From Nemertoderma westbladi (Eukaryota > Animalia > Xenacoelomorpha): DNA of 64,000 nt. This document shows positions 1-64,000 of the stretch, in pieces; positions within the stretch are counted from its first letter, which is position 1; every line of letters starts with the position of its first letter. The stretch covers positions 1 through 64,000 of the forward strand of contig JAUCBJ010008224.1 of assembly GCA_032718475.1 (NCBI GenBank). Reading direction: 5' to 3'. The position numbers and the translations under genes were made by a program. The notes under the pieces were generated by a model. It made no database searches, was not told the origin of the DNA, and worked only from the letters and a program-made list of their open reading frames with translations.

Positions 1-1
1 G

Positions 2-391
2 AAATATAGATATTTAAAGGATGAAGGGAAGTCTATCCCGTTTGACCAGGTTATTTTACTTAGACCAAAATGTTATAGCTTTCGTGGGGGGTCAGTTCCA
101 AAACGTGTCGCTAAAGGCGTAGGAAAAATGGTTATAAAAAAGAAACTCTCCCACGAATCATATTTAAAAGTATATAACGAGGTTAACGAGCATTACGAAT
201 ACAGTCAAAGGTTTCAATCTAATTTACATAAAATATACACCGTTTCACAAAGAAAAAAATCGCTAACACTGTGGGAAGATAAAAGGTACTACACATCGAC
301 TAATGAAAGTCTACCTTACGGTCATTATAAAACACATTTGGATCGTAAAGCGCCTGCCCCTAAGCTTTATATGCCGCCCATTATAGAATAG
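2..391 (+). CDS. Protein-primed DNA polymerase B, C-terminal part (5'-truncated by window)
   Basis: Frame open from position 2: YLKDE..LLRPKCYS..RVAKGVGK..H.IYT..KKSL..EDKRY..SLPYGHY, the typical Polinton pPolB C-terminal motifs. Confidence 0.9.
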   Translation, partial: KYRYLKDEGKSIPFDQVILLRPKCYSFRGGSVPKRVAKGVGKMVIKKKLSHESYLKVYNEVNEHYEYSQRFQSNLHKIYTVSQRKKSLTLWEDKRYYTSTNESLPYGHYKTHLDRKAPAPKLYMPPIIE

Positions 392-400
392 TGGATTGCG

Positions 401-961
401 ATGTCTTTTAGTATTGTCAACAGTAATATAAGTTTGAGGTTGGGTGATGGGTGCATATCATTCGATGTGCTGGCTAAACGAATTCGAAATGGAAAACTCA
501 TCTTAAAGCCTTACCAATATATCGCCAAAATTTGCGGATGGACGTGTCTCTTTTTCCCGAGCGGTAAGGTCACTGTACTCGGTAAATCACCTAAAATAAA
601 AAAAATTATTAAGTATATATATAAGCATACTGATTATAAACTAACTTTTATTTCAATCAATAGCCAAACTTATATTATTAACAATCTAGACATAGACTAT
701 AGCAAATTAATGAAAACGGTTGGGTTTCATTTTTTAGATAATTATTATAATGTGGAGGTGAAATATGAGCCGGAGATATTTAATAATATTCTTGTGCAGT
801 TTTATCGTCGGGGTAAAACTAGTTCTAATATCATAACATTTTGCGTTTTTTACACACGAAATGTTGTGTGTATGGCAAGACCCGAGATATTTCGAGTATT
901 TTTTCCAAAGTTTTTGAATTTTATCGGTAATTTAGATAGTCATTTAGGTAGAAATATTTAA
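401..961 (+). CDS. TATA-box binding protein (TBP)-like protein, 186 aa, core domain only
   Basis: Two TBP-like repeats: IVNSNIS...TCLFFPSGKVTVLG (cf. TALIFSSGKMVCTG) and YEPEIFNNILVQF...FCVFYTRNVVCMAR (cf. YEPELFPGLIYR...LLIFVSGKVVLTGAK). Length fits a TBP saddle. Confidence 0.8.
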   Translation: MSFSIVNSNISLRLGDGCISFDVLAKRIRNGKLILKPYQYIAKICGWTCLFFPSGKVTVLGKSPKIKKIIKYIYKHTDYKLTFISINSQTYIINNLDIDYSKLMKTVGFHFLDNYYNVEVKYEPEIFNNILVQFYRRGKTSSNIITFCVFYTRNVVCMARPEIFRVFFPKFLNFIGNLDSHLGRNI

Positions 962-1650
962 TTTTTTCATTTTTTGGTGTCAGTTTTAGGTTTGTCCGGT
1001 GGGATCTCGTTAGGTTTTTAAATAAACGTGGATATTACCATTATTCACATTATATATATAACGTGTTTTATCGGTAGTCTTAGGTTGTCAAGGGTGCCGA
1101 TTTCATTTCTGATGTCAGTTTTAAATTTACATAAATCTAGTCTATCTGTCTTCGGTTTGTCAGTCTTTCTGTCAGTCAGCCAGTCTGTCAAAACTTAAAA
1201 AAGTTTGAATTTTATTAGTAATTTGGGTAGTAATATTTAATTAGAAATTTCATAAAAATTTTTCGAAAAATTAAAATGTTCGTTTTTGAAAAATTTAAAA
1301 ATTTTGAAAGTTTGCCCTTTAGGATCTCGTTTGGTTTTTAAATGCGGATATTATCATTGTTCCCTTGATATATATATATATATAATGTGTTTTATTGATG
1401 GTCTTGGGTTTTAGGGGGTGCCGATTTCATTTCCGATGTCAGTTTTTACATTTACATAAATCTAGTCTGTCTGTCTGTCGGTCTGTTAAAACTTAAAAAA
1501 GTTTGAATTTTATTAGTAATTTGGGTAGTAATATTTAATTAGAAATTTCATAAAATTTTTCGAAAAATTAAAAGTTTCATTTTTGAATAATTTCGAAATT
1601 TTGTAGGTTTGTCCTGTGGGATCTCGTTTGGTTTTTTAAACGTGGATTTG
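905..1650 (+). repeat. Degenerate ~300-320 bp tandem repeat (~2.4 copies) with GTCT microsatellite
   Basis: GGATCTCGTT.GGTTTTTAAA recurs at ~1002, ~1322 and ~1619. AAGTTTGAATTTTATTAGTAATTTGGGTAG recurs at ~1201 and ~1499, with a degenerate copy at ~908. Confidence 0.85.
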
Positions 1651-1820
1651 CGTTCTTAATTATTGATGTTAGGTTTTAAAGAGTGCCGGTTTCTATAATT
1701 GCTCGGTTTTATCGCGTGAAAAACCCCACCCACGCATATAATCGATACTATTTATAACGGTGGTGGTGTTTTATTACTTACTATTATTGTTCTCGTTTAT
1801 ATAAGTTATTAATATATGTA

Positions 1821-2282
1821 ATGAAATCACTCAAAGCTTTAATTAAACAATTTGACGGGGATTTAAAGTTCTTATCTAACGCCTCCCCCAACCGTAGAAA
1901 AACCTTCTTACGTGTCGGCGGAACCGACGAACTTATAAGTTTTCTAATTAATATTATTCTAAATGTATTAAATGGTAACGTAAAAATTCCTGAGCAAACA
2001 ATCGCGAGGTTAAAACGCCATAAAAAAACAATACGCGAGATCGCTAAAAAACCAAAAGCCAAGTATCCCATTCGAATTTATCGTAAACGATTGGTGCAAA
2101 GGGGCGGATTTATAAATCTACTAATCTCTGGTTTAATGAGTGGGCTTAACGCTTATCAGAAAATATCACCCATAATAACGGCTGTAAGAGGCAGAAAATT
2201 AGCCCAATCCCGCCGGGGGTATAGACCTACTACCTCTGGCACACGCGTCAACCGTCAAGTTTCTAGGTTTCCCATCTACTGA
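1821..2282 (+). CDS. Conserved small basic Polinton virion/core protein with adenain-type cleavage motif
   Basis: NVLNGNV.I...L.RHKK.IR.IA...LVQRGG/FINLL pattern conserved in Maverick small core proteins; Arg/Lys-rich. Confidence 0.75.
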   Translation: MKSLKALIKQFDGDLKFLSNASPNRRKTFLRVGGTDELISFLINIILNVLNGNVKIPEQTIARLKRHKKTIREIAKKPKAKYPIRIYRKRLVQRGGFINLLISGLMSGLNAYQKISPIITAVRGRKLAQSRRGYRPTTSGTRVNRQVSRFPIY

Positions 2283-2299
2283 GTGGCTACCTATCAACA

Positions 2300-3010
2300 A
2301 TGTCCCGAGAGCCGACGATATCGCGGGAACCAATCACATCATACGACGCCTCTTTCAAGATGGGTTCGGCCATGATTATTGCGGGTCCAAGTTCTTCCGG
2401 AAAAACAGTGTTGGTATCAAAAATTGTAAAAAATAAAAATTTAGTTTTTGATATAACCCCGAAGCGTGTATTATTCTTTTATGGCGCCACCCCACCAGAA
2501 TTCCCGGGTATAACACATCTATTCAAAGGTTTACCGCAAAAAATTAATTCTATTTTCCGCGAAAACGATCTAATTATTATAGACGACTTGTTAAGCGAAA
2601 GTAAGAGTGATGAGAGTTTGACAGAAAGCTTCACAAAAACCTGCCATCATACCTCCTGTTTCATTATCTATATAACACAAAATTTCTTCAGTAAAGGGGC
2701 GGAAACACGGACTAGAAGTCTAAATGCCCAATATTGTATTTTCACAAAAAATCCCCGCGACGCAAGTCAAATAAGCTATATAGCGCGGCAAGTGTACCCA
2801 AAAAATAGCAATTTTATTGTTCAAGCATATAGTGACGCCACACAAAAACCATTCACACACCTTCTCTTAGACTTTCATCAAAAAACGGATGATAGTATAA
2901 GAGTTAGGGGTGATATTTTCAACCCATTAGGGCAAACTGTTTATCAACCCGCGAATATGAACTCTAACACACCTCACCAACGCCCCGAGGCCCAGTCTAT
3001 ACCGCAGTAG
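2300..3010 (+). CDS. DNA packaging ATPase (FtsK-HerA/A32-like)
   Basis: Walker A GPSSSGKT, Walker B IIIDD, and ITQNFF / SLNAQY..FTKNPRD motifs. Confidence 0.93.
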   Translation: MSREPTISREPITSYDASFKMGSAMIIAGPSSSGKTVLVSKIVKNKNLVFDITPKRVLFFYGATPPEFPGITHLFKGLPQKINSIFRENDLIIIDDLLSESKSDESLTESFTKTCHHTSCFIIYITQNFFSKGAETRTRSLNAQYCIFTKNPRDASQISYIARQVYPKNSNFIVQAYSDATQKPFTHLLLDFHQKTDDSIRVRGDIFNPLGQTVYQPANMNSNTPHQRPEAQSIPQ

Positions 3011-3130
3011 CGACGCCGTGCTAAAACCATTTTCACACATTTTTAGACTTTCACCGAAATTAGGTTATTATCGGTCCATGAACGTGAACTCTAGTATATA
3101 GTATTAATATATTAATAATGATATATAACG

Positions 3131-3592
3131 ATGAAAAATAACGAGATTAGCCTTGGAAATTTTAAGAAGTTGTATCTAGTTTCTACTTTATTAACGGATA
3201 CTTATAATAATAATAATAAGAAAAGCAATAATATAATACAACCGCTAGATGGTGTGACAATTTCATCCCAGAAAGCCAAACGATTGTTGAGTTATTTGAT
3301 GCGATTCTCGCGAGACAGAGTGCGGTGGAACGATAATAATAAACTCTATATAGAAAATAAACTTATTCCCGGAGCAAATATTGATCATTTGATTGAATTG
3401 CTGACTACAAAAAAAAATAAGAAAAACACCGAAATAATTCCAGGACAAGCAACATTTTTGGGGTTATTAAAACGATTAAGGATACCAAAACGATTAATTG
3501 GTCGCGGTTGGTTGAAACGGCAAAGGGTCCGCGTGACCCCTTCCAACACAAAACGCGCCGACGCGTGGAAACAATACGTAGGACTACAATAA
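3131..3592 (+). CDS. Conserved Polinton hypothetical protein
   Basis: KAKRLL..L...WN...IPGANI..L...PG..TF...L....IP..LIG pattern recalled from Maverick ORFs next to the integrase. Confidence 0.65.
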   Translation: MKNNEISLGNFKKLYLVSTLLTDTYNNNNKKSNNIIQPLDGVTISSQKAKRLLSYLMRFSRDRVRWNDNNKLYIENKLIPGANIDHLIELLTTKKNKKNTEIIPGQATFLGLLKRLRIPKRLIGRGWLKRQRVRVTPSNTKRADAWKQYVGLQ

Positions 3593-3716
3593 ATCGACCT
3601 GTGGAAACAAAGCGCAGGATAACATTAAAATAGTAGTAGTAGTATGTTTTTTGAACGTTTCATATTAAGTATTAACTGTCATTGCAAGTGTTTTCTTCCA
3701 CGACACGACACAACCG

Positions 3717-4802
3717 ATGGGGAGAATCGTAGAAAATCGAACAAACAAACGACTGGGAAGAATATATTACGATGTTTCAAATGCTGCCGGTTTCGCGAGC
3801 GTAACCAAACTAGCGAAAGCCGCTAAAGTTACGAGAAATCGCGCAAAAGAATGGTTGAGCTCCCAACGAACGTATTCCCTACACGCGCCGGCTAGGCGCC
3901 ATTACCCGACATCAAAAATCTTCACGAGCGGTATTGGTGATCTATACCAAGCGGATTTGTGCGATATGCAACCTTTTAGGGGTGAGAATAATGGCTACGG
4001 TTACATACTTACTTGTATTGACTGTTTTAGTCGGAAGGCGTGGGCGTTGGGTCTAAAACGTAAAACAGGGGTCGAAATTAAAAGGGCCCTAGCCGCGATA
4101 TTTAAAGATAGAAAACCTAAACGGCTAGCGGTTGATCAAGGAACTGAGTTTGTTAATAAATTGGTGAAAGATTTCTTACTGAACAATAATGTTCATTTTT
4201 ATACTTTAGTTAGCCAATTTAAAGCTAGTATCTGTGAAAGGCTGAATCGCACCCTCAAATCTCGCATGTACAGAATTTTCACGAGGAAACAGAATAGAGA
4301 ATGGATGGGTATATTGCCAAAAATATTGGTTGCATATAATAATTCAATACATAGAACCATTGGTATGGCGCCAAACTCTGTCAATAAAAAGAATGAAACT
4401 GACCTATTTTTAAAACTATATGGGAGTGTGGGTCATCCCAATAAAAGAAAACGCCGTGCGCAGCGTCGAGTTCATTTCAAGGTTGGTGATAAGGTGCGGC
4501 TGAGTTTAGCTAGAAAGCCATTTGACAAAGGTTATACACCTAATTATACTGTAGAAATTTTCAAAATCTACAGAATAAGATTGGATCGAGAGCCGTACCC
4601 TATGTACGAAGTTGCGGACTCGAATGGGCGCGTTATAAAGGGGACATTTTATCGGCATGAAATCCAAAAGGTAATAGAACCATTTCAATTCCTACCAATT
4701 GAAAAAATAATTAAAGAAAAAGTAAATAAAAGCGGCAAAAAGCAATATTTGGTTAAATTTGTTGGTTTTGCGGCACATCGGTGGGTTGATCACGTACAAT
4801 AA
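3717..4802 (+). CDS. Retroviral-like (rve) integrase with C-terminal chromodomain-like region
   Basis: DDE triad QADLCDM / VDQGTEF / CERLNRTLK. C-terminal IEKIIKEK...QYLVKFVGF..RWV is chromo-like. Confidence 0.95.
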   Translation: MGRIVENRTNKRLGRIYYDVSNAAGFASVTKLAKAAKVTRNRAKEWLSSQRTYSLHAPARRHYPTSKIFTSGIGDLYQADLCDMQPFRGENNGYGYILTCIDCFSRKAWALGLKRKTGVEIKRALAAIFKDRKPKRLAVDQGTEFVNKLVKDFLLNNNVHFYTLVSQFKASICERLNRTLKSRMYRIFTRKQNREWMGILPKILVAYNNSIHRTIGMAPNSVNKKNETDLFLKLYGSVGHPNKRKRRAQRRVHFKVGDKVRLSLARKPFDKGYTPNYTVEIFKIYRIRLDREPYPMYEVADSNGRVIKGTFYRHEIQKVIEPFQFLPIEKIIKEKVNKSGKKQYLVKFVGFAAHRWVDHVQ

Positions 4803-4824
4803 TTAATTATATAATTATATTATT

Positions 4825-5709
4825 ATGGATTACTTACATTTAACGTTGACTTCCAACGCCAGTCTAGATAAATATCCTGATAACACTCCCAGCGATTTCA
4901 CGATTGAGTTGTCCAAACCTATCCCCGTCAGCACAGATTGGGTCGTGGGTCTAAAGGAAATACAGTATGTGTCGACCTATAGAAATATTGAACAAAGATC
5001 TGGAATTAGAATTGGTGAATATATGGTTGATGAGGATTTGGAATTTCATATAGCTCCATACAATCTTATAGAAATCGATTTTAATCTTGGTCTATATGCT
5101 TCTATTGAGTCAATTTTAAACCATATTAGTGTTTATTTGAAAAATCCCGCAATATCCCACCACGGTTTCAAAGATGTTAAGTTTAACTACCAAAAACATA
5201 CATCAAAAATTCGTCTACATTGTGAGAAAGGCCGCTGTTTCCAATTCTATGGAGATATAATAAATATTTTCGGGTTATCGAGTTTAAAAAATAATTTAAT
5301 GGGCCTTGGGGCGCTTTGGGCAATACACTATAACAAAGATGATGATTTATTGAACTTAGGCTGTAAAGATACAAACAAAGCGGATGGAGTTGAATTCCCC
5401 GAACCTTGCGATATAACGAGGGATAGACACACAATGTTTATATATACTGATATGATTGAATCTTCTCACGTAGGACATTCGATGGCGCCTCTTTTGCGGA
5501 TAATCCCTTTGAAATGGGAACCATACTCATTCATCAACCTGGAATTCAAAAACACACATTACAAACAATTAAGAAATAAAAAAGTGCTCGACACAATTAG
5601 TATAACGCTTCGCGACCATAAAGGAAAGCATATAGTCTTTCATGGGGGTAAAACAATTTTAGTTCTAGAACTCAAAAAACAACAACGGCGACAAAAACTA
5701 CAAGAATGA
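4825..5709 (+). CDS. Minor capsid protein (penton, PX) paralogue 1
   Basis: LTLTSNAS..YPDNT.SDF...L..PI and MFIYTDMIE...VG...APLLR...HY....I.I.LRD..G..I.F..G motifs. Confidence 0.88.
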   Translation: MDYLHLTLTSNASLDKYPDNTPSDFTIELSKPIPVSTDWVVGLKEIQYVSTYRNIEQRSGIRIGEYMVDEDLEFHIAPYNLIEIDFNLGLYASIESILNHISVYLKNPAISHHGFKDVKFNYQKHTSKIRLHCEKGRCFQFYGDIINIFGLSSLKNNLMGLGALWAIHYNKDDDLLNLGCKDTNKADGVEFPEPCDITRDRHTMFIYTDMIESSHVGHSMAPLLRIIPLKWEPYSFINLEFKNTHYKQLRNKKVLDTISITLRDHKGKHIVFHGGKTILVLELKKQQRRQKLQE

Positions 5710-6509
5710 ACAGTTATTACGTTGTACTACCCTCAAACGCAAACCCCATAGAATTCCCGCGTAATAGCGCCGCCGATTTCCAAACAAATTTGCAAATTCC
5801 TTTACCTTTCGCTAAAGGGCAATGGTTAATAGGTTTAACCGGTATAACGTACGTATCTAGTATCAGGTATGACAATAGCGACATTTATATAAAGGCCATA
5901 AAAAATAAAAAAATGTTTACAAGAGATGTTACTCTCCCCGAAGGATCTTTCCTATCATTGGAAAGGATCATTGAGTACTTCAACAAAAGCCTTATTAAAG
6001 GCCAAATTAATATAATTGATAATACAGCACGCTCTGGTAATATAACCATACATTTTAAAGGTAAACAGTTGTCGATATTTGTCAGTAAACGTTTGGGTGG
6101 TTACCTAGGATTAACAGAACACGAGGTTGATGGCAAAGGTTTTATGTGTGTGCAAAATGCTGCGGGGGATTATCACTTGCTAAGGATTGATTCGCGGAAT
6201 AATAAGTACGACTGCCATAAGCATCCTAATGCTGTCGAAATACTGGAACCCAACATAAATATACATATCAATTGCGTCGAACCTCAATTTGTAGACAATA
6301 GCGAATACCCTCTGTTGCGTAGCATACCCATAGAAGGGGAATATGGGCAAATTATTAGTCGTGAAGTTGAGGAAGTCTACTATAAAAAAGTTAATTCAAC
6401 ATCTAATTTACGTTATATACGAGTTCGATTGATTGGAGATTCCGGAAATTTGTTGCGCTTTCATTATGGAAATTCAATATTGACGCTTCATTTTATACGA
6501 ATTGATTGA
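5706..6509 (+). CDS. Minor capsid protein (penton, PX) paralogue 2
   Basis: YVVLPSNA...FP.N...DF...L..PL and VEPQFV....PLLR.I....YY..V...I.V.L....G....F..G...LTLHF. ATGA overlap with paralogue 1. Confidence 0.85.
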   Translation: MNSYYVVLPSNANPIEFPRNSAADFQTNLQIPLPFAKGQWLIGLTGITYVSSIRYDNSDIYIKAIKNKKMFTRDVTLPEGSFLSLERIIEYFNKSLIKGQINIIDNTARSGNITIHFKGKQLSIFVSKRLGGYLGLTEHEVDGKGFMCVQNAAGDYHLLRIDSRNNKYDCHKHPNAVEILEPNINIHINCVEPQFVDNSEYPLLRSIPIEGEYGQIISREVEEVYYKKVNSTSNLRYIRVRLIGDSGNLLRFHYGNSILTLHFIRID

Positions 6510-6583
6510 GATAGTCACAATTTAATCGATGTAAATTATTTATTATTTATTATTATCTGATTATCTGAAGTTATAGCGACTAT

Positions 6584-7180
6584 ATGGATAAATTTCTAAG
6601 TCGCAGCCGTGGGCGTGATTATTACCCGACGCTGGAAAACCCGGGAATAATAGTAGATTTCCAATATTATACGCATCTTCCGCAGATCGACCAACACCCC
6701 GTTGCAACCATTTATTTTAAAGAGTTTGCGGCTTATAATACTACCATCAAATCATTAGAAAACGTATGGTTTATTAATGGTCCACCTGCAAAAATTTTAA
6801 GTTTAAGCGAATACGACCGTCTCACACAACTCGCCAATATTACGCATCACATTAATTTTGACTACGGATTTATGGACCAAAGCGCATTTAAAATGTACAT
6901 ACAGGAATGGTTACAAGAAAAAAAACGGTTGGGGTTTCAAATATTAATACGCGGAATACCGAAATTATTTATTTTAAAAAATGAATTTAATGTGAATGGA
7001 ACACTTCTAGAAACGTACGGCATAAACGAAAAATATGTTGATTATGACACCAAATGCCTTTTTCACGATTTTTCGGCAATAACAAATTGTGCCTACCATT
7101 CTGATAATAGTGATTTTTGTTTTAATTATTGTTCTGCGAAACTCGCGGTTGGTTATGGGAAATGGTTGTCGTCGAATTAA
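6584..7180 (+). CDS. DEDD/RNase H-fold exonuclease-like accessory protein with Cys/His-rich C-terminus
   Basis: IIVDFQYY...FKEFAA...HHINFDYG...IRG..K...LE...C..H......CS resembles the Polinton-associated nuclease-like family. Confidence 0.55.
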   Translation: MDKFLSRSRGRDYYPTLENPGIIVDFQYYTHLPQIDQHPVATIYFKEFAAYNTTIKSLENVWFINGPPAKILSLSEYDRLTQLANITHHINFDYGFMDQSAFKMYIQEWLQEKKRLGFQILIRGIPKLFILKNEFNVNGTLLETYGINEKYVDYDTKCLFHDFSAITNCAYHSDNSDFCFNYCSAKLAVGYGKWLSSN

Positions 7181-7440
7181 TGTATATATAATTAATTATT
7201 GCGTTATTATATGCTACTTATATTTGTAGATTACACATATACGTATGTAGTAAAGAATTATTATTATATGTTATAATAAATACTCCAGCGAAACTCGCGG
7301 TTGGTTATGGAAAATGGTTGTCGTCGAATTAATGTATATATAATTAATTATTGTGTTATTATATGCTACTTATATTTGTAGATTACACATATACGTATGT
7401 AGTAAAGAATTATTATTATTATATGTTATAATAAATACTC
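7136..7440 (+). repeat. Near-perfect ~150-bp direct duplication of a gene 3' end and polyA signal
   Basis: GCGAAACTCGCGGTTGGTTATGG...AATAAATACTC at ~7136-7284 and ~7288-7440. Confidence 0.95.
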
Positions 7441-7446
7441 ATAATA

Positions 7447-7974
7447 ATGTCAGATTCTGATTTGTTTAAATTATATAGCACCCCACAAATCCAACTGGGA
7501 AGCGGGAATTATAGCGATATACCCGTTTTTAAGGGTGGAAGCATTCTCCCGGGGTTTGGCCCATCTACTGGTATATGGAATAATAAGAATAATAAATTCG
7601 GGCGGCGATACACCCAAAATCGCCAGCGCGGACGCGGAATATTAACAACTGGTCTGGGTATATTAGCCCGCAAGTTAGGGAGAAAGGTGCTAACTAAGGC
7701 ACTCCCCAAAGCAGCGAAAGTAGCACGGAAATACATAATACCGGAAGGAAAACGTATTTTACGCAGTAAAGCAGATGATTTGATAAATAAAGTGGCCGAG
7801 CGGTTAGAACCTCATCCAAAGACTCGCCAAATCGCCCAACGGGTATACAATGAATTTACAAACCCGAAAAGTAAAAAAAAGAGGAGCAGGAAACGACGAC
7901 ACCCAAGTGTGGGTATGAACGTTGGGCGCAAACGTAAAAAGCGAAATAATAAATGCCGCGATATTTTTATGTAA
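7447..7974 (+). CDS. Basic core/membrane-active virion protein (adenovirus pVII/pVI-like position)
   Basis: RQRGRG/IL cleavage-like site, amphipathic helix, Arg/Lys-rich tail ending in DIF, directly upstream of the capsid gene as in other Mavericks. Confidence 0.75.
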   Translation: MSDSDLFKLYSTPQIQLGSGNYSDIPVFKGGSILPGFGPSTGIWNNKNNKFGRRYTQNRQRGRGILTTGLGILARKLGRKVLTKALPKAAKVARKYIIPEGKRILRSKADDLINKVAERLEPHPKTRQIAQRVYNEFTNPKSKKKRSRKRRHPSVGMNVGRKRKKRNNKCRDIFM

Positions 7975-7983
7975 CTTAACAAA

Positions 7984-9234
7984 ATGAGTAAATTAGAATT
8001 ATCATTATTCTCAAGTAAAACAAATCAGCGAGAATATACATCTTCACATTTTTCGGATATCTACCCGATTTCTACTCTTGACGCGAATGCCCGACAAATC
8101 GAGTTCTTTATACCCCAGTCAAATGTTCTATATACTGATTTAAAGAATTCGAAATTTCACATTAAATATAAAATTACATGGGATGGTAATAGGGCTAACG
8201 ACGATACAACCCTCCACCATCTTAATTACCCGGGTGGGTCACTATTTGAAAATTGTTCGTTATATTTAAATGAAAAGCTAGTTGAAACCTCGAATGGGTT
8301 CTACGCCTATAAGTCTACGTTTCAGACATTACTGTTGACAGATGCTAACGAAAAACGCAGTATTTTAAGAGCTGGTGGGTATGAAGATACTGATAATAAT
8401 CTAGGTGGGGTACCTGTCGCTACTGAGAATGACGTTCGCGGGAATTATGTTAAATTCGTTGTGGCCCCAATTTTTTTAGACCTGGCAAGCCAGGACAAAT
8501 TACTGCCGCCGGGAATTAACATTCGACTTCGTATAGACCGAGTATCGAATAATTTTTTTTTGAAAGTTGAACCCCCCGCAGGATTGGTAAACCCAAGAGT
8601 TGAAATCATGAATATTAATTTAAAAATAAAACGCCACAAGATTGATGCCGAGGTTATGCGTGCGCATTTGTTGGGGTCACAAAAAGATGACTTTATTTAT
8701 AACTTGTTAAAACAAGAAGTGAAAACCTTCACTATTGGTGGCGGGCAGTCCAGTTATACAGAATCGAACATAATCCAAGGAAAATTACCTAAGTATATTT
8801 TGGTTGGAATGCTTACCAACGCCAGCTTCAACGGGGAATTAAGCAGTAATCCGCTACATTTTAACCATTTCGGTTTAAATTATGCCGAACTAAACATCGA
8901 CTCCCGTATTATACACGGATATCCATATCGCCCTAATTTTCTGGAAAACAATTTTATGTTGGAATTCGAAAGTTTAATGAACGTGTTCAAGAGCTTGAGT
9001 GGCGTATTTTGCTCGCTAACACCTGAACGGTTTCGTACCCAATTTCCTTTGATCGTATTCGATCTTACTGCGGGAGGCGACCAAAGCCATGAGATTCAAC
9101 CTAGTATTCATACAAGCGGGCATTTGATTCTGAAATTTAGTAATGCACTAGATAACACTATTAACGTTATATTAATGGCAAGCTATGACGCTCTTCTATC
9201 TATTTCGGAAGCCAAGGAAATAATAACTGAATAA
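7984..9234 (+). CDS. Major capsid protein (double jelly-roll, PY/hexon-like)
   Basis: SKLELSLF..Q...S....YPIS...IEF.IP...Y.DL, SLF....LYLN, QDKLLPPG..IR.R, LPK.I.VG...AS.NG..SNP..F.HF motifs; 416 aa. Confidence 0.92.
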   Translation: MSKLELSLFSSKTNQREYTSSHFSDIYPISTLDANARQIEFFIPQSNVLYTDLKNSKFHIKYKITWDGNRANDDTTLHHLNYPGGSLFENCSLYLNEKLVETSNGFYAYKSTFQTLLLTDANEKRSILRAGGYEDTDNNLGGVPVATENDVRGNYVKFVVAPIFLDLASQDKLLPPGINIRLRIDRVSNNFFLKVEPPAGLVNPRVEIMNINLKIKRHKIDAEVMRAHLLGSQKDDFIYNLLKQEVKTFTIGGGQSSYTESNIIQGKLPKYILVGMLTNASFNGELSSNPLHFNHFGLNYAELNIDSRIIHGYPYRPNFLENNFMLEFESLMNVFKSLSGVFCSLTPERFRTQFPLIVFDLTAGGDQSHEIQPSIHTSGHLILKFSNALDNTINVILMASYDALLSISEAKEIITE

Positions 9235-9286
9235 ATAAAGATCTCGCATAGTACAAAGTAAGCGAAGCCGCGCCGCCTGCGGATAC

Positions 9287-9742
9287 GTGCACGCTAAGAT
9301 GTTGGACTCTATACAATTAGCGAAATTCCCGGTGGGGCCCGAATACATTGGTGTTTACGCAATCGACCAATTACACCTAATACATGCAAAAAAAAAAAAT
9401 AAGCATAAACAAAATTATTCATTTATTATTAATAATCAACGTATAGGCCTACCAGGGCAACACTGGTCTTGCGTACGCGTGGTTAAGAGAATTGCTTATT
9501 ATTTAGATTCGTTTGGTAAAGCTCCTCCGCCAAAAATATCATATTGGTTGCATAAATATACCCAAAGGCATACTTGGAATCGTAAAATATTTCAAGCGCC
9601 GCAATCGACTCAGTGTGGTCTATTTTGTCTGTATTATTTAACCGAGGTGCCGAAAAATCCTGGAGCAATGAATATATTCACCTCTAATTTGCGGTACAAT
9701 GATTTATTGTCATTACTGTGGACACTTTCATTAATAAAATAA
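9287..9742 (+). CDS. Adenain-like cysteine maturation protease (probable ATG at 9299)
   Basis: Catalytic His (PGQHW), Asp (YLDSFG) and Gln/Cys (FQ...STQCGLFC). Confidence 0.92.
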   Translation: MHAKMLDSIQLAKFPVGPEYIGVYAIDQLHLIHAKKKNKHKQNYSFIINNQRIGLPGQHWSCVRVVKRIAYYLDSFGKAPPPKISYWLHKYTQRHTWNRKIFQAPQSTQCGLFCLYYLTEVPKNPGAMNIFTSNLRYNDLLSLLWTLSLIK

Positions 9743-10276
9743 TTTATTTATTTCGGTTATGGGTATATTCAATTGCGGTGCGTGAACATATTATTAGCGC
9801 TAATATTAATTAATAATAAATATTTATTTCTTGGGTATATAGTAATAGCAATATTTTTAATGAATATATGGGACACGACAAGTGACGCAGGTTGGGGTCT
9901 TCACACCGTAATAATTGGTATAGAGCACATTGGGACCCAACTCTTTCCGTTATATAACAAGCATCTGCCGCCCAACCTACGCAGTTAACACAAAGGCCAG
10001 AATCTCAATCCACGCTACGCACATTAGACAATAATTAAACGCTCTAACGACAATCAAAGGTCTGGGTTCAATTTACTCGCATATGTGGCTGGTTTCACAA
10101 AAGAAATAAACCATATATAGATACGAAGCTGAAGCGTAGATAATTAGCTAGTTCTGTTATAGTTTATTTACTATATTAACATCTGGAATAGCGATACCGA
10201 ATTCACTTTATTATTAATTACATTATTAAATTATTATAAAGTTACATTATTAAATTATTATAAACAAAAACATATA

Positions 10277-10702
10277 ATGGCTACAGGCGGTGATAATAAA
10301 TCAGTCTCGGAGGTTGCCACCGACAACAACCCCGTCCATCCAGCCGCCATCCAACAAATACCTGTTTCCGGTAGGGTGCCCCAAACTTACGGTGTGGGGA
10401 GTCGCGGGGGTACCATTGAACCCCTTAGAAGGCCTAATACGCCGATGGCAGCGTTGTATAGGCCTATCAATTTTTATCCGGCGATTGGTAGGCCTCTTAG
10501 GCCTATTGCCATGGTATTTCCAAATAAGCGGCCCCGAGGGCGTGGTCGTGGCTTATCGCCGTGGTTCCCCCCGGATCCGCCGCAAGAAGGGGTAGTCCCT
10601 GCAGAACCAGGTAGAATTGTTGGTGGGGTAGTCCGCCCAACTTGTGCCTGCCCCCCAAGAATGGTGGGGGAAACAAGGACGCCACCTACCACCCAACATT
10701 AA
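10277..10702 (+). CDS. Pro/Gly/Arg-rich hypothetical accessory protein of the Maverick
   Basis: GC-rich ORF in AT-rich flanks, good start context (ATAATGG), TATAAA upstream at ~10235 and ~10259, AATAAA at ~10742. Confidence 0.5.
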   Translation: MATGGDNKSVSEVATDNNPVHPAAIQQIPVSGRVPQTYGVGSRGGTIEPLRRPNTPMAALYRPINFYPAIGRPLRPIAMVFPNKRPRGRGRGLSPWFPPDPPQEGVVPAEPGRIVGGVVRPTCACPPRMVGETRTPPTTQH

Positions 10703-10829
10703 TGTAAGTAATAATTTAATTTCAACAATTAATATAATAACAATAAATAATTACCAAAATTCAACAATAGTACCCGCACGCTAAAGGCTTTGCTCACTCC
10801 GCGCCGCGTAGGTACCCATATTCTAAGGC

Positions 10830-11764
10830 TTCGTTCGATTCATGGCTCGACCTATTTTTTCATCAAATCACTGTATAACAGAATTATTGGCAATTAAAAC
10901 TTATGTTGGCATCGGACGGCGATAAGACAACTCACCGATAGCGCCTATATACCACCACCACCTACCGAAAATTAATGTAAGTAATAATTTCGAAAATTAT
11001 TATAATAACAATAATCACTTCACGGCTCGCCCCACAACTAGTTGCTTAGCAATAACTATAGAATTGTAATATTGGTGGCTGTCATTAGTTGAATACAATA
11101 ACCTTACTTCGATGCTATCACTCACTTCATGGCTTGCCCCATAGGTAGAATAATCAAATTAAAATAATATTATAAATACTATAACCTTATACTCACTTCA
11201 CGGCTCGCCCCATTTTTTCAATGTTGGAAAGGAATGAAGGGGACGTTGGGTGATGGTGGTAGTGGTAATGATGTTGTGGGTGAGGAAGAACTCACTTCAC
11301 GGCTCGCCCCCATAAGTCTGTGTTTATTTACCTTTTTTAGTTGTTGCGTCATAACCTTACTTCGGCGCTATCACTCACACTTCGGCGCTATCACTCACTT
11401 CATGGCTCGCCCCATAGGTAGAATAATCAAATCATGTTAAAGACTTTTATAATAACAAACGTCTGCAACCCACTTACTATATTGGGTTTTACCTATTGCG
11501 GTTCAAGGTCAAACGCCGACCGGTAGACACGAATTAATTAAATTACTTCCGCCTGCAAACTGGTCTTATACCGCGTATGTCACATATATACACAGCGGTG
11601 ACATATGTTACATATGCACAATGGTAACCATGGCAACCATAGTAAGTGGGTGGGGCAACAATAGTAATCATAGTAAGTAGGCGGGGCAAGAGCCGTTCGG
11701 CAAATTCTTTAACATGGTAGACTATGGCAGACGCTGTCTCAATCACGTTGTTTAACGTACTACT
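10830..11764. repeat. Right terminal region/TIR of the Maverick with reiterated CACTTCAYGGCTYGCCCC motifs
   Basis: Motif at ~11016, ~11123, ~11194, ~11293 and ~11396. A longer block ending CATAGGTAGAATAATCAAAT is repeated at ~11101-11160 and ~11354-11433. Confidence 0.7.
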
Positions 11765-14700
11765 GAGCTAGTCACACTAGCTCGTTATGCTCGTCGCCCG
11801 ACGTTATGCACGACGCTCGTCGTACCTAATCACACTCTTACATATATATTATTTTACATATATTTGGTGGCTGGTTACTATTAAGTTACATTTATGATGT
11901 ACCCTGATTACGTTGGTTGCCTAGTGATATCAGCAGATCAGCTGATCATCAGTACTTCTGTAGTACTGCACTTCGGCTTCCTAAAGCCTACACCTGTACA
12001 CTTCTGCACTGCCCTGTCAGACATATTAATACATAATATACTGATATGATATAGCCTCACGCTCACCCTTGAGTTATTCCATATCACTACAGTTTGTGTG
12101 TATACAGAATAGCCACGGAGCAACCAGGACGTTTGTAAAATTTATTCGCTTTGCAGTATATTGCTATCAATATATTGTTGGCTATTTATTTGTCACACAA
12201 AGAAAATACAACCTGTAGCGTGAGCTAAATTTAGTGTATTATTATTATTTGATCATTAAAATAATATAATATAAGTATTTATACATTTATACACCATGAA
12301 CGTAATATAGATTCATTTTCTGATGACACGGACCCCCCCCCCCCCCCAGATTTTTCTACAAATCTTTATCATATTGCTAGAAATTTGAAACACAACTAGT
12401 TCAAATCACCGTCGATGACCCCATGAAGCCGGAATTTTCGATTTTACCTTTAAATGTTTTTATAAGCGTTTTAAAAAAGTGTCTTTTGCGAAATCGCACC
12501 CTCCGTATCGTGGCCATTCTTCACATTAGTCGTAATTGCGTTGCAAGGATTCGAAATATGTAACAATATCTGAATTTCGTTGAAAACAGCTGAGATACAG
12601 GCGTTCAAAGATTGCAAGAATTATTGTTCGCTGCAAGCCATTTATTCTATTTAATAAACACAAATTCTAGAACGTGTTATTTATTTTATAAGTTGGTTGG
12701 CAACAGCGGTATTCCTATCCAATATATATATTGCGTGGCTATTCATACATAAACAAAATGTTCCAGAACATCGTGTATTTATTAAATAGAATAAATGGTC
12801 TTCAGCGAACGATACTTATTGCAATCTTTGAATGCCTATATCTCAGTTGTTTCTCAACGAAATTCAGATATTGTTACATATTTCGAGAAATTCCGATATT
12901 GTTACATATTTCGAGAAATTCCGATATTGTTACATATTTCGAGAAATTCAGATATTGTTACATATTTCGAATCCTTGCCAGGCAAGCTTTCTAATGATAT
13001 AAAAAATTACGACTAATGTGAAGAATGTCCACGATACGGAGGGTGCGATTTCGCAAAAGACACTTTTTTAAAACGCTTATAAAATAAATTTAAAGGCAAA
13101 ATCGAAAATTTCGGCTTCATGGGGTCATCGACGGTGACTGGAACTAGTGGTGTTTCTAATTTCATGCAATATGATAAAGATTTGTAGAAAAATCTGGGGG
13201 GGGGGGGGGGGGGGGTTCCGTGTCATCAGAAAATGACACAATATATTACGGGCATAGCCTACTATATTACAGGCCGTGCCAACGTGCAGATACAATAAAC
13301 CCCCACAGCGACTATAACTCATAACGAGCTAGTCACACTAGCTCGTTATGCTCGTCGCCCGACGTTATGCACGACGCTCGTCGTACCTAATCACACTCTT
13401 ACATATATATTATTTTACATATATTTGGTGGCTGGTTACTATTAAGTTACATTTATGATGTACCCTGATTACGTTGGTTGCCTAGTGATATCAGCAGATC
13501 AGCTGATCATCAGTACTTCTGTAGTACTGCACTTCGGCTTCCTAAAGCCTACACCTGTACACTTCTGCACTGCCCTGTCAGACATATTAATACATAATAT
13601 ACTGATATGATATAGCCTCACGCTCACCCTTGAGTTATTCCATATCACTACAGTTTGTGTGTATACAGAATAGCCACGGAGCAACCAGGACGTTTGTAAA
13701 ATTTATTCGCTTTGCAGTATATTGCTATCAATATATTGTTGGCTATTTATTTGTCACACAAAGAAAATACAACCTGTAGCGTGAGCTAAATTTAGTGTAT
13801 TATTATTATTTGATCATTAAAATAATATAATATAAGTATTTATACATTTATACACCATGAACGTAATATAGATTCATTTTCTGATGACACGGACCCCCCC
13901 CCCCCCCCAGATTTTTCTACAAATCTTTATCATATTGCTAGAAATTTGAAACACAACTAGTTCAAATCACCGTCGATGACCCCATGAAGCCGGAATTTTC
14001 GATTTTACCTTTAAATGTTTTTATAAGCGTTTTAAAAAAGTGTCTTTTGCGAAATCGCACCCTCCGTATCGTGGCCATTCTTCACATTAGTCGTAATTGC
14101 GTTGCAAGGATTCGAAATATGTAACAATATCTGAATTTCGTTGAGAAACAGCTGAGATACAGGCGTTCAAAGATTGCAAGAATTATTGTTCGCTGCAAGC
14201 CATTTATTCTATTTAATAAACACAAATTCTAGAACGTGTTATTTATTTTATAAGTTGGTTGGCAACAGCGGTATTCCTATCCAATATATATATTGCGTGG
14301 CTATTCATACATAAACAAAATGTTCCAGAACATCGTGTATTTATTAAATAGAATAAATGGTCTTCAGCGAACGATACTTATTGCAATCTTTGAATGCCTA
14401 TATCTCAGTTGTTTCTCAACGAAATTCAGATATTGTTACATATTTCGAGAAATTCCGATATTGTTACATATTTCGAGAAATTCCGATATTGTTACATATT
14501 TCGAGAAATTCAGATATTGTTACATATTTCGAATCCTTGCCAGGCAAGCTTTCTAATGATATAAAAAATTACGACTAATGTGAAGAATGTCCACGATACG
14601 GAGGGTGCGATTTCGCAAAAGACACTTTTTTAAAACGCTTATAAAATAAATTTAAAGGCAAAATCGAAAATTTCGGCTTCATGGGGTCATCGACGGTGAC

Positions 14701-14839
14701 TGGAACTAGTGGTGTTTCTAATTTCATGCAATATGATAAAGATTTGTAGAAAAATCTGGGGGGGGGGGGGCGCAAATGACACAATATATTACGGGCATAG
14801 CCTACTATATTACAGGCCGTGCCAACGTGCAGATACAAT
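11765..14839 (+). repeat. Near-identical ~1.56-kb tandem duplication (11765-13296 vs 13326-14839)
   Basis: GAGCTAGTCACACTAGCTCG starts at 11765 and 13326. Both copies end in GTGCAGATACAAT. Identical spurious ORFs appear in both copies. Confidence 0.97.
12290..13252. mobile_element. Foldback MITE, copy 1 (right tip replaced by a P-element end fragment)
   Basis: Long inverted arms (TCATTTTCTGATGACACGG-polyC ... polyG-TTCCGTGTCATCAGAAAATGA). Internal 28-bp repeat x4 at ~12859-12970. Confidence 0.85.
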
Positions 14840-15204
14840 TCTGACTTGGCGGCCGAGTTGGACTTGGAACCAGACTCCGCAATCAGCCAGTAGGCCTACA
14901 GCCAGACAGCAATACCTGAATTCAGCATTGGAGCCTACACTATACCTACAGCTGTACAGACCTAGGTCAGTAGGTGTGTTCCATGTCTTACTTCAGTACT
15001 TGTATGTACTGTACTGGTACTCCCTTTTGAGAAGTTTTAGATAAGTTTTAGGCTACTTGTGCCTTTGCGCCGAAAGTCTTCGACGCAGCATTACGACTGG
15101 CGTTGGAAGTGGAAGCCATCGCAAAGATGTGCAGCGCCAGCGCTAAAATTTAGAACTAATTAAAACATCCAGGTATTAGGCCTACTTGGTGCTTGGATAT
15201 CGAT

Positions 15205-17727
15205 ATGCCTCGGAAGTGCTGCGTGCCAGAGTGTCGGTCAAACTATAAAAACGCCACCCCATGCAGCGTTTTCCGTATTCCAGGGGAGGAGCCTTATAGA
15301 TCGTCATGGATTTCCGTATTATCAAAAGTGCGTGCTAATTTGCATGTGACTAAACAAACCGTTGTTTGTGAACTCCACTGGCCTGAAAACTATGAAAAGC
15401 GCCGTGCTTATCGCTCAATTAAAATGATTCCAGCAGATCCACCGTCTGTGTGGCCAAACATCGCTCCAAGTTGTACGCCCACCCATGCTAACAACCGTCC
15501 CCGCAACCGTAAACTCGTTGCATCTATGCGATCATTACAGCCGGACGAGTTACCCCAGTTTCTGCAGGGGGATATTGTGACTTATGGATTAATTCGATCA
15601 ACAGCTTCTGATAAACTTAACTGTTTCCAAAATCTTATCGTCTATGAGTGCAATGATGCTGATGGATGTAATGGGGATAATATGACAACTATATTGCAAT
15701 CGTCTGAACTTATCGGTTCGTCGCCAAAATTTATGATGAAGATAAAGACATCGCTGCAGTTCGAATGCTACAATTATGGAGTCAGAATATCAGTTCCATT
15801 ATGTGTTACTAATCGTATAATTATTGCTTCGCGGTGGTCAATTATTGAAAATATTATTAGGTACCTTTCTAACTGTGAAGCTTCTCACAAAGTCGAGATT
15901 CTACACGAACATTTGACGTGCATGGCTCCAGTTTCTGCGGGAGATAAGCGCTGGGATCCTGAAACATTGGTTCGAGCTTTCGAGTATTATGCCACCAGCC
16001 ATTGCTTATACCGTAAACTTAGAGAAGATTTTAAACTGCCAGGTGTGCGAACTTTACAACGAATCACATCTTCCGTCTCACATGCTGATGACTCTATGTT
16101 TTTATTTAGCGTTTTTAACAAACTTCCAATCGAGCAACGTCGTTGTATAATTCTTCTCGTTGAAATTTATGTTAAAGCTGCAGTGAGATATGTAGGTGGA
16201 GAACTATTTGGAGAGGCTGCTAATTCCCCAGGACAATTGGCTCGTACTATATTGGGGCTGATGATAAAGTGTCTATATGGTGGGCCTACATTTCTTAATA
16301 AGATGGTACCCATTCTTAAATTGAATGCAAACTTTCAGCAACAAATAGTTTATGAAATATCCAGTGACATCATAACATCTGGAGGGGAGATATTGTGCAT
16401 CATTTGCGATAACTTGAAAGTTAATAGAAAATTTTTTTCTTTGCACCAGACAGTAAGAAATGAACCCTGGCTTACCCAGAATGGTACCTTTCTAATTTAT
16501 GACTTTATACATTTGTTCAAATGTATTCGCAATAACTGGATCACAGAAAAATCGAAAACTATCGAATTTGATGGATGTGTAGCGAAATGGTCCTGTATTG
16601 AAAGTCTCTTTGAACGAGAAAAGGCATCATCAATAAAGATTGCCCATCGATTGACACAGAAGGCAGTGTACCCAAAGTCTATTGAAAGACAGGATGTTTC
16701 TGCTATGCTCCGTGTGTTTTGTGATGAAACTGTTGTTGCTCTTCGTACTCACGTTGATCCTACTGATGATGATAAAGAAACCGCAACTTTCATTGAGAAG
16801 TTCGTTCGCGCATTTAAGATACTTAACATTCGCAGTCGCAGTGAAGACCAGCACTTAAACGACCCACTGCGCCAACCATTTACCGACTCAAATGACCCAC
16901 GACTCTCCGCGTTACTGATGCTGGCTAACCAAATCGACTCAATGGATTGCAAAAATGGCAACCTTCGCTGTCATACTTTTACTATTGATACTGCTAAGGC
17001 CATCTCTCATACATTTCGTGGCATTGTACATTTGATTCGCCATTGTCTCAACAATGGTTTTCAATATGTACTCCCCGGTCAGTTTACCACTGATCCCCTG
17101 GAAAAGGCGTTTGGACGGATCCGACAGTCAGCAGGCGGTACTTATTTCATATCTGCAGTCCAGGCAATGCAATATTACTCAATACAAAAGACCAAATTAA
17201 TAACTGCATTGGATCAAGATTTTCTAGATTTTCAATCAACTAGCGTATCTCATAAATGTGATAACTGTGCTTTCATGCTAACTGAAGAGGACGCTGCAGT
17301 ATTCGATTCCTTGTCAGCCCTTGAGGTTGACGAGTTGGCCTTCGACACAAAGTCTGCTTTGCTATATGTTGCTGGTTATATACAGCGTTATATTCCCAAC
17401 GATGATGACGATGACACATACTTTTATGCAATGCAGTTTGGCGGCTTTCTTGGTGAACTAAATCGAGGGAAATTGGTTACACCATCCGATACCTTTGTCC
17501 AGTTTACATTCTTTGCTTACATCATGTTTATTAGTTTAAACAAGCACAGACTATGTCGTTTTAGTTTAACCAATATTTTTGAAACAATTGCGGATAGTTA
17601 TTTCGCCCCAGTCGTGCCAAAGGTGTGCTGTACCAGACTGTGCAACATATTTCTTAATAATTACAGTGTATTAGTCACGCCTACAAGCTCAAAGGAAACA
17701 TCAATTAAAGCATTCAAGTTGTGCTAA
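15205..17727 (+). CDS. THAP-domain P-element-type transposase (intronless; first catalytic Asp replaced by Val)
   Basis: THAP C2CH (CCVPEC...VCELHW...PSVW), LP..RTL, ICDN, DFIHLFKCIRNNW, TDPLEKAFG.IRQ..GG, YVAGY. LLVEIYVK stands where a DE motif is expected. Confidence 0.93.
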   Translation: MPRKCCVPECRSNYKNATPCSVFRIPGEEPYRSSWISVLSKVRANLHVTKQTVVCELHWPENYEKRRAYRSIKMIPADPPSVWPNIAPSCTPTHANNRPRNRKLVASMRSLQPDELPQFLQGDIVTYGLIRSTASDKLNCFQNLIVYECNDADGCNGDNMTTILQSSELIGSSPKFMMKIKTSLQFECYNYGVRISVPLCVTNRIIIASRWSIIENIIRYLSNCEASHKVEILHEHLTCMAPVSAGDKRWDPETLVRAFEYYATSHCLYRKLREDFKLPGVRTLQRITSSVSHADDSMFLFSVFNKLPIEQRRCIILLVEIYVKAAVRYVGGELFGEAANSPGQLARTILGLMIKCLYGGPTFLNKMVPILKLNANFQQQIVYEISSDIITSGGEILCIICDNLKVNRKFFSLHQTVRNEPWLTQNGTFLIYDFIHLFKCIRNNWITEKSKTIEFDGCVAKWSCIESLFEREKASSIKIAHRLTQKAVYPKSIERQDVSAMLRVFCDETVVALRTHVDPTDDDKETATFIEKFVRAFKILNIRSRSEDQHLNDPLRQPFTDSNDPRLSALLMLANQIDSMDCKNGNLRCHTFTIDTAKAISHTFRGIVHLIRHCLNNGFQYVLPGQFTTDPLEKAFGRIRQSAGGTYFISAVQAMQYYSIQKTKLITALDQDFLDFQSTSVSHKCDNCAFMLTEEDAAVFDSLSALEVDELAFDTKSALLYVAGYIQRYIPNDDDDDTYFYAMQFGGFLGELNRGKLVTPSDTFVQFTFFAYIMFISLNKHRLCRFSLTNIFETIADSYFAPVVPKVCCTRLCNIFLNNYSVLVTPTSSKETSIKAFKLC

Positions 17728-17852
17728 TGATATGTTTTTCAATTAAAGCATTCAAGTTGTGCTAATGATATGTTTTTCAATTAAAGCATTCAAGTTGTGC
17801 TAATGATATGTTTTTCAATTAAAGCATTCAAGTTGTGCTAATGATATGTTTT
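17701..17852 (+). repeat. 38-bp tandem repeat x4 spanning the transposase stop codon
   Basis: TCAATTAAAGCATTCAAGTTGTGCTAATGATATGTTTT repeated four times. Confidence 0.95.
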
Positions 17853-18339
17853 ATTTATTGCCATACAGTAAAGTTAATTACGTTAAGTGTGAAGTTATCA
17901 GGCTAGGTATAAAGTAACAGCATAAGTGTAAAGTTATCACCCAAAATTTAAAGTGCTGCTTAACAAAGAAAATTTATAATAAATTTTTATTCTAGGGAAG
18001 CAATGGATGTGATTTTTAAATAAGACCAATTTCAATTAATTATAATCCAGCAGATTAACAGACAAACTGTAATAAATGACATAAAGTTTAATTAAAGTTT
18101 CATAACGTATGCATGCATCCTACGGAAAAAGTATTTAGTGCATAGTTATCAGGTTTTGTGATGATGACACCACCAATAATAGTATAGGTAGGTTATTAAA
18201 GGTCGGCCGCCAAGTCAGAATCGACCTGCACGTTGGCATGGCCTGTAATATAGTAGGCTATGATTACGGGACATGGTGTACATTTATCAGTACAAAGTGT
18301 AGTGATCTAGCTAGCTATAATAATAATTGTTTGTTGTGT

Positions 18340-20000
18340 TGCCTAGCAACATATCCAGAATCCTTAGCTGGGAAACCTTGCAACTAACGTTCTAGTTCCA
18401 GGGTTGCCACATGGCTCCCCCCAGCGGAGGGCACTGAAGTGATGATGCCTAGAACCCATAATAGTTCGAAGGCTTTATTATACGGCTTGAACGTAAAACT
18501 TGTTCCATTGTTGCTGGGGTTGGCGCCGGTGAGTGGTATGTGGGTGAGGGTGTACCGGTTAGCAGCGCTGGATTTGGAGCTGTGGTCGACCACTCCGATT
18601 TATACGCTACTTTGAGTCTGTCGACACAGACAGAGTCTTGTTTACCATTGATGTGGAGTAAGAATAATTTATCACCCGCCTTCAAGACTTTGAATGAACC
18701 TGAATAGGGCCGCTCCATGGGTCCGTGGTGCTTGTCTACTCGGACATAAACGAATCCAGTTGATTATAAATGGTTTAGAAAGTGTTCATGTTGTCGGCCA
18801 TGTTAGTTGAAAGGCGGAGGGAGTGCGGAATACATAGCAGTTTGAAGACGTAGCAGGAATTCGTTATCTGGAGAGTCAGTAGGAGATCCGCCCTGTAGAC
18901 ACTGCCCTGGGAGGTGTAGAGCTGTGTCGTAAACAAGGTCGACAGCTGAGCAGTTGATGTCTTCACTCCAGGCAGTCCGCATTCCGAGGAGAACGAGGGG
19001 TAACTCATCCATCCAGTGTGGGTTGTTGGGGCGAGCCTTTAAGGCAGCTTTAAGTTGACGGTGCATACGCTATACAATACCGTTAGCCTGAGGGTGATAG
19101 GCTGTAGTGGATGAGGCAGAGATGCCTAGAAGTTGATGTAGCTTCGACCATAAGTGCGAAGTGAATTGGGATCCGCGATACGAATTACCTTTTGATTCAG
19201 GGAGGGGTCCCACAAGGTCAACACGGAGACTGGCAAACCGTCGGTCGGGTTGTGGCCCATGTGTAAGTGGGGCATGTACATGACGTTACACTTTGAATGC
19301 CTGGCACAGATGGCACTCTCGGCACCATCTTCTGACATCAGATTTTAGTTTGTGCCAAACAATTCCTGGAGGAGATGGCGCGTTGCATTGGACGGCAACC
19401 AGTATGTGCCAGGTTGTGAATTGAGGTGAAAATGTGCTTAGTCCATGTAGCTGGCACTATGGGACGATTGTTGCCTGTAGAAATGTCGCACAGGACGAAA
19501 GAGACATCTTTGAGGTTGAGGCCAGATATAGCTGTCCGATAGGATGCGATTTCGTCGGAAGAAACCTGGTCAGCTGCCAATTGGCGGTAATCATTAGTCG
19601 GAATATGAATCTGCGGAGACTGTTGGACTGACTACACAAGAGCATCTGCAACCATATTGATATGGCGAACATCGGTGGTAAACTCTGATATGTATGAGAG
19701 TTGTCGAGTTTGTCGTGGTGATCTGTCGCTGGAGATCGTGTCTGTCGAAGCAGTCCCGATGGTGTACGGTCCCCAAGACCAGATAATGAGAGTAATTCGT
19801 TGTCTTTGACCGCTTGAGATTTACCGAAGGTTTTGATAAGGGCTGTCTTCAAAGTTTCATTGCGATCAGCAACTGGAGGGCTGAAGATAATCGATCTAAC
19901 TTATTTAGCAGTGGCATTGTCCAGAGCTGCAACGATGTAATTAAACTTTATCTTGTCGACAGTAATCGGGGGTGTTCTCGTTTCAAACTGACCCTCCACT
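18340..20000 (-). pseudogene. Degenerate, internally deleted Gypsy/Ty3 LTR retrotransposon (gag and integrase fragments, PPT)
   Basis: Minus-strand fragments: gag LKTALIK.F...L..L..LGDRTPS.LLR; integrase HNLAHTG, HPQANG, MHRQLKAAL..W...LP.VLLG.RT, PYSG.F.V...VDRLK. PPT GGGGGGAGCCA followed by TGT at 18411. Confidence 0.88.
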
Positions 20001-20537
20001 GATTTAATATAGCGAAGTCCGTTCCATATAAATTTATAATTAATGTTTGCTATTTATGTTGTCAATAATTCCGATATATTATAACTGAAGTATTTCATTA
20101 AATAAAAACAAATTGTGACGTAGTGAAGTCAATAAATTATGTCATAAAAAAGCTTTAGCTTACTGTAGAACAAGGTCAATCAAATTAAATTGTTCTATAA
20201 AAAAATCTTTGATATTTTAAAAAACTCATAATAATAAAAAATGGTGATCAAGGGTTATTATTTGAAATTTAATTCCAGAAAGCTACTGGACACAGTAAAA
20301 ATATTCAAACGCTTACAATGTTTAATAATATATTTTGTAGATCACATAGGATATCGGCGGTCAATTGTCCTAGTTCCGTCCTAGTAAGACCCTTTACCTA
20401 AGTAGTACCCTTTGTTCTAGTTGACCCTTTGTCCTACCCTTTGAGCATCAGGTAATTTTTCCTACCTGATAAAGTTTTACAACATAGTATATTTACCAGT
20501 TTCTGTGTTTAACATTAGTGTTTATTTGTTGTTGCAG

Positions 20538-20755
20538 CTAAGCATTGGAATGTTTTGGAGCACACAGGCAGACTCCTAGCTTTCCCCGAGACGGTGCGTC
20601 GAGACATTCAGACAATAAACGCCATGTCGTCATTGTCGGTTATGTCCGTTACGACGCCGGTAGAAGGAACAACTACGAGCGGACTGTCTGATTCGATGGT
20701 TGACACCCCAACCCCGGAAGATTTAAAACCAATCTCAACCACAACAAACTCCTGA
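20538..20755 (+). other. Possible Ser/Thr-rich terminal coding exon of a host gene
   Basis: T-rich acceptor TTTGTTGTTGCAG at ~20525-20537 followed by a GC-richer open frame ending in TGA. No recognisable domain. Confidence 0.25.
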
Positions 20756-20781
20756 TGATAAATCTGTCTGTCCGCCAATAG

Positions 20782-21824
20782 TAGGGTTGGTGCGCGAAAA
20801 TATTGTTGGCCTAGAAACAATTGAATAAGGGGTAACAAGATGCCCTGAATCGAGTGGCGGGGTGTTTTTTATTTTAAAAACACGATGAAACAGTCGAAAT
20901 TGCGGGTTTAAGCAAGTAATCACGGCAAGACAATTTTTAAATCGGCTGTGATTGGCTGCTACATATTTTACGTCACTACGCAGTGCTCAGATAAATTCTT
21001 ATATTGGTTTCTATGGAGGGTGATTTTAGTTCCATTAAAATACACATTTATTCTACATCATTTCACATGTGGGTTATATCAATTGAAAGCTCAACTGAAA
21101 ATAGAACTTGAAATATCAATTGAACATTGAAATGTTCATGATCATGAATTTAAGGTCTGTTTATTTAATCTTCATACTGTAATACAGTATTTATAATATT
21201 AATATCTATCTGTCTGTTTTACTTGCACCAGCGCGCCTTCTTATCAAGATTCAACCTTCTTATCAATCGATGAAGCAGACTGAGATTAACGAGGCAGAAT
21301 TTCTTAGAATAATCAAGAAAACTAATCTCTATTAGCGAAAGGAGATTTAAATTTAAAATTGAATGAATTAAGATGAACTTTTTTATAATACGATAGATCA
21401 TAATAATTATAAATACTGTATTACAGTATGAAGATTAAATAAACAGACCTTAAATTCATGATCATGAACATTTCAATGTTCAATTGATATTTCAAGTTCT
21501 ATTTTCAGTTGAGCTTTCAATTGATATAACCCACATGTAACCCACAAATGATGTACAATAAATGTGTATTTTAATGGAACTAAAATCACCCTCCATAGAA
21601 ACCAATATAAGAATTTATCTGAGCACTGCGTAGTGACGTCAAATATGTAGCAGCCAATCACAGCCGGTTTTCAAAATTGGCTTCCCGGGTTTACTTAAAC
21701 CCGCTATTTCGACCGTTTCCTGGTACTTTTACAAAAAACACACCCCTGACACTCAATTCAGGGCACCTTGTTTCCCCTTATTCGATTGTTTCTAGGCCAA
21801 CAATTTTTTCGCGCACCAACCCTA
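20782..21824. mobile_element. Palindromic MITE with ~420-bp arms, TAGGG...CCCTA termini
   Basis: TAGGGTTGGTGCGCGAAAA ... TTTTCGCGCACCAACCCTA. Mirror ORFs at 20948(+) and 21661(-). Flanked by TAG on both sides (possible 3-bp TSD). Confidence 0.9.
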
Positions 21825-24800
21825 TAGTGCCGGAGATAATTTTAGGAATAAACATTCAATGTCTTTCTACTGTTTATGTTCACATGTTTGGGCGAAATAA
21901 ACTGACCAGGAAATTTGAGGCCCTTATTTGTTTGGTTTAGTTTGTAAAACTCTATTTGTTCCAGCATTTAGCGTTGTTTTTGCGTAATCAAGTAATACAT
22001 TACTTTATATTAAATATTTGTATAAGACTAAAGTGAAATACGTCGTGTGGTATTCTCTCAATAGTTAATACAAAGTCATGTTGTTTTCGTAGATAATTTC
22101 TATAATTATCTTATTACAGTTTAAATGATTTTCCTAATTTATTGATAAGAGAGCTAATCAATGGCAGACTGTAGTGTATCAGACTCAAAGGGTTACAAAA
22201 GAAAACAGTAATTAATTATTGATTTGAGACTGACCAACATACCCTAATAAAGGAGAATTAAATTGATAGAAAGTTCTTTACGTAATGGCATTCCCAAATA
22301 CGGGGGGGGGGGGGGGGGGGGCGCGTATGGAGTCAAAACCCATTTCAACGAATGACGACTTTGTATCGGCGAATTTATGTTAATTATTAATAAAGGGGAA
22401 GGTGTTAACGTTCGTTTATTGTTTTTATTTTATCCACCGGAACCATCAGTGACCTCATATACACACTTTTCCTTTTCTGAGGCGTTGGATACATTTCTAA
22501 TGCTAATACTAACTAATGCTAATAATAACTCTAATTTTTCGGCGTAATATGGCAAATTTTGGTTTGAGGTTACAAGTTTGAGATGAGATAGTTATAACAA
22601 AAAACCACGCGGGGGCCTCCCCCTTAATCCAGGCCTGGTAATCCCAGGCCTAACAGCCGAAGAAAACTTTAATTAACTTTACTTATAATTATATTTGAAT
22701 ATGTGTGGCAGTGCCAGTTGAATGGCAACCAGCCACTGAGCCAACATGTTTTGGGCGCGCCGCGGTGCGTCATGATGTGGTTGTGTACAGTCTTGGTCTG
22801 TAAACTCCCACGCGCCCCATCCCGGTATGTTTAACGCGTTCTTACAAGTGTTTGATTGTTTGTGCGACACCTACCCCCCTTACAAGTGAGGGACAGCATT
22901 GCTAATACAGTAGGTTTAAAGGAACAAGCCACTTCAAATACCTTAAATGGTAGATTATTGAGTACCAGCTTCCTCTGGGAGTATATTTCTGGGGGGACCT
23001 CACTGGAAATAAGTAGACTTTGTGTGTAATCCCCGGACTAACGGCCGAAGAAATTAGAATAATTTTTTTTTACATTCTATTAAGTTAGAATAATACAAAT
23101 ATGGCATAATCCAGACACACTATTGAGTTAGTACCGTTACTTCAATCTAAACTGTAGCAAGGCAAAGCAAAGCATGTTCGTGCATCACAGTACATACTAA
23201 AGAACAACAGATGATCCTTAAAATACTAGTTTCCTATATAAAATACAATTCTTAATTTAAATATGGGTTATTAAAAAATAATTAATCATAATTATGATTA
23301 TTTGATTATTTTGATTATTTGAGAATATAATTTCTCAAACTCAGTATCATTTCTCAAACCTTTTACTAATGATAGTCAACGGAGAATTTCGGTTGGTGAT
23401 GTTAGAGTTGAGAAATCAGAACAACCCAGCCATCTCAAACTAACTCACACTAAACACTGGCGCCACGGTTTGAGTTACATAGGTTGACTTTCAACAGTCC
23501 ATACTCAGCATTCCTGTTAGGTAATTAATTACTCTGGTTGAGTGAGACACCACATGGAAGGCAAGGGGCCTCTGTGCTCTGTCTGCTGCTTGGGCTCTGA
23601 GTTAATGGGCTGAATTACATAAGCTGGGCAGGCCCGGTTTGTAGGTGTGGTTCATAGAAGACATGTCAATCAATTCGTTCCTTATTTGTGGGAGCCACTA
23701 CTGGCATTGTTTAAACGTGCCTGTGTAGAGAAGGTTTGAATAAGTAATTTCATGAATTTTGTTGCGGTGCACCACCCCAACAAATAAAGTCACATCTGTG
23801 CGAGACTCAGTCTCCCTGCCTTTGGATATATATTGCATAGCCTACAAGAGGCCATGCCTTTGACTGTCTGACTCTTGTTATTAACCTACTGGTACCGGTG
23901 CCCACTGTACCTACAGTATATCACATACCTGTCCGCATGTCGCCATCGTGCAATAAGTACTGCTGTATGTTGTTTATTCAGTCTTGCTGTATTGACGTTA
24001 CAGCGTTATGTACCTGTAACAACTGCTGTTACATATAACTACAACTGATCTACATATATTTTATTATTATATACTGTATGTTCGGGTCCGTGATAGTTGG
24101 AGTTTACCTTGGAGTTCATCCGTGGTGGCACGGATGAGGGAGGGGGTAAGAAAAGGGGGAAGGATCTAAAAATAGCACCTAATAGGAAGCTTCTAGCTTC
24201 TTGCATTGCTACGGCTACCGGTACCTTGCTTGGCCTCTAGGCTGGCATAACCCTTATTTTCGCATGCAAATAAAAACGCGTTTTTGTGCAGTGATGTTAT
24301 ACGATATTATAATTAAACTAACTGCACTAACTATCTCACATTTATTTAATAATATATGGTAAAAAAAAGCAACCAACCTAGTAATTACAATAATTTACAA
24401 TAGTTATCGAATGTTCTAGGATGTAAATACTTAGTGTTGCTGCGCGATTAATGTAGTCGCAGTGCTACTAACAATAATCCTATCGGCTGACCTGGACAAT
24501 AAACTATTACCGCCAGGGTTTATGCAGTGGCTCTAATATACAGTCAGTATGGCAACAAATCAATGGGGAGTTTGAGAAATTGAAAAAGATGCTTGTATTA
24601 ATATCAAGACTTAGGTTTCGTACTGGCGAATAACGCATTCCTATTCCCAAAATTGCTAACAATCAATCTCTCCCTCAGAGAGAATTCCTGCAATAACCTG
24701 CTCCCTCTAGTACAGAGAAGAGACAGAGTCTACAAGGGTCCCGGCAGCCTACGTAATGCAGACGGCTTTAGAAGGAAGGAGATAGTCGAAAGATTGCAGT

Positions 24801-25459
24801 TTTTTTTGGAAGGAAATTTATTCAGAGTTGCTCAGGTCGTTATTATTTATATAATTTATAATATTATATTCAAAATTATACCGTAAACGATATACTAATT
24901 ACTAATATTCAATATGTAGGATTGATTGCCCTATTCTAGCCGTAAGAATACAAAAGTCTCTCCCGCTGTATTTCAGAATAATGAGCCCAGCTGTCGAGCT
25001 GACTATTGTATTTAAAAAAAAACTATCAATTAATCTATATAGTTGGCGATAATTGTTACTGTAGGTCAATAATACAGTATAGCCACGGCATTTATTGGCT
25101 TTCCATTATGCGGACAGATATGCCACCTAACATACTTCTAGATTGAGATTACAATACAATGCACAACTTAATTAACTCACACCACCAATAATCAACTTAC
25201 AATAATTAAATAAACCTATTAGTAAGTATAGTTACAATCTCTCGATAAATCGAATCACATATTAAATAAGCATAAAACTCAACTGAACTGAAATATAATT
25301 CTTCGTTTACAAATAAATATGAATATAGCACAATAAAGAAAAGGTCGGGATGATTATTGCCACGCGCAGCGGCGCCAACACTTAGCATTATTTTATAGGA
25401 AACGATTATCAAAAAACGTTATAGTTCTAGATTCTTGTAAAAAAAAAAAGGGTAGAGGA

Positions 25460-26560
25460 GGTTGGGTGCGGTTAAGTAGACGTGCTTAGTTTGGTGTGTG
25501 GGTGCGTTAAAGTAGACGTGCTGAGGTGTGTGGGTGGGAGCGGGTAAGTAGACGTGCTTAAGTAGGTGGGTGTGTGTGGGTAAGTATACGTGCTTAGGTG
25601 GGTGGGTGCGGTGAAGTAGACGTGCTTGGGTGGGTGCGGTTAAGTAGGTGTGCTTAGGTGGGTGGGTGGGTGTGGTTAAGTCGACGTGCTTAGGTGGGTG
25701 CGGTTAACTAGGTGTGCTTAGTTAGGTGGGTGGGTGCGGGTAACTATACGTGCTTATGTGGGTGGGAGCGGTTAAGTAGACGTGTTTAGGTGTGTGGGTG
25801 GGAGCGGATAAGTAAACGAGCTTAAGTAGGTGGGTGGGTGCGGTTAAGTAGACGTGCTTAGGTGGGTGGGTGCGGTTAAGTAGACGTGCTTGGGTGGGTG
25901 GGTGGGTGCTGTTAAGTAGGTGTGCTTAGGTGGGTGGGTGGGTGTGGTTAATTAGACATGCTTAGGTGGGTGCGGTTAACTAGGTGTGCTTAGTTAGGTG
26001 GGTGGGTGCGGGTAAGTATACGTGATTAGGTGGGTGGGAGCGGTTAAGTAGACGTGTTTAGGTGTGTGGGTGGGAGCGGGTAAGTAAACGTGCTTAAGTA
26101 GGTGGGTGGGTGCGGTTAGGTAGACGTGCTTAGGTGGGTGGGTGCGGTTAAGTAGACGTGCTTGGGTGGGTGGGTGGGTGCGGTTAAGTAGGTGTGCTTA
26201 GGTGGGTGGGTGGGTGTGGTTAATTAGACATGCTTAGGTGGGTGCGGTTAACTAGGTGTGCTTAGTTAGGTGGGTGGGTGCGGGAAAGTATACGTGCTTA
26301 GGTGGGTTGGGTGGGTGGGTGCGGTTAAGTAGACGTGTTTAGGTGTGTGGGTGGGAGTGGGTAAGTAAACGTGCTTAAGTAGGTGGGTGGGTGCGGGTAA
26401 GTAGACGTGCTTATGTGGGTGGGTGCGGTTAAGTAGACGTGCTTGGGTGAGTGCGGTTAAGTAGACGTGCTTAGGAGGGTGGGTGGGTGGGTGCGGTTAA
26501 GTAGGTGTGCTTAGGCGGGTGGGTGGGTGCAGTTAAGTCGTGCTTAGGTGGGTGGGAGGA
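25460..26560 (+). repeat. GT-rich minisatellite (~28-36 bp variable unit, GGGTGGGTGCGGTTAAGTAGACGTGCTTAGGT)
   Basis: Directly visible, with an apparent ~270-bp higher-order block repetition. Confidence 0.95.
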
Positions 26561-27759
26561 TACGTGTAAGTAGGTTATGTAGGAATGGGTATGTATGGAT
26601 GGTTAAGTACAGTAGGTGTGTAATGATAGGTGGGTGGGTGGGGGTGAGTTTAGCACCTATTCAGTAGTATTACCACTTCTCAATAAGGTAGATAGATAGC
26701 TGTATGTTTACAGTATAGAACGGTCGTAAAATAAAGGCGTCCCATTGGATGCTATTTATAGATCCATACCCCTTTTCTTTCCCCCTCTTCCCCCTTTTCT
26801 TACGCGCTCTTACCCCCAGCACAGAGAAGATCTTCCCCCAGCTCGCGCGCAGCAAACTGCCTGTATTTCTCTGTGGAAAGTGAACGCCGAGTGCTAAGTC
26901 ACCCGCACTGTCACGTGTCATGTCATGAAAATGACACTATGAGGGCGGAAGTTTAATTATTCTTTAATGTTTTATTATTATTTCATAATCACATACAATC
27001 TGACAATTCCACATACAAGTACACATTCAGACATTACGCATTACTTTAAACTGTTGTAGTACCGGTCAGACGGTACTTTATACAGTTAGCTTCAGAGCTT
27101 ATGTCAGCAGGTCAGTGCCCGTCAACCCGTGCCGATACGTACCGCAGCCGGTAGGCCATACTTTCGGTGCAATGTAGCAATGCGGTTTCGGTTTCGGAGA
27201 CCTCCACCTATTCTGCAGTACGGTACCGGTACTGTGTTCAGGCACTGCATATTGGTATTTATAGGGTGCATGTAAAGAGCGGACTGCGGACTGGCGGACT
27301 ACGAACTGCACTGCGGATTGCCAAAATCCGCGCGGTCAATTTGAATTATCGACTTCTAAACTAAGAATCCGCTCTTTGTTGTCTGGACAAATGGCGGACT
27401 GAAGCCGGTAAATTGTGACCTGATTGTCTCAATAATTTACATAGGCTGAAAAGGAACTTAAAGAATGAATCATCCCATTGGCTTTTAAATTTTTACTATT
27501 GTGCAACTCTGTCAGACTGTAATACAGGAAATAATTATCCTATACAGTCTGACAGTACAGCAGTAATTACGTGGACTGTTGATTAAGGGCCTACGCCTAA
27601 TACTGTACTATATAACTGTAAAATCCATAATCAGCATTCTACGGATTTTCAGATTATTTATTTCTGTATTTCAATAAATATATTTATATACTTCAGATTT
27701 ATATACTTCTTTATACACTTCCTGCCTTTAGAGTTTATGTCACAGTTATTTCTGTATTT

Positions 27760-28170
27760 AGGATCCAAAAAGGGCTGCACCTAAAGTTTGTATCTGTAGT
27801 AAGCATCACTCCATTTTGTGAGAGTCACATCACTCCAATTACATGAGCAATAAAATCGGAAAACATAACAATAACTGTCCCCCTGTTTGGATCTTTACAA
27901 ACCCATTTGACATACCAGTACCGATCATTTGAGCCTTCATCAGTCATAAAAGGGTTGGCTACTTCATGAAAATTACCTTTGTCAATTATATTCTCTTTCT
28001 GTCTTTGGAACGTTTTTGGCAATAAATGGCCTGTCGTCCACCCTTACAGCCTGAGACTGTGGAAGGGCAGAAACTTCCTTAGCCACAGCTCAGATTCTGA
28101 AAGTAATTTTAGTGTTTTCGGATTAGTACGATAATAAGGAACTTTGTTATTATGTTTGCTATTTCCGTGT
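27760..28170 (-). pseudogene. MULE transposase remnant
   Basis: HGNSK...PYYRT, YVKWV...IVMFSD and, past a stop, MLTTDTNFRCSPFWI (resembles the D-x-T-F first catalytic motif of MULE transposases). Confidence 0.55.
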
Positions 28171-29300
28171 GAAAGATTAGTGGAGAATGAAAGATTAGAA
28201 CTGAACGTTACACCAAGATCCTTTTCTTCATTGATAGATTCTAGAATGGATTCATTCATGGAATAAGATGACTGCGGATTCTTACGTCCAAGATGAACAA
28301 CTTTACACTTAGCTGGGTTGCTGGGTTGAACTGAAGATGCCAACGATTTTCCCAATCAGCAAGTGAGTCTAAGTCAGCCTGGAGACAATCAATATCAGCA
28401 GAAATGTGGAGTGCCCTATAAATTTTGGTGTCATCAACAAACACCTTGCAAGTGGATGATACAACATCAGGAATGTCATTCACAAATATTAGGAACAAAA
28501 TAGGGGCAGTCACCGTTCCTTGGGGGACACCACTGGAGACCATATGTACGGGAACTACATAGTACACCATTTATACGTACACACTGGGAACGATTAGAGA
28601 GGAAATTGCTGATCCATTGTGCCACACTACCTTGGATTCCATATGCGTTCAACTTTTGGAGAAGCAGCTTGTGGTATACAGTATCAAAGGCACGACGCAA
28701 ATCGAGATATACTACATCGGCTCCAGAGTTGGGTAACTGTGTGGAACGGCGGGACCTTTCTCCATGTTCTGAGTCGGTGAATAGGTTGTTTGATTCGAAA
28801 TGGTTTACCAAAGCATCTCTTCCAAACTTCTCACAAACTTTCGCCAAGATGCATGTGAGGGAGATAGACAGTAGTTTTCCGGATTGTGTCTAGGCAGTTT
28901 CTTAAGTGGAGGATTAATAATGGCAACATGCCAATCATCAGGCACCTCACCCGTTTCAAAGGACATCCTAAATATACTATGACATGGAACAGCAATCACA
29001 GCTGCCAGTTCTTTAAGAACCCTACTATGGAGAAGATCTGGGCCAGCCGACATAGTAGGATTTAGATCACTCAGGGAGTCCAGTACATCATCAACAGAAA
29101 AATGAATATGTTCCAAAGGTTGGAGGTTTGTAGTAATATTTGAGATGTTAGGTCTGTAGTCACATGGAATATTCTGATATTGTTGTCATCGGTGAATACA
29201 TTGGAAAATGTAGCCTATTACTGAATATTTCCGCCATACCAGTTTCTGAACTCACGGATTCACCCTCACTACGCAACGGGCCTACTGGACATCTGGTTTT
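28170..29300 (-). pseudogene. CR1-type non-LTR retrotransposon reverse transcriptase fragment
   Basis: SAGPD..H.RVLKEL, VP.DW..A.I.P..KK, YLDLRRAFDTV.H..LL.KL, SGVPQG, FVDDTK, KCKV.H.G, EKDLGV, with frameshifts. Confidence 0.92.
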
Positions 29301-30274
29301 CCTCTTAGAGTGTGGTTTCATTACAAAGTCAATTTTATTTGGGATCTCCCCACGCCAACGATAAGTTATGAATACGAATACACGTTCCGGATCATTCGGA
29401 TCATATATATCGGATCATTCTTATTTGTCGAGTAAGTATGCCTAAAATTCCGTCATTATCCAATAATTTCGAAATATGAGACTCTGTACATCGGTACACG
29501 CCCATTGCATCAATAGAATAATTTTCCACATTTTCTTTTCCTACTTCATTGGAATCCTAAACAAACGTACAGTTACATAAAACTGTCTCAATCTGGCGTT
29601 TAGCCGTAAAATCACACCTTTATCATCTGCTTTACTAAGTCAACATACTCTTCCCTCGCGATACTAGGACGACAAGGTACTTCATTACCTAGAGTGTGAC
29701 CTATAGCGGTGTTATTATTGTGACAAGACAACAACGAAACTCTAAGTTGCCCAGTGAGAGGACCATCTCCTGTCCCTGTACTACAGGGGTTGTTAACTTC
29801 ACGATTGTTATCACCTGCCGGTAATGGTAGTTCAGGGTCGGGATCATTTAAGACAGTAAAATTTACAGTATAATTATACTGTAGTAATGTTGGAATATTG
29901 TTTCCATCTCTAGTGTCACAATGAAAACATTTAAGCCAATAAGAGGATTCAGGAAAGTTCCCTTTGGGCCTATGTAAATGATTGAGCCAATCAGGTTACA
30001 TTTCTGGCTTCAGTCCGCGGTTTGACCAGACAACAAAAGAGCGGATTCTTACATTATAATGCTATAATTCAAATTGACCGCGCATATTTGGGCTTTTAAT
30101 TGACAATCCGAAGTCCGCAGTCCGCTCTTTACATGCACCCGTATTTATACTGTTACGTAACCTGACAGCCTCACTGTCTGCCCTGCCTTGAGTTCTTCAG
30201 TACTTTACGTGGCTTGTGGGATGTTCTGATGTTTGGTTTATTGTTTTGGTTAGGCTGTTCGGGTTAGTTGGTCA

Positions 30275-30482
30275 GGCCTCAACCATAATTATAACTGCAG
30301 AACTGTCATGTAACCCTACCGGTAACACTAAGTCATAATCTAAGAAATTTGATATTTAGCGGAATTTCTGGTTCTGACATTATTGCCATCTAGGCTTAAT
30401 GGCAATAATGAATAATGTCCGAAATTATGACTTAGGCACTTAGGGTTAGGGTTACATGACAGTTTTAATTAGTGTTGAGGCC
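30275..30482. mobile_element. Small palindromic MITE-like element
   Basis: GGCCTCAAC...GTTGAGGCC ends, inner arms AACTGTCATGTAACCCTA/TAGGGTTACATGACAGTT and CATTATTGCCAT/ATGGCAATAATG. Confidence 0.65.
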
Positions 30483-30995
30483 ACCACTACCGGTACTGTA
30501 ACCAGCGAGTTTCTTACAGTATAAAAATCCTCTTAATCCCCTGAACCCGATTATTACCATATAATTTCTGGCTTAGGCCCTACCTCAGTAGGCCTACTTG
30601 CAATACTTTCTGGTAAACACCAATATGGCTAAAGCTCTTGGAGGAACCGGTCTTGCGATACTTTTACGCGGATTATATTCTTCGCAACAGCAACACCAAT
30701 CGCATTTCAAGGATAAACAGAAGGAACCTGTTCCTGACATCGGTGCAACTTTACATTCTATTGAGAAAACAGGTAGGGCTATGGCTGTAGTGTAGGTCCT
30801 ATGGCAAAGTAAAGTATTGGTAGAGGCACATGTACAGAGGTATGAGGTACAGCGGTGTGAGGCCGAGGTGGGCAGGGGAATTCAGCTGCCACCTGCCAGT
30901 GCCACGTACCGGAGACAGAGACAGTGCTGCAGTGAATTAATCGATTAATGATAATGGACGGCACTCTTGTTTTGCTGACCACTGTGGGCTTTATC

Positions 30996-33249
30996 CAAGG
31001 TGTACTATATGGTGTATATACAAGGCCATGCCATCGAGTTAACTGAGGGCGGTGACTGGGGGGCAAGATTTTCTTAAGTTTTATAACAGAGATTTCATTC
31101 TGTTATTACAATTTATGATTAAAATACGCTTTGGTATGACTGTATTAGTAATTATTGCAAGTAATGCCTCTTGTTAGTTTTCAATTATGGGATAATTTAC
31201 CATTCAGACTGTCATTTTATAAATTACTGTACTGCTGTGTACTGAAATGACAATCCCATGGATGTACTACAGTCAAAAGTGAATAAGCCTACCCAAAAAT
31301 CAGCAATTCTGTAATCGTTGTAATCGTAGCGTTTGTATTCATGAGTTTCTCTATCTTTTAATAATAATATTATTTAAAATGGGGAAAAAGTGCGCTATAC
31401 CGAAATGCCAAGGAAACTATTATGGGGCCTTATTATGGGGCTATTAGTGGACCGGACCGGATCGGACAGTTGGTGAGGTGGAGAGTACTCGGTGTTGAGT
31501 GTTCCGTACAGCCGTATTCCAGTATTCCACCTACCACCGGTGCGTTAAAATCTCGAGAAGTATAATTCACGCCAACTACAGATACTGTTATTTTATTAAA
31601 CATTGGCCGGATGACGTCGCGATTGTAATGGTCCTCCGGGGTAAACCTCGACCAGCTGTACCGCCATCAGTTTGGTCATTCCCTGTGGGCGTCCTCCCAC
31701 TGTCCCAACACTGGAACCGCCGCCTCGACCAACCAGTGGATCGAGTGCTGAGGAGAAGAGATCTCTCACTATAGATCCTTTTGTTGCCTTCTCAGTCTCA
31801 GTTCAGGATTCTCTCGGCACTCGGTTCAGTCGAGGAACTCATAAAAGCAGGTCAAAAATTGTTGGATGTTATTTACAGAGTAGCCTATTCGTTATCCAGT
31901 GATACACCTCATCGAATCCACTCTGCCTCTTAATATACAATATTCGAACCTCATACCTTTGTTTATAATTTCTGTTCACCCTTATTTTACCTTTAAAACC
32001 AACTCAAATGGAGTTGAGGTTAGAATTCTCAGTTTATCTAAGAACTGAGACTTCATTCGCAATTGTTTTTATATAATTTAATTATAACAATTTTATTTGA
32101 TAAATATGAAGTTGCGATTGAGAAATATAATAAAATAATTGAAGAACATCTAAGAACTGAAGAATAGAGTTTTCAAACACAACAAGAAACATCTTTTGGA
32201 TGAAGCCGTTGGTCAGTTAACTACACTTAATAAAACACCTGGACATAAAATAATAATGCGAAACATGGGGCTCTTGGGATGTCGCCAATTTGGAGAGAAA
32301 AAGTATTCGAACGATGACATTATCAGAGCCTTTCGATATTATGATGTCTTAATGATGATTAACGATGATGTCTTAATTTCCTTGTCGTTTAATTCCCTGG
32401 AACCCAAACGTCGCAATAGTATGATTTTAACCGATGACAAAAGTTAAAAGGCAATAAGTCCGCGCCCAGAGAGATTGTGATATGGGGGCGGGGCGGGGGG
32501 GGGGGGGGGGGGTCACACACCTAATTTTCAGGTTTATACGTTTAATTTTCAGGATTGCTACATAATCTATTTAATTAATAAAGAGCCCTTATCAGGGCCA
32601 TTGATGTGTTTTCACGCTGGGGAATATTGGGTCGGCAATCATAATATTTAATAAAGTAATAATATAAAGTTCTTGATAATAAAATAAAATAAGCCTATTG
32701 TAAAAGTATCAGACTGCGCTAATTCTCACCTAATCTCGGCTACACGGCCTCTATTAAAGGTCGACTTGTCTATTACCCATTTAGTGGAACATTATTTAAT
32801 TTTACAATACAATAGGCTTATTAACACAACAATATTGGATATATTTCATAGTCTTATAAAGAACTCAGTTGTAATATAAAGTGATCTGTTGCTACTTAGA
32901 GTAGAGTTTTACATATATTTCATATGAAAACTAACGTGGTGAAGTAAATACGATGATAAAATTAATGCTGCATTTCATAATTGAAAGTAATAATACTTAA
33001 TATTTGGCAATATTTATTGAACACAATAAACTAAAGGCATAGCGGTCCATTATCATAATATTATCATAATTTAAAAATTAACATAAGATACATTACTTAC
33101 AATTACTAATACAGTCATACCAAAGCGTATTTTAATCATAAATTGTAATAACAGAATGAAATCTCTGTTATACAGCTTAAGAAAATCTTGCCCCCCAGTC
33201 ACCGCCCTCAGTTAACTCGATGGCTTGGCCTTGTATATAGTACGCCTTG
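30996..33249 (+). mobile_element. Internally deleted P-superfamily element (second family)
   Basis: ~150-bp TIRs starting CAAGGYGTACTATAT. 8-bp TSD GCTTTATC/GCTCTATC (1 mismatch). Contains THAP transposase remnants. Confidence 0.88.
31379..32345 (+). pseudogene. THAP/P transposase N-terminal pseudogene
   Basis: MGKKCAIPKCQGNY, HWP....P..PPSVW and GEKKYS.DDIIRAFRYY align by eye with the 15205 transposase (HWP...PPSVW, GDKRW...LVRAFEYY). Confidence 0.85.
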
Positions 33250-33356
33250 GCTCTATCACAATCACACTACAGGTGCCACTTTATAAATAGAAAACATGCG
33301 GTCTGACTGTACGGCGTTATTTTACTTGGCTGTCTTTGGTCTTGGTGTGCTTGAGG

Positions 33357-33879
33357 TTATATTTCCTTCTTTTTTTGCATAATTTATGGACGTCCCGAAA
33401 TGAATTTATTGATGTCCCAAAATGAATTTAGGGACGTCCATTAATTAGTCATTAATTACTATTCTGATTGTTTGATAGTTAAAACATCTTTCAGTTTGCG
33501 TGTTTAGCTGTTTAGTGTTAATTTTTACTCTAACTACGGTGAACTTTTGGTAACCATCAAGGGTCTGTTTTTCGTTTCACCATCTCTAGGTCATATTGAA
33601 AACTATAAAAGCTTTTCACTAGAGAATAGTTTGGTCCATAGTCTGACTTCGATGTGTGACTCTTAAGTTTACATTGCTGTAGTGCTATAATAAAAGGGTC
33701 TTTGTTGCTATGCGATGCTACTAGCCAAAGCAGTACTGCTATAGCCACCTATACACCACCCGTGCATTGAGATCCCGTACATGGCTTTAATTTATCCCCT
33801 TCCAGTAACCGGTAATGGATGACTAATTTATGGACCGGACGTCCATAAATTATGCAAGAGAAAAAATACAGAGATATAA
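33357..33879. repeat. Degenerate inverted repeat / MITE-like element
   Basis: TTGCATAATTTATGGACGTCC at ~33375 and GGACGTCCATAAATTATGCAA at ~33837. Confidence 0.6.
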
Positions 33880-34074
33880 TTATGGCAGAATTCTGCCACA
33901 TTATATAAACTTTAATTTAACTTTAAGTACCGGTAGCCACTTAAAGTTATGGTTCTTATATGTATATGCAACCAGCCCCTGGTCACATTTGCTATTCCAG
34001 TAAAATTCCAGTTGCTATTTCTGTGAAAAAAGTTACTTTTATCATTACTGGTCACATGTACTTACAGTCTACCA

Positions 34075-34290
34075 ATGGACCTAATCTTTCGCACCCTAGC
34101 GGTCGACATGGACTATAGAAATCTGTCTGTGTGAATAATTTCTAAACTTTTTATATACTACATGTGTATCAAGTTTGGTTTAATTTCATCAAAGATTGAC
34201 CGCTTTATTAGCTTCAAATATTTACAACGACGACGACAGAACGGGTCCACTAATTATTCCCATACGCTAAGGCTCACCTGGGTGTTTTTT
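34075..34290 (+). mobile_element. Possible Helentron/HINE-type non-autonomous element remnant
   Basis: TGTATCAAGTTTGGTT...(ACG)n microsatellite...GCTCACCTG layout resembles invertebrate Helentron-derived repeats. Recognised by resemblance only. Confidence 0.3.
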
Positions 34291-34569
34291 TTTATTTAAC
34301 ATTTATTATCAAAATGAGAGGGCATTTGGGAAACAAGCAGAAGATTATGAGAGCCCTCTCATATGTTCTTACGTTTAAGTGATAGGTTGCGGGTTGTCAT
34401 TTTTCTTGTATGTAATTTTGTTACGTTACGCCCTATATCTATCTACACTGCACGCTGCTTAATTGTACGTTTTCTTTCTCACGAGATGCATTATTAAAAT
34501 TGCACCTATTTATCGGTAAGGGGCATAACTCATTCCGTGTCTTTAAATCCAATCTTTTGTTATTAATAG

Positions 34570-34901
34570 ATTATGCAGATTTTATGCGAAGTAGAACAGT
34601 GTCAACTTCCCCACAATCCATTTACCAACCCGGACACATCCATAGAGACAAACCGATAACCAACGCAGTTCGCAGTTACTACGGAAGTTCCGTGAAAAAT
34701 ACAAAAACTGTTGAATCACAACGCAGATCTCCCTTCCACAATGTCGACACGCAGTTTGCGTTAGACGAAGATATCGGATCATCAGCGGAAGGTGATAATT
34801 ACTTGTCGTCACCAGACTTTAAAGCCGACATTAATAAGATCGCTTCGGGGACACAGATATTGGATACCACATACACATATAAATACTCATCTTCTTTGTA
34901 G
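34570..34901 (+). other. Possible terminal coding exon of a host gene
   Basis: GTAAG donor at 34516, AG acceptor at 34569 (54-bp in-frame intron), open frame to TAG at 34901, AATAAA at ~34972. Confidence 0.35.
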
Positions 34902-35576
34902 AAGATTTTTATTGTAACTATTTTTGTCTATTTTTATACTTTATGTTGTTAACTTAACTTTTCTTTGTGTAAATAAATACAAACATTTACTTTTTATGTA
35001 ATGTATCGTTTATATTATTATTATTAATTATTAAAAGGACATTTCGATTGATTAATATTTGTCTAATTAAACTTTATTTTGGTTCAAGTGGATCATCATC
35101 CAATTATATCAGTTTCTGGAAATTAAGGATATTTATTATAACTTAATATACTATTGTATTTTATATACATTATTTTACTAGAATTTTACCAGCAAGCTAG
35201 CTTTAAACGAACCTGCCCCTCAAACAAGTACCCTGAGTGAACGAAAATGAAAACACGATAATTGCCATCAATTCAACGATAGAAACACCAGCTGCTGGTA
35301 TTCATGAGGGCCTAGTAAGCTACTACTATTGATTGAATGGATAGCCCAAACTGCAGAGAAGTATATTACTTGCCAAATTTATTACTATCTCACTCTAACC
35401 CAGACAGTAATCAAATATCAACTGTTATTTTGTATAATGTACTGTATTACCCCATAAGCTGAATAGCTCTTCCCAGTGAATTGAATCCTATGGGAATATT
35501 GCTAACATTCTAGCTAACATTCTGTGGATTAAATCTAAGATTAAGTTCAGTGGACCTGCGAATCTTATTACACATT

Positions 35577-38500
35577 GCCACGTTCTACCTACCCAACCAC
35601 TCCAAGTTGGCACGTTCTACCACACAGCAACCTACCCAACCACTCCAAATTGGCACGTTCTACCACACAGCAACCTACCCAACCACTCCAAGTTGGCACG
35701 TTCTACCACACAGCAACCTACCCAACCACTCCTAGTTGGCACGTTCTACCACACAGCAACCTACCCAACCACTCCTAGTTGGCACGTTCTACCACACAGC
35801 AACCTACCCAACCACTCCAAGTTGGCACGTTCTACCACACAGCAACCTACCCAACCACTCCAAGTTGGCACGTTCTACCACACAGCAACCTACCCAACCA
35901 CTCCAAGTTGACACGTTCTACCACACAGCAACCTACCCAACCACTCCAAGTTGGCACGTTCTACCACACAGCAACCTACCCAACCACTCCAAGTTGGCAC
36001 GTTCTACCACACAGCAACCTACCCAACCACTCCTAGTTGGCACGTTCTACCACACAGCAACCTACCCAACCACTCCAAGTTGGCACGTTCTACCACACAG
36101 CAACCTACCCAACCACTCCAAGTTGGCACGTTCTACCACACAGCAACCTACCCAACCACTCCAAGTTGGCACGTTCTACCACACAGCAACCTACCCAACC
36201 ACTCCAAGTTGACACGTTCTACCACACAGCAACCTACCCAACCACTCCAAGTTGACACGTTCTACCACACAGCAACCTACCCAACCACTCCAAGTTGACA
36301 CGTTCTACCACACAGCAACCTACCCAACCACTCCAAGTTGGCACGTTCTACCACACAGCAACCTACCCAACCACTCCTAGTTGCAACGTTCTACCACACA
36401 GCAACCTACCCAACCACTCCTAGTTGCAACGTTCTACCACACAGCAACCTACCCAACCACTCCAAGTTGGCACGTTCTACCACACAGCAACCTACCCAAC
36501 CACTCCAAGTTGGCACGTTCTACCACACAGCAACCTACCCAACCACTCCAAGTTGACACGTTCTACCACACAGCAACCTACCCAACCACTCCAAGTTGGC
36601 ACGTTCTACCACACAGCAACCTACCCAACCACTCCAAGTTGGCACGTTCTACCACACAGCAACCTACCCAACCACTCCTAGTTGCAACGTTCTAACCACC
36701 ACGCAGCAACCTACCCAACCACTCCAAGTTGGCACGTTCTAACCACCACGCAGCAACCTACCCAACCACTCCAAGTTGGCACGTTCTACCACACAGCAAC
36801 CTACCCAACCACTCCTAGTTGCAACGTTCTAACCACCACGCAGCAACCTACCCAACCACTCCAAGTTGGCACGTTCTAACCACCACGCAGCAACCTACCC
36901 AACCACTCCAAGTTGGCACGTTCTACCACACAGCAACCTACCCAACCACTCCAAGTTGGCACGTTCTACCACACAGCAACCTACCCAACCACTCCAAGTT
37001 GACACGTTCTAACCACCACGCAGCAACCTACCCAACCACTCCAAGTTGGCACGTTCTACCACACAGCAACCTACCCAACCACTCCAAGTTGGCACGTTCT
37101 ACCACACAGCAACCTACCCAACCACTCCTAGTTGGCACGTTCTACCACACAGCAACCTACCCAACCACTCCAAGTTGGCACGTTCTAACCACCACGCAGC
37201 AACCTACCCAACCACTCCAAGTTGGCACGTTCTAACCACCACCAGCAACCTACCCAACCACTCCAAGTTGGCACGTTCTAACCACCACGCAGCAACCTAC
37301 CCAACCACTCCAAGTTGGCACGTTCTACCACACAGCAACCTACCCAACCACTCCTAGTTGGCACGTTCTACCACACAGCAACCTACCCAACCACTCCAAG
37401 TTGACACGTTCTAACCACCACGCAGCAACCTACCCAACCACTCCAAGTTGGCACGTTCTACCACACAGCAACCTACACAACCACTCCTAGTTGGCACGTT
37501 CTACCACGCAGCAACCTACCCAACCACTCCAAGTTGCACGTTCTAACCACCACGCAGCAACCTACCCAACCACTCCTAGTTGGCACGTTCTAACCACCAC
37601 GCAGCAACCTACCCAACCACTCCAAGTTGGCACGTTCTACCACACAGCAACCTACCCAACCACTCCTAGTTGCAACGTTCTAACCACCACGCAGCAACCT
37701 ACCCAACCACTCCAAGTTGGCACGTTCTACCACACAGCAACCTACCCAACCACTCCTAGTTGGCACGTTCTACCACACAGCAACCTACCCAACCACTCCA
37801 AGTTGGCACGTTCTACCACACAGCAACCTACCCAACCACTCCAAGTTGGCACGTTCTACCACACAGCAACCTACCCAACCACTCCAAGTTGGCACGTTCT
37901 ACCACACAGCAACCTACCCAACCACTCCAAGTTGGCACGTTCTAACCACCACGCAGCAACCTACCCAACCACTCCAAGTTGGCACGTTCTAACCACCACG
38001 CAGCAACCTACCCAACCACTCCAAGTTGGCACGTTCTAACCACCACGCAGCAACCTACCCAACCACTCCAAGTTGGCACGTTCTAACCACCACGCAGCAA
38101 CCTACCCAACCACTCCAAGTTGGCACGTTCTACCACACAGCAACCTACCCAACCACTCCAAGTAGGCACGTTCTACCACACAGCAACCTACCCAACCACT
38201 CCAAGTTGGCACGTTCTACCACACAGCAACCTACCCAACCACTCCTAGTTGCAACGTTCTAACCACCACGCAGCAACCTACCCAACCACTCCAAGTTGGC
38301 ACGTTCTACCACACAGCAACCTACCCAACCACTCCAAGTTGGCACGTTCTACCACACAGCAACCTACCCAACCACTCCAAGTTGGCACGTTCTACCACCA
38401 CGCAGCAACCTACCCAACCACTCCAAGTTGGCACGTTCTACCACACAGCAACCTACCCAACCACTCCAAGTTGGCACGTTCTAACCACCACGCAGCAACC

Positions 38501-41500
38501 TACCCAACCACTCCAAGTTGGCACGTTCTAACCACCACGCAGCAACCTACCCAACCACTCCAAGTTGGCACGTTCTACCACACAGCAACCTACCCAACCA
38601 CTCCAAGTTGGCACGTTCTACCACACAGCAACCTACCCAACCACTCCAAGTTGGCACGTTCTACCACGCAGCAACCTACCCAACCACTCCAAATTGGCAC
38701 GTTCTACCACGCAGCAACCTACCCAACCACTCCAAGTTGGCACGTTCTACCACACAGCAACCTACCCAACCACTCCAAGTTGGCACGTTCTGCCACACAG
38801 CAACCTACCCAACCACTCCAAGTTGGCACGTTCTACCACACAGCAACCTACCCAACCACTCCAAGTTGGCACGTTCTACCACACAGCAACCTACCCAACC
38901 ACTCCAAGTTGGCACGTTCTACCACACAGCAACCTACCCAACCACTCCTAGTTGCAACGTTCTAACCACCACGCAGCAACCTACCCAACCACTCCAAGTT
39001 GGCACGTTCTACCACACAGCAACCTACCCAACCACTCCAAGTTGGCACGTTCTACCACACAGCAACCTACCCAACCACTCCAAGTTGGCACGTTCTACCA
39101 CACAGCAACCTACCCAACCACTCCAAGTTGGCACGTTCTACCACACAGCAACCTACCCAACCACTCCAAGTTGGCACGTTCTACCACACAGCAACCTACC
39201 CAACCACTCCAAGTTGGCACGTTCTACCACACAGCAACCTACCCAACCACTCCAAGTTGGCACGTTCTACCACACAGCAACCTACCCAACCACTCCAAGT
39301 TGGCACGTTCTAACCACCACGCAGCAACCTACCCAACCACTCCAAGTTGGCACGTTCTAACCACCACGCAGCAACCTACCCAACCACTCCTAGTTGCAAC
39401 GTTCTAACCACCACGCAGCAACCTACCCAACCACTCCAAGTTGGCACGTTCTACCACACAGCAACCTACCCAACCACTCCTAGTTGCAACGTTCTAACCA
39501 CCACGCAGCAACCTACCCAACCACTCCAAGTAGGCACGTTCTAACCACCACGCAGCAACCTACCCAACCACTCCAAGTTGGCACGTTCTACCACACAGCA
39601 ACCTACCCAACCACTCCAAGTTGGCACGTTCTACCACACAGCAACCTACCCAACCACTCCAAGTTGGCACGTTCTAACCACCACGCAGCAACCTACCCAA
39701 CCACTCCAAGTTGGCACGTTCTAACCACCACGCAGCAACCTACCCAACCACTCCAAGTTGGCACGTTCTACCACACAGCAACCTACCCAACCACTCCTAG
39801 TTGGCACGTTCTAACCACCACCAGCAACCTACCCAACCACTCCAAGTTGGCACGTTCTACCACACAGCAACCTACCCAACCACTCCAAGTTGGCACGTTC
39901 TAACCACCACGCAGCAACCTACCCAACCACTCCAAGTTGGCACGTTCTAACCACCACGCAGCAACCTACCCAACCACTCCAAGTTGGCACGTTCTACCAC
40001 ACAGCAACCTACCCAACCACTCCAAGTTGGCACGTTCTAACCACCACGCAGCAACCTACCCAACCACTCCAAGTTGGCACGTTCTACCACACAGCAACCT
40101 ACCCAACCACTCCAAGTTGGCACGTTCTACCACACAGCAACCTACCCAACCACTCCAAGTTGGCACGTTCTACCACAGCAGCAACCTACCCAACCACTCC
40201 AAGTTGGCACGTTCTACCACACAGCAACCTACCCAACCACTCCAAGTTGGCACGTTCTACCACACAGCAACCTACCCAACCACTCCAAGTTGGCACGTTC
40301 TAACCACCACGCAGCAACCTACCCAACCACTCCAAGTTGGCACGTTCTACCACACAGCAACCTACCCAACCACTCCAAGTTGGCACGTTCTAACCACCAC
40401 CAGCAACCTACCCAACCACTCCAAGTTGGCACGTTCTACCACACAGCAACCTACCCAACCACTCCAAGTTGGCACGTTCTAACCACCACGCAGCAACCTA
40501 CCCAACCACTCCAAGTTGGCACGTTCTACCACACAGCAACCTACCCAACCACTCCAAGTTGGCACGTTCTACCACACAGCAACCTACCCAACCACTCCAA
40601 GTTGGCACGTTCTAACCACCACGCAGCAACCTACCCAACCACTCCAAGTTGGCACGTTCTACCACACAGCAACCTACCCAACCACTCCAAGTTGGCACGT
40701 TCTACCACACAGCAACCTACCCAACCACTCCAAGTTGGCACGTTCTACCACACAGCAACCTACCCAACCACTCCAAGTTGGCACGTTCTACCACACAGCA
40801 ACCTACCCAACCACTCCAAGTTGGCACGTTCTAACCACCACGCAGCAACCTACCCAACCACTCCAAGTTGGCACGTTCTAACCACCACGCAGCAACCTAC
40901 CCAACCACTCCAAGTTGGCACGTTCTACCACACAGCAACCTACCCAACCACTCCAAGTTGGCACGTTCTACCACACAGCAACCTACCCAACCACTCCAAG
41001 TTGGCACGTTCTAACCACCACGCAGCAACCTACCCAACCACTCCAAGTTGGCACGTTCTACCACACAGCAACCTACCCAACCACTCCAAGTTGGCACGTT
41101 CTAACCACCACGCAGCAACCTACCCAACCACTCCAAGTTGGCACGTTCTAACCACCACGCAGCAACCTACCCAACCACTCCAAGTTGGCACGTTCTACCA
41201 CACAGCAACCTACCCAACCACTCCAAGTTGGCACGTTCTAACCACCACGCAGCAACCTACCCAACCACTCCAAGTTGGCACGTTCTAACCACCACGCAGC
41301 AACCTACCCAACCACTCCAAGTTGGCACGTTCTAACCACCACGCAGCAACCTACCCAACCACTCCAAGTTGGCACGTTCTACCACACAGCAACCTACCCA
41401 ACCACTCCAAGTTGGCACGTTCTAACCACCACGCAGCAACCTACCCAACCACTCCAAGTTGGCACGTTCTAACCACCACGCAGCAACCTACCCAACCACT

Positions 41501-44500
41501 CCAAGTTGGCACGTTCTACCACACAGCAACCTACCCAACCACTCCAAGTTGGCACGTTCTAACCACCACGCAGCAACCTACCCAACCACTCCAAGTTGGC
41601 ACGTTCTACCACACAGCAACCTACCCAACCACTCCAAGTTGGCACGTTCTACCACACAGCAACCTACCCAACCACTCCAAGTTGGCACGTTCTAACCACC
41701 ACGCAGCAACCTACCCAACCACTCCAAGTTGGCACGTTCTACCACACAGCAACCTACCCAACCACTCCAAGTTGGCACGTTCTACCACACAGCAACCTAC
41801 CCAACCACTCCAAGTTGGCACGTTCTAACCACCACGCAGCAACCTACCCAACCACTCCAAGTTGGCACGTTCTACCACACAGCAACCTACCCAACCACTC
41901 CAAGTTGGCACGTTCTAACCACCACGCAGCAACCTACCCAACCACTCCAAGTTGGCACGTTCTACCACACAGCAACCTACCCAACCACTCCAAGTTGGCA
42001 CGTTCTACCACACAGCAACCTACCCAACCACTCCAAGTTGGCACGTTCTAACCACCACGCAGCAACCTACCCAACCACTCCAAGTTGGCACGTTCTACCA
42101 CACAGCAACCTACCCAACCACTCCAAGTTGGCACGTTCTAACCACCACGCAGCAACCTACCCAACCACTCCAAGTTGGCACGTTCTAACCACCACGCAGC
42201 AACCTACCCAACCACTCCAAGTTGGCACGTTCTACCACACAGCAACCTACCCAACCACTCCAAGTTGCAACGTTCTAACCACCACCAGCAACCTACCCAA
42301 CCACTCCAAGTTGGCACGTTCTACCACACAGCAACCTACCCAACCACTCCAAGTTGGCACGTTCTACCACACAGCAACCTACCCAACCACTCCAAGTTGG
42401 CACGTTCTACCACACAGCAACCTACCCAACCACTCCTAGTTGGCACGTTCTACCACACAGCAACCTACCCAACCACTCCAAGTTGGCACGTTCTAACCAC
42501 CACGCAGCAACCTACCCAACCACTCCAAGTTGGCACGTTCTAACCACCACGCAGCAACCTACCCAACCACTCCAAGTTGGCACGTTCTACCACACAGCAA
42601 CCTACCCAACCACTCCAAGTTGACACGTTCTACCACGCAGCAACCTACCCAACCACTCCAAGTTGGCACGTTCTAACCACCACGCAGCAACCTACCCAAC
42701 CACTCCAAGTTGGCACGTTCTACCACACAGCAACCTACCCAACCACTCCAAGTTGGCACGTTCTAACCACCACGCAGCAACCTACCCAACCACTCCAAGT
42801 TGGCACGTTCTAACCACCACGCAGCAACCTACCCAACCACTCCAAGTTGGCACGTTCTACCACACAGCAACCTACCCAACCACTCCAAGTTGACACGTTC
42901 TACCACACAGCAACCTACCCAACCACTCCAAGTTGGCACGTTCTACCACACAGCAACCTACCCAACCACTCCAAGTTGGCACGTTCTACCACACAGCAAC
43001 CTACCCAACCACTCCAAGTTGGCACGTTCTACCACACAGCAACCTACCCAACCACTCCAAGTTGGCACGTTCTACCACACAGCAACCTACCCAACCACTC
43101 CAAGTTGGCACGTTCTACCACACAGCAACCTACCCAACCACTCCAAGTTGGCACGTTCTACCACACAGCAACCTACCCAACCACTCCAAGTTGGCACGTT
43201 CTACCACACAGCAACCTACCCAACCACTCCAAGTTGGCACGTTCTAACCACCACGCAGCAACCTACCCAACCACTCCAAGTTGGCACGTTCTAACCACCA
43301 CGCAGCAACCTACCCAACCACTCCAAGTTGGCACGTTCTAACCACCACGCAGCAACCTACCCAACCACTCCAAGTTGGCACGTTCTACCACACAGCAACC
43401 TACCCAACCACTCCAAGTTGGCACGTTCTACCACACAGCAACCTACCCAACCACTCCAAGTTGGCACGTTCTACCACACAGCAACCTACCCAACCACTCC
43501 AAGTTGGCACGTTCTACCACACAGCAACCTACCCAACCACTCCAAGTTGGCACGTTCTACCACACAGCAACCTACCCAACCACTCCAAGTTGGCACGTTC
43601 TACCACACAGCAACCTACCCAACCACTCCAAGTTGGCACGTTCTACCACACAGCAACCTACCCAACCACTCCAAGTTGGCACGTTCTAACCACCACGCAG
43701 CAACCTACCCAACCACTCCAAGTTGGCACGTTCTAACCACCACGCAGCAACCTACCCAACCACTCCAAGTTGGCACGTTCTAACCACCACGCAGCAACCT
43801 ACCCAACCACTCCAAGTTGGCACGTTCTAACCACCACGCAGCAACCTACCCAACCACTCCAAGTTGGCACGTTCTAACCACCACGCAGCAACCTACCCAA
43901 CCACTCCAAGTTGGCACGTTCTAACCACCACGCAGCAACCTACCCAACCACTCCAAGTTGGCACGTTCTACCACACAGCAACCTACCCAACCACTCCAAG
44001 TTGGCACGTTCTAACCACCACGCAGCAACCTACCCAACCACTCCAAGTTGGCACGTTCTACCACACAGCAACCTACCCAACCACTCCAAGTTGGCACGTT
44101 CTACCACACAGCAACCTACCCAACCACTCCAAGTTGGCACGTTCTAACCACCACGCAGCAACCTACCCAACCACTCCAAGTTGGCACGTTCTACCACACA
44201 GCAACCTACCCAACCACTCCAAGTTGGCACGTTCTAACCACCACGCAGCAACCTACCCAACCACTCCAAGTTGGCACGTTCTAACCACCACGCAGCAACC
44301 TACCCAACCACTCCAAGTTGGCACGTTCTACCACACAGCAACCTACCCAACCACTCCAAGTTGGCACGTTCTAACCACACAGCAACCTACCCAACCACTC
44401 CAAGTTGGCACGTTCTAACCACCACGCAGCAACCTACCCAACCACTCCAAGTTGGCACGTTCTACCACACAGCAACCTACCCAACCACTCCAAGTTGGCA

Positions 44501-47500
44501 CGTTCTAACCACCACGCAGCAACCTACCCAACCACTCCAAGTTGGCACGTTCTACCACACAGCAACCTACCCAACCACTCCAAGTTGGCACGTTCTAACC
44601 ACCACGCAGCAACCTACCCAACCACTCCAAGTTGGCACGTTCTAACCACCACGCAGCAACCTACCCAACCACTCCAAGTTGGCACGTTCTAACCACCACG
44701 CAGCAACCTACCCAACCACTCCAAGTTGGCACGTTCTACCACACAGCAACCTACCCAACCACTCCAAGTTGGCACGTTCTAACCACCACGCAGCAACCTA
44801 CCCAACCACTCCAAGTTGGCACGTTCTACCACACAGCAACCTACCCAACCACTCCAAGTTGGCACGTTCTAACCACCACGCAGCAACCTACCCAACCACT
44901 CCAAGTTGGCACGTTCTAACCACCACGCAGCAACCTACCCAACCACTCCAAGTTGGCACGTTCTAACCACCACGCAGCAACCTACCCAACCACTCCAAGT
45001 TGGCACGTTCTACCACACAGCAACCTACCCAACCACTCCAAGTTGGCACGTTCTACCACACAGCAACCTACCCAACCACTCCAAGTTGGCACGTTCTAAC
45101 CACCACGCAGCAACCTACCCAACCACTCCAAGTTGGCACGTTCTACCACACAGCAACCTACCCAACCACTCCAAGTTGGCACGTTCTACCACACAGCAAC
45201 CTACCCAACCACTCCAAGTTGGCACGTTCTAACCACCACGCAGCAACCTACCCAACCACTCCAAGTTGGCACGTTCTAACCACCACGCAGCAACCTACCC
45301 AACCACTCCAAGTTGGCACGTTCTACCACACAGCAACCTACCCAACCACTCCTAGTTGCAACGTTCTAACCACCACGCAGCAACCTACCCAACCACTCCA
45401 AGTTGGCACGTTCTACCACACAGCAACCTACCCAACCACTCCTAGTTGCAACGTTCTACCACACAGCAACCTACCCAACCACTCCAAGTTGGCACGTTCT
45501 ACCACACAGCAACCTACCCAACCACTCCAAGTTGGCACGTTCTAACCACCACGCAGCAACCTACCCAACCACTCCAAGTTGGCACGTTCTACCACACAGC
45601 AACCTACCCAACCACTCCAAGTTGGCACGTTCTACCACACAGCAACCTACCCAACCACTCCAAGTTGGCACGTTCTAACCACCACGCAGCAACCTACCCA
45701 ACCACTCCAAGTTGGCACGTTCTACCACACAGCAACCTACCCAACCACTCCAAGTTGGCACGTTCTACCACACAGCAACCTACCCAACCACTCCTAGTTG
45801 CAACGTTCTAACCACCACGCAGCAACCTACCCAACCACTCCAAGTTGGCACGTTCTACCACACAGCAACCTACCCAACCACTCCTAGTTGCAACGTTCTA
45901 CCACACAGCAACCTACCCAACCACTCCAAGTTGGCACGTTCTACCACACAGCAACCTACCCAACCACTCCAAGTTGGCACGTTCTACCACAGCAGCAACC
46001 TACCCAACCACTCCAAGTTGGCACGTTCTACCACACAGCAACCTACCCAACCACTCCAAGTTGGCACGTTCTACCACACAGCAACCTACCCAACCACTCC
46101 TAGTTGGCACGTTCTACCACACAGCAACCTACCCAACCACTCCAAGTTGGCACGTTCTACCACACAGCAACCTACCCAACCACTCCAAGTTGGCACGTTC
46201 TACCACACAGCAACCTACCCAACCACTCCAAGTAGGCACGTTCTAACCACCACGCAGCAACCTACCCAACCACTCCAAGTTGGCACGTTCTACCACACAG
46301 CAACCTACCCAACCACTCCTAGTTGCAACGTTCTACCACACAGCAACCTACCCAACCACTCCTAGTTGGCACGTTCTAACCACCACGCAGCAACCTACCC
46401 AACCACTCCAAGTTGGCACGTTCTACCACACAGCAACCTACCCAACCACTCCAAGTTGGCACGTTCTACCACACAGCAACCTACCCAACCACTCCTAGTT
46501 GCAACGTTCTACCACACAGCAACCTACCCAACCACTCCAAGTTGACACGTTCTACCACACAGCAACCTACCCAACCACTCCAAGTTGGCACGTTCTACCA
46601 CACAGCAACCTACCCAACCACTCCAAGTAGGCACGTTCTAACCACCACGCAGCAACCTACCCAACCACTCCAAGTTGGCACGTTCTACCACACAGCAACC
46701 TACCCAACCACTCCAAGTTGGCACGTTCTAACCACACAGCAACCTACCCAACCACTCCAAGTTGGCACGTTCTACCACACAGCAACCTACCCAACCACTC
46801 CAAGTTGGCACGTTCTACCACACAGCAACCTACCCAACCACTCCTAGTTGCAACGTTCTAACCACCACGCAGCAACCTACCCAACCACTCCAAGTTGGCA
46901 CGTTCTACCACACAGCAACCTACCCAACCACTCCTAGTTGCAACGTTCTAACCACCACGCAGCAACCTACCCAACCACTCCAAGTTGGCACGTTCTACCA
47001 CACAGCAACCTACCCAACCACTCCTAGTTGCAACGTTCTAACCACCACGCAGCAACCTACCCAACCACTCCAAGTTGGCACGTTCTACCACACAGCAACC
47101 TACCCAACCACTCCTAGTTGCAACGTTCTAACCACCACGCAGCAACCTACCCAACCACTCCAAGTTGGCACGTTCTACCACACAGCAACCTACCCAACCA
47201 CTCCTAGTTGCAACGTTCTAACCACCACACAGCAACCTACCCAACCACTCCAAGTTGGCACGTTCTACCACACAGCAACCTACCCAACCACTCCTAGTTG
47301 CAACGTTCTAACCACCACGCAGCAACCTACCCAACCACTCCAAGTTGGCACGTTCTACCACACAGCAACCTACCCAACCACTCCAAGTTGGCACGTTCTA
47401 CCACACAGCAACCTACCCAACCACTCCAAGTTGGCACGTTCTAACCACCACGCAGCAACCTACCCAACCACTCCAAGTTGGCACGTTCTACCACACAGCA

Positions 47501-50500
47501 ACCTACCCAACCACTCCAAGTTGACACGTTCTACCACACAGCAACCTACCCAACCACTCCAAGTTGACACGTTCTACCACACAGCAACCTACCCAACCAC
47601 TCCAAGTTGGCACGTTCTGCCACACAGCAACCTACCCAACCACTCCAAGTTGGCACGTTCTGCCACACAGCAACCTACCCAACCACTCCAAGTTGGCACG
47701 TTCTACCACACAGCAACCTACCCAACCACTCCAAGTTGGCACGTTCTACCGCACAGCAACCTACCCAACCACTCCAAGTTGGCACGTTCTACCACACAGC
47801 AACCTACCCAACCACTCCAAGTTGACACGTTCTACCACACAGCAACCTACCCAACCACTCCAAGTTGGCACGTTCTGCCACACAGCAACCTACCCAACCA
47901 CTCCAAGTTGGCACGTTCTGCCACACAGCAACCTACCCAACCACTCCAAGTTGGCACGTTCTACCACACAGCAACCTACCCAACCACTCCAAGTTGGCAC
48001 GTTCTAACCACCACGCAGCAACCTACCCAACCACTCCAAGTTGGCACGTTCTACCACACAGCAACCTACCCAACCACTCCAAGTTGACACGTTCTACCAC
48101 ACAGCAACCTACCCAACCACTCCAAGTTGCAACGTTCTAACCACCACACAGCAACCTACCCAACCACTCCAAGTTGGCACGTTCTAACCACCACGCAGCA
48201 ACCTACCCAACCACTCCAAGTTGGCACGTTCTACCACACAGCAACCTACCCAACCACTCCAAGTTGGCACGTTCTACCACACAGCAACCTACCCAACCAC
48301 TCCAAGTTGGCACGTTCTACCACACAGCAACCTACACAACCACTCCTAGTTGCAACGTTCTAACCACCACGCAGCAACCTACCCAACCACTCCAAGTTGG
48401 CACATTCTACCACACAGCAACCTACCCAACCACTCCAAGTAGGCACGTTCTGCCACACAGCAACCTACCCAACCACTCCTAGTTGCAACGTTCTACCACA
48501 CAGCAACCTACCCAACCACTCCAAGTTGGCACGTTCTACCACACAGCAACCTACCCAACCACTCCTAGTTGACACGTTCTAACCACCACGCAGCAACCTA
48601 CCCAACCACTCCAAGTTGACACGTTCTAACCACCACGCAGCAACCTACCCAACCACTCCAAGTTGGCACGTTCTAACCACCACACAGCAACCTACCCAAC
48701 CACTCCTAGTTGGCACGTTCTAACCACCACGCAGCAACCTACCCAACCACTCCAAGTAGGCACGTTCTACCACACAGCAACCTACCCAACCACTCCAAGT
48801 TGGCACGTTCTACCACACAGCAACCTACCCAACCACTCCTAGTTGGCACGTTCTACCACACAGCAACCTACCCAACCACTCCAAGTTGGCACGTTCTACC
48901 ACACAGCAACCTACCCAACCACTCCAAGTTGGCACGTTCTAACCACCACGCAGCAACCTACCCAACCACTCCAAGTTGGCACGTTCTACCACACAGCAAC
49001 CTACCCAACCACTCCAAGTTGACACGTTCTACCACACAGCAACCTACCCAACCACTCCAAGTTGACACGTTCTACCACACAGCAACCTACCCAACCACTC
49101 CAAGTTGGCACGTTCTGCCACACAGCAACCTACCCAACCACTCCAAGTTGGCACGTTCTAACCACCACGCAGCAACCTACCCAACCACTCCAAGTTGGCA
49201 CGTTCTACCACACAGCAACCTACCCAACCACTCCAAGTTGACACGTTCTACCACACAGCAACCTACCCAACCACTCCAAGTTGGCACGTTCTACCACACA
49301 GCAACCTACCCAACCACTCCTAGTTGGCACGTTCTACCACACAGCAACCTACCCAACCACTCCTAGTTGGCACGTTCTAACCACCACGCAGCAACCTACC
49401 CAACCACTCCAAGTTGGCACGTTCTAACCACCACACAGCAACCTACCCAACCACTCCAAGTTGGCACGTTCTACCACACAGCAACCTACCCAACCACTCC
49501 AAGTTGGCACGTTCTACCACACAGCAACCTACCCAACCACTCCAAGTTGGCACGTTCTACCACACAGCAACCTACCCAACCACTCCAAGTTGGCACGTTC
49601 TACCACACAGCAACCTACCCAACCACTCCAAGTTGGCACGTTCTACCACACAGCAACCTACCCAACCACTCCAAGTTGGCACGTTCTACCACACAGCAAC
49701 CTACCCAACCACTCCAAGTTGGCACGTTCTACCACACAGCAACCTACCCAACCACTCCAAGTTGGCACGTTCTACCACACAGCAACCTACCCAACCACTC
49801 CAAGTTGGCACGTTCTACCACACAGCAACCTACCCAACCACTCCAAGTTGGCACGTTCTACCACACAGCAACCTACCCAACCACTCCTAGTTGGCACGTT
49901 CTAACCACCACGCAGCAACCTACCCAACCACTCCAAGTAGGCACGTTCTACCACACAGCAACCTACCCAACCACTCCAAGTTGGCACGTTCTACCACACA
50001 GCAACCTACCCAACCACTCCAAGTTGGCACGTTCTACCACACAGCAACCTACCCAACCACTCCAAGTTGGCACGTTCTACCACACAGCAACCTACCCAAC
50101 CACTCCAAGTTGGCACGTTCTACCACACAGCAACCTACCCAACCACTCCTAGTTGGCACGTTCTAACCACCACGCAGCAACCTACCCAACCACTCCAAGT
50201 TGGCACGTTCTACCACACAGCAACCTACCCAACCACTCCAAGTTGCAACGTTCTAACCACCACGCAGCAACCTACCCAACCACTCCAAGTTGGCACGTTC
50301 TACCACACAGCAACCTACCCAACCACTCCAAGTTGGCACGTTCTACCACACAGCAACCTACCCAACCACTCCTAGTTGGCACGTTCTACCACACAGCAAC
50401 CTACCCAACCACTCCAAGTAGGCACGTTCTACCACACAGCAACCTACCCAACCACTCCAAGTTGGCACGTTCTACCACACAGCAACCTACCCAACCACTC

Positions 50501-53500
50501 CAAGTTGGCACGTTCTACCACACAGCAACCTACCCAACCACTCCAAGTTGGCACGTTCTACCACACAGCAACCTACCCAACCACTCCAAGTTGGCACGTT
50601 CTACCACACAGCAACCTACCCAACCACTCCAAGTTGGCACGTTCTACCACACAGCAACCTACCCAACCACTCCTAGTTGGCACGTTCTAACCACCACGCA
50701 GCAACCTACCCAACCACTCCAAGTAGGCACGTTCTACCACACAGCAACCTACCCAACCACTCCAAGTTGCAACGTTCTAACCACCACGCAGCAACCTACC
50801 CAACCACTCCAAGTTGGCACGTTCTACCACACAGCAACCTACCCAACCACTCCAAGTTGACACGTTCTACCACACAGCAACCTACCCAACCACTCCAAGT
50901 TGGCACGTTCTACCACACAGCAACCTACCCAACCACTCCAAGTTGGCACGTTCTACCACACAGCAACCTACCCAACCACTCCAAGTTGGCACGTTCTAAC
51001 CACCACGCAGCAACCTACCCAACCACTCCAAGTTGGCACGTTCTACCACACAGCAACCTACCCAACCACTCCAAGTTGACACGTTCTACCACACAGCAAC
51101 CTACCCAACCACTCCAAGTTGGCACGTTCTACCACACAGCAACCTACCCAACCACTCCAAGTTGGCACGTTCTACCACACAGCAACCTACCCAACCACTC
51201 CAAGTTGGCACGTTCTACCACACAGCAACCTACCCAACCACTCCAAGTTGGCACGTTCTACCACACAGCAACCTACCCAACCACTCCAAGTTGGCACGTT
51301 CTAACCACCACGCAGCAACCTACCCAACCACTCCAAGTTGGCACGTTCTACCACACAGCAACCTACCCAACCACTCCAAGTTGGCACGTTCTACCACACA
51401 GCAACCTACCCAACCACTCCAAGTTGGCACGTTCTACCACACAGCAACCTACCCAACCACTCCAAGTTGGCACGTTCTACCACACAGCAACCTACCCAAC
51501 CACTCCAAGTTGGCACGTTCTACCACACAGCAACCTACCCAACCACTCCTAGTTGGCACGTTCTAACCACCACGCAGCAACCTACCCAACCACTCCAAGT
51601 TGGCACGTTCTACCACACAGCAACCTACCCAACCACTCCAAGTTGGCACGTTCTACCACACAGCAACCTACCCAACCACTCCAAGTTGGCACGTTCTAAC
51701 CACCACCAGCAACCTACCCAACCACTCCAAGTTGGCACGTTCTAACCACCACCAGCAACCTACCCAACCACTCCAAGTTGGCACGTTCTACCACACAGCA
51801 ACCTACCCAACCACTCCAAGTTGGCACGTTCTAACCACCACGCAGCAACCTACCCAACCACTCCTAGTTGGCACGTTCTAACCACCACGCAGCAACCTAC
51901 CCAACCACTCCAAGTTGGCACGTTCTACCACACAGCAACCTACCCAACCACTCCAAGTTGGCACGTTCTACCACACAGCAACCTACCCAACCACTCCTAG
52001 TTGGCACGTTCTAACCACCACGCAGCAACCTACCCAACCACTCCAAGTAGGCACGTTCTACCACACAGCAACCTACCCAACCACTCCAAGTTGGCACGTT
52101 CTACCACACAGCAACCTACCCAACCACTCCAAGTAGGCACGTTCTACCACACAGCAACCTACCCAACCACTCCAAGTTGGCACGTTCTACCACACAGCAA
52201 CCTACCCAACCACTCCAAGTTGGCACGTTCTACCACACAGCAACCTACCCAACCACTCCAAGTTGGCACGTTCTACCACACAGCAACCTACCCAACCACT
52301 CCAAGTAGGCACGTTCTACCACACAGCAACCTACCCAACCACTCCAAGTTGGCACGTTCTAACCACCACGCAGCAACCTACCCAACCACTCCAAGTTGGC
52401 ACGTTCTACCACACAGCAACCTACCCAACCACTCCAAGTTGGCACGTTCTACCACACAGCAACCTACCCAACCACTCCAAGTAGGCACGTTCTACCACAC
52501 AGCAACCTACCCAACCACTCCAAGTTGGCACGTTCTACCACACAGCAACCTACCCAACCACTCCAAGTTGGCACGTTCTACCACACAGCAACCTACCCAA
52601 CCACTCCAAGTTGGCACGTTCTACCACACAGCAACCTACCCAACCACTCCAAGTTGGCACGTTCTACCACACAGCAACCTACCCAACCACTCCAAGTTGG
52701 CACGTTCTACCACACAGCAACCTACCCAACCACTCCAAGTAGGCACGTTCTACCACACAGCAACCTACCCAACCACTCCTAGTTGGCACGTTCTACCACA
52801 CAGCAACCTACCCAACCACTCCAAGTTGGCACGTTCTACCACACAGCAACCTACCCAACCACTCCTAGTTGCAACGTTCTAACCACCACGCAGCAACCTA
52901 CCCAACCACTCCAAGTTGCACGTTCTACCACACAGCAACCTACCCAACCACTCCTAGTTGCAACGTTCTAACCACCACGCAGCAACCTACCCAACCACTC
53001 CAAGTTGGCACGTTCTACCACACAGCAACCTACCCAACCACTCCAAGTTGGCACGTTCTACCACACAGCAACCTACCCAACCACTCCTAGTTGGCACGTT
53101 CTAACCACCACGCAGCAACCTACCCAACCACTCCAAGTTGGCACGTTCTACCACACAGCAACCTACCCAACCACTCCTAGTTGCAACGTTCTAACCACCA
53201 CGCAGCAACCTACCCAACCACTCCAAGTTGCAACGTTCTACCACACAGCAACCTACCCAACCACTCCTAGTTGCAACGTTCTAACCACCACGCAGCAACC
53301 TACCCAACCACTCCAAGTAGGCACGTTCTACCACACAGCAACCTACCCAACCACTCCAAGTTGGCACGTTCTACCACACAGCAACCTACCCAACCACTCC
53401 AAGTAGGCACGTTCTACCACACAGCAACCTACCCAACCACTCCAAGTAGGCACGTTCTACCACACAGCAACCTACCCAACCACTCCTAGTTGCAACGTTC

Positions 53501-56500
53501 TACCACCACGCAGCAACCTACCCAACCACTCCTAGTTGCAACGTTCTAACCACCACGCAGCAACCTACCCAACCACTCCTAGTTGGCACGTTCTAACCAC
53601 CACCAGCAACCTACCCAACCACTCCAAGTTGGCACGTTCTAACCACCACGCAGCAACCTACCCAACCACTCCAAGTTGGCACGTTCTACCACACAGCAAC
53701 CTACCCAACCACTCCAAGTTGGCACGTTCTACCACACAGCAACCTACCCAACCACTCCAAGTTGGCACGTTCTACCACACAGCAACCTACCCAACCACTC
53801 CAAGTTGGCACGTTCTACCACACAGCAACCTACCCAACCACTCCAAGTTGGCACGTTCTACCACACAGCAACCTACCCAACCACTCCTAGTTGCAACGTT
53901 CTAACCACCACGCAGCAACCTACCCAACCACTCCAAGTTGGCACGTTCTACCACACAGCAACCTACCCAACCACTCCAAGTTGGCACGTTCTACCACACA
54001 GCAACCTACCCAACCACTCCAAGTTGGCACGTTCTACCACACAGCAACCTACCCAACCACTCCTAGTTGGCACGTTCTAACCACCACGCAGCAACCTACC
54101 CAACCACTCCAAGTTGGCACGTTCTACCACACAGCAACCTACCCAACCACTCCAAGTTGGCACGTTCTACCACACAGCAACCTACCCAACCACTCCAAGT
54201 TGGCACGTTCTACCACACAGCAACCTACCCAACCACTCCTAGTTGGCACGTTCTACCACACAGCAACCTACCCAACCACTCCAAGTTGGCACGTTCTACC
54301 ACACAGCAACCTACCCAACCACTCCTAGTTGGCACGTTCTAACCACCACGCAGCAACCTACCCAACCACTCCAAGTTGGCACGTTCTACCACACAGCAAC
54401 CTACCCAACCACTCCTAGTTGGCACGTTCTACCACACAGCAACCTACCCAACCACTCCTAGTTGGCACGTTCTACCACACAGCAACCTACACAACCACTC
54501 CAAGTAGGCACGTTCTACCACACAGCAACCTACCCAACCACTCCAAGTTGGCACGTTCTACCACACAGCAACCTACCCAACCACTCCAAGTAGGCACGTT
54601 CTACCACACAGCAACCTACCCAACCACTCCAAGTTGGCACGTTCTACCACACAGCAACCTACCCAACCACTCCTAGTTGCAACGTTCTACCACACAGCAA
54701 CCTACCCAACCACTCCTAGTTGGCACGTTCTACCACACAGCAACCTACCCAACCACTCCAAGTAGGCACGTTCTACCACACAGCAACCTACCCAACCACT
54801 CCAAGTTGGCACGTTCTACCACACAGCAACCTACCCAACCACTCCTAGTTGCAACGTTCTACCACACAGCAACCTACCCAACCACTCCTAGTTGGCACGT
54901 TCTACCACACAGCAACCTACCCAACCACTCCAAGTAGGCACGTTCTACCACACAGCAACCTACCCAACCACTCCAAGTTGGCACGTTCTACCACACAGCA
55001 ACCTACCCAACCACTCCAAGTTGACACGTTCTACCACACAGCAACCTACCCAACCACTCCAAGTTGGCACGTTCTACCACACAGCAACCTACCCAACCAC
55101 TCCAAGTTGGCACGTTCTACCACACAGCAACCTACCCAACCACTCCTAGTTGGCACGTTCTAACCACCACGCAGCAACCTACCCAACCACTCCAAGTTGG
55201 CACGTTCTACCACACAGCAACCTACCCAACCACTCCTAGTTGCAACGTTCTACCACACAGCAACCTACACAACCACTCCTAGTTGGCACGTTCTACCACA
55301 CAGCAACCTACCCAACCACTCCAAGTTGGCACGTTCTACCACACAGCAACCTACCCAACCACTCCAAGTTGGCACGTTCTACCACACAGCAACCTACCCA
55401 ACCACTCCTAGTTGCAACGTTCTACCACACAGCAACCTACCCAACCACTCCTAGTTGCAACGTTCTACCACACAGCAACCTACCCAACCACTCCAAGTTG
55501 GCACGTTCTACCACACAGCAACCTACCCAACCACTCCAAGTTGGCACGTTCTACCACACAGCAACCTACCCAACCACTCCAAGTTGGCACGTTCTACCAC
55601 ACAGCAACCTACCCAACCACTCCAAGTTGGCACGTTCTACCACACAGCAACCTACCCAACCACTCCAAGTTGGCACGTTCTAACCACCACGCAGCAACCT
55701 ACCCAACCACTCCAAGTAGGCACGTTCTACCACACAGCAACCTACCCAACCACTCCAAGTTGGCACGTTCTACCACACAGCAACCTACCCAACCACTCCA
55801 AGTTGGCACGTTCTACCACACAGCAACCTACCCAACCACTCCAAGTTGGCACGTTCTACCACACAGCAACCTACCCAACCACTCCAAGTTGGCACGTTCT
55901 ACCACACAGCAACCTACCCAACCACTCCAAGTTGGCACGTTCTACCACACCAGCAACCTACCCAACCACTCCAAGTTGGCACGTTCTACCACACAGCAAC
56001 CTACCCAACCACTCCAAGTTGGCACGTTCTACCACACAGCAACCTACCCAACCACTCCAAGTTGGCACGTTCTACCACACAGCAACCTACCCAACCACTC
56101 CAAGTTGGCACGTTCTACCACACAGCAACCTACCCAACCACTCCTAGTTGGCACGTTCTACCACACAGCAACCTACCCAACCACTCCAAGTTGGCACGTT
56201 CTACCACACAGCAACCTACCCAACCACTCCAAGTTGGCACGTTCTACCACACAGCAACCTACCCAACCACTCCAAGTTGGCACGTTCTACCACACAGCAA
56301 CCTACCCAACCACTCCAAGTTGGCACGTTCTACCACACAGCAACCTACCCAACCACTCCAAGTTGGCACGTTCTACCACACAGCAACCTACCCAACCACT
56401 CCAAGTTGGCACGTTCTACCACACAGCAACCTACCCAACCACTCCAAGTTGGCACGTTCTACCACACAGCAACCTACCCAACCACTCCAAGTTGGCACGT

Positions 56501-59500
56501 TCTACCACACAGCAACCTACCCAACCACTCCTAGTTGGCACGTTCTACCACCACCAGCAACCTACCCAACCACTCCAAGTTGGCACGTTCTACCACACAG
56601 CAACCTACCCAACCACTCCTAGTTGGCACGTTCTACCACACAGCAACCTACCCAACCACTCCAAGTTGGCACGTTCTACCACACAGCAACCTACCCAACC
56701 ACTCCAAGTTGGCACGTTCTACCACACAGCAACCTACCCAACCACTCCTAGTTGCAACGTTCTACCACACAGCAACCTACCCAACCACTCCTAGTTGGCA
56801 CGTTCTACCACACAGCAACCTACCCAACCACTCCAAGTTGGCACGTTCTACCACACAGCAACCTACCCAACCACTCCAAGTTGGCACGTTCTACCACACA
56901 GCAACCTACCCAACCACTCCAAGTTGGCACGTTCTACCACACAGCAACCTACCCAACCACTCCTAGTTGCAACGTTCTACCACACAGCAACCTACCCAAC
57001 CACTCCTAGTTGCAACGTTCTACCACACAGCAACCTACCCAACCACTCCAAGTTGGCACGTTCTACCACACAGCAACCTACCCAACCACTCCAAGTTGGC
57101 ACGTTCTACCACACAGCAACCTACCCAACCACTCCAAGTTGGCACGTTCTACCACACAGCAACCTACCCAACCACTCCAAGTTGCACGTTCTACCACACA
57201 GCAACCTACCCAACCACTCCTAGTTGGCACGTTCTACCACCACCAGCAACCTACCCAACCACTCCTAGTTGGCACGTTCTACCACACAGCAACCTACCCA
57301 ACCACTCCAAGTTGGCACGTTCTACCACACAGCAACCTACCCAACCACTCCAAGTTGGCACGTTCTACCACACAGCAACCTACCCAACCACTCCAAGTTG
57401 GCACGTTCTACCACACAGCAACCTACCCAACCACTCCAAGTTGGCACGTTCTACCACACAGCAACCTACCCAACCACTCCTAGTTGCAACGTTCTACCAC
57501 ACAGCAACCTACCCAACCACTCCTAGTTGGCACGTTCTACCACACAGCAACCTACCCAACCACTCCAAGTAGGCACGTTCTACCACACAGCAACCTACCC
57601 AACCACTCCAAGTTGGCACGTTCTACCACACAGCAACCTACCCAACCACTCCTAGTTGCAACGTTCTACCACACAGCAACCTACCCAACCACTCCTAGTT
57701 GGCACGTTCTACCACACAGCAACCTACCCAACCACTCCAAGTTGGCACGTTCTACCACACAGCAACCTACCCAACCACTCCAAGTTGGCACGTTCTACCA
57801 CACAGCAACCTACCCAACCACTCCAAGTTGGCACGTTCTACCACACAGCAACCTACCCAACCACTCCTAGTTGGCACGTTCTAACCACCACGCAGCAACC
57901 TACCCAACCACTCCTAGTTGGCACGTTCTACCACACAGCAACCTACCCAACCACTCCAAGTTGGCACGTTCTACCACACAGCAACCTACCCAACCACTCC
58001 TAGTTGCAACGTTCTACCACACAGCAACCTACCCAACCACTCCTAGTTGGCACGTTCTACCACACAGCAACCTACCCAACCACTCCAAGTTGGCACGTTC
58101 TACCACACAGCAACCTACCCAACCACTCCAAGTTGGCACGTTCTACCACACAGCAACCTACCCAACCACTCCTAGTTGCAACGTTCTACCACACAGCAAC
58201 CTACCCAACCACTCCTAGTTGCAACGTTCTACCACACAGCAACCTACCCAACCACTCCAAGTAGGCACGTTCTACCACACAGCAACCTACCCAACCACTC
58301 CAAGTTGGCACGTTCTACCACACAGCAACCTACCCAACCACTCCAAGTAGGCACGTTCTACCACACAGCAACCTACCCAACCACTCCAAGTTGGCACGTT
58401 CTACCACACAGCAACCTACCCAACCACTCCAAGTTGCACGTTCTACCACACAGCAACCTACCCAACCACTCCAAGTTGGCACGTTCTACCACACAGCAAC
58501 CTACCCAACCACTCCAAGTTGGCACGTTCTACCACACAGCAACCTACCCAACCACTCCAAGTTGGCACGTTCTACCACACAGCAACCTACCCAACCACTC
58601 CAAGTTGGCACGTTCTACCACACAGCAACCTACCCAACCACTCCAAGTTGGCACGTTCTACCACACAGCAACCTACCCAACCACTCCAAGTTGGCACGTT
58701 CTACCACACAGCAACCTACCCAACCACTCCTAGTTGCAACGTTCTAACCACCACGCAGCAACCTACCCAACCACTCCAAGTTGGCACGTTCTAACCACCA
58801 CGCAGCAACCTACCCAACCACTCCAAGTTGGCACGTTCTACCACACAGCAACCTACCCAACCACTCCAAGTAGGCACGTTCTACCACACAGCAACCTACC
58901 CAACCACTCCAAGTTGGCACGTTCTACCACACAGCAACCTACCCAACCACTCCAAGTTGGCACGTTCTACCACACAGCAACCTACCCAACCACTCCAAGT
59001 AGGCACATTCTACCACACATCAACCTACCCAACCACTCCTAGTTGCAACGTTCTACCACACAGCAACCTACCCAACCACTCCAAGTTGGCACGTTCTAAC
59101 CACCACGCAGCAACCTACCCAACCACTCCAAGTAGGCACGTTCTACCACACAGCAACCTACCCAACCACTCCAAGTTGGCACGTTCTACCACACAGCAAC
59201 CTACCCAACCACTCCTAGTTGGCACGTTCTAACCACCACACAGCAACCTACACAACCACTCCTAGTTGGCACGTTCTGCCACACAGCAACCTACCCAACC
59301 ACTCCAAGTTGGCACGTTCTACCACACAGCAACCTACCCAACCACTCCAAGTTGGCACGTTCTAACCACCACGCAGCAACCTACCCAACCACTCCAAGTT
59401 GGCACGTTCTACCACACAGCAACCTACCCAACCACTCCTAGTTGGCACGTTCTACCACACAGCAACCTACCCAACCACTCCAAGTTGGCACGTTCTACCA

Positions 59501-62500
59501 CACAGCAACCTACCCAACCACTCCAAGTTGGCACGTTCTACCACACAGCAACCTACCCAACCACTCCTAGTTGGCACGTTCTACCACACAGCAACCTACC
59601 CAACCACTCCTAGTTGGCACGTTCTACCACACAGCAACCTACCCAACCACTCCAAGTTGGCACGTTCTACCACACAGCAACCTACCCAACCACTCCAAGT
59701 TGGCACGTTCTACCACACAGCAACCTACCCAACCACTCCAAGTAGGCACATTCTACCACACATCAACCTACCCAACCACTCCTAGTTGCAACGTTCTACC
59801 ACACAGCAACCTACACAACCACTCCTAGTTGCAACGTTCTACCACACAGCAACCTACCCAACCACTCCAAGTAGGCACGTTCTAACCACCACGCAGCAAC
59901 CTACCCAACCACTCCAAGTAGGCACGTTCTACCACACAGCAACCTACCCAACCACTCCAAGTAGGCACGTTCTACCACACAGCAACCTACCCAACCACTC
60001 CAAGTTGGCACGTTCTAACCACCACGCAGCAACCTACCCAACCACTCCAAGTTGGCACGTTCTACCACACAGCAACCTACCCAACCACTCCAAGTTGGCA
60101 CGTTCTACCACACGCAGCAACCTACCCAACCACTCCAAGTTGGCACGTTCTACCACACAGCAACCTACCCAACCACTCCAAGTTGGCACGTTCTACCACA
60201 CAGCAACCTACCCAACCACTCCAAGTTGGCACGTTCTACCACACAGCAACCTACCCAACCACTCCAAGTTGGCACGTTCTACCACACAGCAACCTACCCA
60301 ACCACTCCAAGTTGGCACGTTCTACCACACAGCAACCTACCCAACCACTCCAAGTTGGCACGTTCTACCACAGCAGCAACCTACCCAACCACTCCAAGTT
60401 GGCACGTTCTACCACACAGCAACCTACCCAACCACTCCAAGTTGGCACGTTCTACCACACAGCAACCTACCCAACCACTCCAAGTTGGCACGTTCTACCA
60501 CACAGCAACCTACCCAACCACTCCAAGTTGGCACGTTCTACCACACAGCAACCTACCCAACCACTCCAAGTTGGCACGTTCTACCACACAGCAACCTACC
60601 CAACCACTCCAAGTTGGCACGTTCTAACCACCACGCAGCAACCTACCCAACCACTCCAAGTTGGCACGTTCTACCACACAGCAACCTACCCAACCACTCC
60701 TAGTTGCAACGTTCTAACCACCACACAGCAACCTACCCAACCACTCCAAGTTGGCACGTTCTACCACACAGCAACCTACCCAACCACTCCTAGTTGCAAC
60801 GTTCTAACCACCACGCAGCAACCTACCCAACCACTCCAAGTTGGCACGTTCTACCACACAGCAACCTACCCAACCACTCCAAGTTGGCACGTTCTACCAC
60901 ACAGCAACCTACCCAACCACTCCTAGTTGCAACGTTCTAACCACCACGCAGCAACCTACCCAACCACTCCAAGTTGGCACGTTCTACCACACAGCAACCT
61001 ACCCAACCACTCCAAGTTGGCACGTTCTACCACACAGCAACCTACCCAACCACTCCAAGTTGGCACGTTCTACCACACAGCAACCTACCCAACCACTCCA
61101 AGTTGGCACGTTCTACCGCACAGCAACCTACCCAACCACTTCTAGTTGCAACGTTCTACCAAACAGCAACCTACCCAACCACTCCTAGTTGCAACGTTCT
61201 GCCACACAGCAACCTACCCAACCACTCCAAGTTGGCACGTTCTACCACACAGCAACCTACCCAACCACTCCAAGTTGGCACGTTCTACCACACAGCAACC
61301 TACCCAACCACTCCAAGTTGGCACGTTCTACCACACAGCAACCTACCCAACCACTCCAAGTTGGCACGTTCTACCACACAGCAACCTACCCAACCACTCC
61401 TAGTTGGCAACGTTCTAACCACCACGCAGCAACCTACCCAACCACTCCAAGTTGGCACGTTCTACCACACAGCAACCTACCCAACCACTCCTAGTTGCAA
61501 CGTTCTAACCACCACGCAGCAACCTACCCAACCACTCCAAGTTGGCACGTTCTACCACACAGCAACCTACCCAACCACTCCAAGTTGGCACGTTCTAACC
61601 ACCACGCAGCAACCTACCCAACCACTCCAAGTTGGCACGTTCTACCACACAGCAACCTACCCAACCACTCCAAGTTGGCACGTTCTACCACACAGCAACC
61701 TACCCAACCACTCCAAGTTGGCACGTTCTACCACACAGCAACCTACCCAACCACTCCAAGTTGGCACGTTCTACCACACAGCAACCTACCCAACCACTCC
61801 TAGTTGCAACGTTCTAACCACCACGCAGCAACCTACCCAACCACTCCAAGTTGGCACGTTCTACCACACAGCAACCTACCCAACCACTCCAAGTTGGCAC
61901 GTTCTACCACACAGCAACCTACCCAACCACTCCAAGTTGGCACGTTCTACCACACAGCAACCTACCCAACCACTCCAAGTAGGCACGTTCTACCACACAG
62001 CAACCTACCCAACCACTCCTAGTTGCAACGTTCTACCACACAGCAACCTACCCAACCACTCCTAGTTGCAACGTTCTACCACACAGCAACCTACCCAACC
62101 ACTCCAAGTAGGCACGTTCTGCCACACAGCAACCTACCCAACCACTCCTAGTTGCAACGTTCTACCACACAGCAACCTACCCAACCACTCCTAGTTGCAA
62201 CGTTCTACCACACAGCAACCTACCCAACCACTCCAAGTAGGCACGTTCTGCCACACAGCAACCTACCCAACCACTCCTAGTTGCAACGTTCTACCACACA
62301 GCAACCTACCCAACCACTCCTAGTTGGCAACGTTCTACCACACAGCAACCTACCCAACCACTCCAAGTAGGCACGTTCTACCACACAGCAACCTACCCAA
62401 CCACTCCTAGTTGCAACGTTCTACCACACAGCAACCTACCCAACCACTCCTAGTTGCAACGTTCTACCACACAGCAACCTACCCAACCACTCCAAGTAGG

Positions 62501-64000
62501 CACGTTCTACCACACAGCAACCTACCCAACCACTCCTAGTTGCAACGTTCTACCACACAGCAACCTACCCAACCACTCCAAGTTGGCACGTTCTACCACA
62601 CAGCAACCTACCCAACCACTCCAAGTTGGCACGTTCTACCACACAGCAACCTACACAACCACTCCTAGTTGCAACGTTCTAACCACCACGCAGCAACCTA
62701 CCCAACCACTCCAAGTTGGCACATTCTACCACACAGCAACCTACCCAACCACTCCAAGTTGGCACGTTCTACCACACAGCAACCTACCCAACCACTCCAA
62801 GTTGGCACGTTCTACCACACAGCAACCTACCCAACCACTCCAAGTTGGCACGTTCTACCACACAGCAACCTACCCAACCACTCCAAGTTGGCACGTTCTA
62901 CCACACAGCAACCTACCCAACCACTCCAAGTTGGCACGTTCTACCACACAGCAACCTACCCAACCACTCCTAGTTGCAACGTTCTAACCACCACGCAGCA
63001 ACCTACCCAACCACTCCAAGTTGGCACGTTCTACCACACAGCAACCTACCCAACCACTCCAAGTTGGCACGTTCTACCACACAGCAACCTACCCAACCAC
63101 TCCTAGTTGCAACGTTCTACCACCACCAGCAACCTACCCAACCACTCCAAGTTGGCACGTTCTACCACACAGCAACCTACCCAACCACTCCAAGTTGCAA
63201 CGTTCTAACCACCACGCAGCAACCTACCCAACCACTCCAAGTTGGCACGTTCTACCACACAGCAACCTACCCAACCACTCCAAGTTGGCACGTTCTACCA
63301 CACAGCAACCTACCCAACCACTCCAAGTTGGCACGTTCTACCACACAGCAACCTACCCAACCACTCCAAGTTGGCACGTTCTAACCACCACGCAGCAACC
63401 TACCCAACCACTCCAAGTTGGCACGTTCTACCACACAGCAACCTACCCAACCACTCCAAGTTGGCACGTTCTACCACACAGCAACCTACCCAACCACTCC
63501 TAGTTGCAACGTTCTAACCACCACGCAGCAACCTACCCAACCACTCCAAGTTGGCACGTTCTACCACACAGCAACCTACCCAACCACTCCAAGTTGGCAC
63601 GTTCTACCACACAGCAACCTACCCAACCACTCCAAGTTGGCACGTTCTACCACACAGCAACCTACCCAACCACTCCAAGTTGGCACGTTCTACCACACAG
63701 CAACCTACCCAACCACTCCAAGTTGGCACGTTCTACCACACAGCAACCTACCCAACCACTCCAAGTTGGCACGTTCTACCACACAGCAACCTACCCAACC
63801 ACTCCTAGTTGCAACGTTCTACCACCACCAGCAACCTACCCAACCACTCCAAGTTGGCACGTTCTACCACACAGCAACCTACCCAACCACTCCAAGTTGG
63901 CACGTTCTGCCACACAGCAACCTACCCAACCACTCCTAGTTGCAACGTTCTACCACACAGCAACCTACCCAACCACTCCAAGTTGGCACGTTCTACCACA
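35577..64000 (+). repeat. Large satellite array of interspersed 43-bp and 47-bp monomers (>28 kb, runs off window)
   Basis: 43-mer TTGGCACGTTCTACCACACAGCAACCTACCCAACCACTCCAAG. The 47-mer has CTAACCACCACGCAG in place of CTACCACACAG. Confidence 0.99.

Follow-up and report, generated by a model that had tools for sequence, protein, structure and literature searches.

A strongly diverged TATA-binding-protein-like gene in a Maverick-type element of Nemertoderma westbladi

Cellular TATA-binding proteins (TBP; PF00352; yeast 1YTB, human 1CDW) have the form of a two-lobed saddle, and the central minor-groove surface of the canonical protein comprises N69/N159, T124/T215 and V71/V161. The roles of the phenylalanines that kink DNA and of the glutamates that contact TFIIB, the latter being a pair in the C-terminal lobe (yeast E186/E188; PMC7221094), are taken here from two published studies (PMC12529657; PMC7221094). 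The 186-aa protein described below, encoded by a Maverick-type element of Nemertoderma westbladi, shares with cellular TBP the equivalents of N69, F116, F190, F207 and E186/E188, whereas F99, V71, V122, T124, N159, V161, P191, G210, T215 and G216 are changed, the N-terminal extension is missing and helix 2 is shorter.

Viral TBPs are already known, and the present protein is an extreme variant of such viral TBP mimics. For KSHV ORF24, it is established that a polar-rich TBP face reads variant TATA (PMC12529657). This beta/gamma-herpesvirus type of vTBP, which mimics TBP with a DNA face of higher polarity and uses host Pol II at variant TATA promoters, serves as our working analogy. According to that study, ORF24 is large and multidomain, belongs to a six-member complex, keeps all four phenylalanines and has lost the TFIIB glutamates (PMC12529657), unlike our protein, which differs from the ORF24/UL87 type of vTBP in being a 186-aa bare core with three phenylalanines and both glutamates, and without the Pol II-binding N-terminal domain. 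The giant-virus (Nucleocytoviricota) TBPs, also divergent, are among the nearest neighbours of the protein in the ESM Atlas and BFVD. About 40% of them retain the first glutamate, the presence of which co-varies with that of a TFIIB encoded by the virus (PMC7221094); giant-virus TBPs are mostly accompanied by viral TFIIB, whereas none is visible in the element studied here, and an RNA polymerase is not expected at its size.

A comparable genomic setting is that of the MELD viruses with adintovirus-like PolB, for which a TBP-labelled gene appears in the legend of Figure 5 of Starrett et al. (2021; PMC8502044). As in our element, the gene so labelled belongs to a mid-size pPolB virus, and it may be of the same family as ours or of another. 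In the accessible text, the MELD TBP is a legend label only, placed in the section on non-animal datasets, with no TBP analysis alongside (PMC8502044), and the searched supplement text of that paper (one file, possibly incomplete) contained no match to TBP or TATA. Term searches for TBP, TATA and TFIIB in several Polinton papers and in PMC8097293 retrieved no mention; a description may stand in subscription journals, Repbase entries, figures or bioRxiv supplements. The earlier note on this DNA had put the gene forward as the best candidate for an undescribed system; with a TBP label already published for related viruses (PMC8502044), its novelty is lower than assumed. What the protein adds to the Maverick TBP family is its divergence and its TFIIB-stirrup pattern, with no demonstrable promoter.

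The element and its TBP-like gene

The window (the whole 64,000-nt stretch of DNA that was analysed) opens within the element, whose recognizable Maverick/Polinton set consists of pPolB, an RVE integrase, an ATPase and a protease, the last two as weak matches (all on the + strand, as are the other genes given in this paragraph). The 3′ end of pPolB (2..391), which runs off the window, matches with E 1.7e-20 a 1245-aa ORF of the related locus L030, itself assigned to PF03175 DNA_pol_B_2. Beyond the TBP-like gene lie a conserved 153-aa Maverick ORF (1821..2282), with homologues that neighbour the ATPase in many of the related loci, the A32-like packaging ATPase (2300..3010; Pox_A32 E 0.009, weak), another ORF of 153 aa whose homologues in related loci are weak (3131..3592) and a retroviral-type integrase with a chromodomain (3717..4802; rve E 1e-10). 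Two paralogous ORFs (4825..6509, that is, 4825-5709 and 5706-6509) are putative minor capsid proteins by gene order, and a conserved 416-aa ORF (7984..9234) is a putative major capsid protein by size and position; these candidates for the jelly-roll capsid proteins are conserved ORFs whose size and order would fit, with no library match. An adenain-like cysteine protease (9299..9742; sub-threshold matches to Josephin, E 2.6e-4, and to Peptidase_C5, E 0.11) lies before ACTACT, which is probably where the element ends on the right (11759..11764, +; reverse complement AGTAGT, a terminus typical of Polintons), with a host direct repeat starting at 11765. Of the terminal inverted repeats and target-site duplication, only the right-hand side falls in the window, which does not reach the left end. 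Searched one at a time, the ATPase and pPolB retrieved no viral loci.

Several further features accompany these genes. Between the capsid candidates, a 198-aa ORF (6584-7180) has faint Maelstrom and DnaQ matches and possibly a DEDD-type nuclease fold, and a 152-nt tandem duplication (7136-7440) comprises the end of this ORF and the AT-rich spacer downstream. Outside the element, a ~1.56-kb direct duplication running from the element end, with nested inverted-repeat (MITE-like) elements (11765-14840), is followed by an intact 840-aa THAP/P-element-like transposase (15205-17727), by broken reverse-transcriptase-like frames on the − strand, labelled by eye as probably an old LINE (28476-29185), and by a 43-nt satellite of ~646 copies with a strong strand skew, which fills the last 28 kb (35587-64000).

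The ORF at 401..961 (+) encodes a divergent two-lobed TBP-like protein of 186 aa in which N7 (yeast N69), F52/F127/F150 and E123/E125 (yeast E186/E188) are kept. As the earlier note had described, the frame is intact and stop-free, requires no intron and begins 9 nt after the end of the pPolB frame (391), and it contains the motifs LFFPSGKVTVLG (residues 50-61), YEPEIF (122-127) and CVFYTRNVV (148-156). At the same base make-up, a 185-codon open frame would arise by chance with P ~1.3e-7 per start; the GC content of the gene is 31%. A TATAAAA (326..332, +), 75 nt upstream of the ATG and within the pPolB 3′ end, is a possible host-TBP promoter but not above chance, TATAWAW occurring 30 times on the + and 31 times on the − strand in 11.8 kb, and was rejected as a promoter signal.

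The space between the TBP-like gene and the next gene (984..1650) is non-coding and consists of about three degenerate ~300-nt repeats, one part of which is a repeat that has high depth and numerous loose ends in the sequencing runs. Depth peaks and many loose ends at 1040-1200 and 1360-1520 mark a separate high-copy repeat which, with a GTCT microsatellite, sits inside the element directly after the TBP gene. In the DNA runs X1, X2 and X3, which stem from two samples and two studies, the entire TBP-like ORF is covered at about the depth of the neighbouring genes, with minor variant contigs of the ORF at far lower depth, a pattern that fits a multi-copy element family, depth giving no copy number.

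TBP fold, family and residue changes

By sequence comparison, the product of 401-961 is confirmed as a two-lobed TBP-fold protein. A Pfam search, one of the checks proposed in the earlier note, matched TBP with E=0.0013 over residues 47-74 only, the 19 bits falling short of the curated gathering score of 22.9. By hhalign, residues 4-162 aligned to a reference profile of 11 ORFs, picked as full-length, non-duplicate TBPs from 29 viral-contig loci by a motif scan, with a probability of 91.3 and a score of 45.1, compared with 13.2 +/- 2.7 (maximum 22.9) for 200 shuffles, 14.1 for the reversed sequence and at most 19.1 for 12 other ORFs of the element. The two half-repeats claimed at the outset are each significant alone (N-half 28.2 against a maximum of 19.8 in 100 shuffles; C-half 31.2 against 21.95), and TBP clusters made up 29 of the 30 ESM Atlas feature matches (best 0.95), at a recognition of 1849, below the tool's mark of 2300.

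Identity to cellular TBP is ~20%. Direct homologue searches with the protein returned 0 of 64 candidates at E<=0.01 and, in a set of 1.84 billion representatives, no match at E<=0.001; the PDB sequence search gave 3 chance matches and nothing more, and the protein had no match in NCBIfam, plasmids or metagenome contigs and 0 loci in viral contigs. Structure comparison was divided: the single-sequence model (pLDDT 37) had no meaningful Foldseek match, whereas the model guided by a TBP alignment (pLDDT 67) matched TBP chains (best E 7e-8, TM ~0.56-0.63) as well as giant-virus TBPs, both comparisons being partly circular. The register used for the guided model, N95 = yeast N159, was rejected, family alignments placing S88 there, so that the guided model, which has its lowest pLDDT at 80-105, is probably out of register there.

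TBP is clearly an accessory gene of Maverick-type elements and, as had been supposed, not a core one. An ATPase-alignment search yielded 82 related loci (the best 80 of 548 metagenome matches and 2 viral contigs), many of them fragmentary and many apparently closely related, and in this set, whose counts are no frequency estimate, a TBP-like ORF is present in 5 loci and in 3 of the 13 that are at least 10 kb long. The TBP-like ORFs of these loci (L030, L064, L080, L089 and L111) all score above the Pfam cut-off. The gene immediately precedes the ATPase in L030 and L064 and lies on the other strand in L080 and L089; it follows pPolB in the window element only, pPolB-TBP adjacency being found in none of the 82 loci (best 80 of 548 plus 2). 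Among the 3637 ORFs of the same best-80-plus-2 set, the best phmmer matches of our protein are the TBPs of L030 and L089.

A profile built from these two proteins and our own retrieved 124 proteins (at least 120 among the matches listed), which come with no genomic context; one of them, P0032, is nearly identical to the L089 protein and another, P0033, close to that of L030. Because this search draws on identical short words, YEPEL among them, the conservation of the stirrup is overstated. A family HMM of 99 full-length members, our protein excluded, scored the latter at 49.2 bits over one continuous stretch, compared with 19.6 for an HMM of cellular and giant-virus TBPs. In a tree of 51 rows, including 35 family rows dereplicated at 60% and leaving out the partial L064, it falls within a 37-row clade together with L030, L089, L080 and 33 family rows (support 98/96), outside which the L111 TBP is placed. 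The branch of our protein, 3.15, is the longest in the tree, which makes its placement unsure. Judged from its sequence, the ORF is an intact, strongly diverged outlier of a compact Maverick-carried TBP-like family. It shares the N-x-N, P-x-Q, (Q/N)-S-x-T and YEPE-F signatures with L030, L089, L080 and L064 and with the retrieved proteins P0032-P0151. It departs from the family in having lost 12 of the 24 conserved columns, in the 9 residues inserted ahead of YEPE, in the basic character of helix 2 and in belonging to an element without a detectable shared motif.

In the residue map, yeast numbers derive from alignments and family columns from the 35 rows. The residues kept from cellular TBP are N69 (N7), F116 (F52), S118-G119-K120, G125, Y185-E186-P187-E188, F190 (F127) and F207 (F150). 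The earlier note's view of the four DNA-kinking phenylalanines stood for three (F52, F127 and F150, equivalent to yeast F116, F190 and F207), but its assignment of Tyr38 to the first was wrong: the yeast F99 column corresponds to K36 (MAFFT) or P37 (a gap-free by-eye reading through the L080 TBP), and Y38 lies outside it, one or two positions past F99, position 38 being variable in the family (R7 H5 Y4 Q4 of 35 rows). At codon 38 (window 512-514), two adjacent variants jointly give Phe for Tyr at ~30% (X2) and 22% (X3) of depth; X2 and X3 represent one sample, the variants are absent in X1, and their linkage on the same contig is deduced from equal X3 depth. Residue 38 might still stack on DNA, since Phe seems to occur there in some element copies.

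Across the minor-groove surface only N69 is kept, with N159 replaced by S88, T124 by L60, T215 by M158, V71 by N9 and V161 by T90. Some of these changes are of the family type, namely N9 (Asn in 23/35 rows), S88 (Ser/Thr in 32/35) and T90 (28/35), along with the missing Phe at F99. Other family hallmarks have been lost, including Arg at V122 (31/35; here T58), Met at T124, Arg at I194 (24/35; here L131), Asn at L205 (31/35; here C148) and P191 (29/35; here N128), as well as two glycines invariant in 35/35 family rows (G210 to R153 and G216 to A159). The 12 of 24 family-conserved columns that our protein keeps put it below all 35 family rows (16-24). Its short, basic helix 2 carries a net charge of +6 (family median 0, range -7 to +5), which resembles two eukaryote-type TBPs (+5, +7). 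The DNA-facing surface is, on this reading of the alignments, rewired twice, family-type changes being retained and further family hallmarks lost, and its target would consequently differ from TATAAA and from the CATAAAC of L030.

On the side facing TFIIB, E123/E125 align with yeast E186/E188, so that in sequence both TFIIB-binding glutamates are kept. Both are present in 35/35 family rows, a count biased by the word search, and in L030, L064, L080 and L089, loci with no TFIIB gene detected, two of the four being short. The sole TBP locus with its own TFIIB gene, L111 (PF00382 E 5e-11), has Asn at the first glutamate; there, at 3612-4807 of a 20,618-nt IMG/VR contig, the TBP-like and TFIIB-like genes overlap in a Maverick-type locus. 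The visible ORFs of the window element gave no match to TFIIB, its left arm being outside the window. The glutamate pattern, in this small sample, points to host TFIIB as the predicted partner.

Upstream motifs in the element and its relatives

Shared 7-mers 10-100 nt upstream of ORFs were compared with 100 shuffles in 23 loci with at least 6 ORFs, out of 26 loci of at least 7 kb (L055, L056 and L060 dropped; loci from the best 80 of 548 plus 2). In L030, CATAAAC stands upstream of 7/15 ORFs (8/15 in another count), and in L080, ATGCAAA upstream of 5/14 ORFs (6/15 in another count), with 0/100 shuffles as high in both cases; the L080 motif is an octamer-like word which, we presume, might also be read by a host factor. 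The best motif of the TBP-bearing L111 was not significant (17/100 shuffles as high). A variant-TATA motif was hence found in 2 of the 3 TBP-bearing loci of at least 7 kb, compared with a motif, the GC-rich CGTCGCC, in 1 of the 20 loci without a detected TBP. As to the genes concerned in L030, CATAAAC (within 90 nt) precedes the ATPase, the integrase and the putative minor capsid gene, and TATAAAC the putative major capsid gene; the TBP gene of L030 is without CATAAAC, and its KilA-N gene has a canonical TATAAAT.

In the window element, TGAACGT, which resembles the L030 motif, lies 52, 65 and 68 nt upstream of ORF 3131, the integrase and the putative major capsid gene, respectively. It was rejected as a shared promoter motif, being upstream of 3/12 visible genes with 80/100 shuffles as high and p=0.53 in a positional permutation that gave 0/60 in L030. 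The L030 motif matrix showed no enrichment in the window element (p=0.40) and was likewise rejected as its promoter signal. TATTATT (5/12 genes, 5/200 shuffles), a word of low complexity, was rejected as not significant, and a 13:1 strand bias of TRAACG (8/2758 comparable patterns) was discounted as chosen post hoc. The matched-promoter half of the system is thus seen in relatives, and none was detected among the 12 visible genes of the window element.

Possible roles of the protein

The TBP-like protein of the window element likely helps to steer host RNA polymerase II to element genes. We give about even chances to its being the element's own promoter-recognition factor, recruiting host TFIIB and Pol II. 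It would be made early from a host-read promoter, and the rewired saddle would bind an AT-rich sequence or a TATA variant upstream of element genes, three of the four phenylalanines presumably serving DNA binding and bending; the retained YEPE stirrup would recruit host TFIIB and RNA polymerase II, the target genes probably being, by analogy with L030, those for integrase, packaging and capsid. The redirection of host Pol II envisaged in the earlier note fits the retained TFIIB-binding glutamates, but the promoter reading that it implies is unsupported in the window element, where the motif tests were negative. Also against recognition of its own promoters are the loss of half of the 24 family columns, the TBP-bearing L111 with no motif and a left arm that might hide a partner gene.

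That last point leads to an orthogonal pair, in which the protein would work with a TFIIB-like partner encoded in the left part of the element, as in L111, where the two genes overlap among protease, capsid, integrase and ATPase genes; most TBP-carrying giant viruses, too, have TFIIB (PMC7221094). We consider such a pair improbable, given that the visible ORFs have no TFIIB match and both glutamates are host-like, that the L111 genes are adjacent whereas the window TBP is followed by non-coding repeats, and that the L111 TBP is outside the clade. A decoy, the second function raised in the earlier note, would sequester host TBP partners (TFIIB via the stirrup; TFIIA, Mot1/BTAF1 or TAF1 via the basic N-lobe helix) and so dampen or shift host transcription with no promoter reading. 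The stirrup is indeed better kept than any other motif, family hallmarks of the DNA face having been lost, the helix-2 charge, above all 35 family rows, is like that of eukaryote-type TBPs, and an element motif was not found; yet the DNA side retains the three phenylalanines, N7, N9, T90, K43 and K56, the Lys excess may stem from the gene's 31% GC, and TFIIB binds TBP well only on DNA, all of which makes a decoy quite unlikely.

The gene might, finally, be a relaxed relic, descended from one with a CATAAAC-like motif and now drifting, intact through recent family amplification only. Its longest branch, the half of the conserved columns lost and the absence of a motif agree with this, and ordinary TA-rich sites, usable by host TBP, abound in the intergenic DNA. 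Decay of the ORF among copies, which the earlier note had named as a sign against its proposal, was not seen: none of the 17 listed (best-supported) variants gives a stop, compared with 82/1665 possible single changes, a weak argument against the relic; 11 of the variants are non-synonymous, which would suit it, and 6 synonymous, too few to show selection. More telling is that, at approximately three changes per site, the frame has acquired neither a stop nor a frameshift and YEPE-F and the three phenylalanines are untouched, which is unlikely without selection. Because YEPE-F, N7, P37, F52, G55, G61 and F150 have been kept with an open frame over so long a branch, the pattern implies that the ORF has been under long-term selection, as we infer, and a relic appears unlikely.

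Recognition of element promoters by the Maverick TBP, if extended to the family, would mean that many animal Mavericks carry a one-gene switch consisting of a minimal TBP, host TFIIB and an element-specific TATA variant, protein and site changing together, with TGAACGT read in the window element, a tentative generalization that we find rather doubtful. If true, it would provide a natural series of orthogonal TBP-promoter pairs operating on host Pol II (CATAAAC in L030, ATGCAAA in L080 and TGAACGT in the window element), and the system, with its small protein, short candidate motifs and natural variants, is directly testable. Combined with a rewired DNA face, a grip on host TFIIB would amount to the herpesvirus late-gene strategy in its smallest form. 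If the gene is a relic, the window copy marks only the spread of its family; otherwise, this most diverged member found would reveal the extent to which a TBP saddle can change and whether the motif shifts in step with the protein, which bears on the timing of capsid and integrase gene expression in Mavericks.
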